Shown here piece after piece: positions 1 through 64,000 of a stretch of 64,000 bases of DNA. Below the pieces are notes generated by a model that saw only the letters and a list, made by a program, of their open reading frames with translations, had not been told where the DNA came from and searched no databases. This stretch comes from an uncultured Bacteroidales bacterium (lineage in GTDB: Bacteria; Bacteroidota; Bacteroidia; Bacteroidales; VadinHA17), in contig CAVSYN010000034.1 in the NCBI GenBank assembly GCA_963732115.1, positions 105,939 to 169,938 of the forward strand. The letters run 5' to 3'. Position 1 is the first letter of the stretch, and every line of letters begins with the position of its first letter. The position numbers were made by a program, and so were the translations under genes.

Positions 1-2
1 AT

Positions 3-2603
3 GCACAGGCTTCCGAAGTAACAGGCGAGGCTTTGCCGTCATCCGCAGCACCTGTTTATGAACTGGGGTTTACAAATAACGGAGAACCTTCGCCAAGAGC
101 ATGGATTGACTATGTTAAGCTCCATGCCCGTCGACACAATACTTTTGATGGTAATGCAATTCAATTTACGGATTTAAAGTCAGTTGCAACGGGGAATGTT
201 ACAGAATTCACAATAAAAGGCTCCATTGGCGATGCCCTGATCTGGGATGTTACAGATCCGTATGCTCCAGAAATAGTTCAGTTCACCAGGTCAGGGGAAA
301 CCATCACCTTTAAAGTCGGAAACCAACATACTAAGGACATTTATCGCTTTTGCCGGAACCAGGGTGAAAACACCGGTTATAAAACCGCAGGCCGTTCCAA
401 ACCAGGATATTCACGCATCAGAACCAGCTGATATGATTATCGTCAGCCATCCTTTGTTCAAAGCTTATGCAATCACAGCTTGCCGATACTCATATGAAAA
501 ACAGCGGACTTTTATCACTTGTGGTGACTCCGGAAGAGATTTATAATGAATTTTCGGGAGGTATACCTGATATCGCTGCAATCAGGAATTTCATAAGAAT
601 GAAGTATGTGCATCAAAAAAACACTTCTCATCCACTCAAATACCTGCTGCTATTCGGCGATGGTTCATTTGAAAATAAAACACCTCCTCCCGGTAATACG
701 GATTTCGTTCCAACTTATCAGTCGTTGAATTCAAATGTTATAATTTCATCGTTCACTTCAGACGATTTTTATGGGCTTGCTCGATGATGGTGAAGGAGAA
801 GATACAGGAAGTGAGGATATTGGTATCGGAAGGCTCCCTGTCTCAGATACCTCACAGGCTGCAGTTATTGTTTCCAAGATTAAAAGGTACATGGATCCAT
901 CCAATCAGGGCGACTGGAAAAATGTTGTATGCCTGGTTGCCGATGATGAAGATGGCAATACACATATGTCTGATGCTGAAGGTCTTGCCAGATATTATTG
1001 CAGAAAATGCACCCTGGGTTAATGTGGATAAGATCTATTTTGATGCATTTAAGCAGACCACATCATCGACGGGCCAGTTTTATCCTGATGTTACAAAGGC
1101 AATAAATCGACAGGATCAACTCAGGAGTCCTGATTTTCAATTATATCGGGCACGGAAATGAATCCAGTCTGGCACATGAGAGGGTGGTTACTTCCGAAAC
1201 TACCAATCTCTGGAAGAACAAATCAAAGCTTCCTCTGTTTATTACCGCAACCTGTGAATTCAGCCGGTTCGACGATATTAACATTAATAGCATTACAGGT
1301 GATATAACAGGCAAAAGCTCGTCAGGCGAAAAAATACTTCTTGATGAAGAAAGGTGGTGGCATTGCATTAATGTCAACTACCCGTCTTGTTTATTCTGCA
1401 CCCAATTATACTCTGAACAGGAATATTTTTGCTGTAGCATTTAACAGGGACTCTGAAGGCAAAGCTCTAAGGCTTGGTGACATCATCAGGATAGCTAAAA
1501 ACAGGTCAGGAAACAACACCAATAAAAGAAATTTCCTGCTTCTTGGCGATCCCGCATTGAGACTTGAATATCCCTGGCATGGAAATGTTGTCACCGATTC
1601 GATTAACAACGTAGCTGTCGGGGAAGGCACCGACAGTCTTAAAGCTCTTTCGGTGATCACAATTGCCGGTCATATTGAAAACCAGTCAGGCAGTATGGCT
1701 GTTGATTACAATGGAGTGGTTGCTCCTCTTGTATTCGGCAAACCGGCCAATATCCAAACCCTTGCAAATGACGGTGGTCAGAAGATGGAATTCAGTATCC
1801 AGAATAAGGTACTCTTCAGCGGCAAGGCTCTTGCAGAAAATGGAAGATTCAGATTCTCATTTGTTGTTCCAAGGGATATAGATTACACGTACGGAAACGG
1901 GAAGATAAGTTACTATGCATACAATAATGAAATTGACCTTAATGGCAGTTTTTCCGAGATTATTGCAGGCGGATTCAGCAATACAGGAAATTCCGATACA
2001 ATGGGTCCGGTTATAAGACTTTTCATAAATGATACCCTGTTCAGGAACGGAGGTATAACCGACAGTAATCCAAAACTCTTCGCAATTATTGAGGATAATG
2101 GAGGCATTAATATTGCCGGAGGGGGCATTGGGCATGACCTTTCCTGCTGGCTCGACAACGACCGGACAAACATCTTTCTTCTGAATGATTTCTATGAAAA
2201 CGATTTTGGCACATATGCCAGAGGAAGCGTACTCTATAGTTTTTCAGGTCTGAACCCAGGGACTCATTCACTTACATTGAAAGCCTGGGATAATAACAAT
2301 AATTCAACTGAAAAATCAATTGATTTTATGGTAGAAAATGACGGAAAGTTCATACTTAAGAACCTTCTAAATTTTCCTAATCCTTTCGCTGACAAGACAA
2401 AAATAAGTGCAGAGCATAACAGGCCTGATGAAATTTTTGAAATTACTGTTGAGATTTTCAGTATGAATGGCCGGATTATCAGGATTTTAAAAGAGTCCTC
2501 CCCATCATCAGGCTATCAGCTTTCTCCAATCGGATGGGATGGCAATGATTTAGACGGGAACAGGGCAGGCAGGGGAATGTATCCTTTACAGGTTCACGGT
2601 TAA
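3..2603 (+). CDS. porU: Type IX secretion sortase / C-terminal signal peptidase PorU (gingipain-like C25 fold); N-terminus cut by window edge; frame broken about six times
   Basis: ORF pieces 33-431, 364-546, 467-787, 771-1022, 784-1161, 1184-1444 and 1341-2603 read as one continuous protein. Motifs: LLFGDGSFENK, SDDFYGL, IGRLPV, VCLVADDEDGNTHM, LFITATCEFSRFDD, GGGIALMSTTRLVYSAPN, LLLGDPALRL. C-terminal FPNPF-type beta-sandwich tail. Followed directly by porV. Confidence 0.85.
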
Positions 2604-2688
2604 TACGAACAGTGGTGAAACTGCCTCATTATCAGGACGTATGATCATTTATTAACAGGCACACAATAAGTCACTAAAATATTTGTTT

Positions 2689-2696
2689 TATATTTG
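2689..2696 (+). promoter_or_regulatory. Candidate Bacteroidota -7 promoter box TATATTTG upstream of porV
   Basis: Matches the TAnnTTTG consensus, 30 nt upstream of the porV ATG at 2726. No clear -33 TTTG at the expected spacing. Confidence 0.35.
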
Positions 2697-2725
2697 CAAA
2701 TCTTAACTAAAAGACAATTAAAAGC

Positions 2726-3887
2726 ATGAAGAAAAAATCATTTGCTTTAATTCTGTTACTGATACTTTTTACCGGTTCAATAGAATTATTTTCGCAGGAA
2801 CTCAATGCTATTCAAACAGTGGTCCCCTTCCTGACCATAGCACCTGATTCAAGAGCTGGAGCAATGGGTGATGCAGGAGTGGCAACAACTCCCGATGTTT
2901 ACAGTCAGCACTGGAATCCCGCAAAATATGCATTTATTGACGGTAAAGCCGGAGTAGGAATTTCATATTCACCATGGTTAAGAAATCTGGTCCCTGATAT
3001 CAATATTGCTTATCTCACAGGATATTACAAGCTTGACAGCAAACAGGTTGTCAGCTCAAGTCTCTTGTATTCATCTCTTGGCGATGTGCCTTTTACGGAT
3101 GACTTTGGAAATCTTGAAAGAACGTTCAAACCCAATGAACTTGCATTTGATCTCGGTTATTCAAGGATTTTCGCTGAAAATTTCTCAGGAGGAATTGCAT
3201 TCAGGTTTATCTATTCAAACCTGACAGGGGGATCATATTCAGGAGGTGATGCCACAAAGCCAGGTATTTCATTTGCTGCAGATATTTCGGGATATTACAG
3301 AAAAGACATTAACACTTTTCAGCAAAGACGCCCAGCTTGGATTCGGACTAAATTTCTCAAACATTGGTTCAAAAATGAGTTATTCCGACGGGCAAACTTC
3401 AGATTTCATACCGATGAATATGCGTCTTGGATCTGCAGGTACGATCAATTTTGACAATTTCAACAAGCTCACTCTTACACTCGACTTCAACAAGCTGCTT
3501 GTTCCGACCCCGCCTATTTACAATACCGACGGAGAAATAGTTGACGGAAAAGATCCCAACGTTGGTGTTCCAGTTGCAATTTTCCAGTCATTTTATGATG
3601 CACCCGGAGGTTTCAAGGAAGAAATTCGTGAGATTACTACTTCAATTGGTGCAGAATACTGGTATAACAACCAGTTTGCCATAAGGACAGGATATTTTCA
3701 TGAAAACGCATCGAAAGGGAACAGGAAATATTTCACAGCCGGAGCAGGATTCAGGCTTAAGGGATTCACAATCGACTTTTCATACCTTATGCCGACAACT
3801 TCAAATCATCCTTTGGCCAGAACTCTTCGTTTCTCACTTGCATTCGATATTAACTCCCTGAAAAAGGCCGGCGTTTCTACCCAATGA
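2726..3887 (+). CDS. porV: T9SS outer-membrane shuttle protein PorV (LptO); one frame break near 3310
   Basis: Signal peptide [16 protein letters not shown]-terminal signature [39 protein letters not shown]. ORFs 2726-3454 and 3246-3887 join as ...[26 protein letters not shown]. Ends in beta-barrel-type strands ...LRFSLAFDI. Confidence 0.9.
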
Positions 3888-4362
3888 ACATCAGGGTAGG
3901 CCAGGGTATTGATTTCCACCGCCTTGAAAAAGGCCGCAAGCTGTGGCTGGGCGGAATCCGGATTCCTTCTGAACTTGGCTCTGTCGCATATTCCGACGGA
4001 GATGTTCTCTTGCATGCTGTCTGCGATGCATTGCTTGGAGCAGCTGGGCTTGCAGGATATCGGCCACCAGTTTCCTGATTCGGATCCGGAGTTCAGGAAT
4101 ATTGATAGCAAGGTACTTCTGAAAAGGACATTTGACCTGGTAAAGGAAAAAGGATACGGTGTTGGTTAATATCGACAGCACCATTTGTCTCGAAAAGCCG
4201 AAAATATCTCTTTACTCGGAGGAGATGAAAAAAACAATTTCAGACATCCTGGAAACACATCCGGAGAATATTTCGATCAAAGCAACCACTACTGAAAAGC
4301 TTGGCTTCATCGGCAGGGAAGAAGGGATTGCTGCAATGGCAGTTGTACTCCTTACGAGATAA
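3884..4362 (+). CDS. ispF: 2-C-methyl-D-erythritol 2,4-cyclodiphosphate synthase; two frame breaks
   Basis: [14 protein letters not shown]...GGIRIP...[21 protein letters not shown], then [22 protein letters not shown], then [13 protein letters not shown]...[19 protein letters not shown], spread over ORFs 3884-4078, 3909-4169 and 4159-4362. Confidence 0.9.
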
Positions 4363-6365
4363 AAGCTTCATCGATGACGTTATCGTCCGCAATATAAGGC
4401 ATAGTTACCATTAACCCGGGAGTTTTCCTCATTTCCCGTTCAATAGTGAGCATTGCTCCCTTGTTTCTTGCCCAGCTCCTTCTGGCTATGCCATTGTTTA
4501 CGTCCCAGTAGAGCATCATCTCCAATTTTCGTTCAGTTTCTTCTGTTCCGTCAAGCACCATCCCGAAACCACCGTTGATTACTTCTCCCCATCCAACTCC
4601 ACCTCCGTTATGCAACGAGACCCAGGTAGCTCCGCGGAATGAGTCACCTATGACATTCTGTACGGCCATATCAGCCGTGAATCTCGACCCGTCGTAGATA
4701 TTCGATGTCTCCCTGTAAGGAGAATCAGTATCCTGAAACGTCGTGATGATCCCTGCCTATAACTATCGGAGCAGAAATGATCCCACGTCTGACAGCAAGG
4801 TTGAATTCCCTTGCAATCTCAATTCTACCTTCGGCATCGGCGTATAGTATCCTGGCCTGTGATCCCACAACCAGCTTATTTTTCGCAGCCTCCTTGATCC
4901 AAAGAATGTTATCAGCCAATTGTTGTTTTATTTCGAAGGTGCGTTCACATTGATGTATTCGAGAGTGTCTGCAGCGATTTTGTCTGTTTTTCAAGATCAG
5001 CCGGATTGTTGGAACAACAAACCCACCTGAAAGGACCAAATCCGTAATCGAAGTATATCGGTCCCATGATATCCTGAACATAGGATGGGTATCTGAATTC
5101 TCCCGTGGAATCTACAATATCGGCCCCAGCCCTTGAAGCCTCCAGAAGGAATGCATTGCCGTAGTCAAAGAAATATGTTCCCGTTTCAGAATGCCGGTTT
5201 ATTGCTTTTACCTGCCTTCTTCAGCGATTCCCTTACAAGTATTTTGAACTTCTCAGGATCAGACGAGATCAGCCTGTTCGATTCCTCGAATGCAAGTTCC
5301 TGCAGGGTAATAACCTCCTGCCCATGGATTATGCAGGGAGGTCTGGTCAGATCCGATATCAACAAATATATTTTCATCCGCTAACCGCTCCCATACGTCC
5401 ACTATGTTGCCCAGGTAACCAAGGGAAATGATGGCATTTTCTTTTTTAGCCTCTTTAACACGGGAGACCAGCTTGTCCAAATCATCAACTACCTCATCCA
5501 ACCATCCCTGGGAAAAGCGTATTTTAACAGCCTTCGGGTTAACCTCTGCAATTACTGAAATTACACCTGCAATTTTTGCCGCTTTTGGTTGGGCTCCCGA
5601 CATCCCCCCAAGACCGGACGACACAAACAGCTTAAGGCCTGATGATGGCTTCTTTCGGGAGATTATCCTGTTTGCATTAAGTATGGTAATAGTAGTGCCG
5701 TGTACAATTCCCTGCGGGCCGATATACATGTACGAACCTGCTGTCATTTGCCCGTATTGTGACACACCCATGGCATTGAATATTTCCCAGTGATCCTGCG
5801 AGGAATAGTTGGGGATCACCATGCCGTTTGTTACGACAAGCCTCGGAGCATCTTTGTGTGAAGGGAAAAGGCCAAGGGGATGCCCTGAATATATTACAAG
5901 TGTTTGTTCATCTGTCATTTCTGAGAGGTACTTCATTGTGATCAGGTATTGAGCCCAGTTCTGAAATACAGCTCCGTTACCTCCGTAAGTGATAAGCTCA
6001 TGAGGATGCTGTGCTACCGTCTGATCGAGGTTATTTGAGATCATAAGCATAATTGCTGCAGCGTTCTTTGATTTGTATGGGAAATCATCAATATGCTGCG
6101 CCTTGATCTCATAATCAGGCCTGAACCTGTACATATAAATCCTTCCATAGTCAGCAAGTTCCTTTGCAAATTCCTGCACGAGAATCTTATGATGACGAAC
6201 CGGAAAATACCTAAGTGCATTTTTCACCGCGAGCTTCTTTTGCTCTTTTGTCAGCAAATCCTTTCTTTTTGGTGCATGGTTAATGTTCTGGTCATAGGGT
6301 TTCGGTTCGGGAAGTTTTATCGGAATTCCCTCAGAGATCAATGTTTTAAAATCGTAATCGGTCAT
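4352..6365 (-). CDS. hutU: Urocanate hydratase (long Bacteroidota type); at least four frame breaks
   Basis: Pieces 5259-6365, 5186-5377, 4725-5081 and 4352-4669, plus an unlisted piece around 4960-5210. Motifs: GNGAVFQNWAQY, MTAGSYMYIGPQGIVHGT, GLGGMSGAQPKAAKIAG, IGRDHHDVSG, TDSPYRETSNIYDGSRFTADMAVQNVIGDSFRGATWVSLHNGGGVGWG. Confidence 0.9.
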
Positions 6366-6404
6366 TTGCAGTATGATTTGTTTTAATGTAAAGGTAGGGA
6401 TTTA

Positions 6405-6440
6405 ACAAAAAAGCCACTCCTGTCGGGAGTGGCTTTTTAA
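6405..6440 (-). terminator. Rho-independent terminator (usable in both directions) after the zinc-ribbon gene
   Basis: Stem gccactcc (6413-6420), loop tgtc, stem gggagtggc (6425-6433). Flanked by an A-run on the left and a T-run on the right. Confidence 0.7.
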
Positions 6441-6458
6441 TATCCATGAATTTTGATT

Positions 6459-7225
6459 CTACAAATGACTTTCACTTATGATCTCATCATCCACAAGTAT
6501 GCGTCCGCAATACTCACAGACAATAATTTTCTTTCTCGACTTTAATGTCCAGCTGTCTCTGAGGCGGGATCTGATTAAAGCATCCTCCGCAGGCATCACG
6601 CTGAACCGGTACAACGGCCAGTCCGTTTCTTGCATTTGATCTTATCCTTTTGTATGCCGTTAGCAACCTTTCTTCAATTACTGCCTGAATTTTCTCTGAT
6701 TTCTTGTACAAGTCCTTCTTCTTCCTTCTGTGTATCGGAAATGATCTCATCGAGTTCTTTCTTTTTATTGTCGAGATCTGCCTTGCGGTCAACAAGAGTG
6801 GCTTCTGAGTCAGCAATAACAAGTTTCTTTTCTTCTATCTGAGCATTGAACTCCTTAATCTTTTTGTTGAACAGTTCAATCTCAAGGTTCTGATATTCAA
6901 TTTCTTTTGAAAGTGAATCAAATTCGCGGTTATTTCTTACATTCTTCTGTTGATCCTCGTATTTCTTTATAAGAGCTTCAGCCTCGGTTATTTCATTATT
7001 TTTCTTCGCAACTGACTTATCAAGATTCACGACCTCTTCCCTGAGGTTTCCAAGCCTGGTTTCAAGTCCGGCTATTTCATCCTCCAGGTCCTGAACTTCA
7101 AGTGGAAGTTCCCCTCGGAGTGTTTTAATCTTATCTATTTCTGAATCAACTAACTGCAGACTATATAAAGCTCTAAGCCTATCTTCAACTGAAATTTCAG
7201 CTTCTTTTGTTTTGACTTTTTCCAT
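6459..7225 (-). CDS. Coiled-coil protein with C4 zinc ribbon (COG1579-like partner of Nif3); two frame breaks
   Basis: Long heptad-rich N-terminal part (ORF 6674-7225). C-terminal CGGCFNQIPPQ and a second Cys pair ...IVCEYCGRILV... recovered in other frames (6514-6822 and 6459-6530). Sits directly downstream of Nif3, the usual conserved pairing. Confidence 0.7.
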
Positions 7226-7228
7226 GTT

Positions 7229-8324
7229 TCACAGATAATTTATCGGATTGGTATTAGTTTTTGAAAACCGGACTGCAAAGTTAGGAAATTTTTTAATAAT
7301 GAGATCATATAATATTTCAGTCGAAAACTTTTCTGTCTCAAAATGACCACAATCAACAAGCAGTATCCGGTTTTCAGCTTCAAAGAAATTATGATACTTA
7401 ATATCGCCTGTGACAAATGCATCTGCTTTGCTGCTAATAGCCTCATTTAATAGGGAAACTCCTGAGCCACCGCAGAGTGCAACCTTTCTGATCATCGTGT
7501 TCCTTAACTTTGAATAACGGATCCCTCCTGCTCCGAAAACATCAGAGACCATATGAAGAAAATCAGTCTCACTTACCTGATTGTTTAACTCTGCTATACA
7601 ACCCAAACCAATGTTAATATTATCATTTTCAAGCATATATATATCATAGGCAACCTCCTCATACGGGTGGGTTTCAAGCAAAGCCTTTATTACCTTGTCT
7701 TTTAAGATGCGAAAAGAGAATAGTTTCAAACCTTGCTTCCTTTTCGAAATGCAGTTTCCCCTTTTCACCTACAAATGGATTTGTTTCCGCTCCTCCCCTG
7801 AAACTACCAGTACCTTCAACAGAGAACGCGCAATTATCGTAATTACCTATAACTCCGGCTCCTGCATTGAAAACCGCATCACGAACCTTGTCGAGGTGAT
7901 CTACCGGAACAAATGTAACCAGCTTAAGCAGCTTGTTTTTTAATGGTGACAGGACATTTATATTCATAAGGCCAAGTTTCTTGGCCATCTTTTTGCTCAC
8001 ACCTTCACCTGACATATCAAGATTGGTGTGCGACGTATAAATGCTTATATCGTGTTTTATCGCTTTGATTATTATCCTCCCCGTATAGGATTGCCCTGAA
8101 ATCTTTTTTATCGGACTGAAAATTACCGGATGATGTGAAATTATCATATCGCATCCCTCCCGAATTGCTTCATCAATTACTTCTTCGGTAACGTCGAGGG
8201 TGACCATTGCTGAAGTTATTTCTTTTTCTGGCTGGCCAACCTGAAGTCCGGAGTTGTCGTAACCTTCCTGAAAGGACAGGGGTACTGCTGAATCGAGGTA
8301 GGAACAAATTTCTGTTAATTTCAT
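7229..8324 (-). CDS. Nif3-like dinuclear metal centre protein (YqfO/GTP cyclohydrolase 1 type 2 family); one frame break near 7700
   Basis: MKLTEICSYLDS..PLSFQEGYDNSGLQVG, DMIISHHPVIF, IYTSHTNLD. PII-like insert. C-terminal AFVTGDIKYH and LVDCGHFETE. ORFs 7674-8324 and 7229-7768. Confidence 0.85.
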
Positions 8325-8441
8325 TGTATGGATTCTCTCTGTGGTTCATGCCCCTAAATCTCCTGGCTTGCTCATCCGAAACGGAAACGCGAAGGCGAAG
8401 AACGGGACTTCATAAATACCCCTTTGGGGGGTTGGGGGCAA

Positions 8442-8777
8442 TTATATATTATCTCTTAGGTCGATGAGAAGTGTTTTGATCTTCTTAAGCGAGTCAGCTA
8501 TTTCAAATTTATGATCAGCCTCATCCCATTTTCCTGATATTTTCTTCTTCACTCCAGCCAGGGTCAGTCCCTCTTCTTTTAAAAGGCGCTGAATAATCAT
8601 CAGGTTTTTCAGATCGGTAGCAGTAAACAACCTGTTCCCCTTCTTATTTTTCATTGGTTTCAGGATGTCAAACTCATTCTCCCAGAATCTGACAGTAGAG
8701 ACCGGTAAATCGAGCATCCCCGAAACTTCCCCTATTGAATAATATAGTTTTTCGATTTTCTTTTCCTTATAGGGCAT
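8442..8777 (-). CDS. MerR family transcriptional regulator
   Basis: Helix-turn-helix YYSIGEVSGMLDLPVSTVRFWENEFDILKP..NKKGNRLFT..DLKNL. Confidence 0.8.
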   Translation of the reverse strand: MPYKEKKIEKLYYSIGEVSGMLDLPVSTVRFWENEFDILKPMKNKKGNRLFTATDLKNLMIIQRLLKEEGLTLAGVKKKISGKWDEADHKFEIADSLKKIKTLLIDLRDNI

Positions 8778-8852
8778 CTTAGCTGTTCATATTGTTATTA
8801 GATCAATCCTTTTAAAAGCAATGTGTTATCTTAATTATAACGCGCAGAGATA

Positions 8853-9824
8853 TTAATCGAATGACTGTCCTGTCTTAGAGGCAACCTCAATCATGGCCTC
8901 ATATTCTGCAGCTGTCAGATCGTTAAAGAAGTAATTAACTGGATCAACATTTACATTGTTAAGCTTGATCTCATAATGCAAATGAGGAGCTACCGACATG
9001 CCCGTATTCCCCACAAAACCAATTACATCGCCCCTGTGCACCTTCTGGCCGGCTCTAACGTTGAATCCGTCGAGATGAGCATAAACTGACGAATAACCAA
9101 ATCCGTGATTGATAACTATATAGTTGCCCATGCCTCTCTTGGAGGAGAGCATTGATTCAATAGTTCCGTCACCGGAGGCATAAATCTCAGTTCCAAGCGG
9201 TGCTGTAAAATCCATTCCGGCATGAAACTTACTGATCTTGTAAACCGGATGGATCCTTAATCCGAATCCTGATGCAATCCGTGTAAGATCTTTTGTTGAA
9301 ATAGGAATTATTGCGGGAATTGATCTTAGCATCTCTTCTTTTTCCCTGGCAAGCATTATCAGTTCGTCGAATGATTTTGACTGAACATAAACCTGTTTCC
9401 TGATTTCATCAAGCTTCTTTTCAGTTTCCACAACTATCTTCGAATTGCTGTAACCTTCGAGTTCTGTAAATCTGTTAACTCCTCCTACACCACCCTGTCT
9501 TTGACTTGACTGAACCGGTTCGGCCCCGAAGATCGTCCTGTAGAGATTATCATCAGTCTCCTGAAGATGTTGTATGACCTTTTCAAGGTTGCCCATCTCC
9601 CTGTGCACCAGGTCGTACTGAAGAGTCATTTGTGCAATTTCACGTTTCAGAGCTTTTTCCTTGGGAGTATCAAAAAAAACTCCGTAAAGAAAATTAAGAA
9701 TGATGCCAATTATAATGGTTGCAACAACGTATGCCAGCGTCCTGAGTAGTATTGCTTTAGCCCCCAGGCGTATCTTATCAAAGCTCAGTGATTCAGGGTT
9801 AAACTTGTACTTAGGTTTTGCCAT
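8853..9824 (-). CDS. M23 family metallopeptidase (membrane-anchored, coiled-coil linker)
   Basis: N-terminal TM segment. HPV....H.GMDF, GNYIVINHGFGYSSVYAHL, GNTGMSVAPHLHYEI. Confidence 0.85.
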   Translation of the reverse strand: MAKPKYKFNPESLSFDKIRLGAKAILLRTLAYVVATIIIGIILNFLYGVFFDTPKEKALKREIAQMTLQYDLVHREMGNLEKVIQHLQETDDNLYRTIFGAEPVQSSQRQGGVGGVNRFTELEGYSNSKIVVETEKKLDEIRKQVYVQSKSFDELIMLAREKEEMLRSIPAIIPISTKDLTRIASGFGLRIHPVYKISKFHAGMDFTAPLGTEIYASGDGTIESMLSSKRGMGNYIVINHGFGYSSVYAHLDGFNVRAGQKVHRGDVIGFVGNTGMSVAPHLHYEIKLNNVNVDPVNYFFNDLTAAEYEAMIEVASKTGQSFD

Positions 9825-9922
9825 GATCCAACAAAGATAAATATTTCATCAAATAAATATTAAGGAAAACCGCCTGATGTAATGGATCAGGGACCAGAAT
9901 CATGGAATAACGTTAAAGAGGA

Positions 9923-10885
9923 TTATCTGAACTTGGATTGGGCAGTGAGTGTTTGAATCATCTCAAAATACTCATTTTCAGTCAGATCATTGTTGAAATA
10001 GTAAAGGGGATTTTTATGATGCCCATAAAGGTCGATCTGGTAATGGAGATGAGGCCCTGAAGAAGTACCGGTGCTCCCTGTGAGGCCGATCAGGTCGCCG
10101 CGCTTGACGTTTAATCCAACTGTAACCTTAATATTGCTCAGGTGTCCGTATGTTGACCTGTATCCATATCCGTGGTCAATAACGATGCAGTTTCCGAATC
10201 CTCCGTTCCAGCCAGCCTCAATCACTTTACCTGATCCTGTTGCAAAAACCTCAGTGCCATATGGAGTGGCGAAGTCCTGGCCATGATGCCATTGTGGAGT
10301 TCCGAAGACCGGATGCACTTCCCTGAATTTCATTCCGTCACCCAACCGGTAGATCACATTAACAGGGCTTATCATCGGAAGGTATTCCATTTCACGCTTC
10401 CATTCATTTTTACGTTCCTCTATTGCATTGAATGACTGGTATTGAATTGTCGTCCTGCTCTTTATCTCTTCGACCCTTTTATGGAACGAAATCATAAGAG
10501 GTGAATTGTCATAGCCTTCAAGCTCTTCGAATTTATTCACACCACCGGATCCCATCTTCCTGACTGAAACAGGAATTGTATCCATATCCAGAACCGACCT
10601 GTAACGGTTCCCGTCAGAAAGCTGAAGATCATTCAGTACCTTCATTGAATTTTCGATCTGCCTTCCGAGGAGCGAATAGTGAAGTTTCATATTCTCGATC
10701 TCCTGGCTTAATACCTTTTCTTTCGGTGAGCCAACAATTGTATCTGAAAGTGAATTATAAAGACATGCAACTATCACTGAAGCCGTAATCCACATCAAAG
10801 CCTGTCCAAGTTTGCTTTTCCATGGCAATCTTACTCTTTTGTACTGCAAGTCTGAAAGATCAAGAAAGTATTTCCGGTGAGGCAT
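9923..10885 (-). CDS. M23 family metallopeptidase (tandem paralog of 8853-9824)
   Basis: Same architecture as its neighbour. HHGQDFATPYGTEV, GNCIVIDHGYGYRSTYGHL, GSTGTSSGPHLHYQI. Confidence 0.85.
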   Translation of the reverse strand: MPHRKYFLDLSDLQYKRVRLPWKSKLGQALMWITASVIVACLYNSLSDTIVGSPKEKVLSQEIENMKLHYSLLGRQIENSMKVLNDLQLSDGNRYRSVLDMDTIPVSVRKMGSGGVNKFEELEGYDNSPLMISFHKRVEEIKSRTTIQYQSFNAIEERKNEWKREMEYLPMISPVNVIYRLGDGMKFREVHPVFGTPQWHHGQDFATPYGTEVFATGSGKVIEAGWNGGFGNCIVIDHGYGYRSTYGHLSNIKVTVGLNVKRGDLIGLTGSTGTSSGPHLHYQIDLYGHHKNPLYYFNNDLTENEYFEMIQTLTAQSKFR

Positions 10886-10978
10886 CAGAGGTTCAGGTTT
10901 TTTTTATAGTGTGACCAAACTTAAAACAAATAAATTAATTTTACAAACTGTATTTTCAGCCAGTTATTGTGTATAAAC

Positions 10979-13624
10979 ATGACATTTACACTAAAATCAA
11001 GTGAGATAAGACAGCTGTTTTTTGACTTTTTCCGCTCAAAAAACCACACTATAGTACCTTCTGCACCAATGGTCATCAAGAATGATCCGACCCTGATGTT
11101 CACCAATGCCGGGATGAATCAATTCAAGGATATATTTCTTGGAAATCACCAGCCTGTAAGCACCAGAGTCGCTAACTCCCAAAAATGTCTTAGGGTCTCC
11201 GGTAAGCATAATGACCTGGAAGAAGTGGGACATGATACCTACCATCATACTATGTTCGAAATGCTTGGGAACTGGTCGTTCGGTGACTATTTCAAGAATG
11301 AGGCTATAGCCTGGGCGTGGGAATTCCTCGTTGAGGATATGAAAATACCGGAAGACAGGTTGTATGCCACTGTTTTTGAAGGAAGTGCTGAAGAAAATAT
11401 ACCTCGTGATATTGAAGCCGCTGACTGCTGGAAGAAATGCTTCAAAAATCCTGAAGGCAGAATACTCGAAGGATCAAGCAAGGACAATTTCTGGGAGATG
11501 GGAGAAACGGGTCCATGCGGACCATGTTCAGAGATCCACGTAGATATAAGGGATGACTCCGAAAGAAAAAAGGTCCCGGGATACAAGCTTATCAACAATG
11601 GCCATCCGCAGGTTATTGAGATCTGGAACCTGGTGTTTATTCAATACAACAGGCTCTCCGGAGGAAAGCTGGAACAGCTTCCTTCGAAACATGTGGATAC
11701 CGGCATGGGATTCGAGAGGCTCTGCATGGTGGTCCAGGGAAAGAAATCAAATTACGATACTGATATTTTCCAGTCGATAATTGGCAAAATCACTGAAATT
11801 ACCGGTAAAAAATACGGAGTCAATGAAAGCCAGGATACTGCCTTAAGGGTTGTTGCTGACCACATAAGGGCAATAGCCTTTTCAATCGCCGACGGGCAAC
11901 TTCCCTCAAACAACAAGGCAGGCTATGTCATAAGAAGGATCCTTCGTCGGGCTGTCCGTTACGGTTATAACAATCTGGGAACCGAGGACCCATTCCTGTA
12001 CAGACTTGTCCCCACCCTGGCTGATGTTATGGGAGACAGCTACCCGGAGTTAAGGACAGGGAAGGACCATATTTCTGGTATAATTTATGAAGAGGAAGCT
12101 TCGTTTCTGAAAACACTTGGCAAAGGATTAAAACTGATCGGGAAGATGATTGAAGAGATGAAAAAGGACCGTTCGGATATTCTGCCTGGGAAGGTTGCCT
12201 TTGAACTCTATGATACTTACGGTTTCCCTGTCGACCTGACACAGCTGATCCTTAAAGAGAATAATATGAAAATCGATATTTCAGGATTTGAAAATGAGAT
12301 GAAGAATCAGAAAGACAGGTCGAGGGAAAATGCAGCCGTCGAAGCCGGAGACTGGATTGTGGTAAGGGAGTCGGGTGAAACTGAGTTCACAGGATATGAC
12401 AGGACTGAAGATGATGTTCTTATTACAAGATACCGTAAGACAAAGGTTAAGGGGAAAGAGGGTTTGCAGCTTTTATTTGATAAAACCCCGTTTTATGCTG
12501 AGTCAGGTGGCCAGGTTGGAGACACCGGGTATATCGTTTCAGGCAATGACAAGATCGTTGTTGACAATACTTTAAAAGAAAACAACCTTATAATCCACAT
12601 AAGCAGCAGTAAATTAAATGATCCACATGCACTTTTTCATGCTATTGTCGATATCGAAAAAAGGCAGGCTACAGCAAATAATCATACAGCCACCCATCTG
12701 CTTCATTTTGCATTAAGATCTATACTGGGAAACCATGTTGAGCAGAAAGGTTCACTGGTAACCCCTGACCGGCTCAGGTTCGATTTCAGTCATTTTGCAA
12801 AACTTACGAAAGAAGAAATACATAATGTCGAAGAATCAGTTAACAAATTGGTAAGGGAAAGCACAAACCTTAAGGTAACCGATGGAATTCCGATGAAGAA
12901 AGCCCTGGAAATGGGTGCCATGGCACTCTTCGGCGAGAAATACGGTGAAAAAGTGAGGGTGGTAACTTTTGGAAAGTCAGTTGAACTTTGCGGAGGAACA
13001 CATGTTTTAAACACTGGTAACATTGGAATTTTTAAAATAGTTTCTGAGGGAGCAATTGCCGCAGGCATCCGCAGGATTGAGGCCGTAACAGCCGGAAAAG
13101 CAGAAGAATACATTAACGATAAACTCGCGTCTGTAGAAGAGATTGCTTCAATTCTCAAGAGCTCAGGAAAAATTACGGAAAACGTGCAAAGGCTGGTGGC
13201 TGAAAACACACAGCTAAAAAAGAACATTGAGAAGTTCGAGATGCAGTCTGCCGCTGCCAGTATTAAAGAGCTTGAAAAAAAATCAATCGCAATAAACGGG
13301 ATAAATTTCATCTCCGGACAAATCGAAGACGGTTCGCCTGATATGCTCAGGACAATCGCATTCCAGATACGGAAAACATCTGAAAACACAGTTCTTGTTT
13401 TAGGCACAGAGTCGGGCGAAAAGGCACATGTTCTTGTAATGGTGAGCGACCTTCTTATAAAAGATAAAAACCTTAACGCAACGGCAATTATCAGGGAGAT
13501 TGCGGCAGAGATAAACGGAGGTGGAGGAGGCCAGCCATTCCTTGCAACAGCCGGAGGAAAGAATCCTTCAGGTATTCCTGCAGCTCTGAAGAAGGCAGAA
13601 GAATACATAAGAAAGGTCGTTTAA
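10979..13624 (+). CDS. alaS: Alanine--tRNA ligase
   Basis: Intact ORF of about 880 aa. FFDFFRSKNHTIVPSAP, MFTNAGMNQFKD, HHTMFEMLGNWSFGDYFK, GPCGPCSEIH, HTATHLLH editing-domain motif, C-terminal GGGGQPFLATAGG. Start taken at the second Met (MTFTLK). Confidence 0.98.
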   Translation: MTFTLKSSEIRQLFFDFFRSKNHTIVPSAPMVIKNDPTLMFTNAGMNQFKDIFLGNHQPVSTRVANSQKCLRVSGKHNDLEEVGHDTYHHTMFEMLGNWSFGDYFKNEAIAWAWEFLVEDMKIPEDRLYATVFEGSAEENIPRDIEAADCWKKCFKNPEGRILEGSSKDNFWEMGETGPCGPCSEIHVDIRDDSERKKVPGYKLINNGHPQVIEIWNLVFIQYNRLSGGKLEQLPSKHVDTGMGFERLCMVVQGKKSNYDTDIFQSIIGKITEITGKKYGVNESQDTALRVVADHIRAIAFSIADGQLPSNNKAGYVIRRILRRAVRYGYNNLGTEDPFLYRLVPTLADVMGDSYPELRTGKDHISGIIYEEEASFLKTLGKGLKLIGKMIEEMKKDRSDILPGKVAFELYDTYGFPVDLTQLILKENNMKIDISGFENEMKNQKDRSRENAAVEAGDWIVVRESGETEFTGYDRTEDDVLITRYRKTKVKGKEGLQLLFDKTPFYAESGGQVGDTGYIVSGNDKIVVDNTLKENNLIIHISSSKLNDPHALFHAIVDIEKRQATANNHTATHLLHFALRSILGNHVEQKGSLVTPDRLRFDFSHFAKLTKEEIHNVEESVNKLVRESTNLKVTDGIPMKKALEMGAMALFGEKYGEKVRVVTFGKSVELCGGTHVLNTGNIGIFKIVSEGAIAAGIRRIEAVTAGKAEEYINDKLASVEEIASILKSSGKITENVQRLVAENTQLKKNIEKFEMQSAAASIKELEKKSIAINGINFISGQIEDGSPDMLRTIAFQIRKTSENTVLVLGTESGEKAHVLVMVSDLLIKDKNLNATAIIREIAAEINGGGGGQPFLATAGGKNPSGIPAALKKAEEYIRKVV

Positions 13625-13702
13625 CAGTTGGTTCTTTCCTTTCAGGTTGATATTAACTTTGCGTCTTTTGTGTCTTCCTTACACCCTTTTAGGTTTAATT
13701 TG

Positions 13703-13710
13703 TATTTTTG
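13703..13710 (+). promoter_or_regulatory. Candidate -7 box TATTTTTG upstream of 13727 gene
   Basis: Matches TAnnTTTG, 17 nt before the ATG. Confidence 0.35.
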
Positions 13711-13726
13711 AGCCTTTTAAAGCATA

Positions 13727-14194
13727 ATGAAGAAACTACTTACTTTTTTCCCTGCCCTGCTTATCGCTGCCTGTACAGCCCTTATGCATTCCTGCGCACC
13801 GGAGGCATGCTTTGAAGAAACCACCTCATTCCTGAAAGCGACTTTTTACAGCAATACCACAACAGAAAAAGCTGCTCCGGACAGCCTTACTCTCTTTGGC
13901 ATGAACATGCAGACAGCTAAAATCTATAACAAAGCCGTCAAAGTGCAACCAGCCCTGTTTCCGTTGAATCCGTCTGCCAATAAATGTACATTCGTGATCA
14001 GGATCAACGGAGTAACCGATACGATACAGTTCCTTTACTCAAGCCATCCACACCTGATCTCGAAAGAGTGCGGATATACTTTTTACCATACCCTTGATAC
14101 TTTCTTTTATTCAAAAAATACAATCGATTATATTTACCGGAGCTCTGACAATATTACAACCCTGAATGAGGAGAACATACGCATATTTTACTAG
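13727..14194 (+). CDS. Hypothetical lipoprotein
   Basis: Lipobox-like LLIAACTALMHSC. No recognisable catalytic motif. Overlaps the next ORF by 29 nt. Confidence 0.5.
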   Translation: MKKLLTFFPALLIAACTALMHSCAPEACFEETTSFLKATFYSNTTTEKAAPDSLTLFGMNMQTAKIYNKAVKVQPALFPLNPSANKCTFVIRINGVTDTIQFLYSSHPHLISKECGYTFYHTLDTFFYSKNTIDYIYRSSDNITTLNEENIRIFY

Positions 14195-14915
14195 CCTCCT
14201 GATACTGTTCAATGCAGTTATTCTTAACGCCCAGGATACAGTAATTTTTCCCTTGAAAATCAGGGCTGCCATCGATGTTGTTGGACCGGGCTTCTATTTT
14301 TCAGACAAAAGCAACCTTAGTCTTGAAGGACACATTTCCCTTGACAGAAGCGAAAAAATGGCATATGTCCTCGAAGGTGGCTACCTCAATTACAAATACT
14401 CCCAGTACAATTATGATTATCTGGCGAAAGGTATTTTTATAAGGGCTGGTGTCGATTTCAATTTGCTTAAGGCTCAAGTTTCCACTGGCAAATACTGGGC
14501 GGGTATCGGATTGCGCTATGGTCTGAGCATGTACAATTCTGAAACTACATCATTACAATACGAAAATTATTGGGGTACAGCTACCTCATCGGTTCCCGGA
14601 CGGACCAGCATGGGGCATTTTCTTGAGATAGCTCCTGGAGTAAGAACCGAACTGTTCAGGAATTTCAGTTTCGGCTGGTCGGTAAGATTAAAGTTCCTGA
14701 TCTCAGCAGGCGGGGGAAAAGACCTGCGGCCCATTTACTTTCCAGGCTACGGAACGGGCAGCAAAACTGTTAATGCCGGTATCAATTATTATCTGATCTG
14801 GAGCATTCCGTTTAAAACAAAAAGAGTGATTAGCAAGCCTCCAGCGCCGGAAGAACCCGAGGAAACAGAAGAAGGTACCGTTAATCAAACACAGCAGCCA
14901 TCTTTCACTGACTAA
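14166..14915 (+). CDS. Hypothetical secreted protein, probable small outer-membrane beta-barrel
   Basis: Signal peptide ...LILFNAVILNAQD. Alternating aromatic/Gly-rich strands. C-terminal Pro/Glu-rich tail. Confidence 0.5.
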   Translation: MRRTYAYFTSLLILFNAVILNAQDTVIFPLKIRAAIDVVGPGFYFSDKSNLSLEGHISLDRSEKMAYVLEGGYLNYKYSQYNYDYLAKGIFIRAGVDFNLLKAQVSTGKYWAGIGLRYGLSMYNSETTSLQYENYWGTATSSVPGRTSMGHFLEIAPGVRTELFRNFSFGWSVRLKFLISAGGGKDLRPIYFPGYGTGSKTVNAGINYYLIWSIPFKTKRVISKPPAPEEPEETEEGTVNQTQQPSFTD

Positions 14916-14943
14916 TACAATAATCACTAATCCACGGAAACTG

Positions 14944-16395
14944 CTATTTTGTGGATTTATGGCTGAATGCTAATAGTCCCAGGAATGTAAGGAATCCGTT
15001 AAGAAGCAGAAGCTCAAATCCGAATTTATATCCATTAAAAAGCTCTTCGGAATACATGCTCAGGAAATAGCATACTACAGGCGAAAGAATTGCAATATAA
15101 GGGGTCACTTTGTCCTTTACCTGTCTGTTCGTAAATAGACCAAAGGAGAATAAACCCAGGAGCGGACCGTATGTGTAACCTGCAATGGTGAATAGTTTGT
15201 CAATAATTGCCCTGTCGTTCAGAGATCTGAAAATCAATATACTGATAAAGAAGATCAATGCAATCGTTACATGTACTGCATATCTTATTTTTGTTTTTTT
15301 TGATTCGGTCAGACCTTCTCGTTTTTCTAACCCCAGGAAATCAATGCTCACTGAAGTTGTAAGGGATGTAAGAGCTCCGTCGGCACTTGGGAAGGCAGCT
15401 GAAATAAGTCCAATAAGAAAGACTATTCCTGCAACAGGGGAAAGGTATTTGAAGGCGACTGTGGGAAAAAGATCATCGGTCATGGCAACATTGATACTTT
15501 TGCTCTGAGCATAGATAAGCAGAAAGGCTCCGAGTACGAGGAACAGGAAATTCACAAAAACAAGAATACCGCTGAAGGTAAACATGTTTTTCTGAGCTTC
15601 CTTCAGATTACGGCAGCTGAGGTTCTTCTGCATCATTTCCTGATCAAGCCCGGTCATTGAAATGGTTATGAACATGCCGCTGAGAAACTGCTTTACAAAA
15701 AATCTCTCATTATGCCAGTCAGTTATAAACATCTTCGAAACTGAGCTGTCAATAACTGTTCCGACCAGCTTAAACACGGAGGTTCCCATTTCCCTGCTGA
15801 TATATACCACTGATAGTATAACGGCAAGAAGCATAAATGTCGTCTGAAGAGTATCGGTCCATACAATCGTTCTTATCCCGCCTTTTAATGTATATAAAAT
15901 GATAAGGGCAATGAAAATAAGAACATTGACCCAGAAAGGGACATGCCAGGCATCAAAAACAAATATCTGTAAAACATTGATCACTAGAAACATGCGGAGA
16001 GAGGCACCAAGTATCCTGGAGAGGATGAAGAACCCGGCTCCCGTTTTGTATGACCAGAAGCCAAAACGCTTGTCAAGATAGGAATAAATTGATGTTAGTT
16101 TCAGCCTGTAATAAAGAGGAAGCAAGACCAGGGCAATAACAAAATAACCGAAAAGATAACCGAAAACTACCACCATATAGCTGAACTGTGTCTCCTTCAC
16201 CCAGCCCGGTACCGACATAAAGGTTACTCCTGAGAGTGATGCACCTATCATTCCATAAGCAACCACAAACCATGGCGATATCCTGTTACCAATATAAAAT
16301 GACTGATTATTTGCTTTCCGGGCTGTAATCCATGTGACCGTAAATAAAAGTACTGTATAGGTAAGGAATATGCCCAGAATGAGTAGCGGTGTCAT
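14944..16395 (-). CDS. Sodium:solute symporter family transporter
   Basis: Intact 483-aa ORF with about 13 hydrophobic segments. SSF-like N-terminus ...SFYIGNRISPWFVVAYGMIGASLSGVTFMSVPG. Confidence 0.8.
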   Translation of the reverse strand: MTPLLILGIFLTYTVLLFTVTWITARKANNQSFYIGNRISPWFVVAYGMIGASLSGVTFMSVPGWVKETQFSYMVVVFGYLFGYFVIALVLLPLYYRLKLTSIYSYLDKRFGFWSYKTGAGFFILSRILGASLRMFLVINVLQIFVFDAWHVPFWVNVLIFIALIILYTLKGGIRTIVWTDTLQTTFMLLAVILSVVYISREMGTSVFKLVGTVIDSSVSKMFITDWHNERFFVKQFLSGMFITISMTGLDQEMMQKNLSCRNLKEAQKNMFTFSGILVFVNFLFLVLGAFLLIYAQSKSINVAMTDDLFPTVAFKYLSPVAGIVFLIGLISAAFPSADGALTSLTTSVSIDFLGLEKREGLTESKKTKIRYAVHVTIALIFFISILIFRSLNDRAIIDKLFTIAGYTYGPLLGLFSFGLFTNRQVKDKVTPYIAILSPVVCYFLSMYSEELFNGYKFGFELLLLNGFLTFLGLLAFSHKSTK

Positions 16396-16482
16396 AAGAA
16401 GCTAAAATTAATCTGCAAGGATAGCAAAAAGTCAGCAGGGGAAAAAATCCGGACAGGTTTAGTTTTAAAGGCAATATTAGAC

Positions 16483-16490
16483 TAATTTTG
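16483..16490 (+). promoter_or_regulatory. Candidate -7 box TAATTTTG upstream of recR
   Basis: Matches TAnnTTTG, 17 nt before the ATG at 16507. Confidence 0.35.
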
Positions 16491-16506
16491 TTTAAAAGCT
16501 TGTTTT

Positions 16507-17121
16507 ATGAGTTTCTCAGAATATCCGTCTAAACTGCTTGAAAATGCAGTAAATGAATTTGCATCTCTCCCGGGTATCGGAAGGAAAACAGCATTCCGGC
16601 TCGTTATGAGCCTCCTGAAAAGAGATCCGGCTGAAGTGGAAAAGTTCGGGGAAAGCATAATTAAGCTTCACAGGGAAATTCATTACTGCACGATTTGCCA
16701 CAACTTATCCGATAACGAGATCTGTTCAATCTGCAGTGATGAAAAGAGAGACAAATCGGTGATCTGTGTTGTTGAAAGTATCCAGGACGTAATGGCAGTA
16801 GAGAATACCAGGCAATACAAAGGTGTTTATCATGTGCTTGGTGGCATCATCTCCCCGGTGGACGGTGTAGGCCCTGCGGACCTGAAAATCGACAGCCTGG
16901 AAGAAAAGGTTAAAAAAGGCGGCATTAATGAGGTCATACTGGCCCTGTCAACCACGATGGAAGGAGATACGACCAATTTTTACCTTTATAAGAGACTGAA
17001 TAAATACGATGTTATCCTGTCAACTCTTGCCAGGGGGGTAGCTATTGGGGACGAGCTCGAATATACGGATGAGATAACTCTTGGTCGTGCAATAAACAAC
17101 CGTAACCCTTATCAGCAATGA
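16507..17121 (+). CDS. recR: Recombination protein RecR
   Basis: [12 protein letters not shown] helix-hairpin-helix, C4 zinc finger [16 protein letters not shown], Toprim segment [25 protein letters not shown]. Confidence 0.95.
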
Positions 17122-18332
17122 TTGATTCAATCGACAGATTCCTGTCGGCGTCCGGCAAAAGCATGAAACGTTCCGCAATAAGGGAGATACTTAAGCTGCT
17201 TGAGAGACCTGGCATGATTTCCTTCGCAGGCGGTTTGCCTGCACCTGAAACTTTTCCTGTTGAGGACCTGAAGGAAATAGCGCTTGAAGTCCTCGATAAA
17301 CATGGCGCGGAAGCCCTGCAGTACGGAACAACTGAGGGAGACCCCGAGCTTAGGAGAATTATGGTCGAACGACATAGGAAACAAGGGTTTAATATCGGCA
17401 TAGAAAACCTTATTATCACCACAGGTTCTCAGCAGGCTATTGATCTCATCGGAAAAATATTCCTTGACCCGGGGGACTATGTTATATGCGGACTTCCCTC
17501 TTATCTTGGTGCAATTAATACATTCCGGGTTTACGGCGCAAAACTTAAGGGAATTCCTCTTGACGGATCCGGGATGAAATGTGATAAGCTTGAAGAAGCA
17601 ATAATTCAGCTGCAGAAGGATGGGGAGAGAGTGAAATTCATATATTTAATTCCGGATTTCCAGAATCCATCCGGTATAACGATGCCTGAAAAAAGGAGAA
17701 AAAAAATTATCGGTCTGGCAGAACGTTACAACCTTCTTATTATTGAAGATAGCCCTTACAGGGAAATAAGATTTGAAGGGAAACAGCAGAAGATGATGTA
17801 TGAACTTGACCGGACAGGCAGAGTATTGACTCTTTGCACCTTTTCGAAGATCTTTGCACCAGGATTCAGGGTCGGCTGGATAATGGGGAATCCGTTGATA
17901 CTTGACAAGATTGTAATGGCAAAGCAGACAACTGACCTTTGTACTTCGCCATTTGTTCAGAAAGTCATTGCAATGTATATTGAAAAGGGACTGCTTGAAA
18001 AGAACCTTAAAAATACGATAGATCTGTACCGGCAAAGGCGTTATTTTATGATAAAATGTTTCGAAAAATATATGCCCGCTGGAGTAACCTGGACTGAACC
18101 GGAAGGTGGATTGTTCTTGTTCATGACTTTACCCGGGGGTGCGAATGCTGATGCGATTCTCCTGAAATCAATCGAAAAGAATGTTGCATTTGTCAGCGGG
18201 TCAACTTTTTTCTCAAATGATTCAGGGCAGAATACCCTAAGAATTAACTTCTCATACTCTAATGAGGCTGTCATAGAGGAGGGGGTAAAAAGACTTTCCT
18301 CTGTAATCCGGGAGGAATTAAAGTCCTTTTGA
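17118..18332 (+). CDS. PLP-dependent aminotransferase (class I/II, 2-aminoadipate/MocR-like)
   Basis: [60 protein letters not shown] (PLP lysine context). ATGA overlap with the recR stop. Confidence 0.8.
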
Positions 18333-18464
18333 CCTGAAATTCCACTTAGGTTTTGTTTCATAATTTCAGCGGCAACTGAAACATATTCGTGCTTTGGTTG
18401 TTAATCTCTCAGCAGAGAAACATTAATGGAAGCCTGAAAACAAACAACTGCATATATGCCAAGG

Positions 18465-19764
18465 ATGAACATAATATTGCCCGCAATGGGTGAAGGAATT
18501 ATTGAAGCAACAATAAACAAATGGCTCGTCAGTGAAGGTGCTGTCGTTAAGGAGGATGATCCAATTGTTGAGGTTGCAACGGACAAAGTTGATTCGGAGG
18601 TTCCTGCTCCTGCATCGGGTGTCTATCGTTGAAATAAAAGCGGCCGAAGGATCAGTAGCTGCTGTCGGAGAGACAATTGCCATCCTCGACACTAATATTG
18701 AGATTAAGCCTGAAGAAACAAAAAAAATTGAAAAGGAGGTAGAACGGATCCGTGAAACTATAAGATCGGATAAGCAAGAGAAAAAAGAAGTGTTCGCGGT
18801 ATCGCATGAAATGAAAAGCCGTACCCCGTCCGGTAAGTTCCTGTCACCACTTGTGAGGAATATTATTGCGCAGGAAGGAATAAGTTATTCAGACCTTGAT
18901 AAAATCGAGGGGACCGGCATGGATGGCAGGATTACCAGGGATGATATTCTTAAATTTATTGGTGACAGGAAGAAGAAAGTTACAGAATCTACAGAGTCTT
19001 CAGAACCGGCAGCTTCGGTAAAGGCGCAAGTCAGGGAACCTGTACAGGAGGCTTCACGGGAGGATGAGATTATCGAGATGGACAGAGTCCGCAAATTAAT
19101 GGCCGAACATATGGTGATGTCTAAAAGGACATCTCCACATGTAACCTCATTTATTGATGCTGATGTAACTCGCCTGATTAAGTGGAGAGACAGTATTAAG
19201 GATAAATTCCTTGCTGATGAAGGTCAGAAGCTCACCCTGACTCCGATATTTATTGATGCTATTGCCAGGGCTATCCACGATTTTCCCATGGTTAATATTT
19301 CAGTTGAAGGGAACAATATCATCAAGAAGAAGAACATAAATATCGGAATGGCTGCTGCTCTGCCTGACGGGAATCTGATCGTTCCGGTAATTAAAAATGC
19401 CAATGAAAAGAATCTTACGGGACTTGCGAGAGCTGTCAACGACCTGGCCGAAAGAGCCAGAAATGGTAAGCTTAAGCCGGATGAGATTACGGGTGGCACT
19501 TTTACTATTACAAATTTTGGCACTTTCAATAATCTCTCGGGCACTCCCATAATAAACCAGCCCCAGGTTGCCATTCTGGGAACCGGAGCAGTAAGGAAGA
19601 TGCCTGCAGTGATTGAAACACCTGATGGAGATGTTATTGCCATTCGTCACATTATGATATTATCCCTCAGCTATGACCATAGGGTAATAGATGGCGCTCT
19701 TGCAGGCAAATTTCTGAACAGGCTCAAGGAAATCTTTGAAAACTATGCTCCTGATATGGGTTAA
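18465..19764 (+). CDS. 2-oxoacid dehydrogenase E2 component (dihydrolipoamide acyltransferase); one frame break near 18620
   Basis: Lipoyl domain MNIILPAMGEGIIEATINKWLV..IVEVATDKVDSEVPAPASG, then ORF 18532-19764 with an E3-binding segment SPLVRNIIAQEGI and the catalytic LSLSYDHRVIDGA. An alternative start lies at 18456. Confidence 0.85.
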
Positions 19765-19864
19765 TAGTCCCTTTGGAAAACATTCATAACAATGAGAAAA
19801 TGGCTACGAGGGAGAAAAATAGCTCTCCTTCTGACAATTGAATGCTAAAATTCCTATATTTGTT

Positions 19865-22065
19865 ATGATGATTAAAGTCAGAGCAACAATATTTAGCCTT
19901 TTTCTGCAGCTAATTTCTCTGGTTGTATTTACTATTTCAGCCTCTGCTCAGTCAGGCGCAGGAATGAGGAAGATTTTTACACAGGCGGAATCCCTTTATC
20001 TTTTTGACGAAAGCGAACTTGCCAATCCACTGTATCTTCTTCTTGAAAAACCTGACAATTACAACATCCAGTATAAGATCGGAACCTGCTACCTTAACAT
20101 TCCTGGCGAGAAGGAAAAGGCCATTCAATTCCTGGAATCAGCAGTAAAGCATTCAAGTTATGAGGCCAAAATTTCTTCGTTCAGGGAAAAGAGGGCGCCG
20201 TTGGATTCATATTTCTTTCTGGCAAAAGCTTATATGATCAATAATGATCTCGATAAAGCCTTAAGTACATTCGAGATGTTTAAGAAGCTTGCCAGGGAAA
20301 CGGAGGAGAAGGGGGGTATGAAAAATCTGCCTTTTATAGACAGCCAGATCGAGGCCTGTAAAATCGCCAGGACCTATGAGGAGTCGCCCTCACTAATAAG
20401 TAAAAAATTAGTCAGTCCGGATTTCAGCCAGGGTTCACTTAATGAAAATCCTGCAGTGAGCTTTGATGGGAATACCATCGTTTATACGGAACGGAGAGGG
20501 ATCGTGAATGCTATCCTGTATTCGAAAAAGATAAGAGGCAAATGGCAACATCCCGGTGGAAATCACTTCCCAGCTTAAGGCAGGTGAGGATTGTTCTTCC
20601 TGCTCGCTTAACAGCGACGGCACTCTGCTCCTGCTTTACAAAACGGACAATTTTGACGGGAACATTTATTCATCTGAAAATATAAATGGGACCTGGACTC
20701 CTATAAAAAAGCTCAACAAGAACATAAATACAAAATATTACGAATCACATGCAGCTGTCTCGGCAGATGGGAAAAAGCTCTATTTCACCAGCAATATGAC
20801 AGGAGGAATGGGAGGGCTTGATATATATGTCGCTGAAAAGGATGGCTCAGGTGACTGGGGTCCTGCTAAAAACCTGGGGAGTAAGATAAATACGATTTTT
20901 AATGAAGATACTCCTTTCATTACCTTAAATGATTCATTGCTCTATTTCAGCTCAGAAGGTCACAGTGGAATGGGGGGATATGATATCTTCAGAAGCAATT
21001 TGTCCGGTTCAGGGTGGGAAGATCCTGAAAATCTTGGTTTTCCGGTCAACTCCACTGACGATGACAGGTTCTTCCAGCCATTCAACAACGATGAAAATGG
21101 TTTTTATTCAATTCACACGGATTATAAGAAAAAAGAGATATTTTATATCACCCTTTCCAGGCCTGAGCTTAACAAGGTTTTTGAAATAACAGGAAATTAC
21201 AGCCTGAAGGACACAGTAGTCAGATACGACGAAAAGAGTTCAATTTATCTGATTGAAAAAGTTTCAGGAGACACTCTTGATAACAGGCTATCCTGACAGT
21301 CAGACAGGTAAATACAGTTTTATAGTTGCACCGGGCAACTTCCGGCTTGTTTATACCTACCCTGGCTTTTACAAACAAAGAATTGACACGGCAATTACAC
21401 TAAGCAATGCTTCAAGGGTTATCAACCTTGCAGATATAGTGCTTGACAAGAATCCCCCTCTGGCCACACACGAAGTATACGAAAAACTTGATCTTTCAGA
21501 TATACCGGTGGTATCTGAAATCGATTCCAGCATTCTCATAAAAAATCTGAAGGTTCAGGATGTAACTGATAATGATATGCTTGATCCAACTATTCTGTAT
21601 TATACAGTACAGGTAATGGCCCTGTATAATCCTGTGGATGTCAGTTATTTTAAATATGTTTCGGATATCAGGGTACTGTATAACGATGCTGATCTGTTCT
21701 ATAGGTATGTAACCGGACATTTTAATTCAAAAGTTGATGCCTATTCCCATCTGAATGAACTTATTAATAAAGGTTATCCGGATGATCTGTTTGTAAAAAA
21801 GGTCACCAGGGTAAGCAGGGAAAAACAGGTTCCCGAAAAGAAATACTATACAATACAACTTAAGGCCTTAAAAACTCGGACAGATATAAAGACTGCATTC
21901 CCGGGACTTAACGGCGTCAGAGAAGTTGAGGAAATTGACGGATATCATTATTTTTACGGTCAATACACTTCGCGCGAGGAAGCCAGAACGGTCCTTCAAA
22001 GGGCTCACCTGGCAAAATTCAAAGATGCTTTTGTAAGAGAGATAAGTGTTATTGTTAAAAATTGA
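19865..22065 (+). CDS. Secreted TPR + PD40 (TolB-like beta-propeller) protein with two C-terminal SPOR-like repeats; two frame breaks
   Basis: ORFs 19838-20578, 20556-21296 and 21253-22065 are contiguous. Signal peptide ...FTISASAQS. Repeated D/G..LYF.S....GGYDIF PD40 motifs. C-terminal YYTVQVMAL... and YYTIQLKAL...DAFVREI repeats. Confidence 0.7.
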
Positions 22066-22153
22066 ATAAACGCTTATTTATTTACACTTAAAATGTTAAA
22101 AGGACATGGAGTCAAACACTTCCTGTTCAAATCTAACTCAAAATACCAAAACA

Positions 22154-24667
22154 ATGAAACAGATTTACCTCTTGAAAAGAATTTCCGCTTTAGTGCTTCT
22201 GACGTGCTGCTTTACTGCAATAACCGCTCAGGAGAGCAGGGAATTTATCAGGGCTTTTCGTGAAGCTGATGCATATTATTATTACGATCAGAATTACCTT
22301 AAGGCTGCATCATTGTATGAACCGCTTATTCAAACTCATCCTGATCATCACAACCTTGCAGCCAAACTTGGAATATGCTATCTTAATCTCGATGGCAAAA
22401 AGGCTGACGCGCTCAGGCTTCTGAAAAAAGCATCTGGGGAGGTGGCAAACAGCGACAAAGAATATAAGCAAACAGGAGAAAAGGCTCCACTCGACACCTA
22501 TCTTTACCTTGCAATTGCATATCAGCGAAATGACAGTATTGAAAAAGCCCTTACTTTCTTCAACACCCTGAAGAAGCGATACCTTGGCACGGAATCATCG
22601 CAGGAGCAGTACATTGATCTGCAGATAAGGAACTGCAGGTATGCGCTCGAGATGAAAAAGAGGCCCCTAAGAATTCTCTCCGATCTCTTCACACCCTGGC
22701 TTACTGATTACCCTGGTGCCTGCAATCCCGTTCTGGCTAAAGATGATTCTGTTTTCGTATTTACTTTGCTGAATGAAGGAAAAACCCAGGTCTACTGCTC
22801 TTATAAGAAAAATAAGGTATGGGAAAGACCTTCCAATATTACAAGACAATTAGGCGGCTATGACAGGTTTTATACAAATTCAATTACAGGCAACGGCCGG
22901 ATGCTGGTCCTTTTCATGGACGATGGAGGTGACGGGAACCTGTATTATAGTTTAAGAACTGATACCACATGGTCGAAAATAAAGAGCGTTGGGAAATTCG
23001 TCAATTCAATATACTGGGAGGCTCACGGATTTATTACCCCGGATGGGAAGACCATGTATTTTTCAAGCAACAGGCCCGGAGGTGAGGGAGAACTGGATAT
23101 CTGGACTTCTCAAAGACTTGCTGATGGCAGCTGGGACCGTCCGGTTAATCTTGGAAATACAATCAACACGCCTTATGATGAAAACACTCCGTACTTTGAT
23201 GTTGATAACAACGCCTTACTGTTCAGCTCTGTAGGACTTATAAGCATGGGTGGATATGATGTTTTCAGATCAATAAACCGGGGCGGACAATGGACTCAAC
23301 CTGTCGGTATGCCGTATGCCTTTAACAATGTACAGGAAAATACCAACTTTATTCTCAACAATAACGCTCCGGGATTTATTGCAAGCCGGTTTGACGATAA
23401 AACAAATTTAAGGAATATTTATGCCATTGTTGCAGTAGATCCTGCAGATGAGGTTACAAGAGCTTCAGGTAACATTAAGCTGGAGGATGGAATGGAAGTT
23501 AATCCTGATGCTGCGTTTATTACTGTCAAAAATATTAAAACCGGTACAACATTTCAGGATGTTCAAATCGGACGGGACGGATCGTTTAATTTTGACATTA
23601 AACCGGGAGAATACCAGATACTTGTAAGCCATGATGGTTACAGGACTGATACAATCAATCTCAGTCTGCCATTATATTTTGGAGGAAATTACCTTCCCGT
23701 AAATCCTTCCCTGACCCCTGACAAGGTATATGCTGGAGATTTTCTATCTATTAAAAATATCCTGTTTGATTTTGATAAATATAATTTAACCGATGAAGCC
23801 AAGCCGAGCCTTGACCTGGTAAAGAACATAATGGCTAATTATCCCGAGCTATCGATAGAGGTCGCTGGTTTTACTGACTCATTCGGGAGTACTGACTATA
23901 ACCGGAGACTTGCAGACAGGCGTGCTCAGGCAGTAATAAACTATTTCACTTCAAACGGGATTGACAAATCGAGGTTTGTAAAAAAGGCTTTTGGGAAATC
24001 AAATTTTGCTGCTGTTAACTCCAATCCCGATGGTACCGACAATCCTGAAGGGAGAAAATATAACAGAAGGGTGACATTCGGTATAATAAATCCTAAAACA
24101 GGAGTCGTGTTACGCCAGGAGGCTTTCACACCCCAATATCTCAGACCGTCATATTCAATCAAGTACAGCATCGTTCTGCTCAGCACAAAAGAAGTTTTGA
24201 ATCCAGGGTATTTCAAGAGTCTTATTCAGGATGAGATGTTAATGATTCGAACAATAAAAACTGATACTGCCAACCTGTATGCGCTGGGTGTTTTCTTTAG
24301 TAAGCAGGATGCACAAAAATATTTAACATATGTCAGGGAAAGCGGTCTGAAAGGTGCATATATTATTAACCAGTATGATTTGGAGAATAAGACAGGGCCG
24401 GAAGCCGGACAGGTTATGCCTGGCGTGGCAAGTACTCACAAGGTCTTCACAATTCAGCTGAAAGCAACAAGAAACCGTCTTAATATTTCCAGCGTATTTC
24501 CCGGATACCAGGGTATAAAGGAGGTGTTAGCGGATGATGGTTTTTATAAATACGTTTATGGCGAATTCGCCACGATTACGCAGGCACGAGAAATCCTGAT
24601 CTCGGTTAAAAAGGATTTTGATGACGCTTTCATCAGGGAGATAAATGTACTGGATGGTAAACTATAG
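22154..24667 (+). CDS. OmpA-family peptidoglycan-binding protein with TPR, PD40 repeats and two C-terminal SPOR-like repeats (paralog of the preceding gene)
   Basis: Intact ORF with signal peptide MKQIYLLKRISALVLLTCCFTAITAQE. OmpA_C motifs ILFDFDKYNLT, IEVAGFTDSFGSTDYNRRLADRRAQAV, NRRVTFGI. The terminal repeat FTIQLKAT...DAFIREI parallels that of the upstream gene. Confidence 0.8.
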   Translation: MKQIYLLKRISALVLLTCCFTAITAQESREFIRAFREADAYYYYDQNYLKAASLYEPLIQTHPDHHNLAAKLGICYLNLDGKKADALRLLKKASGEVANSDKEYKQTGEKAPLDTYLYLAIAYQRNDSIEKALTFFNTLKKRYLGTESSQEQYIDLQIRNCRYALEMKKRPLRILSDLFTPWLTDYPGACNPVLAKDDSVFVFTLLNEGKTQVYCSYKKNKVWERPSNITRQLGGYDRFYTNSITGNGRMLVLFMDDGGDGNLYYSLRTDTTWSKIKSVGKFVNSIYWEAHGFITPDGKTMYFSSNRPGGEGELDIWTSQRLADGSWDRPVNLGNTINTPYDENTPYFDVDNNALLFSSVGLISMGGYDVFRSINRGGQWTQPVGMPYAFNNVQENTNFILNNNAPGFIASRFDDKTNLRNIYAIVAVDPADEVTRASGNIKLEDGMEVNPDAAFITVKNIKTGTTFQDVQIGRDGSFNFDIKPGEYQILVSHDGYRTDTINLSLPLYFGGNYLPVNPSLTPDKVYAGDFLSIKNILFDFDKYNLTDEAKPSLDLVKNIMANYPELSIEVAGFTDSFGSTDYNRRLADRRAQAVINYFTSNGIDKSRFVKKAFGKSNFAAVNSNPDGTDNPEGRKYNRRVTFGIINPKTGVVLRQEAFTPQYLRPSYSIKYSIVLLSTKEVLNPGYFKSLIQDEMLMIRTIKTDTANLYALGVFFSKQDAQKYLTYVRESGLKGAYIINQYDLENKTGPEAGQVMPGVASTHKVFTIQLKATRNRLNISSVFPGYQGIKEVLADDGFYKYVYGEFATITQAREILISVKKDFDDAFIREINVLDGKL

Positions 24668-24684
24668 TTTATAACAGGGGAAAA

Positions 24685-25203
24685 ATGAAATTTAAAGATG
24701 TAAGCCTGCGGGCACTTGAACCGGAGGACCTTGAATTATTGTACGAGTGGGAAAATAATTTGTCGAACTGGACAATCAGCAGTACTGTTGCTCCTTATTC
24801 AAAATATACCCTCAAACGCTATCTGAAGAATTCTCATAAAAACATATATGAAACCGGTCAGCTAAGATTGATGATAGACTATCTGCCTGATAAAATCACT
24901 ATCGGCACAATTGATATATTTGATTTTGATCCATTTCATAAAAGGGCAGGTCTCGGAATACTTGTCGCAAACGAAGAATACAGGGGGAAAGGGCTTGCAT
25001 CAATGGCCCTTAAATGCCTGATTGATTACTGCTTCAGGACACTTCAACTCCACCAGCTGTATTGCAATATTCTTGCTAACAATTGTGAAAGCATAGACCT
25101 TTTTAAAAAAATGGGATTTGTGCAGTCCGGAATCAAAAAGGACTGGGTCAAGACGCCCGATGGCTATCTTGATGAACATATTTTTCAGCTGATAAGCCCC
25201 TGA
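24685..25203 (+). CDS. GNAT family N-acetyltransferase (RimJ/RimL-like)
   Basis: LRALEPEDLELLYEWEN... and acetyl-CoA loop YRGKGLASMAL. Confidence 0.8.
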   Translation: MKFKDVSLRALEPEDLELLYEWENNLSNWTISSTVAPYSKYTLKRYLKNSHKNIYETGQLRLMIDYLPDKITIGTIDIFDFDPFHKRAGLGILVANEEYRGKGLASMALKCLIDYCFRTLQLHQLYCNILANNCESIDLFKKMGFVQSGIKKDWVKTPDGYLDEHIFQLISP

Positions 25204-25227
25204 AACAGAGTCCGATAATGTAGTGCA

Positions 25228-26241
25228 TCACTCCTGTTTCAAACCTGCAGCCAGCAGACCACAGGCTGCTGAAATATCCTCTCCTCTCGATTTCCTGATT
25301 GAGGCAGAGATTCCTGACGTAATTAGCGCGTGCTTAAAAAATTGCATTCTTTCGGGTGTGGAAGAAATCTTTGTATCACCATGTTGTGAATGGTATCTGA
25401 GAAGATTGACCCTGATTGACGAATTGTTTAAAAGGTTTTTTAATCCCTCAAGATGCACGTCGGTATCGTTAACACCTCTTATCATTACGTAAGCAACACT
25501 GAACCGCCTTTTATTAATTACAGGGAATTTCTTCAGTATTCCGATTATCTCGCTTGCCGGATATTTATTTTCAGCAGGTATTACTTCTCTTCTCTCATCA
25601 GCAAACGGAGAATGGAGGCTGAATGCAAGATTGCATTCCGAAAGCTGCAGAAACTTTTTAATTCCCGGGGTAATACCAACAGTTGAAACTGTAATATTCC
25701 TGCGGCTTATTGCCGGACCCCATTCAGCGCACAAAATCTGGCAGGCTTTTAAAACATTGTCCAGATTGTCCATTGGTTCTCCCATTCCCATAAAAACTAC
25801 ATGTGTCACTTTATCCGATCCAGGAAGGTTGATAACCTGGTTTAAAATATCCTGAACCGATAAATTACCATGGAATCCGTATTTCCCTGTTACACAGATT
25901 GAACAATTCATTCTGCAGCCTGATTGAGTTGAAACGCAAACTGTGGTTCTCCTGCCGTCAGGCAGATAAACAGTTTCGTATTCCAGCCTGTCCCTGTTTC
26001 TGAAGAGGTATTTCACACTCGAATCGCAAGATCTCAAGGAAGCAACAGGGTCTAAAAAACCCGTATAATATATATCTTTTAGCTCTTTTTTAAGTTGTTT
26101 TGAAATGCCTTTGAATTGATCAATATCGGTTATCTTCCTTTTATAGAGACAGTTAGCTATGGCCGTTGCATGGAGCGGATCAGTTCCCGAAATCTGAATG
26201 ATCTCATCAAGTGAAAGTCCACACAAGCTTTTTCTGTTCAT
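25228..26241 (-). CDS. rlmN: Radical SAM 23S rRNA/tRNA adenine C2-methyltransferase (RlmN/Cfr family)
   Basis: CVSTQSGCRMNCSICVTG radical-SAM cysteine cluster, VVFMGMGEPMDN, C-terminal RKSRGEDISAACGLL. Confidence 0.85.
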   Translation of the reverse strand: MNRKSLCGLSLDEIIQISGTDPLHATAIANCLYKRKITDIDQFKGISKQLKKELKDIYYTGFLDPVASLRSCDSSVKYLFRNRDRLEYETVYLPDGRRTTVCVSTQSGCRMNCSICVTGKYGFHGNLSVQDILNQVINLPGSDKVTHVVFMGMGEPMDNLDNVLKACQILCAEWGPAISRRNITVSTVGITPGIKKFLQLSECNLAFSLHSPFADERREVIPAENKYPASEIIGILKKFPVINKRRFSVAYVMIRGVNDTDVHLEGLKNLLNNSSIRVNLLRYHSQHGDTKISSTPERMQFFKHALITSGISASIRKSRGEDISAACGLLAAGLKQE

Positions 26242-26371
26242 AATTGCGATATTTACAAAAATAATCCGATAAACACATAAATTAGCATTTGAATTAATCC
26301 CTTACGTTCAAAATACTGAACACTCATGCTGAGTAAGCGACAGAAACATAAAACTACCCAAGAATATTGAA

Positions 26372-27616
26372 ATGAACAGATCCTTAATTCTCATTATCAC
26401 GGCATTATCCCTTTTTTCCTGCACAGGAAACAACCAGGGAAGAAAAAATAATCAAACCAATGAAACCATGACGACTGACAGCACCAAGCAATATGGATAC
26501 AATGTTAATTTCCTGAAGAAATATGTAAGAGTAATTGAATTGAAAAGCGGTATTTCTTCTGTGGCTGTTGTCCCGGATTGGCAGGGCAGAGTAATGACAA
26601 GTTCATCTGATGGTCTGAATGGATTCAGCTTTGGGTGGATAAATCATGACCTTGTTTCCTCAGGAAAAGTTTTACCTCATATTAATCCTTACGGTGGTGA
26701 AGAGAGGTTGTGGCTCGGCCCTGAAGGGGGCCAGTACTCCATCTTCTTTAAAAAAGGGGATGATTTTGTTTATGACAAATGGCAAACGCCTGCATTTCTC
26801 GACACTACTCCATTTGTAGTAACTGAGGAATCTGATACTTCAGTAACATTTTCACATAAGGTTGAAATTGATAATTATAGCGGGGCAAAATTCAAATTAT
26901 TGATAACCAGGAAAGTTGTTCTGGTATCTGACGAACAGTTCCTTGAACAAACTGGCTTTGACCTCAGGGGAACTAAATATGTTGCATATCGTTCAGAAAA
27001 TAAATTAATTAACCAGGGTGCGAATGAATGGAAAAAGGGAACAGGCCTGCTCTCCATCTGGATGCTCGGGATGTTCAATCCCTCCCCTGCCGTTACAATT
27101 GTTATTCCCGTTAAATCCGGTGATGAAAAGGAACTTGGAGTGCCGGTTAACGACAACTATTTCGGAAAAATATCCGGTGACCGGTTAAAAGTACTGGGAA
27201 ACAATATTTATTTCAGAGCTGATGGTAAAAGCAGGGGCAAGATAGGAATACCGCCCGGGAGAGCAACCGGCATAATGGGCAGCTATGATTTTGATAACAA
27301 TATCCTGACACTGCTTATTTGCAAAATGCCTGATGGGGATAAAAAATATGTAAACTCTGCCTGGAAGATTCAGGATGATCCATATTCAGGAGATGCCCTA
27401 AACTCCTACAATGATGGTCCCCTGGAGGATGGCTCGCAAATGGGGCCATTCTATGAGCTTGAAACCTCCTCTCCTGCTGCAGCCTTAAGACCCGGGGAAA
27501 GCATAACGCACAGCCAGATCACCGTTCATGTAACCGGTGATAAAAAGCTTTTGAACAGCATATCAGCAAAAGTGTTCGGAGTATCTCTTGACGAAATTGA
27601 AAAAGCTTTTAATTAA
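26372..27616 (+). CDS. Hypothetical lipoprotein (function unknown)
   Basis: Lipobox ALSLFSCTGNN. Intact 414-aa ORF with beta-rich composition. No family motif recognised. Confidence 0.5.
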   Translation: MNRSLILIITALSLFSCTGNNQGRKNNQTNETMTTDSTKQYGYNVNFLKKYVRVIELKSGISSVAVVPDWQGRVMTSSSDGLNGFSFGWINHDLVSSGKVLPHINPYGGEERLWLGPEGGQYSIFFKKGDDFVYDKWQTPAFLDTTPFVVTEESDTSVTFSHKVEIDNYSGAKFKLLITRKVVLVSDEQFLEQTGFDLRGTKYVAYRSENKLINQGANEWKKGTGLLSIWMLGMFNPSPAVTIVIPVKSGDEKELGVPVNDNYFGKISGDRLKVLGNNIYFRADGKSRGKIGIPPGRATGIMGSYDFDNNILTLLICKMPDGDKKYVNSAWKIQDDPYSGDALNSYNDGPLEDGSQMGPFYELETSSPAAALRPGESITHSQITVHVTGDKKLLNSISAKVFGVSLDEIEKAFN

Positions 27617-29728
27617 TTAGGTTGACCAGTCAGACCCCTGTTCCTGAGAAGCGGTTCAATCTGAGGCTCGCGACCCCTGAAGTTAACGTACATCTGCATG
27701 GCATCCATCGTGCCATTCTTTTCCAGAATGTTTGTTCTGTAGGAGGAAGCGACGGACTTGTTGAAAATACCTTTTTCCTTAAATGCTTCAAAAGCATCGT
27801 TATCCAGTACGGCTGCCCATGTATAACAATAATAGCCTGAATCATAACCGTCGATTATATGCAGGAAATAGGTGCTTCTGTATCGGGAAATAATCTCAGG
27901 GATAAGTCCGATCTTATTGAAATAGTCTTTTTCAAAGCTTTGAATATCAATTTTAACGGGTGCCTCAAGGGTATAATATGCCATATCAAGCAATGAGGCA
28001 GCCAGAAGCTCAACATTCACAAAACCCTGGTTGAAATATCCGCTGTTTTTTATTTTCTGGATCAGTTTGTCAGGAATGGTTTCTCCCGTTTCATAATGCC
28101 TGGCATACATTTTCAAAACCTCCGGTTCAGTTGCCCAATGTTCCATAAGCTGGGATGGAAGCTCCACAAAATCCCAGGCAACATAAGTCTGAGTATATGT
28201 ATTCCGGTTAAACAGGGCATCAAGTGCATGGCCGAATTCATGGAATAATGTTGAAACCTCATCCATATTCAGAAGAGCTGGTGTATCACCACTGGAACGT
28301 GTAAAATTGAATACTGTAGTCACAACAGGTGTAATAGCTTTACCATCCCTTATATAGCGGCTCCTGTATGTTCCACACCATGCACCCTGACGCTTGCTGT
28401 CGCGCGGATGAAAGTCCATATAGAGAACTCCGATGTGGGCACCAGTTGAATCTTTTACCTCAAAGGCTTCAGCTTCCCGATGGGGAAGAGGACACAGTGG
28501 TATCGGGATAAAAGTGATCCCGAAGAGCTTATTAGCGCAGGCAAAGACACCTTCACGTACATTTTCAAGCTTAAAGTAAGGCCTCAGTTCATTGTCATCA
28601 AGATCATATTTCTGTTTTCTCAGTTTCTCGGCATAATACCACCAGTCGGATGGTTCCAGTTTGAAGTTTCCGCCCTCCCGGCCAATGATTTTCTGCATTT
28701 CCACAACTTCATTCTTTGCCACGGGAAGAGCCTTTTCCCAAAGAGAGTTGAGGAGATTGAATACATTTTGCCGGGTTCTTGGCCATCCGCAGTTCAAGAA
28801 CATAATCTGCATGTGTCTTGTAGCCAAGGATCTTGGCTCTTTCAGCACGAAGTCTTACAATATCCGCAAGATTTTTATTGTTATCGTATTCGTTCCCATT
28901 ATTACCCCTGTTCGTATAAGCATGATAAATCTCTTCCCTTAGTTTCCGGTTGGGTGAATACTGCATAAAAGGAAAAATACTTGGGCGCTGTGTTGTAAAA
29001 GCCCACTTCCCCTCCTGTCCGGCTGCTTTGGCAACTTCAGCAGCCGAAGCAACAAGCGATTCAGGAAGGCCTTCAAGCCCATCCTTGTCGACAAACATCT
29101 TGTATTTGTTGGTTTCGTCGAGAACATTCTGGCTGAACTTCACTGTCAGGACAGAAATTTCCTGATTGATCTTTTTCAGCGTATCCTGATCCTGCTTGTT
29201 CAGATTTGCCCCGTTCCTCACGAATCCCTTATAGAGGTTTTCCAGTAAAAACTTCTGCTCCTGATTCAGATTGAAACCGGCCTGATTGTCATAAACAAAT
29301 TTGACTTTCTTAAAAAGTTCAGGATTCAGGTTTATTTCATCCCTGAATGCTGCAAGCTTTGGGGAGATCTCAACCTCAATATTCTGGAGTGAATCATTGG
29401 TATTGGCAGATGTCTGGGAAAAGAATACTGACGAAACGTTTGAAAGGAGATCGAGACTTTTATCAAGGGCATCGACAGTATTGTCAAATGTTGGTTCCTG
29501 TCTGTTTTTAATCAGCAGCTCAATGTTTTTACGACCCTCTTCCATTCCTTTTTCGAAAGCCGGCATATAATGTTTTGCCATGATCTTTTCAAAAGGAGGA
29601 ACATTGAATGGAGTGTTGAATTCTGAGAAGAACGGATTGCTTTTATCGGTTTGAGGCTGATTCGTGCATGAACCTAAAGTTATTACAGACAATCCCATAA
29701 TTATCAAATGTTTAACTGAGTTTTTCAC
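27613..29728 (-). CDS. M3 family zinc metallopeptidase (peptidyl-dipeptidase Dcp-like), lipoprotein; one frame break near 28800
   Basis: ORFs 28709-29728 and 27613-28848 are contiguous. Zinc site LFHEFGHALD. N-terminal lipobox ITLGSCTN. Confidence 0.9.
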
Positions 29729-29898
29729 AATAATATTTATTTGGGTTATTTACTAATCTTCTGATCTCTGTGCAAAATAAAGGTTTATCAAGTTGTTATC
29801 AAAAGAAATGATGAGGTTTATTATTTTTGATTGCGGAGAGAGGGGGATTATTCTCTTCGTTCATGATCCCCGAAGGGGAGGCTTCAAAGCCAAAGCAA

Positions 29899-29939
29899 AC
29901 CTGGTTTTTTCTGTGAAAAAACCAGGTGTTTTGTTTTTG
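29899..29939 (+). terminator. Hairpin 1 of module A with U-tracts on both strands
   Basis: 12-bp stem acctggtttttt/aaaaaaccaggt with loop ctgtg. Followed by gttttgtttttg on the + strand and by tttgctttgg on the - strand. Confidence 0.6.
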
Positions 29940-29974
29940 TCATGTCCTTCACAAAACAAGTTTTGTTCGGCCAT

Positions 29975-30010
29975 CCAAAAACAAAACCATCCGCCAGATG
30001 GCGGATGGTT
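29975..30010 (-). terminator. Intrinsic terminator of tRNA-Ser(CGA) (hairpin 2 of module A)
   Basis: 11-bp stem aaccatccgcc/ggcggatggtt with loop agat. On the - strand it is followed by TTTTGTTTTT. Confidence 0.75.
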
Positions 30011-30021
30011 TGCTTTGGCTT

Positions 30022-30113
30022 TGGCGGAGAGAGGGGGATTCGAACCCCCGGTCCGCCGATCGGTGGACAACGGTTTTCGAGACCGCCGCATTTGACCACT
30101 CTGCCATCTCTCC
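30022..30113 (-). tRNA. tRNA-Ser (anticodon CGA), CCA encoded
   Basis: Reverse complement reads GGAGAGATGGCAGAGTGGTCAAATGCGGCGGTCTCGAAAACCGTTGTCCACCGATCGGCGGACCGGGGGTTCGAATCCCCCTCTCTCCGCCA. It has a 7-bp acceptor stem, anticodon loop CTCGAAA, a long variable arm and T-loop GTTCGAATC. Confidence 0.95.
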
Positions 30114-30121
30114 AAACGGAT

Positions 30122-30129
30122 CAAAAGTA
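30122..30129 (-). promoter_or_regulatory. Candidate -7 box TACTTTTG for tRNA-Ser(CGA)
   Basis: The minus-strand sequence TACTTTTG ends 8 nt upstream of the mature tRNA 5' end. Confidence 0.45.
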
Positions 30130-30183
30130 AGAAATATTTGGCTTCTTCCACATCCTAAAAATATCAATTCTGAAATGAGATCT

Positions 30184-31461
30184 CTATAGCAGTATCCCGG
30201 CCAGTGAAGCCGAGATATAGGAAGCCATGGTTCCGCAGATCATTGCCTTGAATCCCAGCCTGGCAAGGTCGGCTTTACGGCTTGGGACCATTACACCTAT
30301 TCCCCCAAGCTGAATTGCAATCGAGCTGAAATTCGCGAAGCCACACAGCGCAAAACTGGCTATCGTTATTGATTTTGCGCTCAGAATTCCCTGATGGATC
30401 ATTGGGGATAGGTCGGAATAGGCGACAAATTCGTTAATCACCATTTTAGTACCCATTAATGACCCAACAGTAAATGATTCTGACGGAGGTACGCCCATTA
30501 CGACAGCGAACAGCGAAAAGAAGACCCCGAAAACATCTTTCAGACGGAGGTTATCGACATTTAAGCCAATAAAGTCAAGAGATGCACCCGTCCATGAAAG
30601 GAAATGACCAAAGTATCCTAGCAGTGCATCGACAAGAGCAACGAGTGCGATTACACCTATAAGCATTGCAATTACATTGATAGAAATAGCCATACCATCA
30701 GACGCCCCATGGGAAATAGCATCCATAATATTTGAATGCTGCTTTTTAACCTCAAGCTTTACAACCCCTTTTGTCTCTGATTGTTCTGTTTCGGGAAATA
30801 CTATTTTTGATATGACCAGGGCCCCTGGCGCTGCCATCAGGCTTGCTGCCAGTAAATAAGAAGCGGGCACTCCCATTGAAATATACACTGCCATCACACC
30901 TCCTGCGATGCAGGCCATGCTTCCCGTCATGGATGCCAGTAGTTCTGACATTGTCATTCCTGAAAGATATGGTCTTATCATAATCTGTGCTTCCACCTGT
31001 CCGACGAAGGCACTTGCTACGTTTGAAAGTGCTTCACTTCCGCTCACACGCATTGCCCAATGCACAAAACGGGCGAGAATAGCCACAATTCTCTGCATCA
31101 GCCCGACATGATATGCCATTGAAACGAGCACACAAACAAAAATTATGGTTGGTATAAGAATAAAAAGGAATACACCTGCGCTTACAATACTTGGAGGTAG
31201 TATCCGGGAAATTTTTGTAAGGTCGCCGAATACAAACTGCCCACCCTGCTGCGAAAAATCGAGAAGCTTGTTGATTGCCTTTCCAAGCCAGGCGAAAATA
31301 TCCTGCCCTATCGGAACCTTTAAAATAAAAATCGCCAGAACTAGCTGAAGTGCAAGCCCGGTGATTACAAGCCGGAAATTAATTGCTTTCCTGTTATTTG
31401 ACCACAGATAAGCAAGACCGAGAATAACAATTATTCCGATAATGCCCGTAAAACGTCCCAT
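30184..31461 (-). CDS. NupC/NupG-type concentrative nucleoside transporter
   Basis: Intact 425-aa polytopic ORF. N-terminus MGRFTGIIGIIVILGLAYLWSNNRKAINFRLV and the overall layout are typical of the CNT family. Confidence 0.8.
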   Translation of the reverse strand: MGRFTGIIGIIVILGLAYLWSNNRKAINFRLVITGLALQLVLAIFILKVPIGQDIFAWLGKAINKLLDFSQQGGQFVFGDLTKISRILPPSIVSAGVFLFILIPTIIFVCVLVSMAYHVGLMQRIVAILARFVHWAMRVSGSEALSNVASAFVGQVEAQIMIRPYLSGMTMSELLASMTGSMACIAGGVMAVYISMGVPASYLLAASLMAAPGALVISKIVFPETEQSETKGVVKLEVKKQHSNIMDAISHGASDGMAISINVIAMLIGVIALVALVDALLGYFGHFLSWTGASLDFIGLNVDNLRLKDVFGVFFSLFAVVMGVPPSESFTVGSLMGTKMVINEFVAYSDLSPMIHQGILSAKSITIASFALCGFANFSSIAIQLGGIGVMVPSRKADLARLGFKAMICGTMASYISASLAGILL

Positions 31462-31541
31462 AGGTTATTGAATTAGTTGTGAGTCTGATTCAAACCTACA
31501 TTTTTTTTCAATTCAAAGATGAGCAAATGTATAAAAAGATT

Positions 31542-32342
31542 TCACCTGAATACCGCTATCTGTCCATTTCTTGGAACCGATCTGTAGAGTATTTTGGCAT
31601 CTGCTTTAGGCAACCTTATTTTTATAAAAGGATGATAATCGGGCACTTTGAATGAGACCACGCTTTTAAGGGAGCTCATGGCATTCCTAAGCCTGTCGTT
31701 CAGGTCAAAAAAGAAGAGCTTATGTTTATCGGTTGTGATTGTATCATCGATCTGGTAAACAAAAATTTTTATGCCATTATCCATATGAAGAATATAATTC
31801 ACCGGCTCAACATCTGAAGTATCGGGTACAATGTCAGGTACGAATTCTGAGGTATCCTTTGGTGCCATCTTGATCAATACCGGCTCTTTTTTTATAGTGG
31901 AGATATCACTTACAATCGTCATAGGTGATGATAGAAGTGAATAAATTGCATAGTTATCCACACATGTAAGTATCTTGCTTATTTTCAAGTCCTTCATTTT
32001 TGCTTTATGCAACTGAACACCGCAAAGTTCAAGATTTGCAGTACTGTCGGTCAGGTTGAAAGTAATATATAGTGAGTCGCTCTCAGCCATAAGAATCCTT
32101 GACTGAAAGAATGTTTTTTCTTTACAGAATCTCAAAAAAGCTGAATCGGAATAGAATCTGGGATCGATCTTGTCCTTCTCGATTTCAGTCAACCCGAATT
32201 TTGCTTCCAGTTCATTCAGCTTTTTTGCAGGGCTGGCAGCCAGCATAATACTGTAATAAACAAGGAATAAAACAATAAATGAACCAACAACAATTACTGT
32301 TATTTTTCTCTTTGTAAGCGCTTTTCTTTCAGTGTTTTCCAT
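31542..32342 (-). CDS. Hypothetical membrane-anchored protein
   Basis: Single N-terminal TM segment (ITVIVVGSFIVLFLVYYSIMLAA). No recognised motif. Co-directional with the L,D-transpeptidase genes. Confidence 0.45.
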   Translation of the reverse strand: MENTERKALTKRKITVIVVGSFIVLFLVYYSIMLAASPAKKLNELEAKFGLTEIEKDKIDPRFYSDSAFLRFCKEKTFFQSRILMAESDSLYITFNLTDSTANLELCGVQLHKAKMKDLKISKILTCVDNYAIYSLLSSPMTIVSDISTIKKEPVLIKMAPKDTSEFVPDIVPDTSDVEPVNYILHMDNGIKIFVYQIDDTITTDKHKLFFFDLNDRLRNAMSSLKSVVSFKVPDYHPFIKIRLPKADAKILYRSVPRNGQIAVFR

Positions 32343-32363
32343 TGTCCGATTTCTCCCCGGTGA

Positions 32364-33176
32364 TCAGAAAATATATACTTTCGAACCTATATTAAGTGTC
32401 CTGAACACAGCTTCAAGATCCTCGTCGTTCATACGTACGCATCCATGAGTGACAGGCATCCCAAGCTGACGCTTATAAATAGTCCCGTGAATCATATAAC
32501 TATCACCAAGGTCCAGGGCATAATCACCCAGAACATATGGTTCCCACCTGAGAGGCGAATCCTTTTGCGGTACCGGCAATCCCTCTTCAATAAAAGCCCA
32601 GTCAGGCTTATGCCAGGACGGATTAGTCCTTTTCCCCTGGATCTCAAATTTACCTCTTGGTGTCTTGAAAGTCCAGCTTCTTCCCTCAGCGGTCTGTAAC
32701 CGTTTATAACTTCCTGTACTGCAGGTCCCCTCTCTTATTACCTTCTTGCTATTGTAAAGGAAGAACTTGTTGTAAGTCGTGTTGATCACAATGTAAGACT
32801 GTCCCGATGTATATGATGCATATTTTTTCGATAACCGCTGGATCTCCCTTGTAATTGCAGATACCTGCTTTTTATAATTCTGATCATTCCTGAGTTCTGG
32901 GTCAGAGGCTGATCCTGACTTCTGTCCTGAAACGGCTTCCTGCATAACCGGGACGAAATACAGCACAAAAACAAAAAGGAACAGGATGATCAGAAGAGAT
33001 GCCAGGCTTATAAAAGTCATCCGAAGGACCTTAATTAGCTTTCTGTTATCCTGCAGCTTCTCAAACCAGGATTTACCTGATTCCGGGCTACCTTCTGTCA
33101 TGGCAGCTGCAGACTGATCGGGTTTTTGAACCTCATTTGGCTGCGGATCAGCAGCAATTATTTTTTCGTCTTCCAT
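32364..33176 (-). CDS. L,D-transpeptidase (YkuD domain), membrane-anchored
   Basis: Catalytic motif MIHGTIYKRQLGMPVTHGCVRMNDEDL. Start placed at MEDEKII (33176), just after the upstream stop at 33187-33189. Confidence 0.8.
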   Translation of the reverse strand: MEDEKIIAADPQPNEVQKPDQSAAAMTEGSPESGKSWFEKLQDNRKLIKVLRMTFISLASLLIILFLFVFVLYFVPVMQEAVSGQKSGSASDPELRNDQNYKKQVSAITREIQRLSKKYASYTSGQSYIVINTTYNKFFLYNSKKVIREGTCSTGSYKRLQTAEGRSWTFKTPRGKFEIQGKRTNPSWHKPDWAFIEEGLPVPQKDSPLRWEPYVLGDYALDLGDSYMIHGTIYKRQLGMPVTHGCVRMNDEDLEAVFRTLNIGSKVYIF

Positions 33177-33186
33177 ATCCGGTTTT

Positions 33187-34302
33187 TCAATGAAGGAGCT
33201 GGTCCAGATTGACCATTGAACCAATAATTGTAACTGTTGTTCCTTCCCTTGCTATTTTGAAAATAACATCCATTTCAGAATCGGTCAATGCTACACATCC
33301 TTCTGTCCAGTCAACTCCCCTGCCGCCGTCCCCATGGATTTCTATCAGGCTGCCCATTTTTGCTGTCCTTGGCAGTGTTCCTCTGGCAATCTCCTGCTTG
33401 AATTCTTCTTTATCTGCTTCATTGGGATAGTCGATCAACAGGGCTTTGTGGTATTTTGTTTTATTGCTTCTAAATTTCCTTATAATCTTATACATTCCTT
33501 CAGGAGTAGCCTTGTCACCTCTGACTCTTTTGTCTCCAACCCAATTCTTACCAAGTTCCACATTATACTCGTATTTTTTGACTCCGCCAAAATAGACCAG
33601 GCACTTGCGTGAATATTTATCTATAATTATTGAGTAGCTCTGATTTTGCCTGGATTCCCTGATAGTTTTGTCCGCCCATTTCTTCCAGACCAAATAAGAT
33701 TTGAAGTACCCTTTCAAATGGGCAGTGGCTTTTTCGTATGAATCAGTAAGAAGTTCTTCTGAATCGGTGATTTTCTTATTTGCCTGGACAAGTTGTCCTT
33801 TTTTATATGCTACCTCAGATTCTTTCAGCAGCATTTTTCCTTTTGATATTCTGTTCCAGACTTCAGGAGACAGGGGGTAGGAGGTGAAGTGTTTATTTAA
33901 CTGGTCTGCAAGATTATTAAGAGTATCCAATTTTTGCTTAAGCTTAATATTCAGGTCTGTTGCATTGTTCCTTGAGACTTTTGTTGCTTGTTCAGCTTTT
34001 CGTGCAGAAAGTTCTGCAAACCTGGCAACCATATCATAATTCCTGAAATAGATAAATCGCTTATTCTCCGATTCCCAGTGCGTCATTGCTGAATCGTACA
34101 ATGCTTTTGCTTCACCATAAAGCTTTTTGGAGTATGTTGCCGCATCGTTAGAGGCAGCCTGCGAAAGGATTAATCTTGCATACTCAACTTCTCCTTCAGG
34201 AGGCTGTGGAGTAAACCTGACCAGTAGCAAAATTATCACTGGAATCAACGCCAGGATGACAATAAAGATTATTGTATTTCTCCAGACCTTCTTTAGTCGC
34301 AT
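33187..34302 (-). CDS. L,D-transpeptidase family protein with helical N-terminal domain
   Basis: C-terminal IEIHGDGGRGVDWTEGCVALTDSEMD (His/Cys YkuD motif). N-terminal TM segment plus a long helical region. Confidence 0.8.
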   Translation of the reverse strand: MRLKKVWRNTIIFIVILALIPVIILLLVRFTPQPPEGEVEYARLILSQAASNDAATYSKKLYGEAKALYDSAMTHWESENKRFIYFRNYDMVARFAELSARKAEQATKVSRNNATDLNIKLKQKLDTLNNLADQLNKHFTSYPLSPEVWNRISKGKMLLKESEVAYKKGQLVQANKKITDSEELLTDSYEKATAHLKGYFKSYLVWKKWADKTIRESRQNQSYSIIIDKYSRKCLVYFGGVKKYEYNVELGKNWVGDKRVRGDKATPEGMYKIIRKFRSNKTKYHKALLIDYPNEADKEEFKQEIARGTLPRTAKMGSLIEIHGDGGRGVDWTEGCVALTDSEMDVIFKIAREGTTVTIIGSMVNLDQLLH

Positions 34303-34314
34303 TCACCTTAAACT

Positions 34315-34341
34315 AAAAAAAACCCCCGGGAAATCCCGGGG
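34315..34341 (-). terminator. Rho-independent terminator after the 34371-34967 gene
   Basis: The minus strand reads CCCCGGG-ATTT-CCCGGGG followed by G and eight T. Confidence 0.75.
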
Positions 34342-34370
34342 ATTTACAATATTTCTCCTTTGAATTAAAA

Positions 34371-34967
34371 TTAAAATTTAATTCTTGCTTTTGTAAGAGC
34401 TTCTTTTACTTCTGCATTCAGACCGTCAGCTTTTTCTTTGGCAGCCTTGATTTTGTTAAGTGCATCCATAAATGAACCTTTGTCGAAAAGACCCTGAGAT
34501 TCAACAACTGAAGCGTCAACAGTGGCAACGTCAGCCTTGATCTGTTCGATAACAGCAGCACCTTCTTTTCCTCTTGGGAGTTTCGGGATAAGCTTGCCGT
34601 TCTCTTCGATTACGGTTTTAATACCAGTAAGTAAGGTTGCAGCTTCTGCTTTAACTTCTTCTTTCTTGGTAGCAGCACTTGAGGCAACCTGGTTAGCAAG
34701 TGTTAAAATGCTAGCGAGTTTTGCTTTTGCAGGGCCAAATTTCTTGAACATTTTTGATTCCTGAGCTGTAATGTCGGCCATAACAGCATTTAATGAATCC
34801 TGTACAGCAGCGAATTCAGCTGGCACATAAACAGCTGCTTCAGCTGTTTTAGCGGCTTCGATAGCGGCATTAGCGGCATCTATTTCAGCCTGAGGTTTTT
34901 TTCCACAACTTGAAAGGACTGCAACCATTGCGATAGCGGCTAATCCCATTAAAACTTTGTTCTTCAT
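34371..34967 (-). CDS. Ala/Lys-rich helical lipoprotein (function unknown)
   Basis: Lipobox AVLSSCGKK. Low-complexity helical sequence. Own terminator and a 499-bp AT-rich upstream region. Confidence 0.6.
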   Translation of the reverse strand: MKNKVLMGLAAIAMVAVLSSCGKKPQAEIDAANAAIEAAKTAEAAVYVPAEFAAVQDSLNAVMADITAQESKMFKKFGPAKAKLASILTLANQVASSAATKKEEVKAEAATLLTGIKTVIEENGKLIPKLPRGKEGAAVIEQIKADVATVDASVVESQGLFDKGSFMDALNKIKAAKEKADGLNAEVKEALTKARIKF

Positions 34968-35466
34968 TTTTTTACTTTTTTAATACTTTGTTTTGCAAAA
35001 TTTCCGATTATAATATTTTAACCGTTTAAATTTTAAAAAATCGGTGCGAAGATACGCTATTTTCAGAATATGTCAACAATTAGTTTAATAAAATTTTTTA
35101 TTTTTTTTACAATCACGATAACCCGGCAGACCGACTGTTCAAAAAGCAATCTATAAAGCATTAAAATATAAATATAGGATTTATTCCAATCAAATCAAAA
35201 TCAGGAATTAATTATTTGTCAGGGCAATCGGGCAGAAAAATCAGTTCTTCCATCATTTATTCTGGTTTTAATACCGGAGTGCGTTCACTGCCGCAGGTTT
35301 TTCCCCTGAACCGTTGCCAAAGAACCTGAATCCGCTGATGGCAAATTTCCCCGTAGGCATTCTACGACTGGCAATATCACGTTTTGAACATGACGAGGAA
35401 AGCCATCGGCATTAAAATAAGGACTTTTGGAAATCTCATTGTTTCAGGTCAGCTAGTTTACTTATT

Positions 35467-36810
35467 TTAATTATCTGTTGTACTGAAGCCAAGTTTATCA
35501 AGCCCCTCCTTTATCTCCGGACAGCTCATAAAGAGATTCCAGAGCAGCCCTGTCCTGTAATTTTCAATCATGACCGCCATTGGGCCCTGATCGATGGCCA
35601 GGTATCTTTGGGGATACCAATGGTTCTGCTCACTGAAAGCATCATAGAATCCGTATTTTCCCCAGATCCTGTTTCCAAGATCAAAATAAAAATGCTTAAT
35701 CGCTTTTATTGATTTATCAGGAGTATAAACAATTGAAGCCACGGCAGCAGTTGGAGATATAACGCCAAGATCGGTTGTCTCGCCCGGAGCATGGGCTGAA
35801 TATCCATTTACTGAATAGCTGGCTGTCAGTCCCCAGCAGTTCTCACCATATCCTGCAAAGTGTTTTGGATTATCGCAGCACCATTTCCAGTTTATCAGTG
35901 CCTGATTTATGTTTTGCTGCCAGTAATCGGCATATTTGTCCTTCAAATGCCTCGGGTCCAGTCCCAGAAATGAATAGTGAGCCCAGAATAACGGACCACC
36001 ATATTTCTCTGCTCCGTTATGCCTGAGCGTCAGAGCATAGCCGTAGGCTCCAGAGTTTATTTCAATACCTCCGGATCTCGCCCATCCTTCATGATATGCT
36101 TTACTCAGAACCGGGAAGGTCGGAGAGGAAGAGGCAAGAATATAGACAATAAGGCATTCATTATATCCTCTCACCGGAGCGTTCATTTCCCAGCCGTGAT
36201 CGGGCGACCAGTGCCAGTAAATCACATTTTCACCTCCCCTGGTAAACCAGGACCATTCTACCTCTTTCCAAAGTTTGTCAATATCATCCGAGAGTTTCTT
36301 TTCCTGCTCATTTCCATTCCTGAAGTACTGCCTCACAGCAAGCAATCCCTGAATCAGGTAAGCTGTTTCAACAATATCAGCCCCGTCATCTTTCGGCGAG
36401 AAGGGCTTTACCCTGCCTGTCTCACCATACATCCAGTGCGGCCAGGCTCCATGGAACCGGTCAGCATTCTTAAGAAAATCAACATTTTTCCTGAACCTGA
36501 GAAATCCTTCCTGTTTTGTAATAAATCCTCTCTCAATAGCAGCAAGAATTGCCATCAGACCAAACCCGGAACCTCCGGATGTAATTACATTCATATCATT
36601 TTCAGGGTAGACCCCGTCAACATGATAGCGTTCACGGGCAAGACCCGATACAGGTTCGGATCCATCCCAGAAATACTGGAATGTCCTGTACTGGACAAGC
36701 GTAAGAAGAGAATCGTTGGTTAGTACAGATCTTTTGTTCTGATGTCCTTTGAAGCAGGCCAAAGGAAGTAAGAGGACAACTGATATTAACGGAATATAAA
36801 TTTTCTTCAC
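35467..36810 (-). CDS. Glucoamylase-like glycoside hydrolase, probable GH144 (endo-beta-1,2-glucanase family)
   Basis: Intact 447-aa ORF with a signal peptide. Motifs TFQYFWDGSEPVSGLARER, TSGGSGFGLMAILAAIERGFI, FHGAWPHWMYGETG, ADIVETAYLIQGLL and AIDQGPMAVMIENYRTGLLW. I recognise these from proteins annotated as glucoamylase family/GH144. Confidence 0.65.
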   Translation of the reverse strand: MKKIYIPLISVVLLLPLACFKGHQNKRSVLTNDSLLTLVQYRTFQYFWDGSEPVSGLARERYHVDGVYPENDMNVITSGGSGFGLMAILAAIERGFITKQEGFLRFRKNVDFLKNADRFHGAWPHWMYGETGRVKPFSPKDDGADIVETAYLIQGLLAVRQYFRNGNEQEKKLSDDIDKLWKEVEWSWFTRGGENVIYWHWSPDHGWEMNAPVRGYNECLIVYILASSSPTFPVLSKAYHEGWARSGGIEINSGAYGYALTLRHNGAEKYGGPLFWAHYSFLGLDPRHLKDKYADYWQQNINQALINWKWCCDNPKHFAGYGENCWGLTASYSVNGYSAHAPGETTDLGVISPTAAVASIVYTPDKSIKAIKHFYFDLGNRIWGKYGFYDAFSEQNHWYPQRYLAIDQGPMAVMIENYRTGLLWNLFMSCPEIKEGLDKLGFSTTDN

Positions 36811-37158
36811 CTTGTTTAATCTTTAATCTAAAATAGGACAATAATTATTTTTTGCTCTTGCTTTAAACTCGAAATTGCGTAGCATCATCGTGAGTTGTTC
36901 TTAAGTATTCAGTATACAGGTATAAAAATAAGGATTATTTCAGTAAATGTATCGCTCAAAACATCTTGGTCGCTTTGTTGTTATATGTTTTAGATGAATT
37001 GCTTTGTAGTAAAATTCACTCAGGTTCCAAGAGGTGAATATGATCAGGATAGTAGTTTACAGTTTCTTAAACACTTAATAATCAAACTTAATGCATGTCA
37101 CTGCTTTCTGGGATACATTTTTAAAGTTAACTAATAGAATTGCTTAAGCTAACTAAAT

Positions 37159-40148
37159 ATGAAAAAGCTATTTCTTTTGTTTATATTTCTTTGCTTTTGC
37201 TTTTCCTCAGTCTGGGCGCAGCAAACTGTTACCGGGACAATTGTGGATGAAAATAACCAACCGTTACCCGGAGTTACCATCGTTGTTAAACACACGCAGA
37301 GAGGCACCTTCTCTGAAAAGTCTGGAAGCTATTCTATCAGCGCTGCGGCTAATGATACATTGGTATTCAATATGCTAGGCATGGCGACTCAAAATATACC
37401 AGTAGCAGGCAGGACTGTCGTGAACGTGAAATTACTCGTGGAAACCCAATTGGTACCCGAAGTGGTAGTTATTGGTTATGGCACGGTTAAGAAAAGCGAT
37501 TTGTCCGGCTCCGTAGCCTCTATAAAGGCTGTTGATCTTACGAAAATTACCTCATTAAATCCGGAACAGGGGTTGCAGGGAAAAGTTACAGGAGTTCAGG
37601 TGACAAGCACATCCGGGGCACCTGGCGCTATACCTACCGTTCGTATCCGGGGCGTGGGTACTTTTAATAACAGTTCACCCATCTATGTGGTCGATGGTGT
37701 AATCCTGGATGATATTTCCTTTCTCAACTCAGAGGATATTGCTTCCATGGAGATTCTCAAAGATGCTTCATCCACTGCCATTTATGGTTCCCGGGGAGCC
37801 AACGGAGTCATTTTAGTAACAACCAAAGCCGGAGAGAAGGGTGAAGGGAAGGCTACCTTCAGTTATTCAGGAGAATATAGCCAGCAGGTTTTGGCAAAGA
37901 AGATCGATTTGCTCTCGGGGAAAGGTTATGCTACAGTAGTTAATGAGATCATCCCTACCTATAACAATGTGGATCTGGTTCCAAATACCAACTGGCAGTC
38001 ACTCGTATTTCATCCGGCTCCCATGATGAGTCATCAATTATCAGCCTCAGGTGCTACGGAATCCACATTGTATTATGTAAGTATCGGGTATTTCAAACAG
38101 GAAGGTATTGTTGATAAATCAAGCTATGAAAGGGTTACCTTTCAGTTAAATAATACATATACCTTAACAAAAAATATTAAACTGGGTAGTTTTTTATCTA
38201 TCACACCATATAAGCAGCAGAATGCTCCCAATGTGACCTATTCAGCCTATCGGGCGCGACCGGATCTGCTACCCTATAAACCGGACGGGAGTTTTTCAGA
38301 AGTATTTAACGTAGGAAATCCCCTGGCCGATCTGGCATATTCAAATAATTATAATAAAGGTGTGCGTGGCGTCGGCAATCTCTTTGCCGAAGCAACTATT
38401 CTGAAAAACTTTACGGCTAAAACCAGTTTTGGGGTCGATGCAGCCTATAATCAGAGCACAAGTTTTACTCCGGCTTATTTTGTATCTCCTCAGCAGCAAA
38501 ACCTGCTGAACTCTCTTAATAAGGGTAACAGTCACAATATCACCTGGCTGTGGGAAAATACGCTTACTTTCAATAAGGAATTTGATGCCCATTCAATAGA
38601 TGTCGTTGCCGGGTATACCATGCAGGAGGCTTCCTCTGAGAATTTTTCAATGTCCGGTAAAAACATCATCCGTACCTCCCCGAATTTCTGGTATTTTAAC
38701 CCTAATTATATCTACGATCCCACTAATGGAGTCAATACCCTTGGCAGCATTTCCAACGGAGTGGATCCCAATCAGAACTTTTCAATGATTTCATTCCTCG
38801 GCAGGGCTAACTATATTTACAAATCAAAATATATTTTAACTGCTACCTACCGCCGGGATGGATCCTCTAAATTCAGTTCCGGTAACCGCTACGGCAATTT
38901 CCCTTCCTTTGCTGCAGGCTGGATTGTTACTAAAGAACCCTTCATGGAAAAGTATCCGGCCATTTCGAATTTAAAAGTGAGGGCAAGTTGGGGAATTATA
39001 GGGAATGATAAGATCCCGTACGATAAACAGTATTCTCTGACTGAAACTATGGTGACGGTCCTTGGAAATCCCCCTGCAGCAAATTCTGCAACCACCTATG
39101 CAGTTTCCGGAAATCCAAATCTGAAATGGGAAAGTACTTCACAAAGTGATGCAGGCCTGGAAATTGGTCTGTTTAAAGACAAACTGACCGGGGAATTCGA
39201 CTATTACAATCGTATCACCAAAGATATCTTAATTCCATTGTCTACACCTGATTACCTGGGAAACGGACAGGGTGCCAAAGTGGATTTCAATGCAGCCTCA
39301 GTGAAAAATAGTGGTTTTGAGAGTAAAATTACCTGGAAAAGCAAATTCGGGCAGGTCTGGTATAGCGTCAGCATTTTAGGATCGACCATTAAGAACAAAG
39401 TTTTAAAAGTTGGAGGCAGCAGCGGAATCGATTCTGTTTTGTATGGCGGATATCTGGCAAATGGGATTCCTGTTACCCAGAGCAGGGTAGGTCTGCCAAT
39501 TGGTGCATTCTATGGATACAAAACCAATGGACTGTTCCAGACTCAGGCAGATCTCGATGCATATCCCCATCTGTCCACTGCAATTCCCGGGGACTTACGA
39601 CTGGTTGATGTGAACAATGACGGGAAAATTGACGGTAATGACCGGACATATATCGGATCACCGATTCCTAAATTCATCCTGGGATTTAATTTTCAGGCAA
39701 CTTACAAAGGAATCGACTTTTCCATTGATATCCAGGGAGTTTATGGCAATAAGATATTCAATGCCAAGGAAGTGGTCAGGCCTGATCCCTACAACTGGGA
39801 AAAACATGTATTGGGTGCCTGGACAGGCCCGGGAACAAGCAACTCGGAACCTAAAGCTTCCTATGGCGGGAATAATTACCTTCCTTCTGATAAATTTATT
39901 CAGAACGGATCATTTACCCGGTTGCGAAATGTGACCCTGGGTTATACTCTTCCTTCGAATGTTTTCCAAAAAAATAGCCATTAAGCAATTAAGGATCTAT
40001 GTAAAAGGCTCCAATATTTATACGTTAACCAGGTTTACAGGGTATACTCCTGAAATTGGAAGCTCGGATGTTCTTTCCAACGGGATTGATTATGGAACTT
40101 ATCCCGTCACTTCGGTTTATTCCTTTGGCATTAACTGTAACATTCTGA
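37159..40148 (+). CDS. SusC/RagA-type TonB-dependent outer-membrane transporter; frame breaks near 39960 and near the stop
   Basis: Signal peptide, carboxypeptidase-regulatory-like domain TVTGTIVDENNQPLPGVTIVV, TonB box VVVIGYGT, plug ILKDASSTAIYGSRGANGVILVTTK. C-terminus ...YSFG..LTVTF recovered in the +1 frame with TGA at 40146-40148. Confidence 0.9.
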
Positions 40149-40153
40149 TTATT

Positions 40154-41645
40154 ATGAAAATAAAATACTCAATTTTATATCTGGCTATACCATCATTGTG
40201 GCAGGATGTACCGACTTTTTACAGAAGGATCCCCAGGGAAATCTGACTCAGGCTATCTTTCCCAGTAACTGCCTCGGATGCCTTGCAGGCTACGAATGCC
40301 GTATATACTGCAGTCAGGGATTGGTATTACAATTCGGGTGGATACCCCATTCTTGATATTATGTCGGATGATGCATATAAAGGAAGCAATACCAATGACC
40401 AGTTATCCACTGTAGGAGCCTATGATAATTTCACCTTTACTTCCACAGGCGATGGATTGGACCGCTGGTGGGCTACCTTATACCAGGGTATCAGATGGGC
40501 CAATGTTGTCATTGAAAAAGTTCCGGCCATAGCGATGGATACAACTCTCAGAAACCGGTATATTGGTGAAGCAAGATTCCTGCGCGGACTCTTTTATTTC
40601 GATCTGGTCCGTGCCTGGGGAGGCGTACCCGAAGTAACCTCCTCCGATCCCTCCTTTACATCTCGGCAGAGCCTCAAGCGAAGAAATCTACAGTCTCATC
40701 ATTTCAGATCTGCAATATGCAGAGACCCATCTGACAAAAAAAAGTGAACTCTCTTCTTCCGATCAGGGAAGAGCAACCTCGGGGGCTGCAGATGCTTTAC
40801 TCGCAAGAGTATACCTGTTTCGGAAAGATTTTATAAATGCGGAGAAATATGCCCTGAAGGTGATTCAATCCAATGAGTATTCTCTGGAACCCCGATTCAT
40901 CGATGCCAATGGAGTGAACGGAAATAATGGGGTCGAATCCGTTTTCGAAGTAGGGGCTCTTGGGGTGGAAGATTTTGAAGGCGGAGGGGCACAGTATGCA
41001 AACACACAGGGAGTTCGCGGTTCTCCCAACCGGGGGTGGGGATTTAACCGGCCTTCCGTTGATTTGAGAAAATCCTTTGAGCCAGGGGACCCGCGTCTGA
41101 AAGGTACGATCATCGATCTGGGTGATACCATAGATGGCGTGTTTATCAAAGGGGATCCTGATCCGGCGAACGATCCGGTTGTCATTTTGAATGCAAATAA
41201 TGATACCATCAATATTCAATGTTATAACCGTAAAGTATGGACACCCGGGAAAGATACACCAACGCAATGGGCACATCACAGGCGGTTGATCCGCTATGCC
41301 GATGTATTACTGATGGCATCTGAAGCCCTGAATGAAAACGGAAAACCAACGGATGCCCTGATCTATCTGAACCAGGTAAGAAGAAGAGCCAGAGGAGGGA
41401 ACATTTCAGTTCTTCCGGATGTTACTATAACAGATATAAGTCAACTAAGGATTAAAATATTGAATGAACGCCGTCATGAACTTGCAATGGAAGGACACCG
41501 GTTCTGGGATCTGGTCCGGACCGGGAATGCACCTGCAGTACTTGGACCACTGGGATTTGTCACAGGGAAACATGAAGTATTACCCATCCACCAGAGTGAA
41601 ATCGATATTTCTCAGGGATCATTAACACAAAATCCAAATTATTAG
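40154..41645 (+). CDS. SusD/RagB-family nutrient-binding lipoprotein; about three frame breaks
   Basis: Pieces 40154-40246, 40283-40747 and 40860-41645. Motifs ARFLRGLFYFDLVRAWGGVP, RYADVLLMASEALNE, ERRHELAMEGHRFWDLVR. Starts 6 nt after the SusC stop. Confidence 0.9.
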
Positions 41646-41691
41646 AATAAATCAATTCATTTCGAAATGTATTACTAAATGATTGACAATT

Positions 41692-42962
41692 ATGAAAAGA
41701 AAGATTTTGTTTTTAAGCATTTTAATGACAATTACAGCTTCCCTGGTAATTAGTAAGCTGTAAAAAAAGTAATCCGGAACCGCTCGATCTGGGAACGTTA
41801 ATGGCTGGTACAATTGATTTGAATGCAGCAACAGCACCTACAAATGTGCCCGTTAAACCGGTCATCACGGCAACCTTTACCACGGATGTTGATGCAGCCA
41901 CAGCAACAGCCAGTAATATAACCCTTACGGAGGATTATGATAACGTGTCTATTCCCCTGACAATTTCAGCCTCCGGAAAAGTTGTTACAATCACTCCCAC
42001 GCCGACTCTGGCCAACGGAGCGCTTTATAAACTGGCCATCACAGCAGGATTAAAAGCTACCAACGGTGAGTTACTCACCGCTATCAACCGTTCGTTTACG
42101 ACTCTCGGTTCATTCCTCCCGGCAGGGTTATTTGCCTACTGGAATTTTGATGGAAATGCTAACGACCAGACGGGAGTTTACAACGCACCAACAGCAGGTA
42201 TAACAGCCGTTACTTATGTTGCAGGTCGAAATGCCGCTTCCGGACAGGCGGCCCAGTTCAACGGAACCACCTCTTTGATCCAGATTCCCAACGGGAATGC
42301 ACTGAATAATACCAGTGACTTCTCTTTAAGTTTATGGATAAAGGAAGACACCACAGCAAAGAGAGATCAGTTTGTAATGGGTCTGGCCGCATGGTATGGG
42401 TTCCAGTTCGAAATCAATAGCAATGTGATACGGCAACGCCAGAAAGGCCAATGCAAACTGGCAGCCCAATACAGCCTTACTGGCGGAACATCAACCTCAC
42501 AGGATTTGTGGTTTGACGGTGGCGCAGCGGTACAACAAAGGATAACGGTGGATGGCAGGGATGGACCTTCTGCAAGGATCTTAGTTCAGGTACCGGAACA
42601 GGTGTAAACGGTTTGTTAGCCAAAAATGGGCCCATGTAGTTTGCACATATGACCATGCTACCAAGATTGGTACAATGTATATCAATGGTGAGAAAATGAA
42701 GGCTCAGGATTTCAATCTGTATGGCACAACCCATCCGTTGTATAATGCAACAGGACTGAAATTTAACGGAAATGCAGCCAACAACACCTTTGTCTTTGGC
42801 TTTATCCAGGATAAGACAAGCCCTACAATACTGATACGCTGGGCTGACTATAATGATACTGCCAATGGCCATTTCAAAGGTCTTCTGGACGATGTGGCCA
42901 TTTATCATTCGGTGCTTACACCAGCGATTATAACACTTATGTACAACTCCGGCAAACCTTGA
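41692..42962 (+). CDS. PUL-associated surface lipoprotein with Ig-like domain and LamG/concanavalin-like lectin domain; about three frame breaks
   Basis: MKRKILFLSILMTITAS..SCKK lipobox recovered across a frame break. Ig-like segment PVITATFTTDVD...ITLTE. LamG-like motifs FSLSLWIK, MYINGEKM, FKGLLDDVAIY. Confidence 0.6.
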
Positions 42963-43036
42963 TAAATTTTCCGGTATAATGAAAAGGGAGGACATTTCAA
43001 GTCCTTCCTTTTCTTTTTATTCATTATCTTTTGGGA

Positions 43037-45000
43037 ATGAGAAACAGAATTATCCGGCTTTTTCTTATTATATTTTTCACAGGTACAATTTCATGCAGGA
43101 AAGAGACCCCGCCTGATCACAATGCGGGACTGATCCAGCTTGTAAGTGTGAAAATTGGTTCCACCACTCTCGACGTGAATGCCACTGTTAAAAACGTGCC
43201 TTATGATCAACCAGTTCAGTTATCTTTTACAAGTGAGGTGGATACCGGTTCAATCAGAAAAGCAATCAGCATCCGGAATTCCAATGGGACTTTTGTAACT
43301 TTTACATACTCCTATACAGACAGCTCCTCAACACTCACCCTGACTCCTGCTTCCCTTCTGGGGAATTTCACCGATTATACATTGACAATATCCGGCACTT
43401 TAAAAGGAGCAAAAGGAGAGACTTTCCCCGGAGTGCAATTTCAATTTACAACCCTGGCAGGTTCAATGGTGATTGATTCCATAACCCTCAACGGAATACC
43501 ACTGACTGCTTCCCCTTTGCTGAACATTGACCCCAATAAAATCGAAATCAAGGTTACTTTCTCACAGGCTTTGGATGCAGCCAATTATCAATCATCGTTT
43601 TCTTTTACAGGACCTGTTTTGTCCTTCACGCTTTCGGGGGATAGCAAAACTGTGACGGCGACTAATATAACAGCGGCCCAGGGTCTCACCAGGTATACTT
43701 TTTCCGTTTCCTCCGCTTTAACTTCCGCCGGAGGCTTCACTTTCGCCGGCTTTTCTTCTTCTTTTTATACCCGGGTCGATTCCACATATCAGGTTCCCCC
43801 AAATCCCGGATGATGATCTTTTAACACTTGTCCAGCGCCAGACCTTTAAATATTTCTGGGATTTTGGACATCCGTTGTGCGGTATGGCACGGGAACGAAA
43901 TTCTTCAGGCGATATTGTCACCACAGGAGGCTCAGGATTCGGAATTATGGCCATGATAGTTGCTATGGAAAGAGGATTTATTACCAGAACTGAGGGAATC
44001 GTCCGGCTGGACAAAATTCTTGATTTCCTGGAAACCTGCGACCGTTTTCACGGTGTCTGGCCGCACTGGATAAACGGCGCAACCGGAAAAACACAACCTT
44101 TCAGTGCCAGGGACAATGGAGGAGATCTGGTGGAAACCTCATATCTGATTCAGGGTCTGCTTTGCTATCAGGCAATACCTCGATTCTGCAATCCCTGGGG
44201 AGAACGCAGATATCCTGCGGATCAATAACTTAGTTAATTCCGTCGAATATGACTGGTTTACCAGAGGCGAAAAAACTCTTTACTGGACATGGTCACCTGA
44301 TTTTGGTTATAACCTTAAAATCCAGGGCTATAATGAAACCCTGATCACATACATACTGGCCGCTTCTTCTCCAACACATACTATTACAGCGGATACCTAC
44401 ACTATGGGTTATGCAAACAACGGAGGAATAAAGAACGGCAAAAGCTATTTCGGATATCTTTTACCACTCGGACAAGATTATGGCGGACCTCTGTTTTTTA
44501 CACATTATTCCTTTTTAGGACTTGATCCCCGCCACCTGAAAGATCAATATGCAGATTATTGGGAACAGAATGTAAATCAGTCTCTTATAAATTATACCTA
44601 TTGCCTGTCAAATCCCAGAAAATATCCTGGTTACGGTTCCGGAATATGGGGATTGACAGCCTCCGACAATCCATGGGGATATAATGCTCATTCCCCGACC
44701 AATGATCTGGGAGTAATCACCCCAACGGCTGCCATCTCTTCTATTCCCTATACTCCTGCTCAATCTATGAATGCCTTGAAGACTGATTACTACTTTCTTG
44801 GGGATCGTCTGTGGGGCGATTATGGATTTTATGATGCCTTTGATATAACTGAGGGATGGTGGGCAAATTCTACTCTTGCTATCGATCAGGGACCGATTAT
44901 TTGTATGATTGAAAATTACAGGACAGGACTTCTATGGAATTTGTTTATGTCAGCCCCCGAAGTGCAGAACGGACTGACCAAGCTGGGTTTTACTTTTTAA
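43037..45000 (+). CDS. Ig-like repeats fused to a second GH144-like glucoamylase-family domain; at least three frame breaks
   Basis: The N-terminal lipoprotein part with tandem Ig-like repeats (43031-43813) runs on into LLTLVQRQTFKYFWDFGHPLCGMARER, TTGGSGFGIMAMIVAMERGFI, FHGVWPHWINGATG, AIDQGPIICMIENYRTGLLW. It is a paralog of 35467-36810. Confidence 0.6.
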
Positions 45001-45130
45001 ACAGTTATCCACCAAATTACATCATTCCCTGATCGTTTAACTACCCTTTGTACACATCTTTGTACTATTCTGAATTACCACATTAATACGGGATAGCCAG
45101 TAAATTAATCATTACCATTGCCGGAGGCAT

Positions 45131-45162
45131 TAAATATTAATAACCCCGGGTGTAACCCGGGG
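45131..45162 (-). terminator. Possible terminator hairpin
   Basis: Stem ccccggg / loop tgtaa / stem cccgggg (45144-45162). Followed on the minus strand by TTATTAATATTT. Confidence 0.35.
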
Positions 45163-45221
45163 TACCGGGAAATCTAATGACTTCAACCCCGGAGGTGGTT
45201 GAATAAATAAGGTTGCCATTT

Positions 45222-45443
45222 TCAGATTCTTATACCTTCTCTTGAAATGTTTTGATAAAGAGGAGTCATCCAATACTTTGTTCTCCATTCATTCTTATTA
45301 TGGGCAGTAACTGAAAAGGCTTCACCTACTTCGAGTTCAATATCATATAGTTTATGACGGAAAGTTTTTTCGTAATCAAGATCTGCAGCAGAAGTCTTGC
45401 CTGAGGGATTAAATACAATCTGCGGATGGCCGCTTCTTCCCAT
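45222..45443 (-). CDS. Small ORF, possibly a remnant of a YjbR/MmcQ-like protein
   Basis: 73-aa ORF. Weak resemblance (...KTSAADL..., HNKNEW) to the YjbR family. An upstream continuation lies in another frame (45326-45511). Low support. Confidence 0.25.
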   Translation of the reverse strand: MGRSGHPQIVFNPSGKTSAADLDYEKTFRHKLYDIELEVGEAFSVTAHNKNEWRTKYWMTPLYQNISREGIRI

Positions 45444-45736
45444 ATGTACCTGAAAAACAGATTGTCATCCCGAAGCGAAGCGAGGGATCCCTTTATAAAT
45501 ATCCCATTCAAATAAATATCTTAAAAGTAACATTGTATTACAACAAAAATATAACCTGATACAATAAATAATTGACCCATATCAATAAATGACTTAACCA
45601 TAAAGGGTACAGGAGTTTTAAAAAGGTGGATGTGTATAATGGGTAGTTATCGTTTAAGGGAAGGGTCGGGGATGGGTTAATAAACTTAGGCCCAGAATAA
45701 ATTTTGGGATGTTTCAAACCCAGGCAAATGTGAAAG

Positions 45737-45846
45737 TCCCTCCCACCCCGGGGGAGGGATTGCCTTCGGCGAGCTCGTCCCGCTAAGCGGGACTCGGTTT
45801 AGGGAGAGGCCGGTTCGGGGATTATTCGCTTCGCCCGCCGAAGATT
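45737..45846. repeat. GC-rich hairpin cluster plus a degenerate third partial copy of the module start
   Basis: Hairpins tccctccc/gggaggga (45737-45759), gtcccgc-taa-gcgggac (45777-45793) and cttcg/cgaag (45829-45843). ggggattattcgctt at 45817-45831 repeats 45860-45874. Confidence 0.6.
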
Positions 45847-45916
45847 TTGGCGGAGAGAGGGGGATTATTCGCTTTGCTCATGATCCCCCGAAGGGGAGGC
45901 TTCAAAGCCAAAGCAA

Positions 45917-45945
45917 ATCCTGCTAAAGCAGGATGTTTTGTTTTT
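45917..45945 (+). terminator. Hairpin 1 of module B with U-tracts on both strands
   Basis: Stem atcctgc / loop taaa / stem gcaggat, followed by gttttgttttt. Confidence 0.55.
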
Positions 45946-45983
45946 ATCATGTCCTTCACAAAACAAGTTTTGTTCGGCCATTT

Positions 45984-46020
45984 AAAAACAAAACCATCCC
46001 GACGAATTGTCGGGATGGTT
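45984..46020 (-). terminator. Intrinsic terminator of tRNA-Ser(GCT) (hairpin 2 of module B)
   Basis: 12-bp stem aaccatcccgac/gtcgggatggtt with loop gaatt. The minus strand continues TTTTGTTTTT. Confidence 0.75.
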
Positions 46021-46031
46021 TGCTTTGGCTT

Positions 46032-46121
<90 letters not shown>

Positions 46122-46205
46122 AGAATATTACTGCTTTATTGCCACCTTCGTCCGCCAAAGCTTTAGCGACGGCGGATCACCCATCTCTCCAATCAGTGCC
46201 ACAGT
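46122..46205 (-). other. Putative ~85-nt 5' leader of tRNA-Ser(GCT) containing a 14-nt copy of the tRNA 5' end and a hairpin
   Basis: tcacccatctctcc at 46177-46190 is identical to 46108-46121. Hairpin tccgcc...ggcgga lies at 46151-46176. The promoter boxes lie upstream of this segment. Confidence 0.5.
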
Positions 46206-46212
46206 TGTGCGA

Positions 46213-46243
46213 CAAAAATAGGAAAACAAGTATAAAGTGCAAA
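46213..46243 (-). promoter_or_regulatory. Bacteroidota-type promoter (-33 TTTG, 19-nt spacer, -7 TATTTTTG) driving the tRNA-Ser(GCT) unit
   Basis: The minus strand reads cTTTGcactttatacttgttttccTATTTTTG. -7 box at 46213-46220, -33 at 46240-46243. Confidence 0.55.
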
Positions 46244-46255
46244 GAAATAGTTTAC

Positions 46256-48542
46256 TTATTTCAAACCTTTAAGAAGGCCTGTTATCAGTTTGAAATTCTC
46301 GAGCGTCTCTTCATCAAAATCCTTGATTGTGATCTGACCCGACTTGACATTGCTGAGGAACCGGCTCAGTACAAAATTCCTCGGTATCTCCCTGTCATTT
46401 ATGTAGACAGAGTTCGGGACAGTGATCCCTTCGCGGGTGTTTAGAATATGGTTTTTGAAATCAAGGGTGGACATCAGATCCTCCGCATTCAGAAATGATT
46501 CAGGAAGCTTTGTTATAAGTTCATGACCGACAGGTTCATTTTTAAAGAATGTTTTCCTGAGAGCTGCTCCTATCTGATTTTCATCTTCATTCTCAAAAAG
46601 CAGGACTCCGAATTCCATTCCCCACCCCATCATTATATTGCATAACAATGGAATGGATGAAACATCCGTGGATGGTATCAGGCTGATATTCCCTTTAAAA
46701 GAAGTAATGTGAATGATTGCAGATAATAAATAGAATGTACCAATATCGTTTACAATCAGGTTGAACCTGGCAGCGGAGAATCCTTCCTTGGCAACCGGGT
46801 TCCCCAGGATGCTCTGCAGAGGGGTCAGTGTGTCAGGTGTTGCAGATGACAGACGAAGCGGATCGAGGATGCGTGTTGTGCTTCTGTAACTGTCAAGATC
46901 ATCACGCTGGACCGCAAGCACCCTATGCAATTTATTTATTTCGACAAGGTGAGGTGAATGAGTAGTATATATTATCTGGATTTTCTGGCTTATATCCTCA
47001 AAGACTTTCAGAACATCTTCCTGGGCACGTGCATGCAGACTTACACCGGGCTCATCGACCAGCAGAACCATCGGTTTACAGTAATCGCTGGCAGATGCTT
47101 TCAATTCCATATAGAACGATAAAAACCACCTTACACCCCGACTTCTTTGTTTCGGATAAAGCCGTTCTCCTTCATCCTTTATCCAGAATTCGAGATATGG
47201 TTTTCCTGCTTTTCCCGCATAGCTGGAATTATAATGATCAAGCTCAAACTGAATGTTTATCTTGTTATTGCGGCCTATCGACTGCTGCCAGAAATCCTGG
47301 AAATTACGGGTAAGTGAATGATTCAGGTTTTCAATTTTTTGCTTAAGGATCCTGCTTGAAGGCTGTTCAAAAAATGAGAAATCAAGCTGCGCAAGCGTAA
47401 GAAAATTCCTTGCAGCCTTATAACCCTCAACCTGTCCGTTTCCCGAGATGATATCGGCAAGATCGATCCTGTTTGGCAACAGGCTTCCGAAATCTTCGAA
47501 CATTTCAAAAACCGGACAATATTCAAAATATTTTTTGCCCAGAATTCTGCTGTTCAGATGTGATTTATAAGCGCTCACCGTTCCATCAACCTTTCTTGCA
47601 GCCTGCTCTTCCGTTAAACCTTCCATCAGGTACCCCGACATCGCAATATGCCTGTCGAGCTCCTCAACTTTCTGCTCTTTTTCACTCCTTGTCTTCCTGT
47701 AATCGCTAAGAATATGGTTCCATTCAAGATCTTCCCCATTATCAACCGGTCTCATCAGGAGTGTCATCTTCTGATGCCTCTCTTCGAGCTTTACTGCAAT
47801 TTCACCGAGGTGAGCATCGAGAGCTGTGCATTTTTCCTCAAGCTTTATCCAGGTTTCTCCGGCTTTGCTCAGCACACTGTTTTTCGTCAACTCTTTCCGG
47901 GCTTCATCTTCCTTTTTCTTCAGATCGCTTAACTGAGATTTAAGAACAGGATATTGCGACCCTGGTGTAGATGTGAGGTCCACCGCTTTCTTACCGAAAA
48001 GAGTAAAGCCTTTCCTGTTTCCCTTTGCTTCTGCAACCTTTTCCTTTATAATAGTTACTTGCGAAGTAATGTTCTTAAGTGTAGTTTCCAGGCCATTTAT
48101 CCTTTTCACCTCACGTTGAAGTTTTGTTTTTACATCCTCAAGATAGAGCTTCCAGGCATCCTCGAGTGAATCGAGATACTCGCTTATCTTTCCGCTGACC
48201 GTTATTTCGGATGAGAGATCTGCAATCCACTTCCTTGTAAGTTCAAGATGAGTAAGCCCCGATAGCAGTTCCTTTAATTCCGTCCCCGGATTTTCAGTAA
48301 TCTTAACCAGCCAGCCCTCAGGGATACTGAACCTGCAGCTTATTTCCGGCAGGGAAAGGTCGCTTCTCAAAACATCTTCTGATATAACTCCTGAATAAAA
48401 GACCTTCAATGCTTCCAGGATTGAGGTCTTCCCGGATTCATTCTGTCCTATAAGACATGTTACATTATCGGGGGAAAGATTTTGCCAATCGGTGTCAACA
48501 ATCGACCTGAAATTTTTAATTCTGAATGCTATAGAGCCTCAT
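46256..48542 (-). CDS. ABC/OLD-family-like ATPase with long coiled-coil insertion and a C-terminal Toprim-like domain that has non-canonical active-site residues; one frame break at codon 7
   Basis: MRLYSI/RIKNFRSI. Walker A LIGQNESGKTSILEAL (48448-48422). Heptad-rich insertion of about 220 aa. RSRGVRWFLSFY. Walker B VLLVDEPGVSLH (near 47056). YTTHSPH (near 46966). C-terminal LTPLQSILG...NLIVNDIGTFYLL...LIPSTD...GVLLFENEDEN. Confidence 0.75.
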
Positions 48543-48554
48543 GGCGTTCGGAGA

Positions 48555-49372
48555 TTACACCTGAAATCCAAAAACGAGAACATCGTCATTTTGTTGTGAT
48601 CTACCCTTCCATTCTTTAAATGAGTACTCGAGGCACTCTTTCTGAGTTGCCATCGAAAGACCCGTAACCGAAAGAAGAGTTTGTTTGAATTGCTTGTATT
48701 TGAACTTCTTATCCGTTATTCCGCCAAACTGGTCAGAAAAGCCATCTGAAAAAAGGTAAAATGAGTCACCCGGTTGTGTTTCAATGATTATGTTGGTGAA
48801 AGGTTGTTCAGCCTGCGCTGCAATTCCAATGGTCATCTTGTCGGGTTTGAATTCCGATAATTCCCCATCCCGTATCCTGATCATTGGCCGGTTAGCCCCG
48901 GCATACTGCAAGGGGACCTCCTCCGCATTCAATTATGCATAATCCGATGTCAATGCTGTCTCTTGTCTCCGCCCTGGTACCGGTCTGATTCAGGGCTTTC
49001 ATGGTTTTCTCCCTCATCAGGTTAAGGACCCTGTTGGCCTTGACTGTTGCTTTCGACTGAAGTATCTCGTTGAGAAAACTGATCCCGAGAATGCTCAGCA
49101 AGGCTCCCGGAACTCCATGGCCGGTACAATCGCCGGCAGCAATACATGTAAACTGACGGTTGGAAAATGTGTAATAGAAATCCCCGCTTACGATATCTTT
49201 TGGAAGAAAGAGTATGAAAAAATCTCTTAGTACACCTTTAAGAATATACGGATCCGGCATCAATGCATGCTGGATCAAGTCCTGCGTACCTGAGACTGGC
49301 CAGATGATCTTCAACGACCTGATAATTGACACTTAAAAGATCCTCAGACCTTTCGTGATTGTATTGAACCAT
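48555..49372 (-). CDS. Stand-alone PP2C/SpoIIE-family serine/threonine phosphatase (~272 aa); two frame breaks
   Basis: MVQYNHERSEDLL...LASLRYAG/LIQHALMPD (break near 49283), VSGDFYY, AAGDCTGHGVPGALLS, break near 48915, YAGANRPMI, LFSDGFSDQFGG, QNDDVLVFGFQV. The stop is 12 nt from the ATPase ATG. Confidence 0.8.
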
Positions 49373-49447
49373 CAAATCTACTTTATCAAACAGACTTAAC
49401 AGATAAACTGACTTTTAGCCGTCGAATATTGTGGGAAAAGCCATTTA

Positions 49448-50860
49448 TCATTCTGTCCTTTCCAAAAGGACAACGTTCTCGACATGATGGGTTTGAGGAA
49501 ACATATCGACCGGCTGAATCGCGGTAATTTTGTAACTGCCTGACATTAACAATATATCACGGGCCTGAGTTGCGGGATTGCAGCTTATGTAAACTATCTT
49601 ACGGGGCGATGCACTGACAAGTGACTTTAACTACATCCTCATGCATTCCTGCCCTGGGCGGATCGGTGATTATAACGTCCGGTTTGCCGTTTTCGGCAAG
49701 GAACTGTTCGTTAAGGACATTTTTAATATCACCCGAAAAAAAACCTAGTGTTCCTGATGTTATTGATCTCAGAATTGATCGCGGCATCTCTAACGGATTC
49801 TTCAATGTATTCAATACCAATTACTTTTAGGGCTGATCCTGCAATGAAATTTGCGATTGTTCCGGTGCCTGTGTAAAGATCGTAAACAATTTCATTTCCT
49901 GTTAGTCCGGCAAAATCCCTGGCAACTCTGTAAAGCGTTACAGATTGTTTCGTATTTGTCTGATAGAAAGACTTAGGTCCGATTCTGAATTTCAGTCCTT
50001 CCATCTCTTCGATCAGATGATCTTCTCCTTTGTAGAGCACCGGCACCTGGTCGGCGAGTGAATCATTCCGCTTGGTATTTATTATATAGAAAAGCGATTT
50101 GATCTGAGGAAATTCAGTTGCAATAAAATCGAGAAGGTCTTTTATCCTTGCTGGTTCATCAAGGAAGAAAACCACAATAACCATGATTTTACCGTCACTG
50201 GTATTCCGGATTATCAGATTCCGCAGAAACCCGGTTTGTTGCCTCAAATTGAAAAATGAATAAGATTTTTTATGCGCGTATCGCCTCACAGCATCCCGGA
50301 TTGCGTTTGAGGGATCAGGCTGAAGGTGGCATTCCTTTATGTCGAGGACTCTGTCAAAATGTCCCGGAATGTGAAAGCCGAGAGCATCATCTTTCACTGA
50401 ATCATGGTCGGAATTAAATTCCTCCAGTCTTCAGCCAGCGACGGTCAGAAAAGGTGTATTCCAGCTTGTTCCGGTAAAAATATATCTCAGAAGAACCTAT
50501 GATCGGGCTTATTTCCGGAATTTCAGCTTTCCCGATCCTGGTGAGATTGTCCCTTACCTGCTTTTCCTTATAGAATAGTTGTAGATCGTAAGGAAGATGC
50601 TGCCACCGGCAGCCGCCGCAAACCCCGAAATGATAGCACCTTGGCTTGATCCTGTCAGGAGAGTATTCATGGAAACGGACAACATTGCCTTCCATATATT
50701 TCTTCCTTTTTCTCGTCACCTGAATATCAACAACATCCCCGGGGATCAGCATTGGCACAAAAACAACAATATTGTTGACGCGTGCAACCGCATTCCCTTC
50801 AGCGCCGATATCCGTGATTTTTACTTTTTCAAGCAGAGGTAACTCCTTTTTCCGTCCCAC
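49448..50860 (-). CDS. rlmD: 23S rRNA (uracil-5)-methyltransferase RlmD/RumA (TRAM + Fe-S + SAM MTase); about three frame breaks
   Basis: TRAM domain ITDIGAEGNAVARV, cysteine cluster CYHFGVCGGCRWQH, FYQTN, VYDLYTGTGTIANF, ITDPPRAGMH, IVYISCNPATQARD. The C-terminus ...VENVVLLERTE was reconstructed by hand. Confidence 0.9.
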
Positions 50861-50922
50861 AGTCTAATCCAAATTAATTTAAAATCCGATTTCTAGAACT
50901 GACACATTCTGTGATTCCAGGA

Positions 50923-52147
50923 TCACTGCAAATCCTTTAAAAACAGCAATCCCTTAACCATTGCAGGTACAACGGCGTCACCATGGTCAAGATTTGGGAT
51001 GATCTCTTTCCGGCAGATTTGAGTTGAAGTTCCAGCCTGAATCATAGCAGCATACATGTTTTCAGTTGATTGCGGATTAACTGAGGTATCTCCACCGCCA
51101 TGAATAAAATACAATGGTACAGAAGTGTTCCATGCCGTCACACTGTTGACCTCCAGCGCCTGCCTGACCGAAGCATATTTCTGATCAGATTCAAACCCGG
51201 ATAAGAAACCGGGAGTGAAAAGATCAGAAATTGAAGTTGTGAGCTGATCATTTATCTGACCGGAAGTCAGGGTGCCAGTGTACAGCGAGCTTAGCCTCGA
51301 TGCATAAGGCTCATTAATGATATCGGAAACCTTATTGGTAAACTGTTCATATTCGGAATAGGCGTTTATAATGTATCCGATGTACACAGGCATAGGGTAT
51401 GAAGCTACGCCGGTCATCCCCTGTAGAAGTAGATTGAGGCTGTAAGGTCCTGCACCACAGACGCTTCCCTTAAGGTTAAAATCAGTTGAATAATCCTGCT
51501 CAATGGCTTTATCCAACGCAAGTGTAGCCCAGCCTCCCTGAGAATAACCTATCAGATATAAATCATCACTTACTGAAGTACCCGGAAGCTCATCAGACTC
51601 CATCTCCCTGACTGCATAAAGCATATCGACAATCGATCTCACAGTCGGCACGGATATGAGGTATGGATGTGGGATATCAGCCGATGCTCCAAATCCTGGA
51701 TAGTCAGGGATTACTACAATATATCCCATAGAAGCCACAATTTCTACCAGCTGATAAGCCGGATTAAGTACATACTCGCTAGGAGCATAGGCATTCATCG
51801 TGTTGGTTCCGTTCTGGAAACAAATTACAGGATATTCTACCCTTTGCGGAGGGGACACAAACCAATCCGGAAGCGCTGATCGTTTTTTCACTCACAGTGG
51901 TTTTATATGTTATTTTATAAATATCAATGTCGCCTGACAGATATGGTTTGAGATCAGCAATTTCGGGGTATACACCTGACCCTGCATCCACCAGGTAATT
52001 AATGGTAGCAGCGTTGTATGTAATCACGAGATCATTTGATTCCAGATACTTATGGCTTCCGCTTTCGTCCTTTTTACAGGAATAGACAAGAGTTACAAAT
52101 GCCAGTGAAACAAGCATCTGTTTAAGAAATCGATTCCTGTTTTTCAT
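50923..52147 (-). CDS. Secreted alpha/beta hydrolase (lipase-like) lipoprotein; one frame break near 51850
   Basis: Lipobox TLVYSCKKD (ORF 51779-52147), then ORF 50923-51891 with the nucleophile elbow LIGYSQGGWA and a late HGGGD..D.....H pattern. Confidence 0.7.
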
Positions 52148-52266
52148 TGTTTGCCCGATTAGAAAGATTACCCAACCATTTATCAGGCAAAGATACCCTT
52201 TTACCGGATAACCTCTTCTTCACCGGCTTCCGTACTTTTTCTATCTTTGCACAGATTTTATTTTTT

Positions 52267-54225
52267 ATGGTATCGGTCAGGGATGTTTCAGTTTCATTTG
52301 GCAGTTTCGATCTGCTGACAAATATTTCATTTCTTATTAATGAACAGGACCGGATTGGCCTTACAGGAAAGAATGGAGCAGGAAAGTCGACATTACTGAA
52401 AATCCTTTCCGGGATCCAGAACCCTACTTCAGGTTCAGTCGATATGTCGAAAGAGGTTACTATCGGCTATCTTCCCCAGCAAATGAGTGTGAACGATTCA
52501 ACAACGGTCATGAACGAAACACTGACAGCCTTTTCCGGCCTGACAGATCTTTCAAAAGAGATCGAAAAGTGCAGCAGGGAAATTGCTCTCAGGGGTGATT
52601 TTGACTCGCCGGAATACCTTAAGCTCTGTGATCATCTGACTGAAACAGAAGAACGCTTCAGAATCCTCGGAGGATCAAACTATATGGCTGAAACCGAACG
52701 AACACTTATCGGGCTTGGTTTTGAAAGAATGGATTTTGACAGGCCGACCAGTGAACTCAGCGGAGGGTGGAGAATGAGAATTGAACTGGCTAAGCTGATC
52801 CTTAAAAAACCATCCCTTTTCCTGCTTGATGAACCAACAAATCACCTTGATATTGAATCGATCCAATGGCTGGAGTCGTTTCTTGCCGGTTACCAGGGCG
52901 CTGTTATGATGGTTTCACACGACCGTGCTTTCCTTGACAATATTACAACCAGAACAATTGAAATTTCGCTTGGCAGAGTTTATGATTATAAGGTTCCCTG
53001 GTCGGAATATATTGTTCTCAGGGCAGAACGGAGGGAACAGCAGATTGCAGCATACAGGAACCAGCAGAAGATGATTGATGATACTGAAAAGTTCATTGAA
53101 AGGTTCAGGTATAAGGCAACCAAGGCAGTGCAGGTCCAGTCAAGAATAAAGCAGCTTAACAGAATTGAAAGGCTCGAAATTGATGAGGAGGATTCCAGCA
53201 AAATAAGCCTGAGGTTTCCTCCTTCCCTGCGGTCAGGTACAGTGGTTGTTGAAGCAGAGAACCTCACAAAAAACTATGGAGCCCATCAGGTGCTGCACAG
53301 GATAGGAATCACCATTACAAGGGGAGAAAAGGTTGCTTTTGTCGGACGCAACGGGGAAGGTAAAACTACACTTTCCAGGATCATTATAGGCGAACTTGAC
53401 TATGAAGGGCATCTCAAAACCGGACATAACGTCAGAATTGGCTATTTTGCACAGAACCAGGATGAATTGCTTGATGAGAACAAGACTGTTTTCGAAACAA
53501 TCGATTATGTAGCCAAAGGAGAAATAAGATCAAAGATCAGGGATATGCTTGGAGCTTTTCTCTTCCGTGGAGAGGACGTTGACAAAAAAGTAAAGGTCCT
53601 GTCGGGAGGGGAAAGATCGAGGCTTGCTCTCGTAAAACTGCTTCTTGAACCTTATAATCTTCTCCTGCTTGATGAGCCTACAAATCATCTTGATATGCGG
53701 TCAAAAGATATACTCAAGCAGGCTCTTCTGAACTTTGATGGCACGTTAATTGTGGTTTCTCATGACAGGGATTTTCTCAACGGTCTCGTAACAAAGGTTT
53801 ATGAATTCAGGAATACCAGGATTAAAGAGAATATCGGAGGGATCTATGATTTCCTGAGAAAGAAAAAGCTTGTTAATCTGAGAGATATTGAGCTAAAAGA
53901 CAAATTCTCTTTTCAAAACAAAAGGGAAGAAACACTTAACAAGCAAAAATATCTTGAAAAAAAGGAATTTGAACGAAATCTAAGGAAACTGCGGAAGAAG
54001 CTTGAAATATCTGAAAATAAGATTGAAGTAATGGAGGCAGAACTAAAGACCCTTGACAGGGAACTTATGATCAATGTCAGCTCACCCGATACAGCAGATA
54101 TTTTTAAAAAGTATGAAGACGTCAGGAAAAATCTTAATGAAGAGATGAACAACTGGGCAATCTTTTCGCATGAAGTTGATGAATTCTTAAAACAAACAGA
54201 AGAAAATGGAATTTCTAAAACTTGA
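52267..54225 (+). CDS. ABC-F family ATPase (two ABC domains, coiled-coil C-terminus)
   Basis: GLTGKNGAGKST and GRNGEGKTT Walker A motifs. LSGGWRMRIELAKL and LSGGERSRLALVKL signatures. LLLDEPTNHLD occurs twice. Start taken at MVSVRDVSV. Confidence 0.9.
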   Translation: MVSVRDVSVSFGSFDLLTNISFLINEQDRIGLTGKNGAGKSTLLKILSGIQNPTSGSVDMSKEVTIGYLPQQMSVNDSTTVMNETLTAFSGLTDLSKEIEKCSREIALRGDFDSPEYLKLCDHLTETEERFRILGGSNYMAETERTLIGLGFERMDFDRPTSELSGGWRMRIELAKLILKKPSLFLLDEPTNHLDIESIQWLESFLAGYQGAVMMVSHDRAFLDNITTRTIEISLGRVYDYKVPWSEYIVLRAERREQQIAAYRNQQKMIDDTEKFIERFRYKATKAVQVQSRIKQLNRIERLEIDEEDSSKISLRFPPSLRSGTVVVEAENLTKNYGAHQVLHRIGITITRGEKVAFVGRNGEGKTTLSRIIIGELDYEGHLKTGHNVRIGYFAQNQDELLDENKTVFETIDYVAKGEIRSKIRDMLGAFLFRGEDVDKKVKVLSGGERSRLALVKLLLEPYNLLLLDEPTNHLDMRSKDILKQALLNFDGTLIVVSHDRDFLNGLVTKVYEFRNTRIKENIGGIYDFLRKKKLVNLRDIELKDKFSFQNKREETLNKQKYLEKKEFERNLRKLRKKLEISENKIEVMEAELKTLDRELMINVSSPDTADIFKKYEDVRKNLNEEMNNWAIFSHEVDEFLKQTEENGISKT

Positions 54226-54988
54226 AAAGGAATATTCTGTCCATGTTTATGAGACTGGTCCTGATGGAAAGCTGAATCTTTATTCGCTGTTTGATTTTTT
54301 TCAGGATATAGCTTCCGATCATGCTGTAAGTCTTGGATATGGCAGGGATGATCTGCTGAAAAATAACAACTTCTGGGTTCTTTCAAGAATCTATGCCGAA
54401 ATTAACAAGCTTCCGCATTGGGGCGAATCGATAATCCTAAAAACCTGGCCCAGAGGCACTGACAGGTTATTCGCTCTCAGGGATTTCGAGGTTCGTTATC
54501 CGGATGGTACAACAATTGCACGGGCTACTTCCTCCTGGCTTATTGTTGACCAGACAACACGCAGGATCCAGAGGCCTGATGAAACCCTTACCAGCTACCG
54601 GTCTGTATTGCTTGGTGGAAACGCTCTTTCGCGGAATGCAACAAAACTGGAACCGGCTGAGCCTGAAGGACAGAATACGCAGAGTTTCAATGTAAAGGTA
54701 AGCGACCTGGATATTAACCTGCACACTAACAACGTCCGGTATTTGAAATGGGCAATAGACAGTTATGACCTTGATTTCACCTTGAAATATGTTCCTATAT
54801 CGGCTGAAATAAATTATCTTGCTGAATCGCATATAAATGACGATATCTGTATCAGGATATCAGAAGAAAAGGGAAAAGGCAATGTGTTTAACCATTCCGT
54901 CACCAGGATCACGGATAAAACTGAATTGTGCAGGATCAGGATCCAATGGCAAAACGATCATATTATAACAATTAAATTTTATCAGAGT
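54206..54988 (+). CDS. Acyl-ACP thioesterase; no in-frame stop before the next gene
   Basis: YSVHVYETGPDGKLNLYSLFDFFQDIASDHA, FWVLSRIYAEINKLPHWGE and DLDINLHTNNVRYLKW are typical of FatA/FatB-like thioesterases. The frame runs straight into the ATG at 54989. Confidence 0.75.
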
Positions 54989-56330
54989 ATGAACCGGATT
55001 AGTTCTTTCAGAAATTGCCGCATTTGGTTATATGCAGCCTTGATCGGAGCAGTACTGGTTTCCTGCAAGACAACACAGAAAGTTACTGTAGATCCGAAAG
55101 ATCTTTCGTATTTGTATAATCCGACAAAAAGTTCAATTAAACCACGTTTCACAGTTTTGATTGAGACTGACACCACGTCCAGTTCTTTCTGCCAAATTTT
55201 TTACCTCGGACCTGTTTTTTTCTGAAGCAAATCCACAGGGCATTCCTATGGCTCAGCTTCTGGTTACCGTAAAGTTGTACAATATCACCAGTGACAGGAT
55301 TCTTGCTGATACTTCTGCCATGAACATTAATATAGTCAAGGAAGCCACGCGACGCGAATATGTTTACAGGGTGCCTCTGATTGTTGAACCGGGTGCCAGG
55401 TATATGGCAGAAGTTAAAATACTTGACAGGCTGCGTCTTGAAGTTGTGCAGTCGTTTGTACCATTCAATACATTTTCAGTCAGCAACAGGTATAATTTCG
55501 TAGCAAGGGGTCATTTTAACAAGGCTGAGCTGTTCAACCCTGTTGTCAGGGTAAATGAATATCTCAACCTTCTTTATCCAAGGAAGTCTATTGACACCCT
55601 TTTCATCTCATTTTACAAACCATTCACGGAGGTACCATATCCGCCATCGATGATGTTGCCTGAAAAAGTAATAGATTATGATCCTGATACAGTTGTGGCT
55701 CTTCCCTATTCTGATACACTTCCAATTATGTTCCCCTCTGAAGGGATGTATTTTTGCACTATTGGAAAAGACCTTAACGAAGGATTCACATTCTATAATT
55801 TTGGAGAATCATTCCCCACTATGACAAAGCCTGAAGCTATGATCAAACCTCTTGCTTATCTTGCTTCAGAAGATGAGATGAATTCGATGCTATCCTCTGC
55901 CAGAACCAAAGCTGCGCTCGATGAGTTCTGGATAAAGTGCGGGGGAAATGTTGAAAAGTCGAGGGAGCTTATCCGGATTTATTATACCAGGATTCTGTAC
56001 TCAAACTACTATTTTACTTCTTATAAGGAAGGATGGAGAACAGAAAGGGGCATGATCTATACAATTTACGGACCTCCCGACAAAGTGTACAAGAATTCAG
56101 ACGGAGAAAGCTGGGGTTATCGCAAGCAAGTCATAAAATCATCGTGGGGTGGAAGGTACCATCTGAAGAATGATTACCTCTATTTCAATTTCAAAATCAG
56201 GGATAACAAGTTTTCAGATAATGATTTTTACCTGAGCCGGAATGAAACCCTTGTAACATACTGGGACAAGGCTATTGCCAGCTGGAGAAAGGGAATAGTT
56301 TTCCGTCTGGATAATCCGGAAGATCTGTAG
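54989..56330 (+). CDS. GWxTD domain-containing lipoprotein; one frame break near 55190
   Basis: Lipobox AVLVSCKTT in the tail of ORF 54206-55225. ORF 55161-56330 contains YKEGWRTERGMIYTIYGPPD (the GWxTD motif). Confidence 0.8.
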
Positions 56331-56335
56331 TTGCA

Positions 56336-57094
56336 ATGCTAAAGGAAAGTGATTGTATTTTTGGCCTCAGGGCAGTAATTGAAGCTATCAGGGCAGGTAA
56401 GCAAATTGACCGGCTGCTCGTGAAACAAGGTCTGCATGGTGCTTTGTATCACGAACTGATGATCGAAGTCCGGAAGCACAATATACCTTTTCAGATAGTA
56501 CCTCTCGAAAGAATTGAGCTTGTCACCAGGAAAAACCATCAGGGCGTTCTTGCCTGGCTTTCACTAATTGAATTCCAGTCTGTTTCCAATCTTCTGCCTA
56601 TGATTTATGAAAGAGGAGAAGATCCGCTTATCGTCGCACTCGAAGGTGTATCAGATGTCAGGAATTTCGGAGCGATAGTCCGGAGTGCCGATTGTCTTGG
56701 TGCACATGCTGTAATGATCCCTGAAAAAGGATCGGCAAGGATTACTGCCGACTCAATTAAAACCTCTGCCGGCGCTTTGCATACTTTCCCGGTTTGCAGA
56801 GAGAAGAGCATTGTCAGAGCGATTGAGTTCCTAAAAGAATCCGGACTAAAGGTCGTAACGGCTGACGAAAAATCGGGTAAAGAGATTTCAGAATCACCAC
56901 TTAAGGGTCCATTGGTACTTATAATGGGATCGGAAGACAAAGGTATTGGCCGTGATCTTTTATCGCTCGCGGATCATCGGGTAAGAATTCCGATGACAGG
57001 GAATATCAGTTCACTTAATGTATCGGTAGCTGCAGGAATTATTCTATATGAGATTGCCCGACAGCGTTCAATCTCATCAACCGATAATACTTAA
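56336..57094 (+). CDS. rlmB: 23S rRNA (guanosine-2'-O)-methyltransferase, SpoU/TrmH family (RlmB-like)
   Basis: IFGLRAVIEAIRAGK, EGVSDVRNFGAIVRSA, LIMGSEDKGI, IPMTGNISSLNVSVAAGIILYE. Confidence 0.85.
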   Translation: MLKESDCIFGLRAVIEAIRAGKQIDRLLVKQGLHGALYHELMIEVRKHNIPFQIVPLERIELVTRKNHQGVLAWLSLIEFQSVSNLLPMIYERGEDPLIVALEGVSDVRNFGAIVRSADCLGAHAVMIPEKGSARITADSIKTSAGALHTFPVCREKSIVRAIEFLKESGLKVVTADEKSGKEISESPLKGPLVLIMGSEDKGIGRDLLSLADHRVRIPMTGNISSLNVSVAAGIILYEIARQRSISSTDNT

Positions 57095-58295
57095 AATTCT
57101 CTGATCTAGCTTTTTCTGGTCAGCTGCAAATGAAGCAAGACCTGCAAGATTCAGAAGCGTGTCAGGTGCAATTTTGCCGTCTTTAATTTTCTGTGCCCAC
57201 CTTGAGTATACCGGTATTTTACCATCATCGGCAATAAATTTCTTCTCTTCCTTTGTAAGCGAAGGGAACATATCTTCACAGCCTTCATTTTGAGCAATGT
57301 TTATAAGTTCAGCGCCTGTTGAAGGAACCTTTGCTGAAAGAAGTTCAGCCAGGTTGAGAATCTTATCGTCAACATCCCAGAACCTTTCCAATGCGTGCAT
57401 TTCCGGCAGATGAATAAAGGCTGACCTCATAATTTTCGTGGGTTTTAGAGGAGAATTTCCCCTTTAACGATTTCCTTCCGGCTGCCGCAACTTTTGGAGG
57501 CATCGTAAACACATCAGTACCTGCCAGCAATTCAAGCTGATTATAGTTCCTCAGGCTTGCGGCAATCAGTTTTGACTGCCACGGGTTCTTTGCGGACAAT
57601 CCTGTTACCCAGTTCTGTGTGGAAATAACAGCCCTCTCGCCTGCTCCCGTTCCATCACCGAGTTTATTATCCATCATAAATGCTCCAATTCTGCCAAGGA
57701 AAACATTCAGGTAATCGGGCCGCGACAGTCTGGTAACCAGAATATTCTGGCGTGCACTGAATCCAAGGGTAAGGTTTACCCTTACACCAGTGTCCTTCAG
57801 CTTCCTTGCTCCGATTAGTCCTTCAGCTGTATAAGGGACCTTAACTATAAACTGGTCAGGACTGATCTCGTGGTATCTCTTCCCATAGTACTCAATTGCC
57901 TTGATATCATGGGCAGTATCGGTATGGAGCTCAACACTTACGTTACCACCGAATTTTGTGGCCAGCCTGAGCCCATGCCTTGAATTGAGCATGAAGGCTA
58001 TTTCACGGACCCTGTCTTCAAGAGGAAGCTCCTGAACAATATGTTTGGCCTCAGAGATAAAAATATCATAAATGCCTTTCTGTATCTCATTATTCAGTAA
58101 TGTGTTATTTGTTGTCAGAGCACTCATTTCAGCTGACCAGTTGGCCTCAGCTTCTTCCATATCTCCGGTATCAAGCCACAGTTCAGTACCGGCTTGCCTG
58201 AGCGATTCCCAGAACGGATCTTTCTTACCGTTTATATGTTTTTCGTTCAGGTTCTTCCAGATGTAATCGCTAATTCTTGTGTTTAGGTCAGCCAT
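57077..58295 (-). CDS. Transaldolase-family protein (long form); one frame break near 57420
   Basis: ELWLDTGD, LTTNNTLL, FIVKVPYTAEGLIGARKL, RVNLTLGFSARQ. ORFs 57369-58295 and 57077-57430 are contiguous. Confidence 0.75.
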
Positions 58296-58493
58296 GATTT
58301 AAGAAATTTTATATTAAACATACAATGCCTTATTTTGTTGCAGAAATCCTATGAAACTCATTAAGCCAGATTGCAGGATCATCTGAGTTATTCATAAAAG
58401 GATGTTTTATAATCAGGAGGCAAAATTATACAAATTATTAAACCATTTATGATTATTTTTAGCTTTACAACTATATATCAAAATAAGCAAATC

Positions 58494-59768
58494 ATGAAAG
58501 TCTGCAGCTCCCTTATCCTGGTCCTCCTTTCGCTTGTTGCTACGGCCCAGGTCAGTTTTGACAAATACTTCAGCGATAAAGTTTTACGATTCGACTTTAT
58601 GCTTGCCGGAAACAGTCAGAAAACCGTAGTTTACCCAGTGGGCATGAAAGAAGAACCTTTTTGGGCCGGTTCGGAAAAAACCCTTATTGATCCGTTCAAT
58701 TACGGGAATTTTAAATATGAAATTTTTGATAACGGTGACAACACGCTGATTTATTCCCGCGGATTTTGCACCCTATTCCAGGAGTGGCAAACAACAACGG
58801 AAGCAAAAACTGTGGAAAAAAGCTTCTACGAAGTTGCAACAATGCCCTTTCCAAAGAATAAGGTCCGTTTTGTGCTGAGCCTCAGGGAACGGGATGGTAA
58901 TTTCTCAAAACTTTATGAGACAGATATTGACCCGTCGGACTATTATATACGGAATGAGAAAACTGTAAATGCTGAAGTCACAAAGATTTACGATGCAGGC
59001 GATCCTCACCACTGCGTTGATCTTGCCTTTATTGCAGAAGGTTACAAGGCAGATGAAATGGGGAAATTCCGGGAGGATGTTAAAAAAATGACCGATGTCC
59101 TGTTTGCCGAAGCTCCCTACAGCGATTACAGGAACAAAATAAATATATGGGCGGTGGAGGCTGTTTCAGAAGATTCCGGAACCGATATTCCGGGAGAGAA
59201 GATTTATGTGAACACTGTTATGAACTCAAGCTTTTACACCTTCGGTACCGACAGGTATCTTACGACCCAGGATATTAAGTCAGTCAACGACTACGCTGCT
59301 GTTGCGCCTCATGATAATATCATAGTCCTGATCAACAGCACCAAATACGGAGGAGGAGGTGTATACAACTACTACAGCGGCACCACCGCAGGACATTTGC
59401 TCTCTCCCAAAGTGTTCATACATGAATTCGGACACGGATTTGCAGGGCTAGCCGATGAATATTATTCAAGTTCAGTGGCTTATGATGAGTTCTATCCCCT
59501 CAATATCGAACCATGGGAGCCTAACATCACCACTATGGTCAGTTTCGAATCAAAGTGGAAAAGCTTGATAAAGAAGGAGACCCCGGTTCCGACTCCGGCT
59601 GAGGATAAGTACAGTAATACTACAGGGTTATTTGAAGGCGGAGGTTATTCAGCAAAGGGTATTTACCGTCCGGAGATGGATTGCAGGATGAAGAGCAACG
59701 GCACAAAGGGCTATTGCTCAGTGTGCCGTGAAGCAGTCAGGAAGATGATCGAATTTTACACCAAATAA
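58494..59768 (+). CDS. M64 family (IgA-peptidase-like) zinc metallopeptidase
   Basis: Signal peptide MKVCSSLILVLLSLVATAQ. Zinc motif IHEFGHGFAGLADEY. Confidence 0.85.
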   Translation: MKVCSSLILVLLSLVATAQVSFDKYFSDKVLRFDFMLAGNSQKTVVYPVGMKEEPFWAGSEKTLIDPFNYGNFKYEIFDNGDNTLIYSRGFCTLFQEWQTTTEAKTVEKSFYEVATMPFPKNKVRFVLSLRERDGNFSKLYETDIDPSDYYIRNEKTVNAEVTKIYDAGDPHHCVDLAFIAEGYKADEMGKFREDVKKMTDVLFAEAPYSDYRNKINIWAVEAVSEDSGTDIPGEKIYVNTVMNSSFYTFGTDRYLTTQDIKSVNDYAAVAPHDNIIVLINSTKYGGGGVYNYYSGTTAGHLLSPKVFIHEFGHGFAGLADEYYSSSVAYDEFYPLNIEPWEPNITTMVSFESKWKSLIKKETPVPTPAEDKYSNTTGLFEGGGYSAKGIYRPEMDCRMKSNGTKGYCSVCREAVRKMIEFYTK

Positions 59769-59820
59769 TGATGTTAGGGCCGTTGCATGCATTGACCCCA
59801 TCCTTAATTTATTATTCTAT

Positions 59821-60162
59821 TTATTTTTTCCTGTCAATCAGATAGAATAACACAAGGCTGAGTCCGCCAAAAACGAATATCATCGAAAAATAACCGGCTG
59901 CCTCGGAAGGAAATGCCTGTGCTGAATCAAGAAGTGCACCGGCAATAACTCCGAGACCTATACCAACCAGAAGCATACCGATCTTAAGGGTGAATTTATT
60001 CCAGTTAATCAGGCCTTTTGCGTCTTTTCCCGTGTTGAACAGACTTGCATCGGCACCTTTTTCAATCAGGGCAATCCGCTCCCTGTTGCGGGTTGAATAG
60101 AAAACATACATTATACCAAAAACAGTGGCAAAGAATGCGATAAAACCAACTAAAGTTCCCAT
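59821..60162 (-). CDS. Small integral membrane protein (three or four TM segments)
   Basis: 113-aa hydrophobic ORF, divergent from the ECF sigma factor gene. Confidence 0.5.
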   Translation of the reverse strand: MGTLVGFIAFFATVFGIMYVFYSTRNRERIALIEKGADASLFNTGKDAKGLINWNKFTLKIGMLLVGIGLGVIAGALLDSAQAFPSEAAGYFSMIFVFGGLSLVLFYLIDRKK

Positions 60163-60311
60163 GTCTGATTATTTTAAATGATTAATTAATTTGAACTTTA
60201 GACACAGGGAATAGCCTTCAGGTTACATAACTTCATGAAAACTTTTAAATTCCGCTCTTTTTGCGTGATGAAATAATTATTGCCCAACTCCCGTAACCAT
60301 TTTGTAACTTT

Positions 60312-60905
60312 ATGCGTCAAAGAGCCGTAATGGATTCTGAAAGCGATAAATATTATATCGAACGGGTATTGGAAGGGAAAATCAATGCTTTTTCATTTCT
60401 GGTCGACAGGCATAAAGACAGGGCTTATAACCTGGCTTTCAGAATCTGCGGGAATTGCGAGGAAGCGGAAGAGGTTGCCCAGGATGCGTTCCTGAAAGCC
60501 TTTCGGTCGCTTAAGGATTTCAGGATGAAAAGCAGTTTTGCCACCTGGTTATACCGGATTGTTTATAATACTGCGATTTCGCTGGTAAGGAACAGAAGAA
60601 AAGGAGTGCTTTCACTGGAAGATTTTCCTGCTGATGCTGTTGATTTTCTAAGCATAAATAAAAATGAAGACGATGCCATTGAAGATTACAGGAATTCCCT
60701 TGTCAATTTTGCCATGCAAAAAATAAATGATGAAGAGAGAGGTCTGATAACTCTCTACTACTACAATGATCTGGATACAGAAGAGATTTCAAAAATAACC
60801 GGTATAAACAAGGTAAATATTAAAGTAAGACTCTTCAGGGCAAGACAGAAAATGGCTGAAATTATCAGAAAAGTTGAAAAGAAACACGTATTTTACAATG
60901 GATAA
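60312..60905 (+). CDS. ECF-type RNA polymerase sigma-70 factor
   Basis: Region 2 EEVAQDAFLKAF....F....SF.TWLYRIVYN and a region 4 helix-turn-helix LDTEEISKITGINKVNIKVRLFRAR. Confidence 0.85.
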   Translation: MRQRAVMDSESDKYYIERVLEGKINAFSFLVDRHKDRAYNLAFRICGNCEEAEEVAQDAFLKAFRSLKDFRMKSSFATWLYRIVYNTAISLVRNRRKGVLSLEDFPADAVDFLSINKNEDDAIEDYRNSLVNFAMQKINDEERGLITLYYYNDLDTEEISKITGINKVNIKVRLFRARQKMAEIIRKVEKKHVFYNG

Positions 60906-61319
60906 AAAGGAACAATACGATGAGGATTTGCTCAGGAAGTATATAAATCCTGAGAAGATCATAGGGGCCCCCGAAGGATTCACTTCAAAGACCCTGACAA
61001 GGATTCAGATAGAGTCCCAGTCAAAGGAGGGGACAAAAAGTTTCTTTGTAAGGAACAGGATACCACTGATTTCATTGGTAATTACTGCAGGATTGATTGT
61101 TGCAGCTATTTTCATTCCGGCAAATAAAACTGATGTCGTTGGTACTGCAATTCTGAAGTTTTTCCAGGACATCCCGATTACTCAATACCTGAGATCAAAT
61201 TAACCGGTTTCAAGGATATGAGCCTGCCCGGCTGGATCGGCTACTCTTATCTGGTAATATTATTGCTGGCCTTTATCGACTGGGCTCTTTCGGGAGCTTT
61301 CCACAAACAAAGAAAATAG
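60898..61319 (+). CDS. Putative membrane-bound anti-sigma-like protein; possible frame break at 61200
   Basis: Its ATG overlaps the sigma factor stop (ATGGATAA). TM helix IPLISLVITAGLIVAAIFI. A second TM helix WIGYSYLVILLLAFIDWAL continues in another frame to the stop at 61317-61319. Confidence 0.4.
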
Positions 61320-61633
61320 TCTTGGGGGGGAAGGAGACTTTTGAGAAAAGACTTTAGTTTACAGACCTTGACCAGTGAATTCAACCCTTTCGCATTCAGC
61401 GACAGGCTCATAGCTTGTAGCTCTTCCCTGATGCCCAGCTTTATATCACAGCTGCCCTTCAGATGAACAATAAGTGCGCATTGTTCTGCCTGTACGGAAT
61501 CATGACCGCAAATTTCGATCAGCGATTTGATAACATAATCAAAGTTATTGACCTCATCATTGTACAGGATAAGTGTATGCTTTACACTTTCACTGTTTTG
61601 ATTATCACCTTTGTGTAATGTCTTTTCTTTCAT
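61247..61633 (-). CDS. clpS: ATP-dependent Clp protease adaptor ClpS (the ORF seems about 35 codons too long at its 3' end)
   Basis: Core HTLILYNDEVNNFDYVIKSLIEICGHDSVQAEQCALIVHLKG. The tail after ...GLNSLVKV is low-quality sequence overlapping the convergent gene. Confidence 0.8.
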   Translation of the reverse strand: MKEKTLHKGDNQNSESVKHTLILYNDEVNNFDYVIKSLIEICGHDSVQAEQCALIVHLKGSCDIKLGIREELQAMSLSLNAKGLNSLVKVCKLKSFLKSLLPPQDYFLCLWKAPERAQSIKASNNITR

Positions 61634-63274
61634 TTTATCTTATCAAAAAGCTCCTTTGCAGTTTCCACCGGTACTTCTTTTGGCCCGAGATATGCAACAA
61701 CCTTTGCTTCACGGCAACCATTGCGAACCAGAAGATCAGCATATTCAGAAGCACTTTCAAAGGTAATGAATTTTCCTATAATATAAGCAGTTGAACCATC
61801 CTGTGTTGATAAAATATCGAGACCTCTGTTCCCGGCCAGTTTCTTATATGTCTCTTCAGTTTCCCTGCTGACAGGTAAAACAGCCCTTGCAACCTCAACT
61901 CTGAATATAAGGGTTGAAGGGCCTTCTTCAGCTACAGGCTGGTTTGGCTCATTGCCAGGTTTAATCAAAGATTTCTGACCCCATTCATTCTCAAGGATTG
62001 CAGCCCTTTCAATCGATACTGGCTTACCATCGAGGACGGCTGTTATAAATGAATCCCTGAATCCTGCCTGCTTCACAGCGAGTAGCGACCTGCTTGCATC
62101 AGCCATCCTGCGGAAGACCCCGACAAAATATTTTATAGAGGTTTTATCGGGTATCCTGAACCCTAATGCCGGGGTAATCCCTTTAAAGAACTCCGGAGAT
62201 AAAGGCTTGCTGAAAACTCCCATCTGAATCCGGTAAACCAGCCCGGCCGGCAATTCAGGATCTATCATCACTTTCTGGTTTTTAACAGCCTCAGGGTCCG
62301 TTTCAACTTTAAACATAGAATAAACTCCACTATTGTTTCGCCTGACCGGCTCCTGAGGTTGTGCCGGTTTAATTATGGTTTTATTGGTTTCGGGTGGTTT
62401 GGTATCTGTATTTTGAACCGCAATTGCAGGTTTTGACGCCTCTGGCTGCGGAGGAATGGGATCCTTCCTTGCTTCAGACTGAACACCGGCTTTGGCAAAA
62501 TTGTCGTCAGCACGCTTCTGATAACTGGCTGCAAGCAAATCTGCATCAGATATTCTGGATTTTTGCTGCAGGCTTTTGTGAAGCAGGAAGGGAATTGAAT
62601 TCTTTCCTGTATCCGGCAGCAAGTGCATTAAGGGAATCAGCCCTGACCTGGTACTTCATTGCTTCCGACAGTAATTTGTCGTATCCGGCAGGCAGGTTCT
62701 GAAGTTGCGGAGCCGCCTTTGCAGCAACCGGAATGGCCGGTTTTGTTTGAGTTGTTGATTTATCGGCAATCACGGGTTGTTTATAATCAGTTTCTTTGAG
62801 GCGTCCACTACCTTCATTGCACTCCTGAACAAAATCACTAACATTATACAACCTGGAACTTCTATTCCCTGCTTTATTTTCAAAAACTGAAAATGATTTT
62901 ATCGCATCAGCGTACCTGCCAGACATCTGCTGTGATCTCCCCAGATAAAACCAGGCATCGTCAGGTATACTCTTAATATCGAGCGATCCGTTCAGTGCAT
63001 CACTGAGAAAGGTCGAAGCGCTTTCCGGATCGCGATTCAATTTTACCAGGCATACTCCTGAATAATATTTGTACAGCGGATCCCGTGGAAACATCTGCAG
63101 AAGAATGCTGAATTCATTGTATGCTTTTGCAAAATCCTCTTTTGAAAAGGCTTCCATTGCTGCCTGACGTGAGGGCTTCTGAGAACTTTCCTGTGCGAAC
63201 AAAGGCTCGCAGGAAAGATCTGCGGCAATAATGATAAACAACAATATGATATTTTCTATGATCCTGATTTTCAT
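61630..63274 (-). CDS. Secreted TPR protein with two C-terminal SPOR domains; one frame break near 62590
   Basis: ORF 62546-63274 carries a signal peptide and TPR-like helices. ORF 61630-62628 carries a Pro/Gln-rich linker and SPOR repeats (VYRIQMGVFSK..., LIFRVEVARAV...). Confidence 0.7.
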
Positions 63275-63433
63275 TTTTAGAAGTACTTATTTAATTATCT
63301 TATTATCAGCTTTTTAATTTATTTGTTCCCCATACCTTGAGAACGCTTTATGTTGATAATAATTGTTCAGCAGATATATCCAAAAACGATTCAAACTTCG
63401 TAAATTTACCCCTAATTACAAAATCTGAACCTG

Positions 63434-63895
63434 ATGATACAGCTTGAGGAAGGCATGAAAGCACCATACTTTGAGGGCATTGACCAGAGTGGCAGATTAG
63501 TAAGACTAAGCGATTTTTCCGGAAAGAAGGTAATATTGTTCTTTTACCCCAAGGACAATACGCCAGGATGCACGGCCGAAGCCTGCGATCTCCGCGACAA
63601 CCATAACGAGCTGATTAAGAAAGGTTTTGCAGTTGTTGGGGTCAGCATGGACACTGAAAAAACTCATAAAAGATTTGCAGCAAAGTACTCCCTCCCCTTT
63701 CCTTTGATCGCGGATACTTCAAAAAAAATACTGAATGGTTACGGAGTATACAACCAGAAGAAACTATTTGGCCGGAGTTTCCTTGGTATTGTCCGAACTA
63801 CATTTATTATAAATGAACAAGGAATTATCGAAAAAATCATAACAAAAGTTAAAACCGGTAATCATACGGAACAAGTATTTAAATTGTATAAGTAA
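63434..63895 (+). CDS. bcp: Thioredoxin-dependent thiol peroxidase (peroxiredoxin Q/BCP)
   Basis: FSGKKVILFFYPKDNTPGCTAEAC active-site context. Length 153 aa. Confidence 0.9.
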   Translation: MIQLEEGMKAPYFEGIDQSGRLVRLSDFSGKKVILFFYPKDNTPGCTAEACDLRDNHNELIKKGFAVVGVSMDTEKTHKRFAAKYSLPFPLIADTSKKILNGYGVYNQKKLFGRSFLGIVRTTFIINEQGIIEKIITKVKTGNHTEQVFKLYK

Positions 63896-63908
63896 TTAAA
63901 CCAATAAT

Positions 63909-64000
63909 ATGAGTAACGAAAGAAAAGAAATCAACAAGGATAAGCTGAAAGCGCTTGAAGTAACACTTGGAAAAATTGAAAAGGATTTTGGCAAGGGTAC
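63909..64000 (+). CDS. recA: Recombinase RecA, N-terminal 30 codons only (cut by window end)
   Basis: MSNERKEINKDKLKALEVTLGKIEKDFGKG matches the conserved RecA N-terminal helix ...L...I.K.FGKG. Confidence 0.8.
   Translation, partial: MSNERKEINKDKLKALEVTLGKIEKDFGKG

Follow-up and report, generated by a model that had tools for sequence, protein, structure and literature searches.

Two tRNA-Ser genes lie on the minus strand of a 64,000-nucleotide stretch of DNA from an uncultured Bacteroidales bacterium (the window), and both are followed at their 3′ ends by the same module of about 190 nt. The question raised by this locus is what the module is, and whether its structure serves an RNA or the DNA itself. 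The first-pass annotation had offered three answers: a plus-strand small RNA antisense to the tRNA end, a structured trailer of the pre-tRNA, or an att-type scar. On the evidence considered here the module has the look of a very small insertion cassette and not of a gene for a small RNA. It belongs to a family of non-coding palindromes that is widespread in the DNA of Bacteroidia and apparently undescribed.

By ARAGORN and Rfam, tRNA-Ser(CGA) spans 30022-30113 and tRNA-Ser(GCT) spans 46032-46121, and the two genes share their final 28 nt. Block-for-block alignment of their downstream regions finds the module 3′ of both, as copy A and copy B, respectively. A repeat finder returned a 32-nt block of 100% identity (29868-29899 and 45886-45917), a 50-nt block of 100% identity that takes in the tRNA 3′ end (30003-30052 and 46013-46062), and a 75-nt block with 91% identity between the copies that holds an identical 35-mer. 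This bears out the block-wise repeat described in the first-pass annotation, which had also reported two hairpins that diverged in sequence between the copies yet stayed completely paired in each; they are present as stated. The correspondence between copies A and B is beyond chance by far.

Read outward from the tRNA, copy A opens with an outer inverted repeat whose tRNA-proximal arm (30009-30023, minus strand; CAAAGCCAAAGCAAA on the tRNA strand) starts within the encoded CCA and forms a 15-nt long-range complement with the distal arm (29885-29899, minus strand). Between these arms lie the proximal hairpin hpL (29987-30008, minus strand; CCATCCGCC-ATCT-GGCGGATGG), the tract TTTTGTTTTT that follows it on the tRNA strand (29977-29986), and an inner stem of a T-run and an A-run around a central hairpin (29929-29986). 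The inner stem encloses the central palindrome ACAAAACAAGTTTTGT (29951-29966), and the distal hairpin hpR follows (29899-29927, plus strand; ACCTGGTTTTTT-CTG-AAAAAACCAGGT). Beyond the distal arm, a CCCC-TTCG-GGGG linker (29868-29878) and a T-arm-derived hairpin, GGGGATC...AATAATCCCCC, occupy 29842-29884 on the minus strand. The outermost part is a 17-nt direct repeat of the tRNA sequence from T-loop to 3′ end, AATCCCCCTCTCTCCGC (29833-29849, minus strand). The long-range complement reaching into the CCA, the conserved palindrome, the CCCC-TTCG-GGGG hairpin on the minus strand and the tRNA 3′-end copy had all been picked out at first pass, and each was found in place.

Copy B has the same parts in the same order. 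Its palindromic module (45903-46033, minus strand) comprises outer arms at 46019-46033 and 45903-45917, hpL at 45991-46021, hpR at 45917-45934 and the central palindrome at 45958-45973. The linker, the T-arm-derived hairpin (45859-45889) and the tRNA-end repeat together span 45848-45902 on the minus strand, and the repeat itself is 19 nt long with the CCA included (45848-45866). A near match to copy B, with the same hairpins and 19-nt repeat and a few substitutions, lies on contig L060 of metagenome Ga0326726. Distal to copy B are older, decayed layers with counterparts in relatives (45700-45847, minus strand); these contain a second hairpin end ..GCGAATAATCCCC, a C-rich CCTCTCCCTAAACC motif, CTCGCCGAAGGCAATCCC and a CCCTCCC..GGGAGGG hairpin. 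Upstream of tRNA-Ser(GCT), a match to the Bacteroides-type promoter consensus TTTG-N19-TATTTTTG is conserved in relatives (46213-46243, minus strand).

The 190 bp contain no open reading frame, and the neighboring genes encode an M3 peptidase, NupC, an AAA ATPase and a glycoamylase. The minus strand of 29833-30024 has a single-strand fold of -58.7 kcal/mol, at z = -11.7 relative to shuffled sequences. With a covariance model trained on relatives, the window copies scored 131.5 and 123.7 bits and the rest of the window 20 bits or less; one of the weak matches (7952-8077) was rejected as a module, and another lies at 42973-43078.

Pattern scans and the covariance model identified more than 70 members of this family in Bacteroidales and Flavobacteriia contigs, all directly 3′ of a tRNA. 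The tRNAs are mainly the four tRNA-Ser isoacceptors, joined by Met, His, Asp, Leu, Val and Arg (the last at locus L085). Among the 76 modules that adjoin a called tRNA, 65 follow Ser, five Met, two His, and one each Asp, Leu and Val, with one tRNA whose type was left undetermined; the surplus of Ser is partly due to search patterns drawn from tRNA-Ser modules. In genomes, 20 of 25 matches are modules directly 3′ of a tRNA, as are most metagenome matches, and none of the scanned matches is a copy away from a tRNA 3′ end. The model picks up members outside its training set and none at control loci. The module is not a fixture of tRNA genes in general: in the loci examined, three of the tRNA-Arg gene types have plain terminators alone, and such terminators follow the tRNA-Arg(CCG) genes as well as one tRNA-Arg(ACG) gene out of two. 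Enterobacterial and Neisserial intergenic palindromes such as ERIC, Correia and BIME/REP elements are dispersed over many intergenic sites. They resemble the module as multi-copy imperfect palindromes of about 100-150 bp with possible effects on transcription or on the stability of RNA, but the present family sits at tRNA 3′ ends only and carries a tRNA-end repeat.

Members share a three-part anatomy: an imperfect palindrome of 130-145 bp that starts at tRNA position 73/74 and holds a central hairpin between two unlike terminator hairpins; a hairpin with GATC that derives from the T-arm; and a direct repeat of the cognate tRNA from T-loop to 3′ end. The outer inverted-repeat arms are perfect over 15-21 bp, and their sequence varies among tRNA families while complementarity is kept. 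The direct repeats, 7-19 nt of tRNA sequence, follow the tRNA that they adjoin: AATCCCTCTTTCTCCGC at Ser(TGA), AATCCCGGG at Met, TCCCGTCC at Asp, CAGTCCTG at Leu, AACCCCCC and AATCCCTT at variant Ser tRNAs, and AATCCTGACGAGGTCACTA at Arg. In most relatives this distal copy is reduced to AATCCC(C) next to a well conserved palindrome, and module divergence rises with host divergence. The shrunken repeat, the conserved palindrome and the parallel divergence speak for a long history of vertical inheritance under selection at the level of the host, and against ongoing mobility.

Part of the structure has the features of an intrinsic terminator. In both copies, TTTTGTTTTT comes after hpL on the tRNA strand, and GTTTTGTTTT comes after hpR on the plus strand. 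Both hairpins score as terminator-like on either strand, the strongest T-run of hpR being on the plus strand. Across about 11 different hairpins, hpL on the tRNA strand shows 14 G·T against 1 A·C, the bias expected of a hairpin that functions as RNA, and so it behaves as the predicted intrinsic terminator of the tRNA; hpR, with 2 G·T against 5 A·C, shows no clear bias. Transcripts would thus probably end at hpL and hpR, judging from sequence. Like bidirectional Rho-independent terminators, the module hairpins have a GC-rich or long stem set between an A-tract and a T-tract, and the proximal one tolerates G·U in RNA fashion on the tRNA strand. They differ in that two unlike terminators stand face to face within a long palindrome, whose inner arms and 15-21-bp outer arms pair across about 110 nt and covary. 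Terminator function has no need of long-range arms, so termination leaves their complementarity unexplained.

Comparison of related loci bears on how the module came to be there. The same AAA-ATPase/tRNA-Ser(GCT) locus in L125 has a plain terminator only, and in L131 a tRNA fragment is followed by a plain terminator. At L104 and L036 a plain terminator follows the distal tRNA-end copy, as a displaced original gene end would have. L127 and L129, with flanks 81-83% identical to the window, carry another module class at the same tRNA; in L129, which is syntenic with the window on both sides, the new class is tRNA-proximal and a truncated, older class-1-like module lies farther out. All of these module-less and class-swap comparisons are between loci at 71-83% identity. 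Decaying outer layers occur at copy B and at L005, L011, L014, L019, L088, L105 and L124. Islands that encode a tyrosine integrase and an HTH_17 protein stop 13-18 nt into the tRNA-Ser 3′ end with the module right alongside (L098/L113 and L109), and in L098 an N-terminal integrase remnant abuts the distal copy. Island attL ends, where a module might be carried next to the tRNA, were sought through integrase homologues, which led to two loci with no tRNA within 10 kb. In the window, no integrase lies in or beside either copy, and tblastn with the L098 tRNA-Ser integrase gave no match.

The module-less sites, the class replacement, the tandem decaying layers and the integrase islands at the same tRNA ends together point to an att-flanked cassette. 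Among the explanations considered at first pass, the att-type feature at the tRNA-Ser 3′ end fits best, given that the distal copy tracks the cognate tRNA, that integrase islands abut the same ends and that sites without the module exist. The module is therefore tentatively read, at just short of even confidence, as a miniature, non-autonomous insertion cassette that lacks an integrase, much like a cis-mobilizable element (CIME). Such a cassette would insert into a tRNA gene at its T-loop/3′ end and, because it brings a copy of that end with it, would leave the gene intact. The old 3′ end would be pushed to the far side and give the direct repeats of 17 nt and 19 nt, and the repeat with the adjoining T-arm-like GATC hairpin would have the look of an element-side att core. 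The circularized cassette would present an attP-type junction, GGGGATC..AAT-AATCCCCCTCTCTCCGCCA-AAGCC (...GGGGGATCATGAGCAAAGCGAAT-AATCCCCCTCTCTCCGCCA-AAGCCAAAGC...). Insertion may have relied on a tyrosine integrase specific for the tRNA and supplied in trans, or the cassette may have been carried alongside an island. A circle of about 190 bp is physically awkward for tyrosine recombinases, which counts against this reading. So does the fact that no excised form, circle junction, exact empty-site boundary or within-species presence/absence polymorphism was seen among the loci compared. Cut off from its native trailer, the tRNA would receive a replacement from the cassette, consisting of an A-rich 14 nt, a GC-rich hairpin and a U-tract that would end the tRNA transcript, and the mirror-image second hairpin and U-tract on the other strand would block transcription from downstream.

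Elements of this general kind are known at tRNA genes. CIMEs and other decayed integrative elements occur at tRNA and tmRNA genes (reviewed in PMC5704250); examples are the CIMEs of Streptococcus and the Dehalococcoides islands with tandem ssrA direct repeats (PMC3146451). Like these, the module sits at a tRNA 3′ end, is flanked on either side by the tRNA 3′ sequence in direct repeat, contains neither integrase nor excisionase, and accretes in tandem with newer units on the tRNA side, while integrase-bearing islands use the same site. However, known CIMEs are kilobase-sized and arise by deletion from one particular ICE or IME, whereas the module, at most a putative mobile unit, measures about 190 bp, is wholly non-coding and keeps its four-way palindrome across two orders and seven or more tRNA specificities. 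The mobilizable transposon NBU2 of Bacteroides offers a second comparison, as its integrase, IntN2, targets tRNA-Ser genes at the 3′ end (PMC8816746). The target in Bacteroidales, the short direct repeat of the tRNA end and the tyrosine-integrase islands at module-bearing tRNA ends (L098, L109) are points of likeness. In contrast, NBU2 spans about 11 kb with its own integrase and mobilization genes, and the module sits outside the islands.

The palindrome may instead be the native 3′ flank of the tRNA-Ser genes, a pair of face-to-face bidirectional terminators that insulate the tRNA and are maintained by vertical inheritance, selection and gene conversion among tRNA-Ser paralogues by way of the 3′ ends that they share. 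Local tandem duplication would then have produced the copy of the tRNA end and the outer layers, and islands would simply integrate next door. This explanation, less likely but the most serious of the alternatives, has several observations in its favor. Six relatives of locus A have the module between convergent tRNA-Ser(CGA) and nupC genes, where a two-way terminator is apt. The module is 68-79% conserved against a baseline of about 50% for flanking intergenic DNA, and copies within a genome can be more alike than orthologous ones (L009/L024, L005/L011). The module lies outside attR in the L098 and L109 islands, as a native flank would, and the trailer of the module-less L125 still opens with GCAAAGC. 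Furthermore, the outer layers in L126, L128 and L007 are plainly recent local tandem duplications, for which integration is not required. What a native flank does not explain is the constant T-loop start of the repeat and its cognate match in at least seven tRNA families, the common architecture at unrelated Met, His, Asp, Leu and Arg tRNAs in two orders, or the arrival in L129 of a new class proximal to an old truncated one. Nor does it account for the exact long-range complementarity, since terminators do without such pairing.

Covariation in the long-range pairing is strong, and the first-pass suspicion of a conserved, covarying structure held up in many relatives. Double-sided changes were found at 17 of 35 scored pairs. 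Paired cells reach 93.5% against 85.6% in shuffles and cells with double-sided changes number 144 against 40, with none of 500 shuffles as high in either measure. RNAalifold on a MAFFT alignment recovered the central hairpin alone, because the variable hairpins misalign; covariation was thus scored on a hand-specified structure and single-sequence folds. As a test of strand, counts of G·T and A·C were used in place of fold energy, and they are equal in every long-range stem: 13:13 in the outer stem, 1:1 in the inner stem and 2:2 at the center. This equality suggests that the long-range pairing is constrained at the level of DNA and not of a single RNA strand. The asymmetric center has become entirely symmetric in L002 and L044, each in the direction opposite to the other. 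Compensatory changes in stems are known to arise by template switching (PMC8794818). Under the cassette reading, the two halves would constitute a DNA palindrome of 130-145 bp whose arms are kept complementary either by template switching or conversion of one arm by the other, or because the DNA folds as a single strand or cruciform, and such upkeep would yield covariation without any RNA that spans the module.

Recombination sites that are recognized as folded single-stranded DNA are known from integron attC and the attP of CTX phage. By analogy, the module could be a site read as a folded single strand or cruciform and represent a new class of miniature mobile DNA in Bacteroidia, an improbable proposal in which the cloverleaf-like palindrome and its T-arm-like GATC hairpin would recombine with the T-arm of tRNA genes. 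The module would share with attC and attP an imperfect palindrome of 60-140 nt, structure kept while sequence varies, Watson-Crick-only pairing and a proposed role in site-specific recombination. It differs from attC in having no integron integrase, no gene-cassette array and no R/L core boxes. If true, this proposal would account for one architecture at seven or more tRNA specificities, for Watson-Crick pairing on both strands, and for a regenerated tRNA 3′ end with its own terminator at each insertion.

A structured non-coding RNA is less probable still, whether the whole cloverleaf-like four-way junction forms a pre-tRNA 3′ domain (released, for example, when RNase III cuts the outer stem) or the plus strand encodes an sRNA with a 5′ end antisense to the tRNA 3′ end. 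A conserved, covarying and very stable four-way junction whose outer stem starts exactly at tRNA position 73/74 would suit such an RNA, and the tRNA strand folds better in 52 of 61 modules, by 3.9 kcal/mol on average. This strand preference was judged uninformative, as loop effects contribute and G·U counts in the folds are alike (54 and 41). True structured RNAs differ from the module in their pairing, since here G·T equals A·C in every long-range helix. On either strand the structure contains a canonical terminator, a hairpin with 9-10 U, and transcription should therefore stop short of the pairing partner. The pre-tRNA trailer of the first-pass annotation thus stands for the first hairpin and falls for the remaining structure, ahead of which the terminator would halt transcription. 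Its plus-strand sRNA fares worse: the TATTTTTG box at 29822-29829 is there as sequence, but has no -33 TTTG partner and is missing at copy B and in relatives, and the long-range stems have no G·U excess on either strand. No promoter consensus was found inside the module, and the lack of a conserved promoter and of one-strand RNA covariation in the long-range stems argues against an antisense or trans-acting sRNA gene. In Rfam, only the two tRNAs pass the gathering score, and a search of 29700-30130 at E≤10 gave no match to the module, only far sub-threshold ones driven by tRNA or terminators. Decaying tandem copies and tRNA-end repeats would also be unexpected of an RNA gene.

A MITE moved by a DDE or Y1 transposase to tRNA 3′ ends would be small, non-coding and present in several copies per genome with terminal inverted repeats, here 15-21 bp, but is highly implausible given the flanking 7-19 nt of tRNA sequence in place of a fixed-length target-site duplication, the confinement of all copies to tRNA 3′ ends, inverted repeats that differ by tRNA family where a transposase would require a conserved end, and internal hairpins that are unlike between copies of one genome. 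Collections of mobile elements gave nothing either, with no match for three module patterns in viral contigs or by blastn against plasmids and phages. An invertible promoter was rejected as well, as the hairpin types are fixed in position (0 left/15 right and 25 left/0 right) and the module has no promoter consensus.

If the cassette reading is true, tRNA-Ser and some other tRNA genes of Bacteroidales and Flavobacteriia bear a small selfish or domesticated cassette that rewrites the 3′ end and terminator of the gene and leaves a second, att-like tRNA end. This would matter for the evolution of integration hot spots, where island detectors based on tRNA fragments would call such cassettes tiny "islands", and for engineering, where pNBU2-type integration at tRNA-Ser sites may meet a decoy att copy. 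It also bears on the discovery of RNA motifs, as the strong covariation here probably arises from the dynamics of a DNA palindrome and not from RNA function. The repeat has a practical effect on the assemblies themselves: it breaks metagenome-assembled genomes, and several contigs terminate within the module.

Two tRNA-Ser genes lie on the minus strand of the window, and the stretches of about 190 nt that follow them align block for block: 29833-30021 behind tRNA-Ser(CGA) (30022-30113; copy A) with 45848-46031 behind tRNA-Ser(GCT) (46032-46121; copy B). The repeat finder confirms this block-wise repeat, which the first-pass annotation had described, with blocks of 32 and 50 nt that are 100% identical and a 75-nt block at 91%. 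All the elements listed in that annotation were recovered in place, including two hairpins that differ in sequence between the copies and are completely paired in each. Folded as a single strand, 29833-30024 (minus strand) reaches -58.7 kcal/mol, which is z = -11.7 relative to dinucleotide shuffles. The window assembly contains apparent frameshifts, and single-base differences between copies (e.g., GGGG versus GGGGG) may therefore be errors. Two split genes, for an M3 peptidase (27613-29728, minus strand; two ORFs that overlap, at Pfam positions 1-72 and 66-456) and a Big_5/glycoamylase protein (43031-45000, plus strand; three ORFs, with a homologue of one ORF of at least 622 aa in L129, one of the genome and metagenome loci compared with the window), are either pseudogenes or products of assembly indel errors.

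On the tRNA strand, the tRNA ends in CTCTCCG-CCA, and the module starts inside the CCA with an outer arm, CAAAGCCAAAGCAAA. It continues with the tRNA-proximal hairpin (hpL), TTTTGTTTTT, a central stem-loop (..CCGAACAAAAC-TT-GTTTTGTGAAGG..), AAAAACAAAA, the hairpin hpR on the distal side, and the second outer arm, TTTGCTTTGGCTTTG. Beyond these lie a linker (AAGCCTCCCC-TTCG-GGGG), a further hairpin (GGGGGATC...AATAATCCCCC), and TCTCTCCGC(CA), of which AATCCCCCTCTCTCCGC(CA) repeats the tRNA from T-loop to 3′ end. RNAfold gives an identical four-way junction in 61 of 61 non-redundant members, whose arms are the outer stem, the hairpins hpL and hpR, and a long inner stem ending in the central hairpin, with a mean of -71 kcal/mol over these members and -52 to -73 in the printed examples. 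Both hpL and hpR scored terminator-like on both strands in copies A and B. CCA is encoded in both tRNA-Ser genes of the window (..CCGCCAAAGCC; 30022-30024 and 46032-46034), whereas the tRNA-Ser of most relatives ends in ..CCGCAAAGCC, with CAA at positions 74-76, and there the outer stem begins at G73-C74. The trailer starts with CAA or CCA in all tRNA families. The T-arm and acceptor 3′ strand (CCGGGGGTTCGAATCCCCCTCTCTCCGC) are identical in Ser(CGA), Ser(GCT), and Ser(GGA) within and across genomes, and slightly different in Ser(TGA); these common 3′ ends could reflect replacement by cassette-borne ones.

The module has many members among relatives, where the first-pass annotation had suggested it be sought. 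Searching one genome per species for the two outer arms, a pattern that fixes the arms, gave 25 matches. Twenty were real modules, each from a Bacteroidales, Rikenellaceae, or Bacteroidia MAG, with 19 of them directly 3′ of tRNA-Ser (CGA, GCT, or GGA) and one behind a tRNA 3′ fragment only; the remaining five were chance matches without module features. A metagenome scan, with a pattern that leaves out the outer arms and both hairpins and fixes the T/A-runs and centre, returned 98 stretches. Among all fetched loci, 76 modules adjoin a called tRNA: Ser(GGA) 29, Ser(GCT) 16, Ser(CGA) 15, Ser(TGA) 5, Met(CAT) 5, His 2, one each for Asp, Leu, and Val, and one tRNA without a type call, a tRNA range and Ser share that are biased since both patterns derive from tRNA-Ser modules. 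The clearest tandem case outside tRNA-Ser is that of L085 (3814-4256) and L046, with two tandem modules at tRNA-Arg(ACG): the first is followed by a pseudo-T-arm with an 8-nt repeat; another pseudo-T-arm comes next, in which 19 nt of the tRNA-Arg 3′ end are copied perfectly, and the second module lies beyond it. Only plain terminators follow the tRNA-Arg(CCG) genes and the tRNA-Arg(ACG) of L034. Several contigs stop within the module, which a multi-copy repeat would be expected to cause. A covariance model trained on 57 members gives exactly two strong matches in the window (131.5 and 123.7 bits), retrieves members outside its training set (E 1e-24 to 1e-8, such E-values being rough), and has no match in module-free or chance-match loci. 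Weak matches occur at 42973-43078 (plus strand, E 0.15) and 7952-8077 (minus strand, E 0.037), the latter without module features on reading. One subfamily adjoins integrases with homologues named from Flavobacteriaceae and Chryseobacterium, which indicates that the module family spans at least two orders.

The direct repeat of the cognate tRNA's 3′ end on the far side of the module always starts with the AAT of the T-loop, and its sequence tracks the cognate tRNA. Its length is 17-19 nt in copies A and B, in L060 and L072/L088, and across the Ser(TGA) subfamily (AATCCCTCTTTCTCCGC); it spans 19 nt at tRNA-Arg (AATCCTGACGAGGTCACTA), and reads AATCCCGGG at Met, TCCCGTCC at Asp, and CAGTCCTG inside an 18-nt imperfect copy at Leu; two Ser variants (AACCCCCC, AATCCCTT) accompany matching T-loop/T-stem variants. 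Most other members retain only AATCCC(C), the 3′ strand of a distal hairpin whose 5′ strand is GGATC in 51 of 57 members (chance about 5%). These strands indicate that the distal hairpin is a T-arm, with T54 now A and the loop expanded. The distal repeat is probably an att-type repeat.

We tentatively prefer, at just short of an even chance, a miniature att-flanked insertion cassette, now largely resident and possibly domesticated, which restores the 3′ end of the tRNA and provides its terminator. Like CIMEs, such a cassette would be moved in trans by a tRNA-specific integrase or be carried along with islands. The module is absent from sites in L125 and L131. In L125, the same AAA-ATPase/tRNA-Ser(GCT) locus (71% protein identity) has the tRNA followed by GCAAAGCTTTC and a plain terminator, and in L131 a 13-nt tRNA-Ser fragment by an integrase is followed by a plain terminator. 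A plain terminator also follows the distal tRNA-end copy in L104 and L036, as it should if this copy is the tRNA's former 3′ end, displaced together with the trailer it had before. L127 and L129, with flanking DNA 81-83% identical to the window (L129 syntenic on both sides), carry another module class at the same tRNA (arms CAAAGCCAAA(T/A)TATTCC.., runs TTTTTATTTT/AAAATAAAAA), with an older left-truncated class-1-like module further out in L129; the more distant L128 (76%) has kept class 1. Layers of extra units, complete or decaying, lie distal to the intact module at copy B (45700-45847) and in L005, L011, L014, L019, L088, L105, and L124. Islands in L098/L113 and L109 encode a tyrosine integrase with Phage_integrase, SAM_5, and Arm-DNA-bind domains, joined in L098 by an HTH_17 protein, and their ends adjoin a 13-18-nt tRNA-Ser 3′ fragment and then the module. 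Just past the distal copy in L098 starts a 71-aa remnant that resembles an integrase N-terminus and has no Pfam match. A tyrosine integrase family of about 404 aa with an HTH_17 partner (L098 474-2147 and 2611-2823; L131 9815-11224) uses CCTCTTTCTCCGC, 13 nt long, as its core at the 3′ end of tRNA-Ser(TGA). On the island side, this core adjoins CTCC(A/T)TTACTAT, a sequence that is conserved in both L098 and L131 and is loosely like the end (..GAAGTAAT) of the distal hairpin in the cassette.

Several observations argue against ongoing mobility. No integrase lies in or near copies A and B, no excised form of the module was seen, and the palindrome has stayed conserved even in members with a decayed att-like copy. 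Modules diverge in step with their hosts (68-79% identity versus a baseline of about 50% for unrelated intergenic DNA), same-genome copies are homogenised (L009/L024, L005/L011), and local tandem duplications are clear among the layers of L126, L128, and L007. A native double-terminator trailer, spread by gene conversion among tRNA-Ser paralogues and with repeats from tandem duplication, would suit the last two; we consider it rather unlikely. It differs from the insertion cassette mainly in mode of arrival, not in role once in place. DNA just distal of modules is repeat-prone, with an 83-nt unit present at least five times (L007 6725-7451), a duplication of about 230 nt (L128 4590-4830), repeated distal halves (L126 5140-5420), and GTAATCA and CACACC microsatellites (L064, L122). 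A C-rich motif, CCTCTCCC(C/T)AAACC(CC), with a G-rich opposite strand, precedes a CCCTCCC..GGGAGGG hairpin at 45700-45790 and, with it, recurs distal to modules in many relatives (L008, L014, L015, L020, L025, and L129); a rut-like or quadruplex-like element, or just one more old layer, is possible. At the locus of M3 peptidase, tRNA-Ser(CGA) with module, and nupC, the tRNA and module are inverted between the window (29833-30113) and six relatives (L005, L006, L009, L010, L014, L019), in which M3 and the tRNA point away from each other and nupC runs towards the module; all four are on the minus strand in the window. The sole inverted repeat at the ends of tRNA plus module is the 7-nt acceptor pair GGAGAGA/TCTCTCC.

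The covariation-like pattern noted in the two copies extends to relatives. Over the outer, inner, middle, and central helices of a 57-sequence alignment, 93.5% of cells hold a standard pair (shuffles 85.6%; partner slid by 1-3 columns 41-57%), 17 of 35 pairs (shuffles 10.5) and 144 cells (shuffles 40) changed on both sides, and 0 of 500 shuffles matched these values, a control that overstates significance because the aligned sequences are related. The outer arms, absent from the metagenome pattern, occur as at least 10 different sequences with complementarity kept (e.g., ACCGTCAAAACAAAC/GTTTGTTTTGACGGT, CAAATGAAACCAACC/GGTTGGTTTCATTTG, AATGCAAAAAGC/GCTTTTTGCATT). The mismatch spectrum does not look RNA-like: G·T and A·C number 13 and 13 in the outer stem, 1 and 1 in the inner, 13 and 6 in the middle, and 2 and 2 in the centre. 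The asymmetry of a transcribed hairpin is confined to hpL (14 and 1, spread over about 11 different hairpins). Each strand of the structure also contains a canonical terminator, which should stop the transcript short of its long-range partner. We conclude that hpL is the tRNA's terminator and that the long-range complementarity is a property of DNA, through arm-to-arm conversion or a folded-DNA form, and not a sign of an sRNA. The usual asymmetric centre (GAA opposite TGAA) is perfectly symmetric in L002 and L044, in opposite directions, each time through simple copying of one arm over its partner. It is documented that template switching at quasi-palindromes can produce perfect stems and keep them perfect (PMC8794818).

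The boldest reading, an attC-like recombination site recognised as folded DNA and aimed at tRNA T-arms, we consider improbable. A structured RNA, including the plus-strand antisense sRNA proposed in the first-pass annotation, could draw on the same covariation and is very improbable: the proposed TATTTTTG box is present at 29822-29829 and has no -33 TTTG partner, copy B has AGATTTTG instead, relatives are without the box and mostly without the tRNA-antisense segment, and Rfam holds no match to the module. That the palindrome is a MITE is scarcely credible; the module had no match in viral contigs, phages, or plasmids.

The sole full Bacteroides-type promoter match near either module lies at 46213-46243 (minus strand), upstream of tRNA-Ser(GCT), and is conserved in relatives. 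In the leader of this tRNA (46177-46190 and 46140-46176), part of the tRNA 5′ end is repeated (GGAGAGATGGGTGA) and a hairpin follows. In L124 (4836-4905), the 5′ copy comprises tRNA positions 1-31 and 37-47, with a hairpin in place of the anticodon loop, and two such units stand in tandem upstream of 2486 in L011. These 5′-end copies with a hairpin mirror the T-loop-interrupted copy on the 3′ side.
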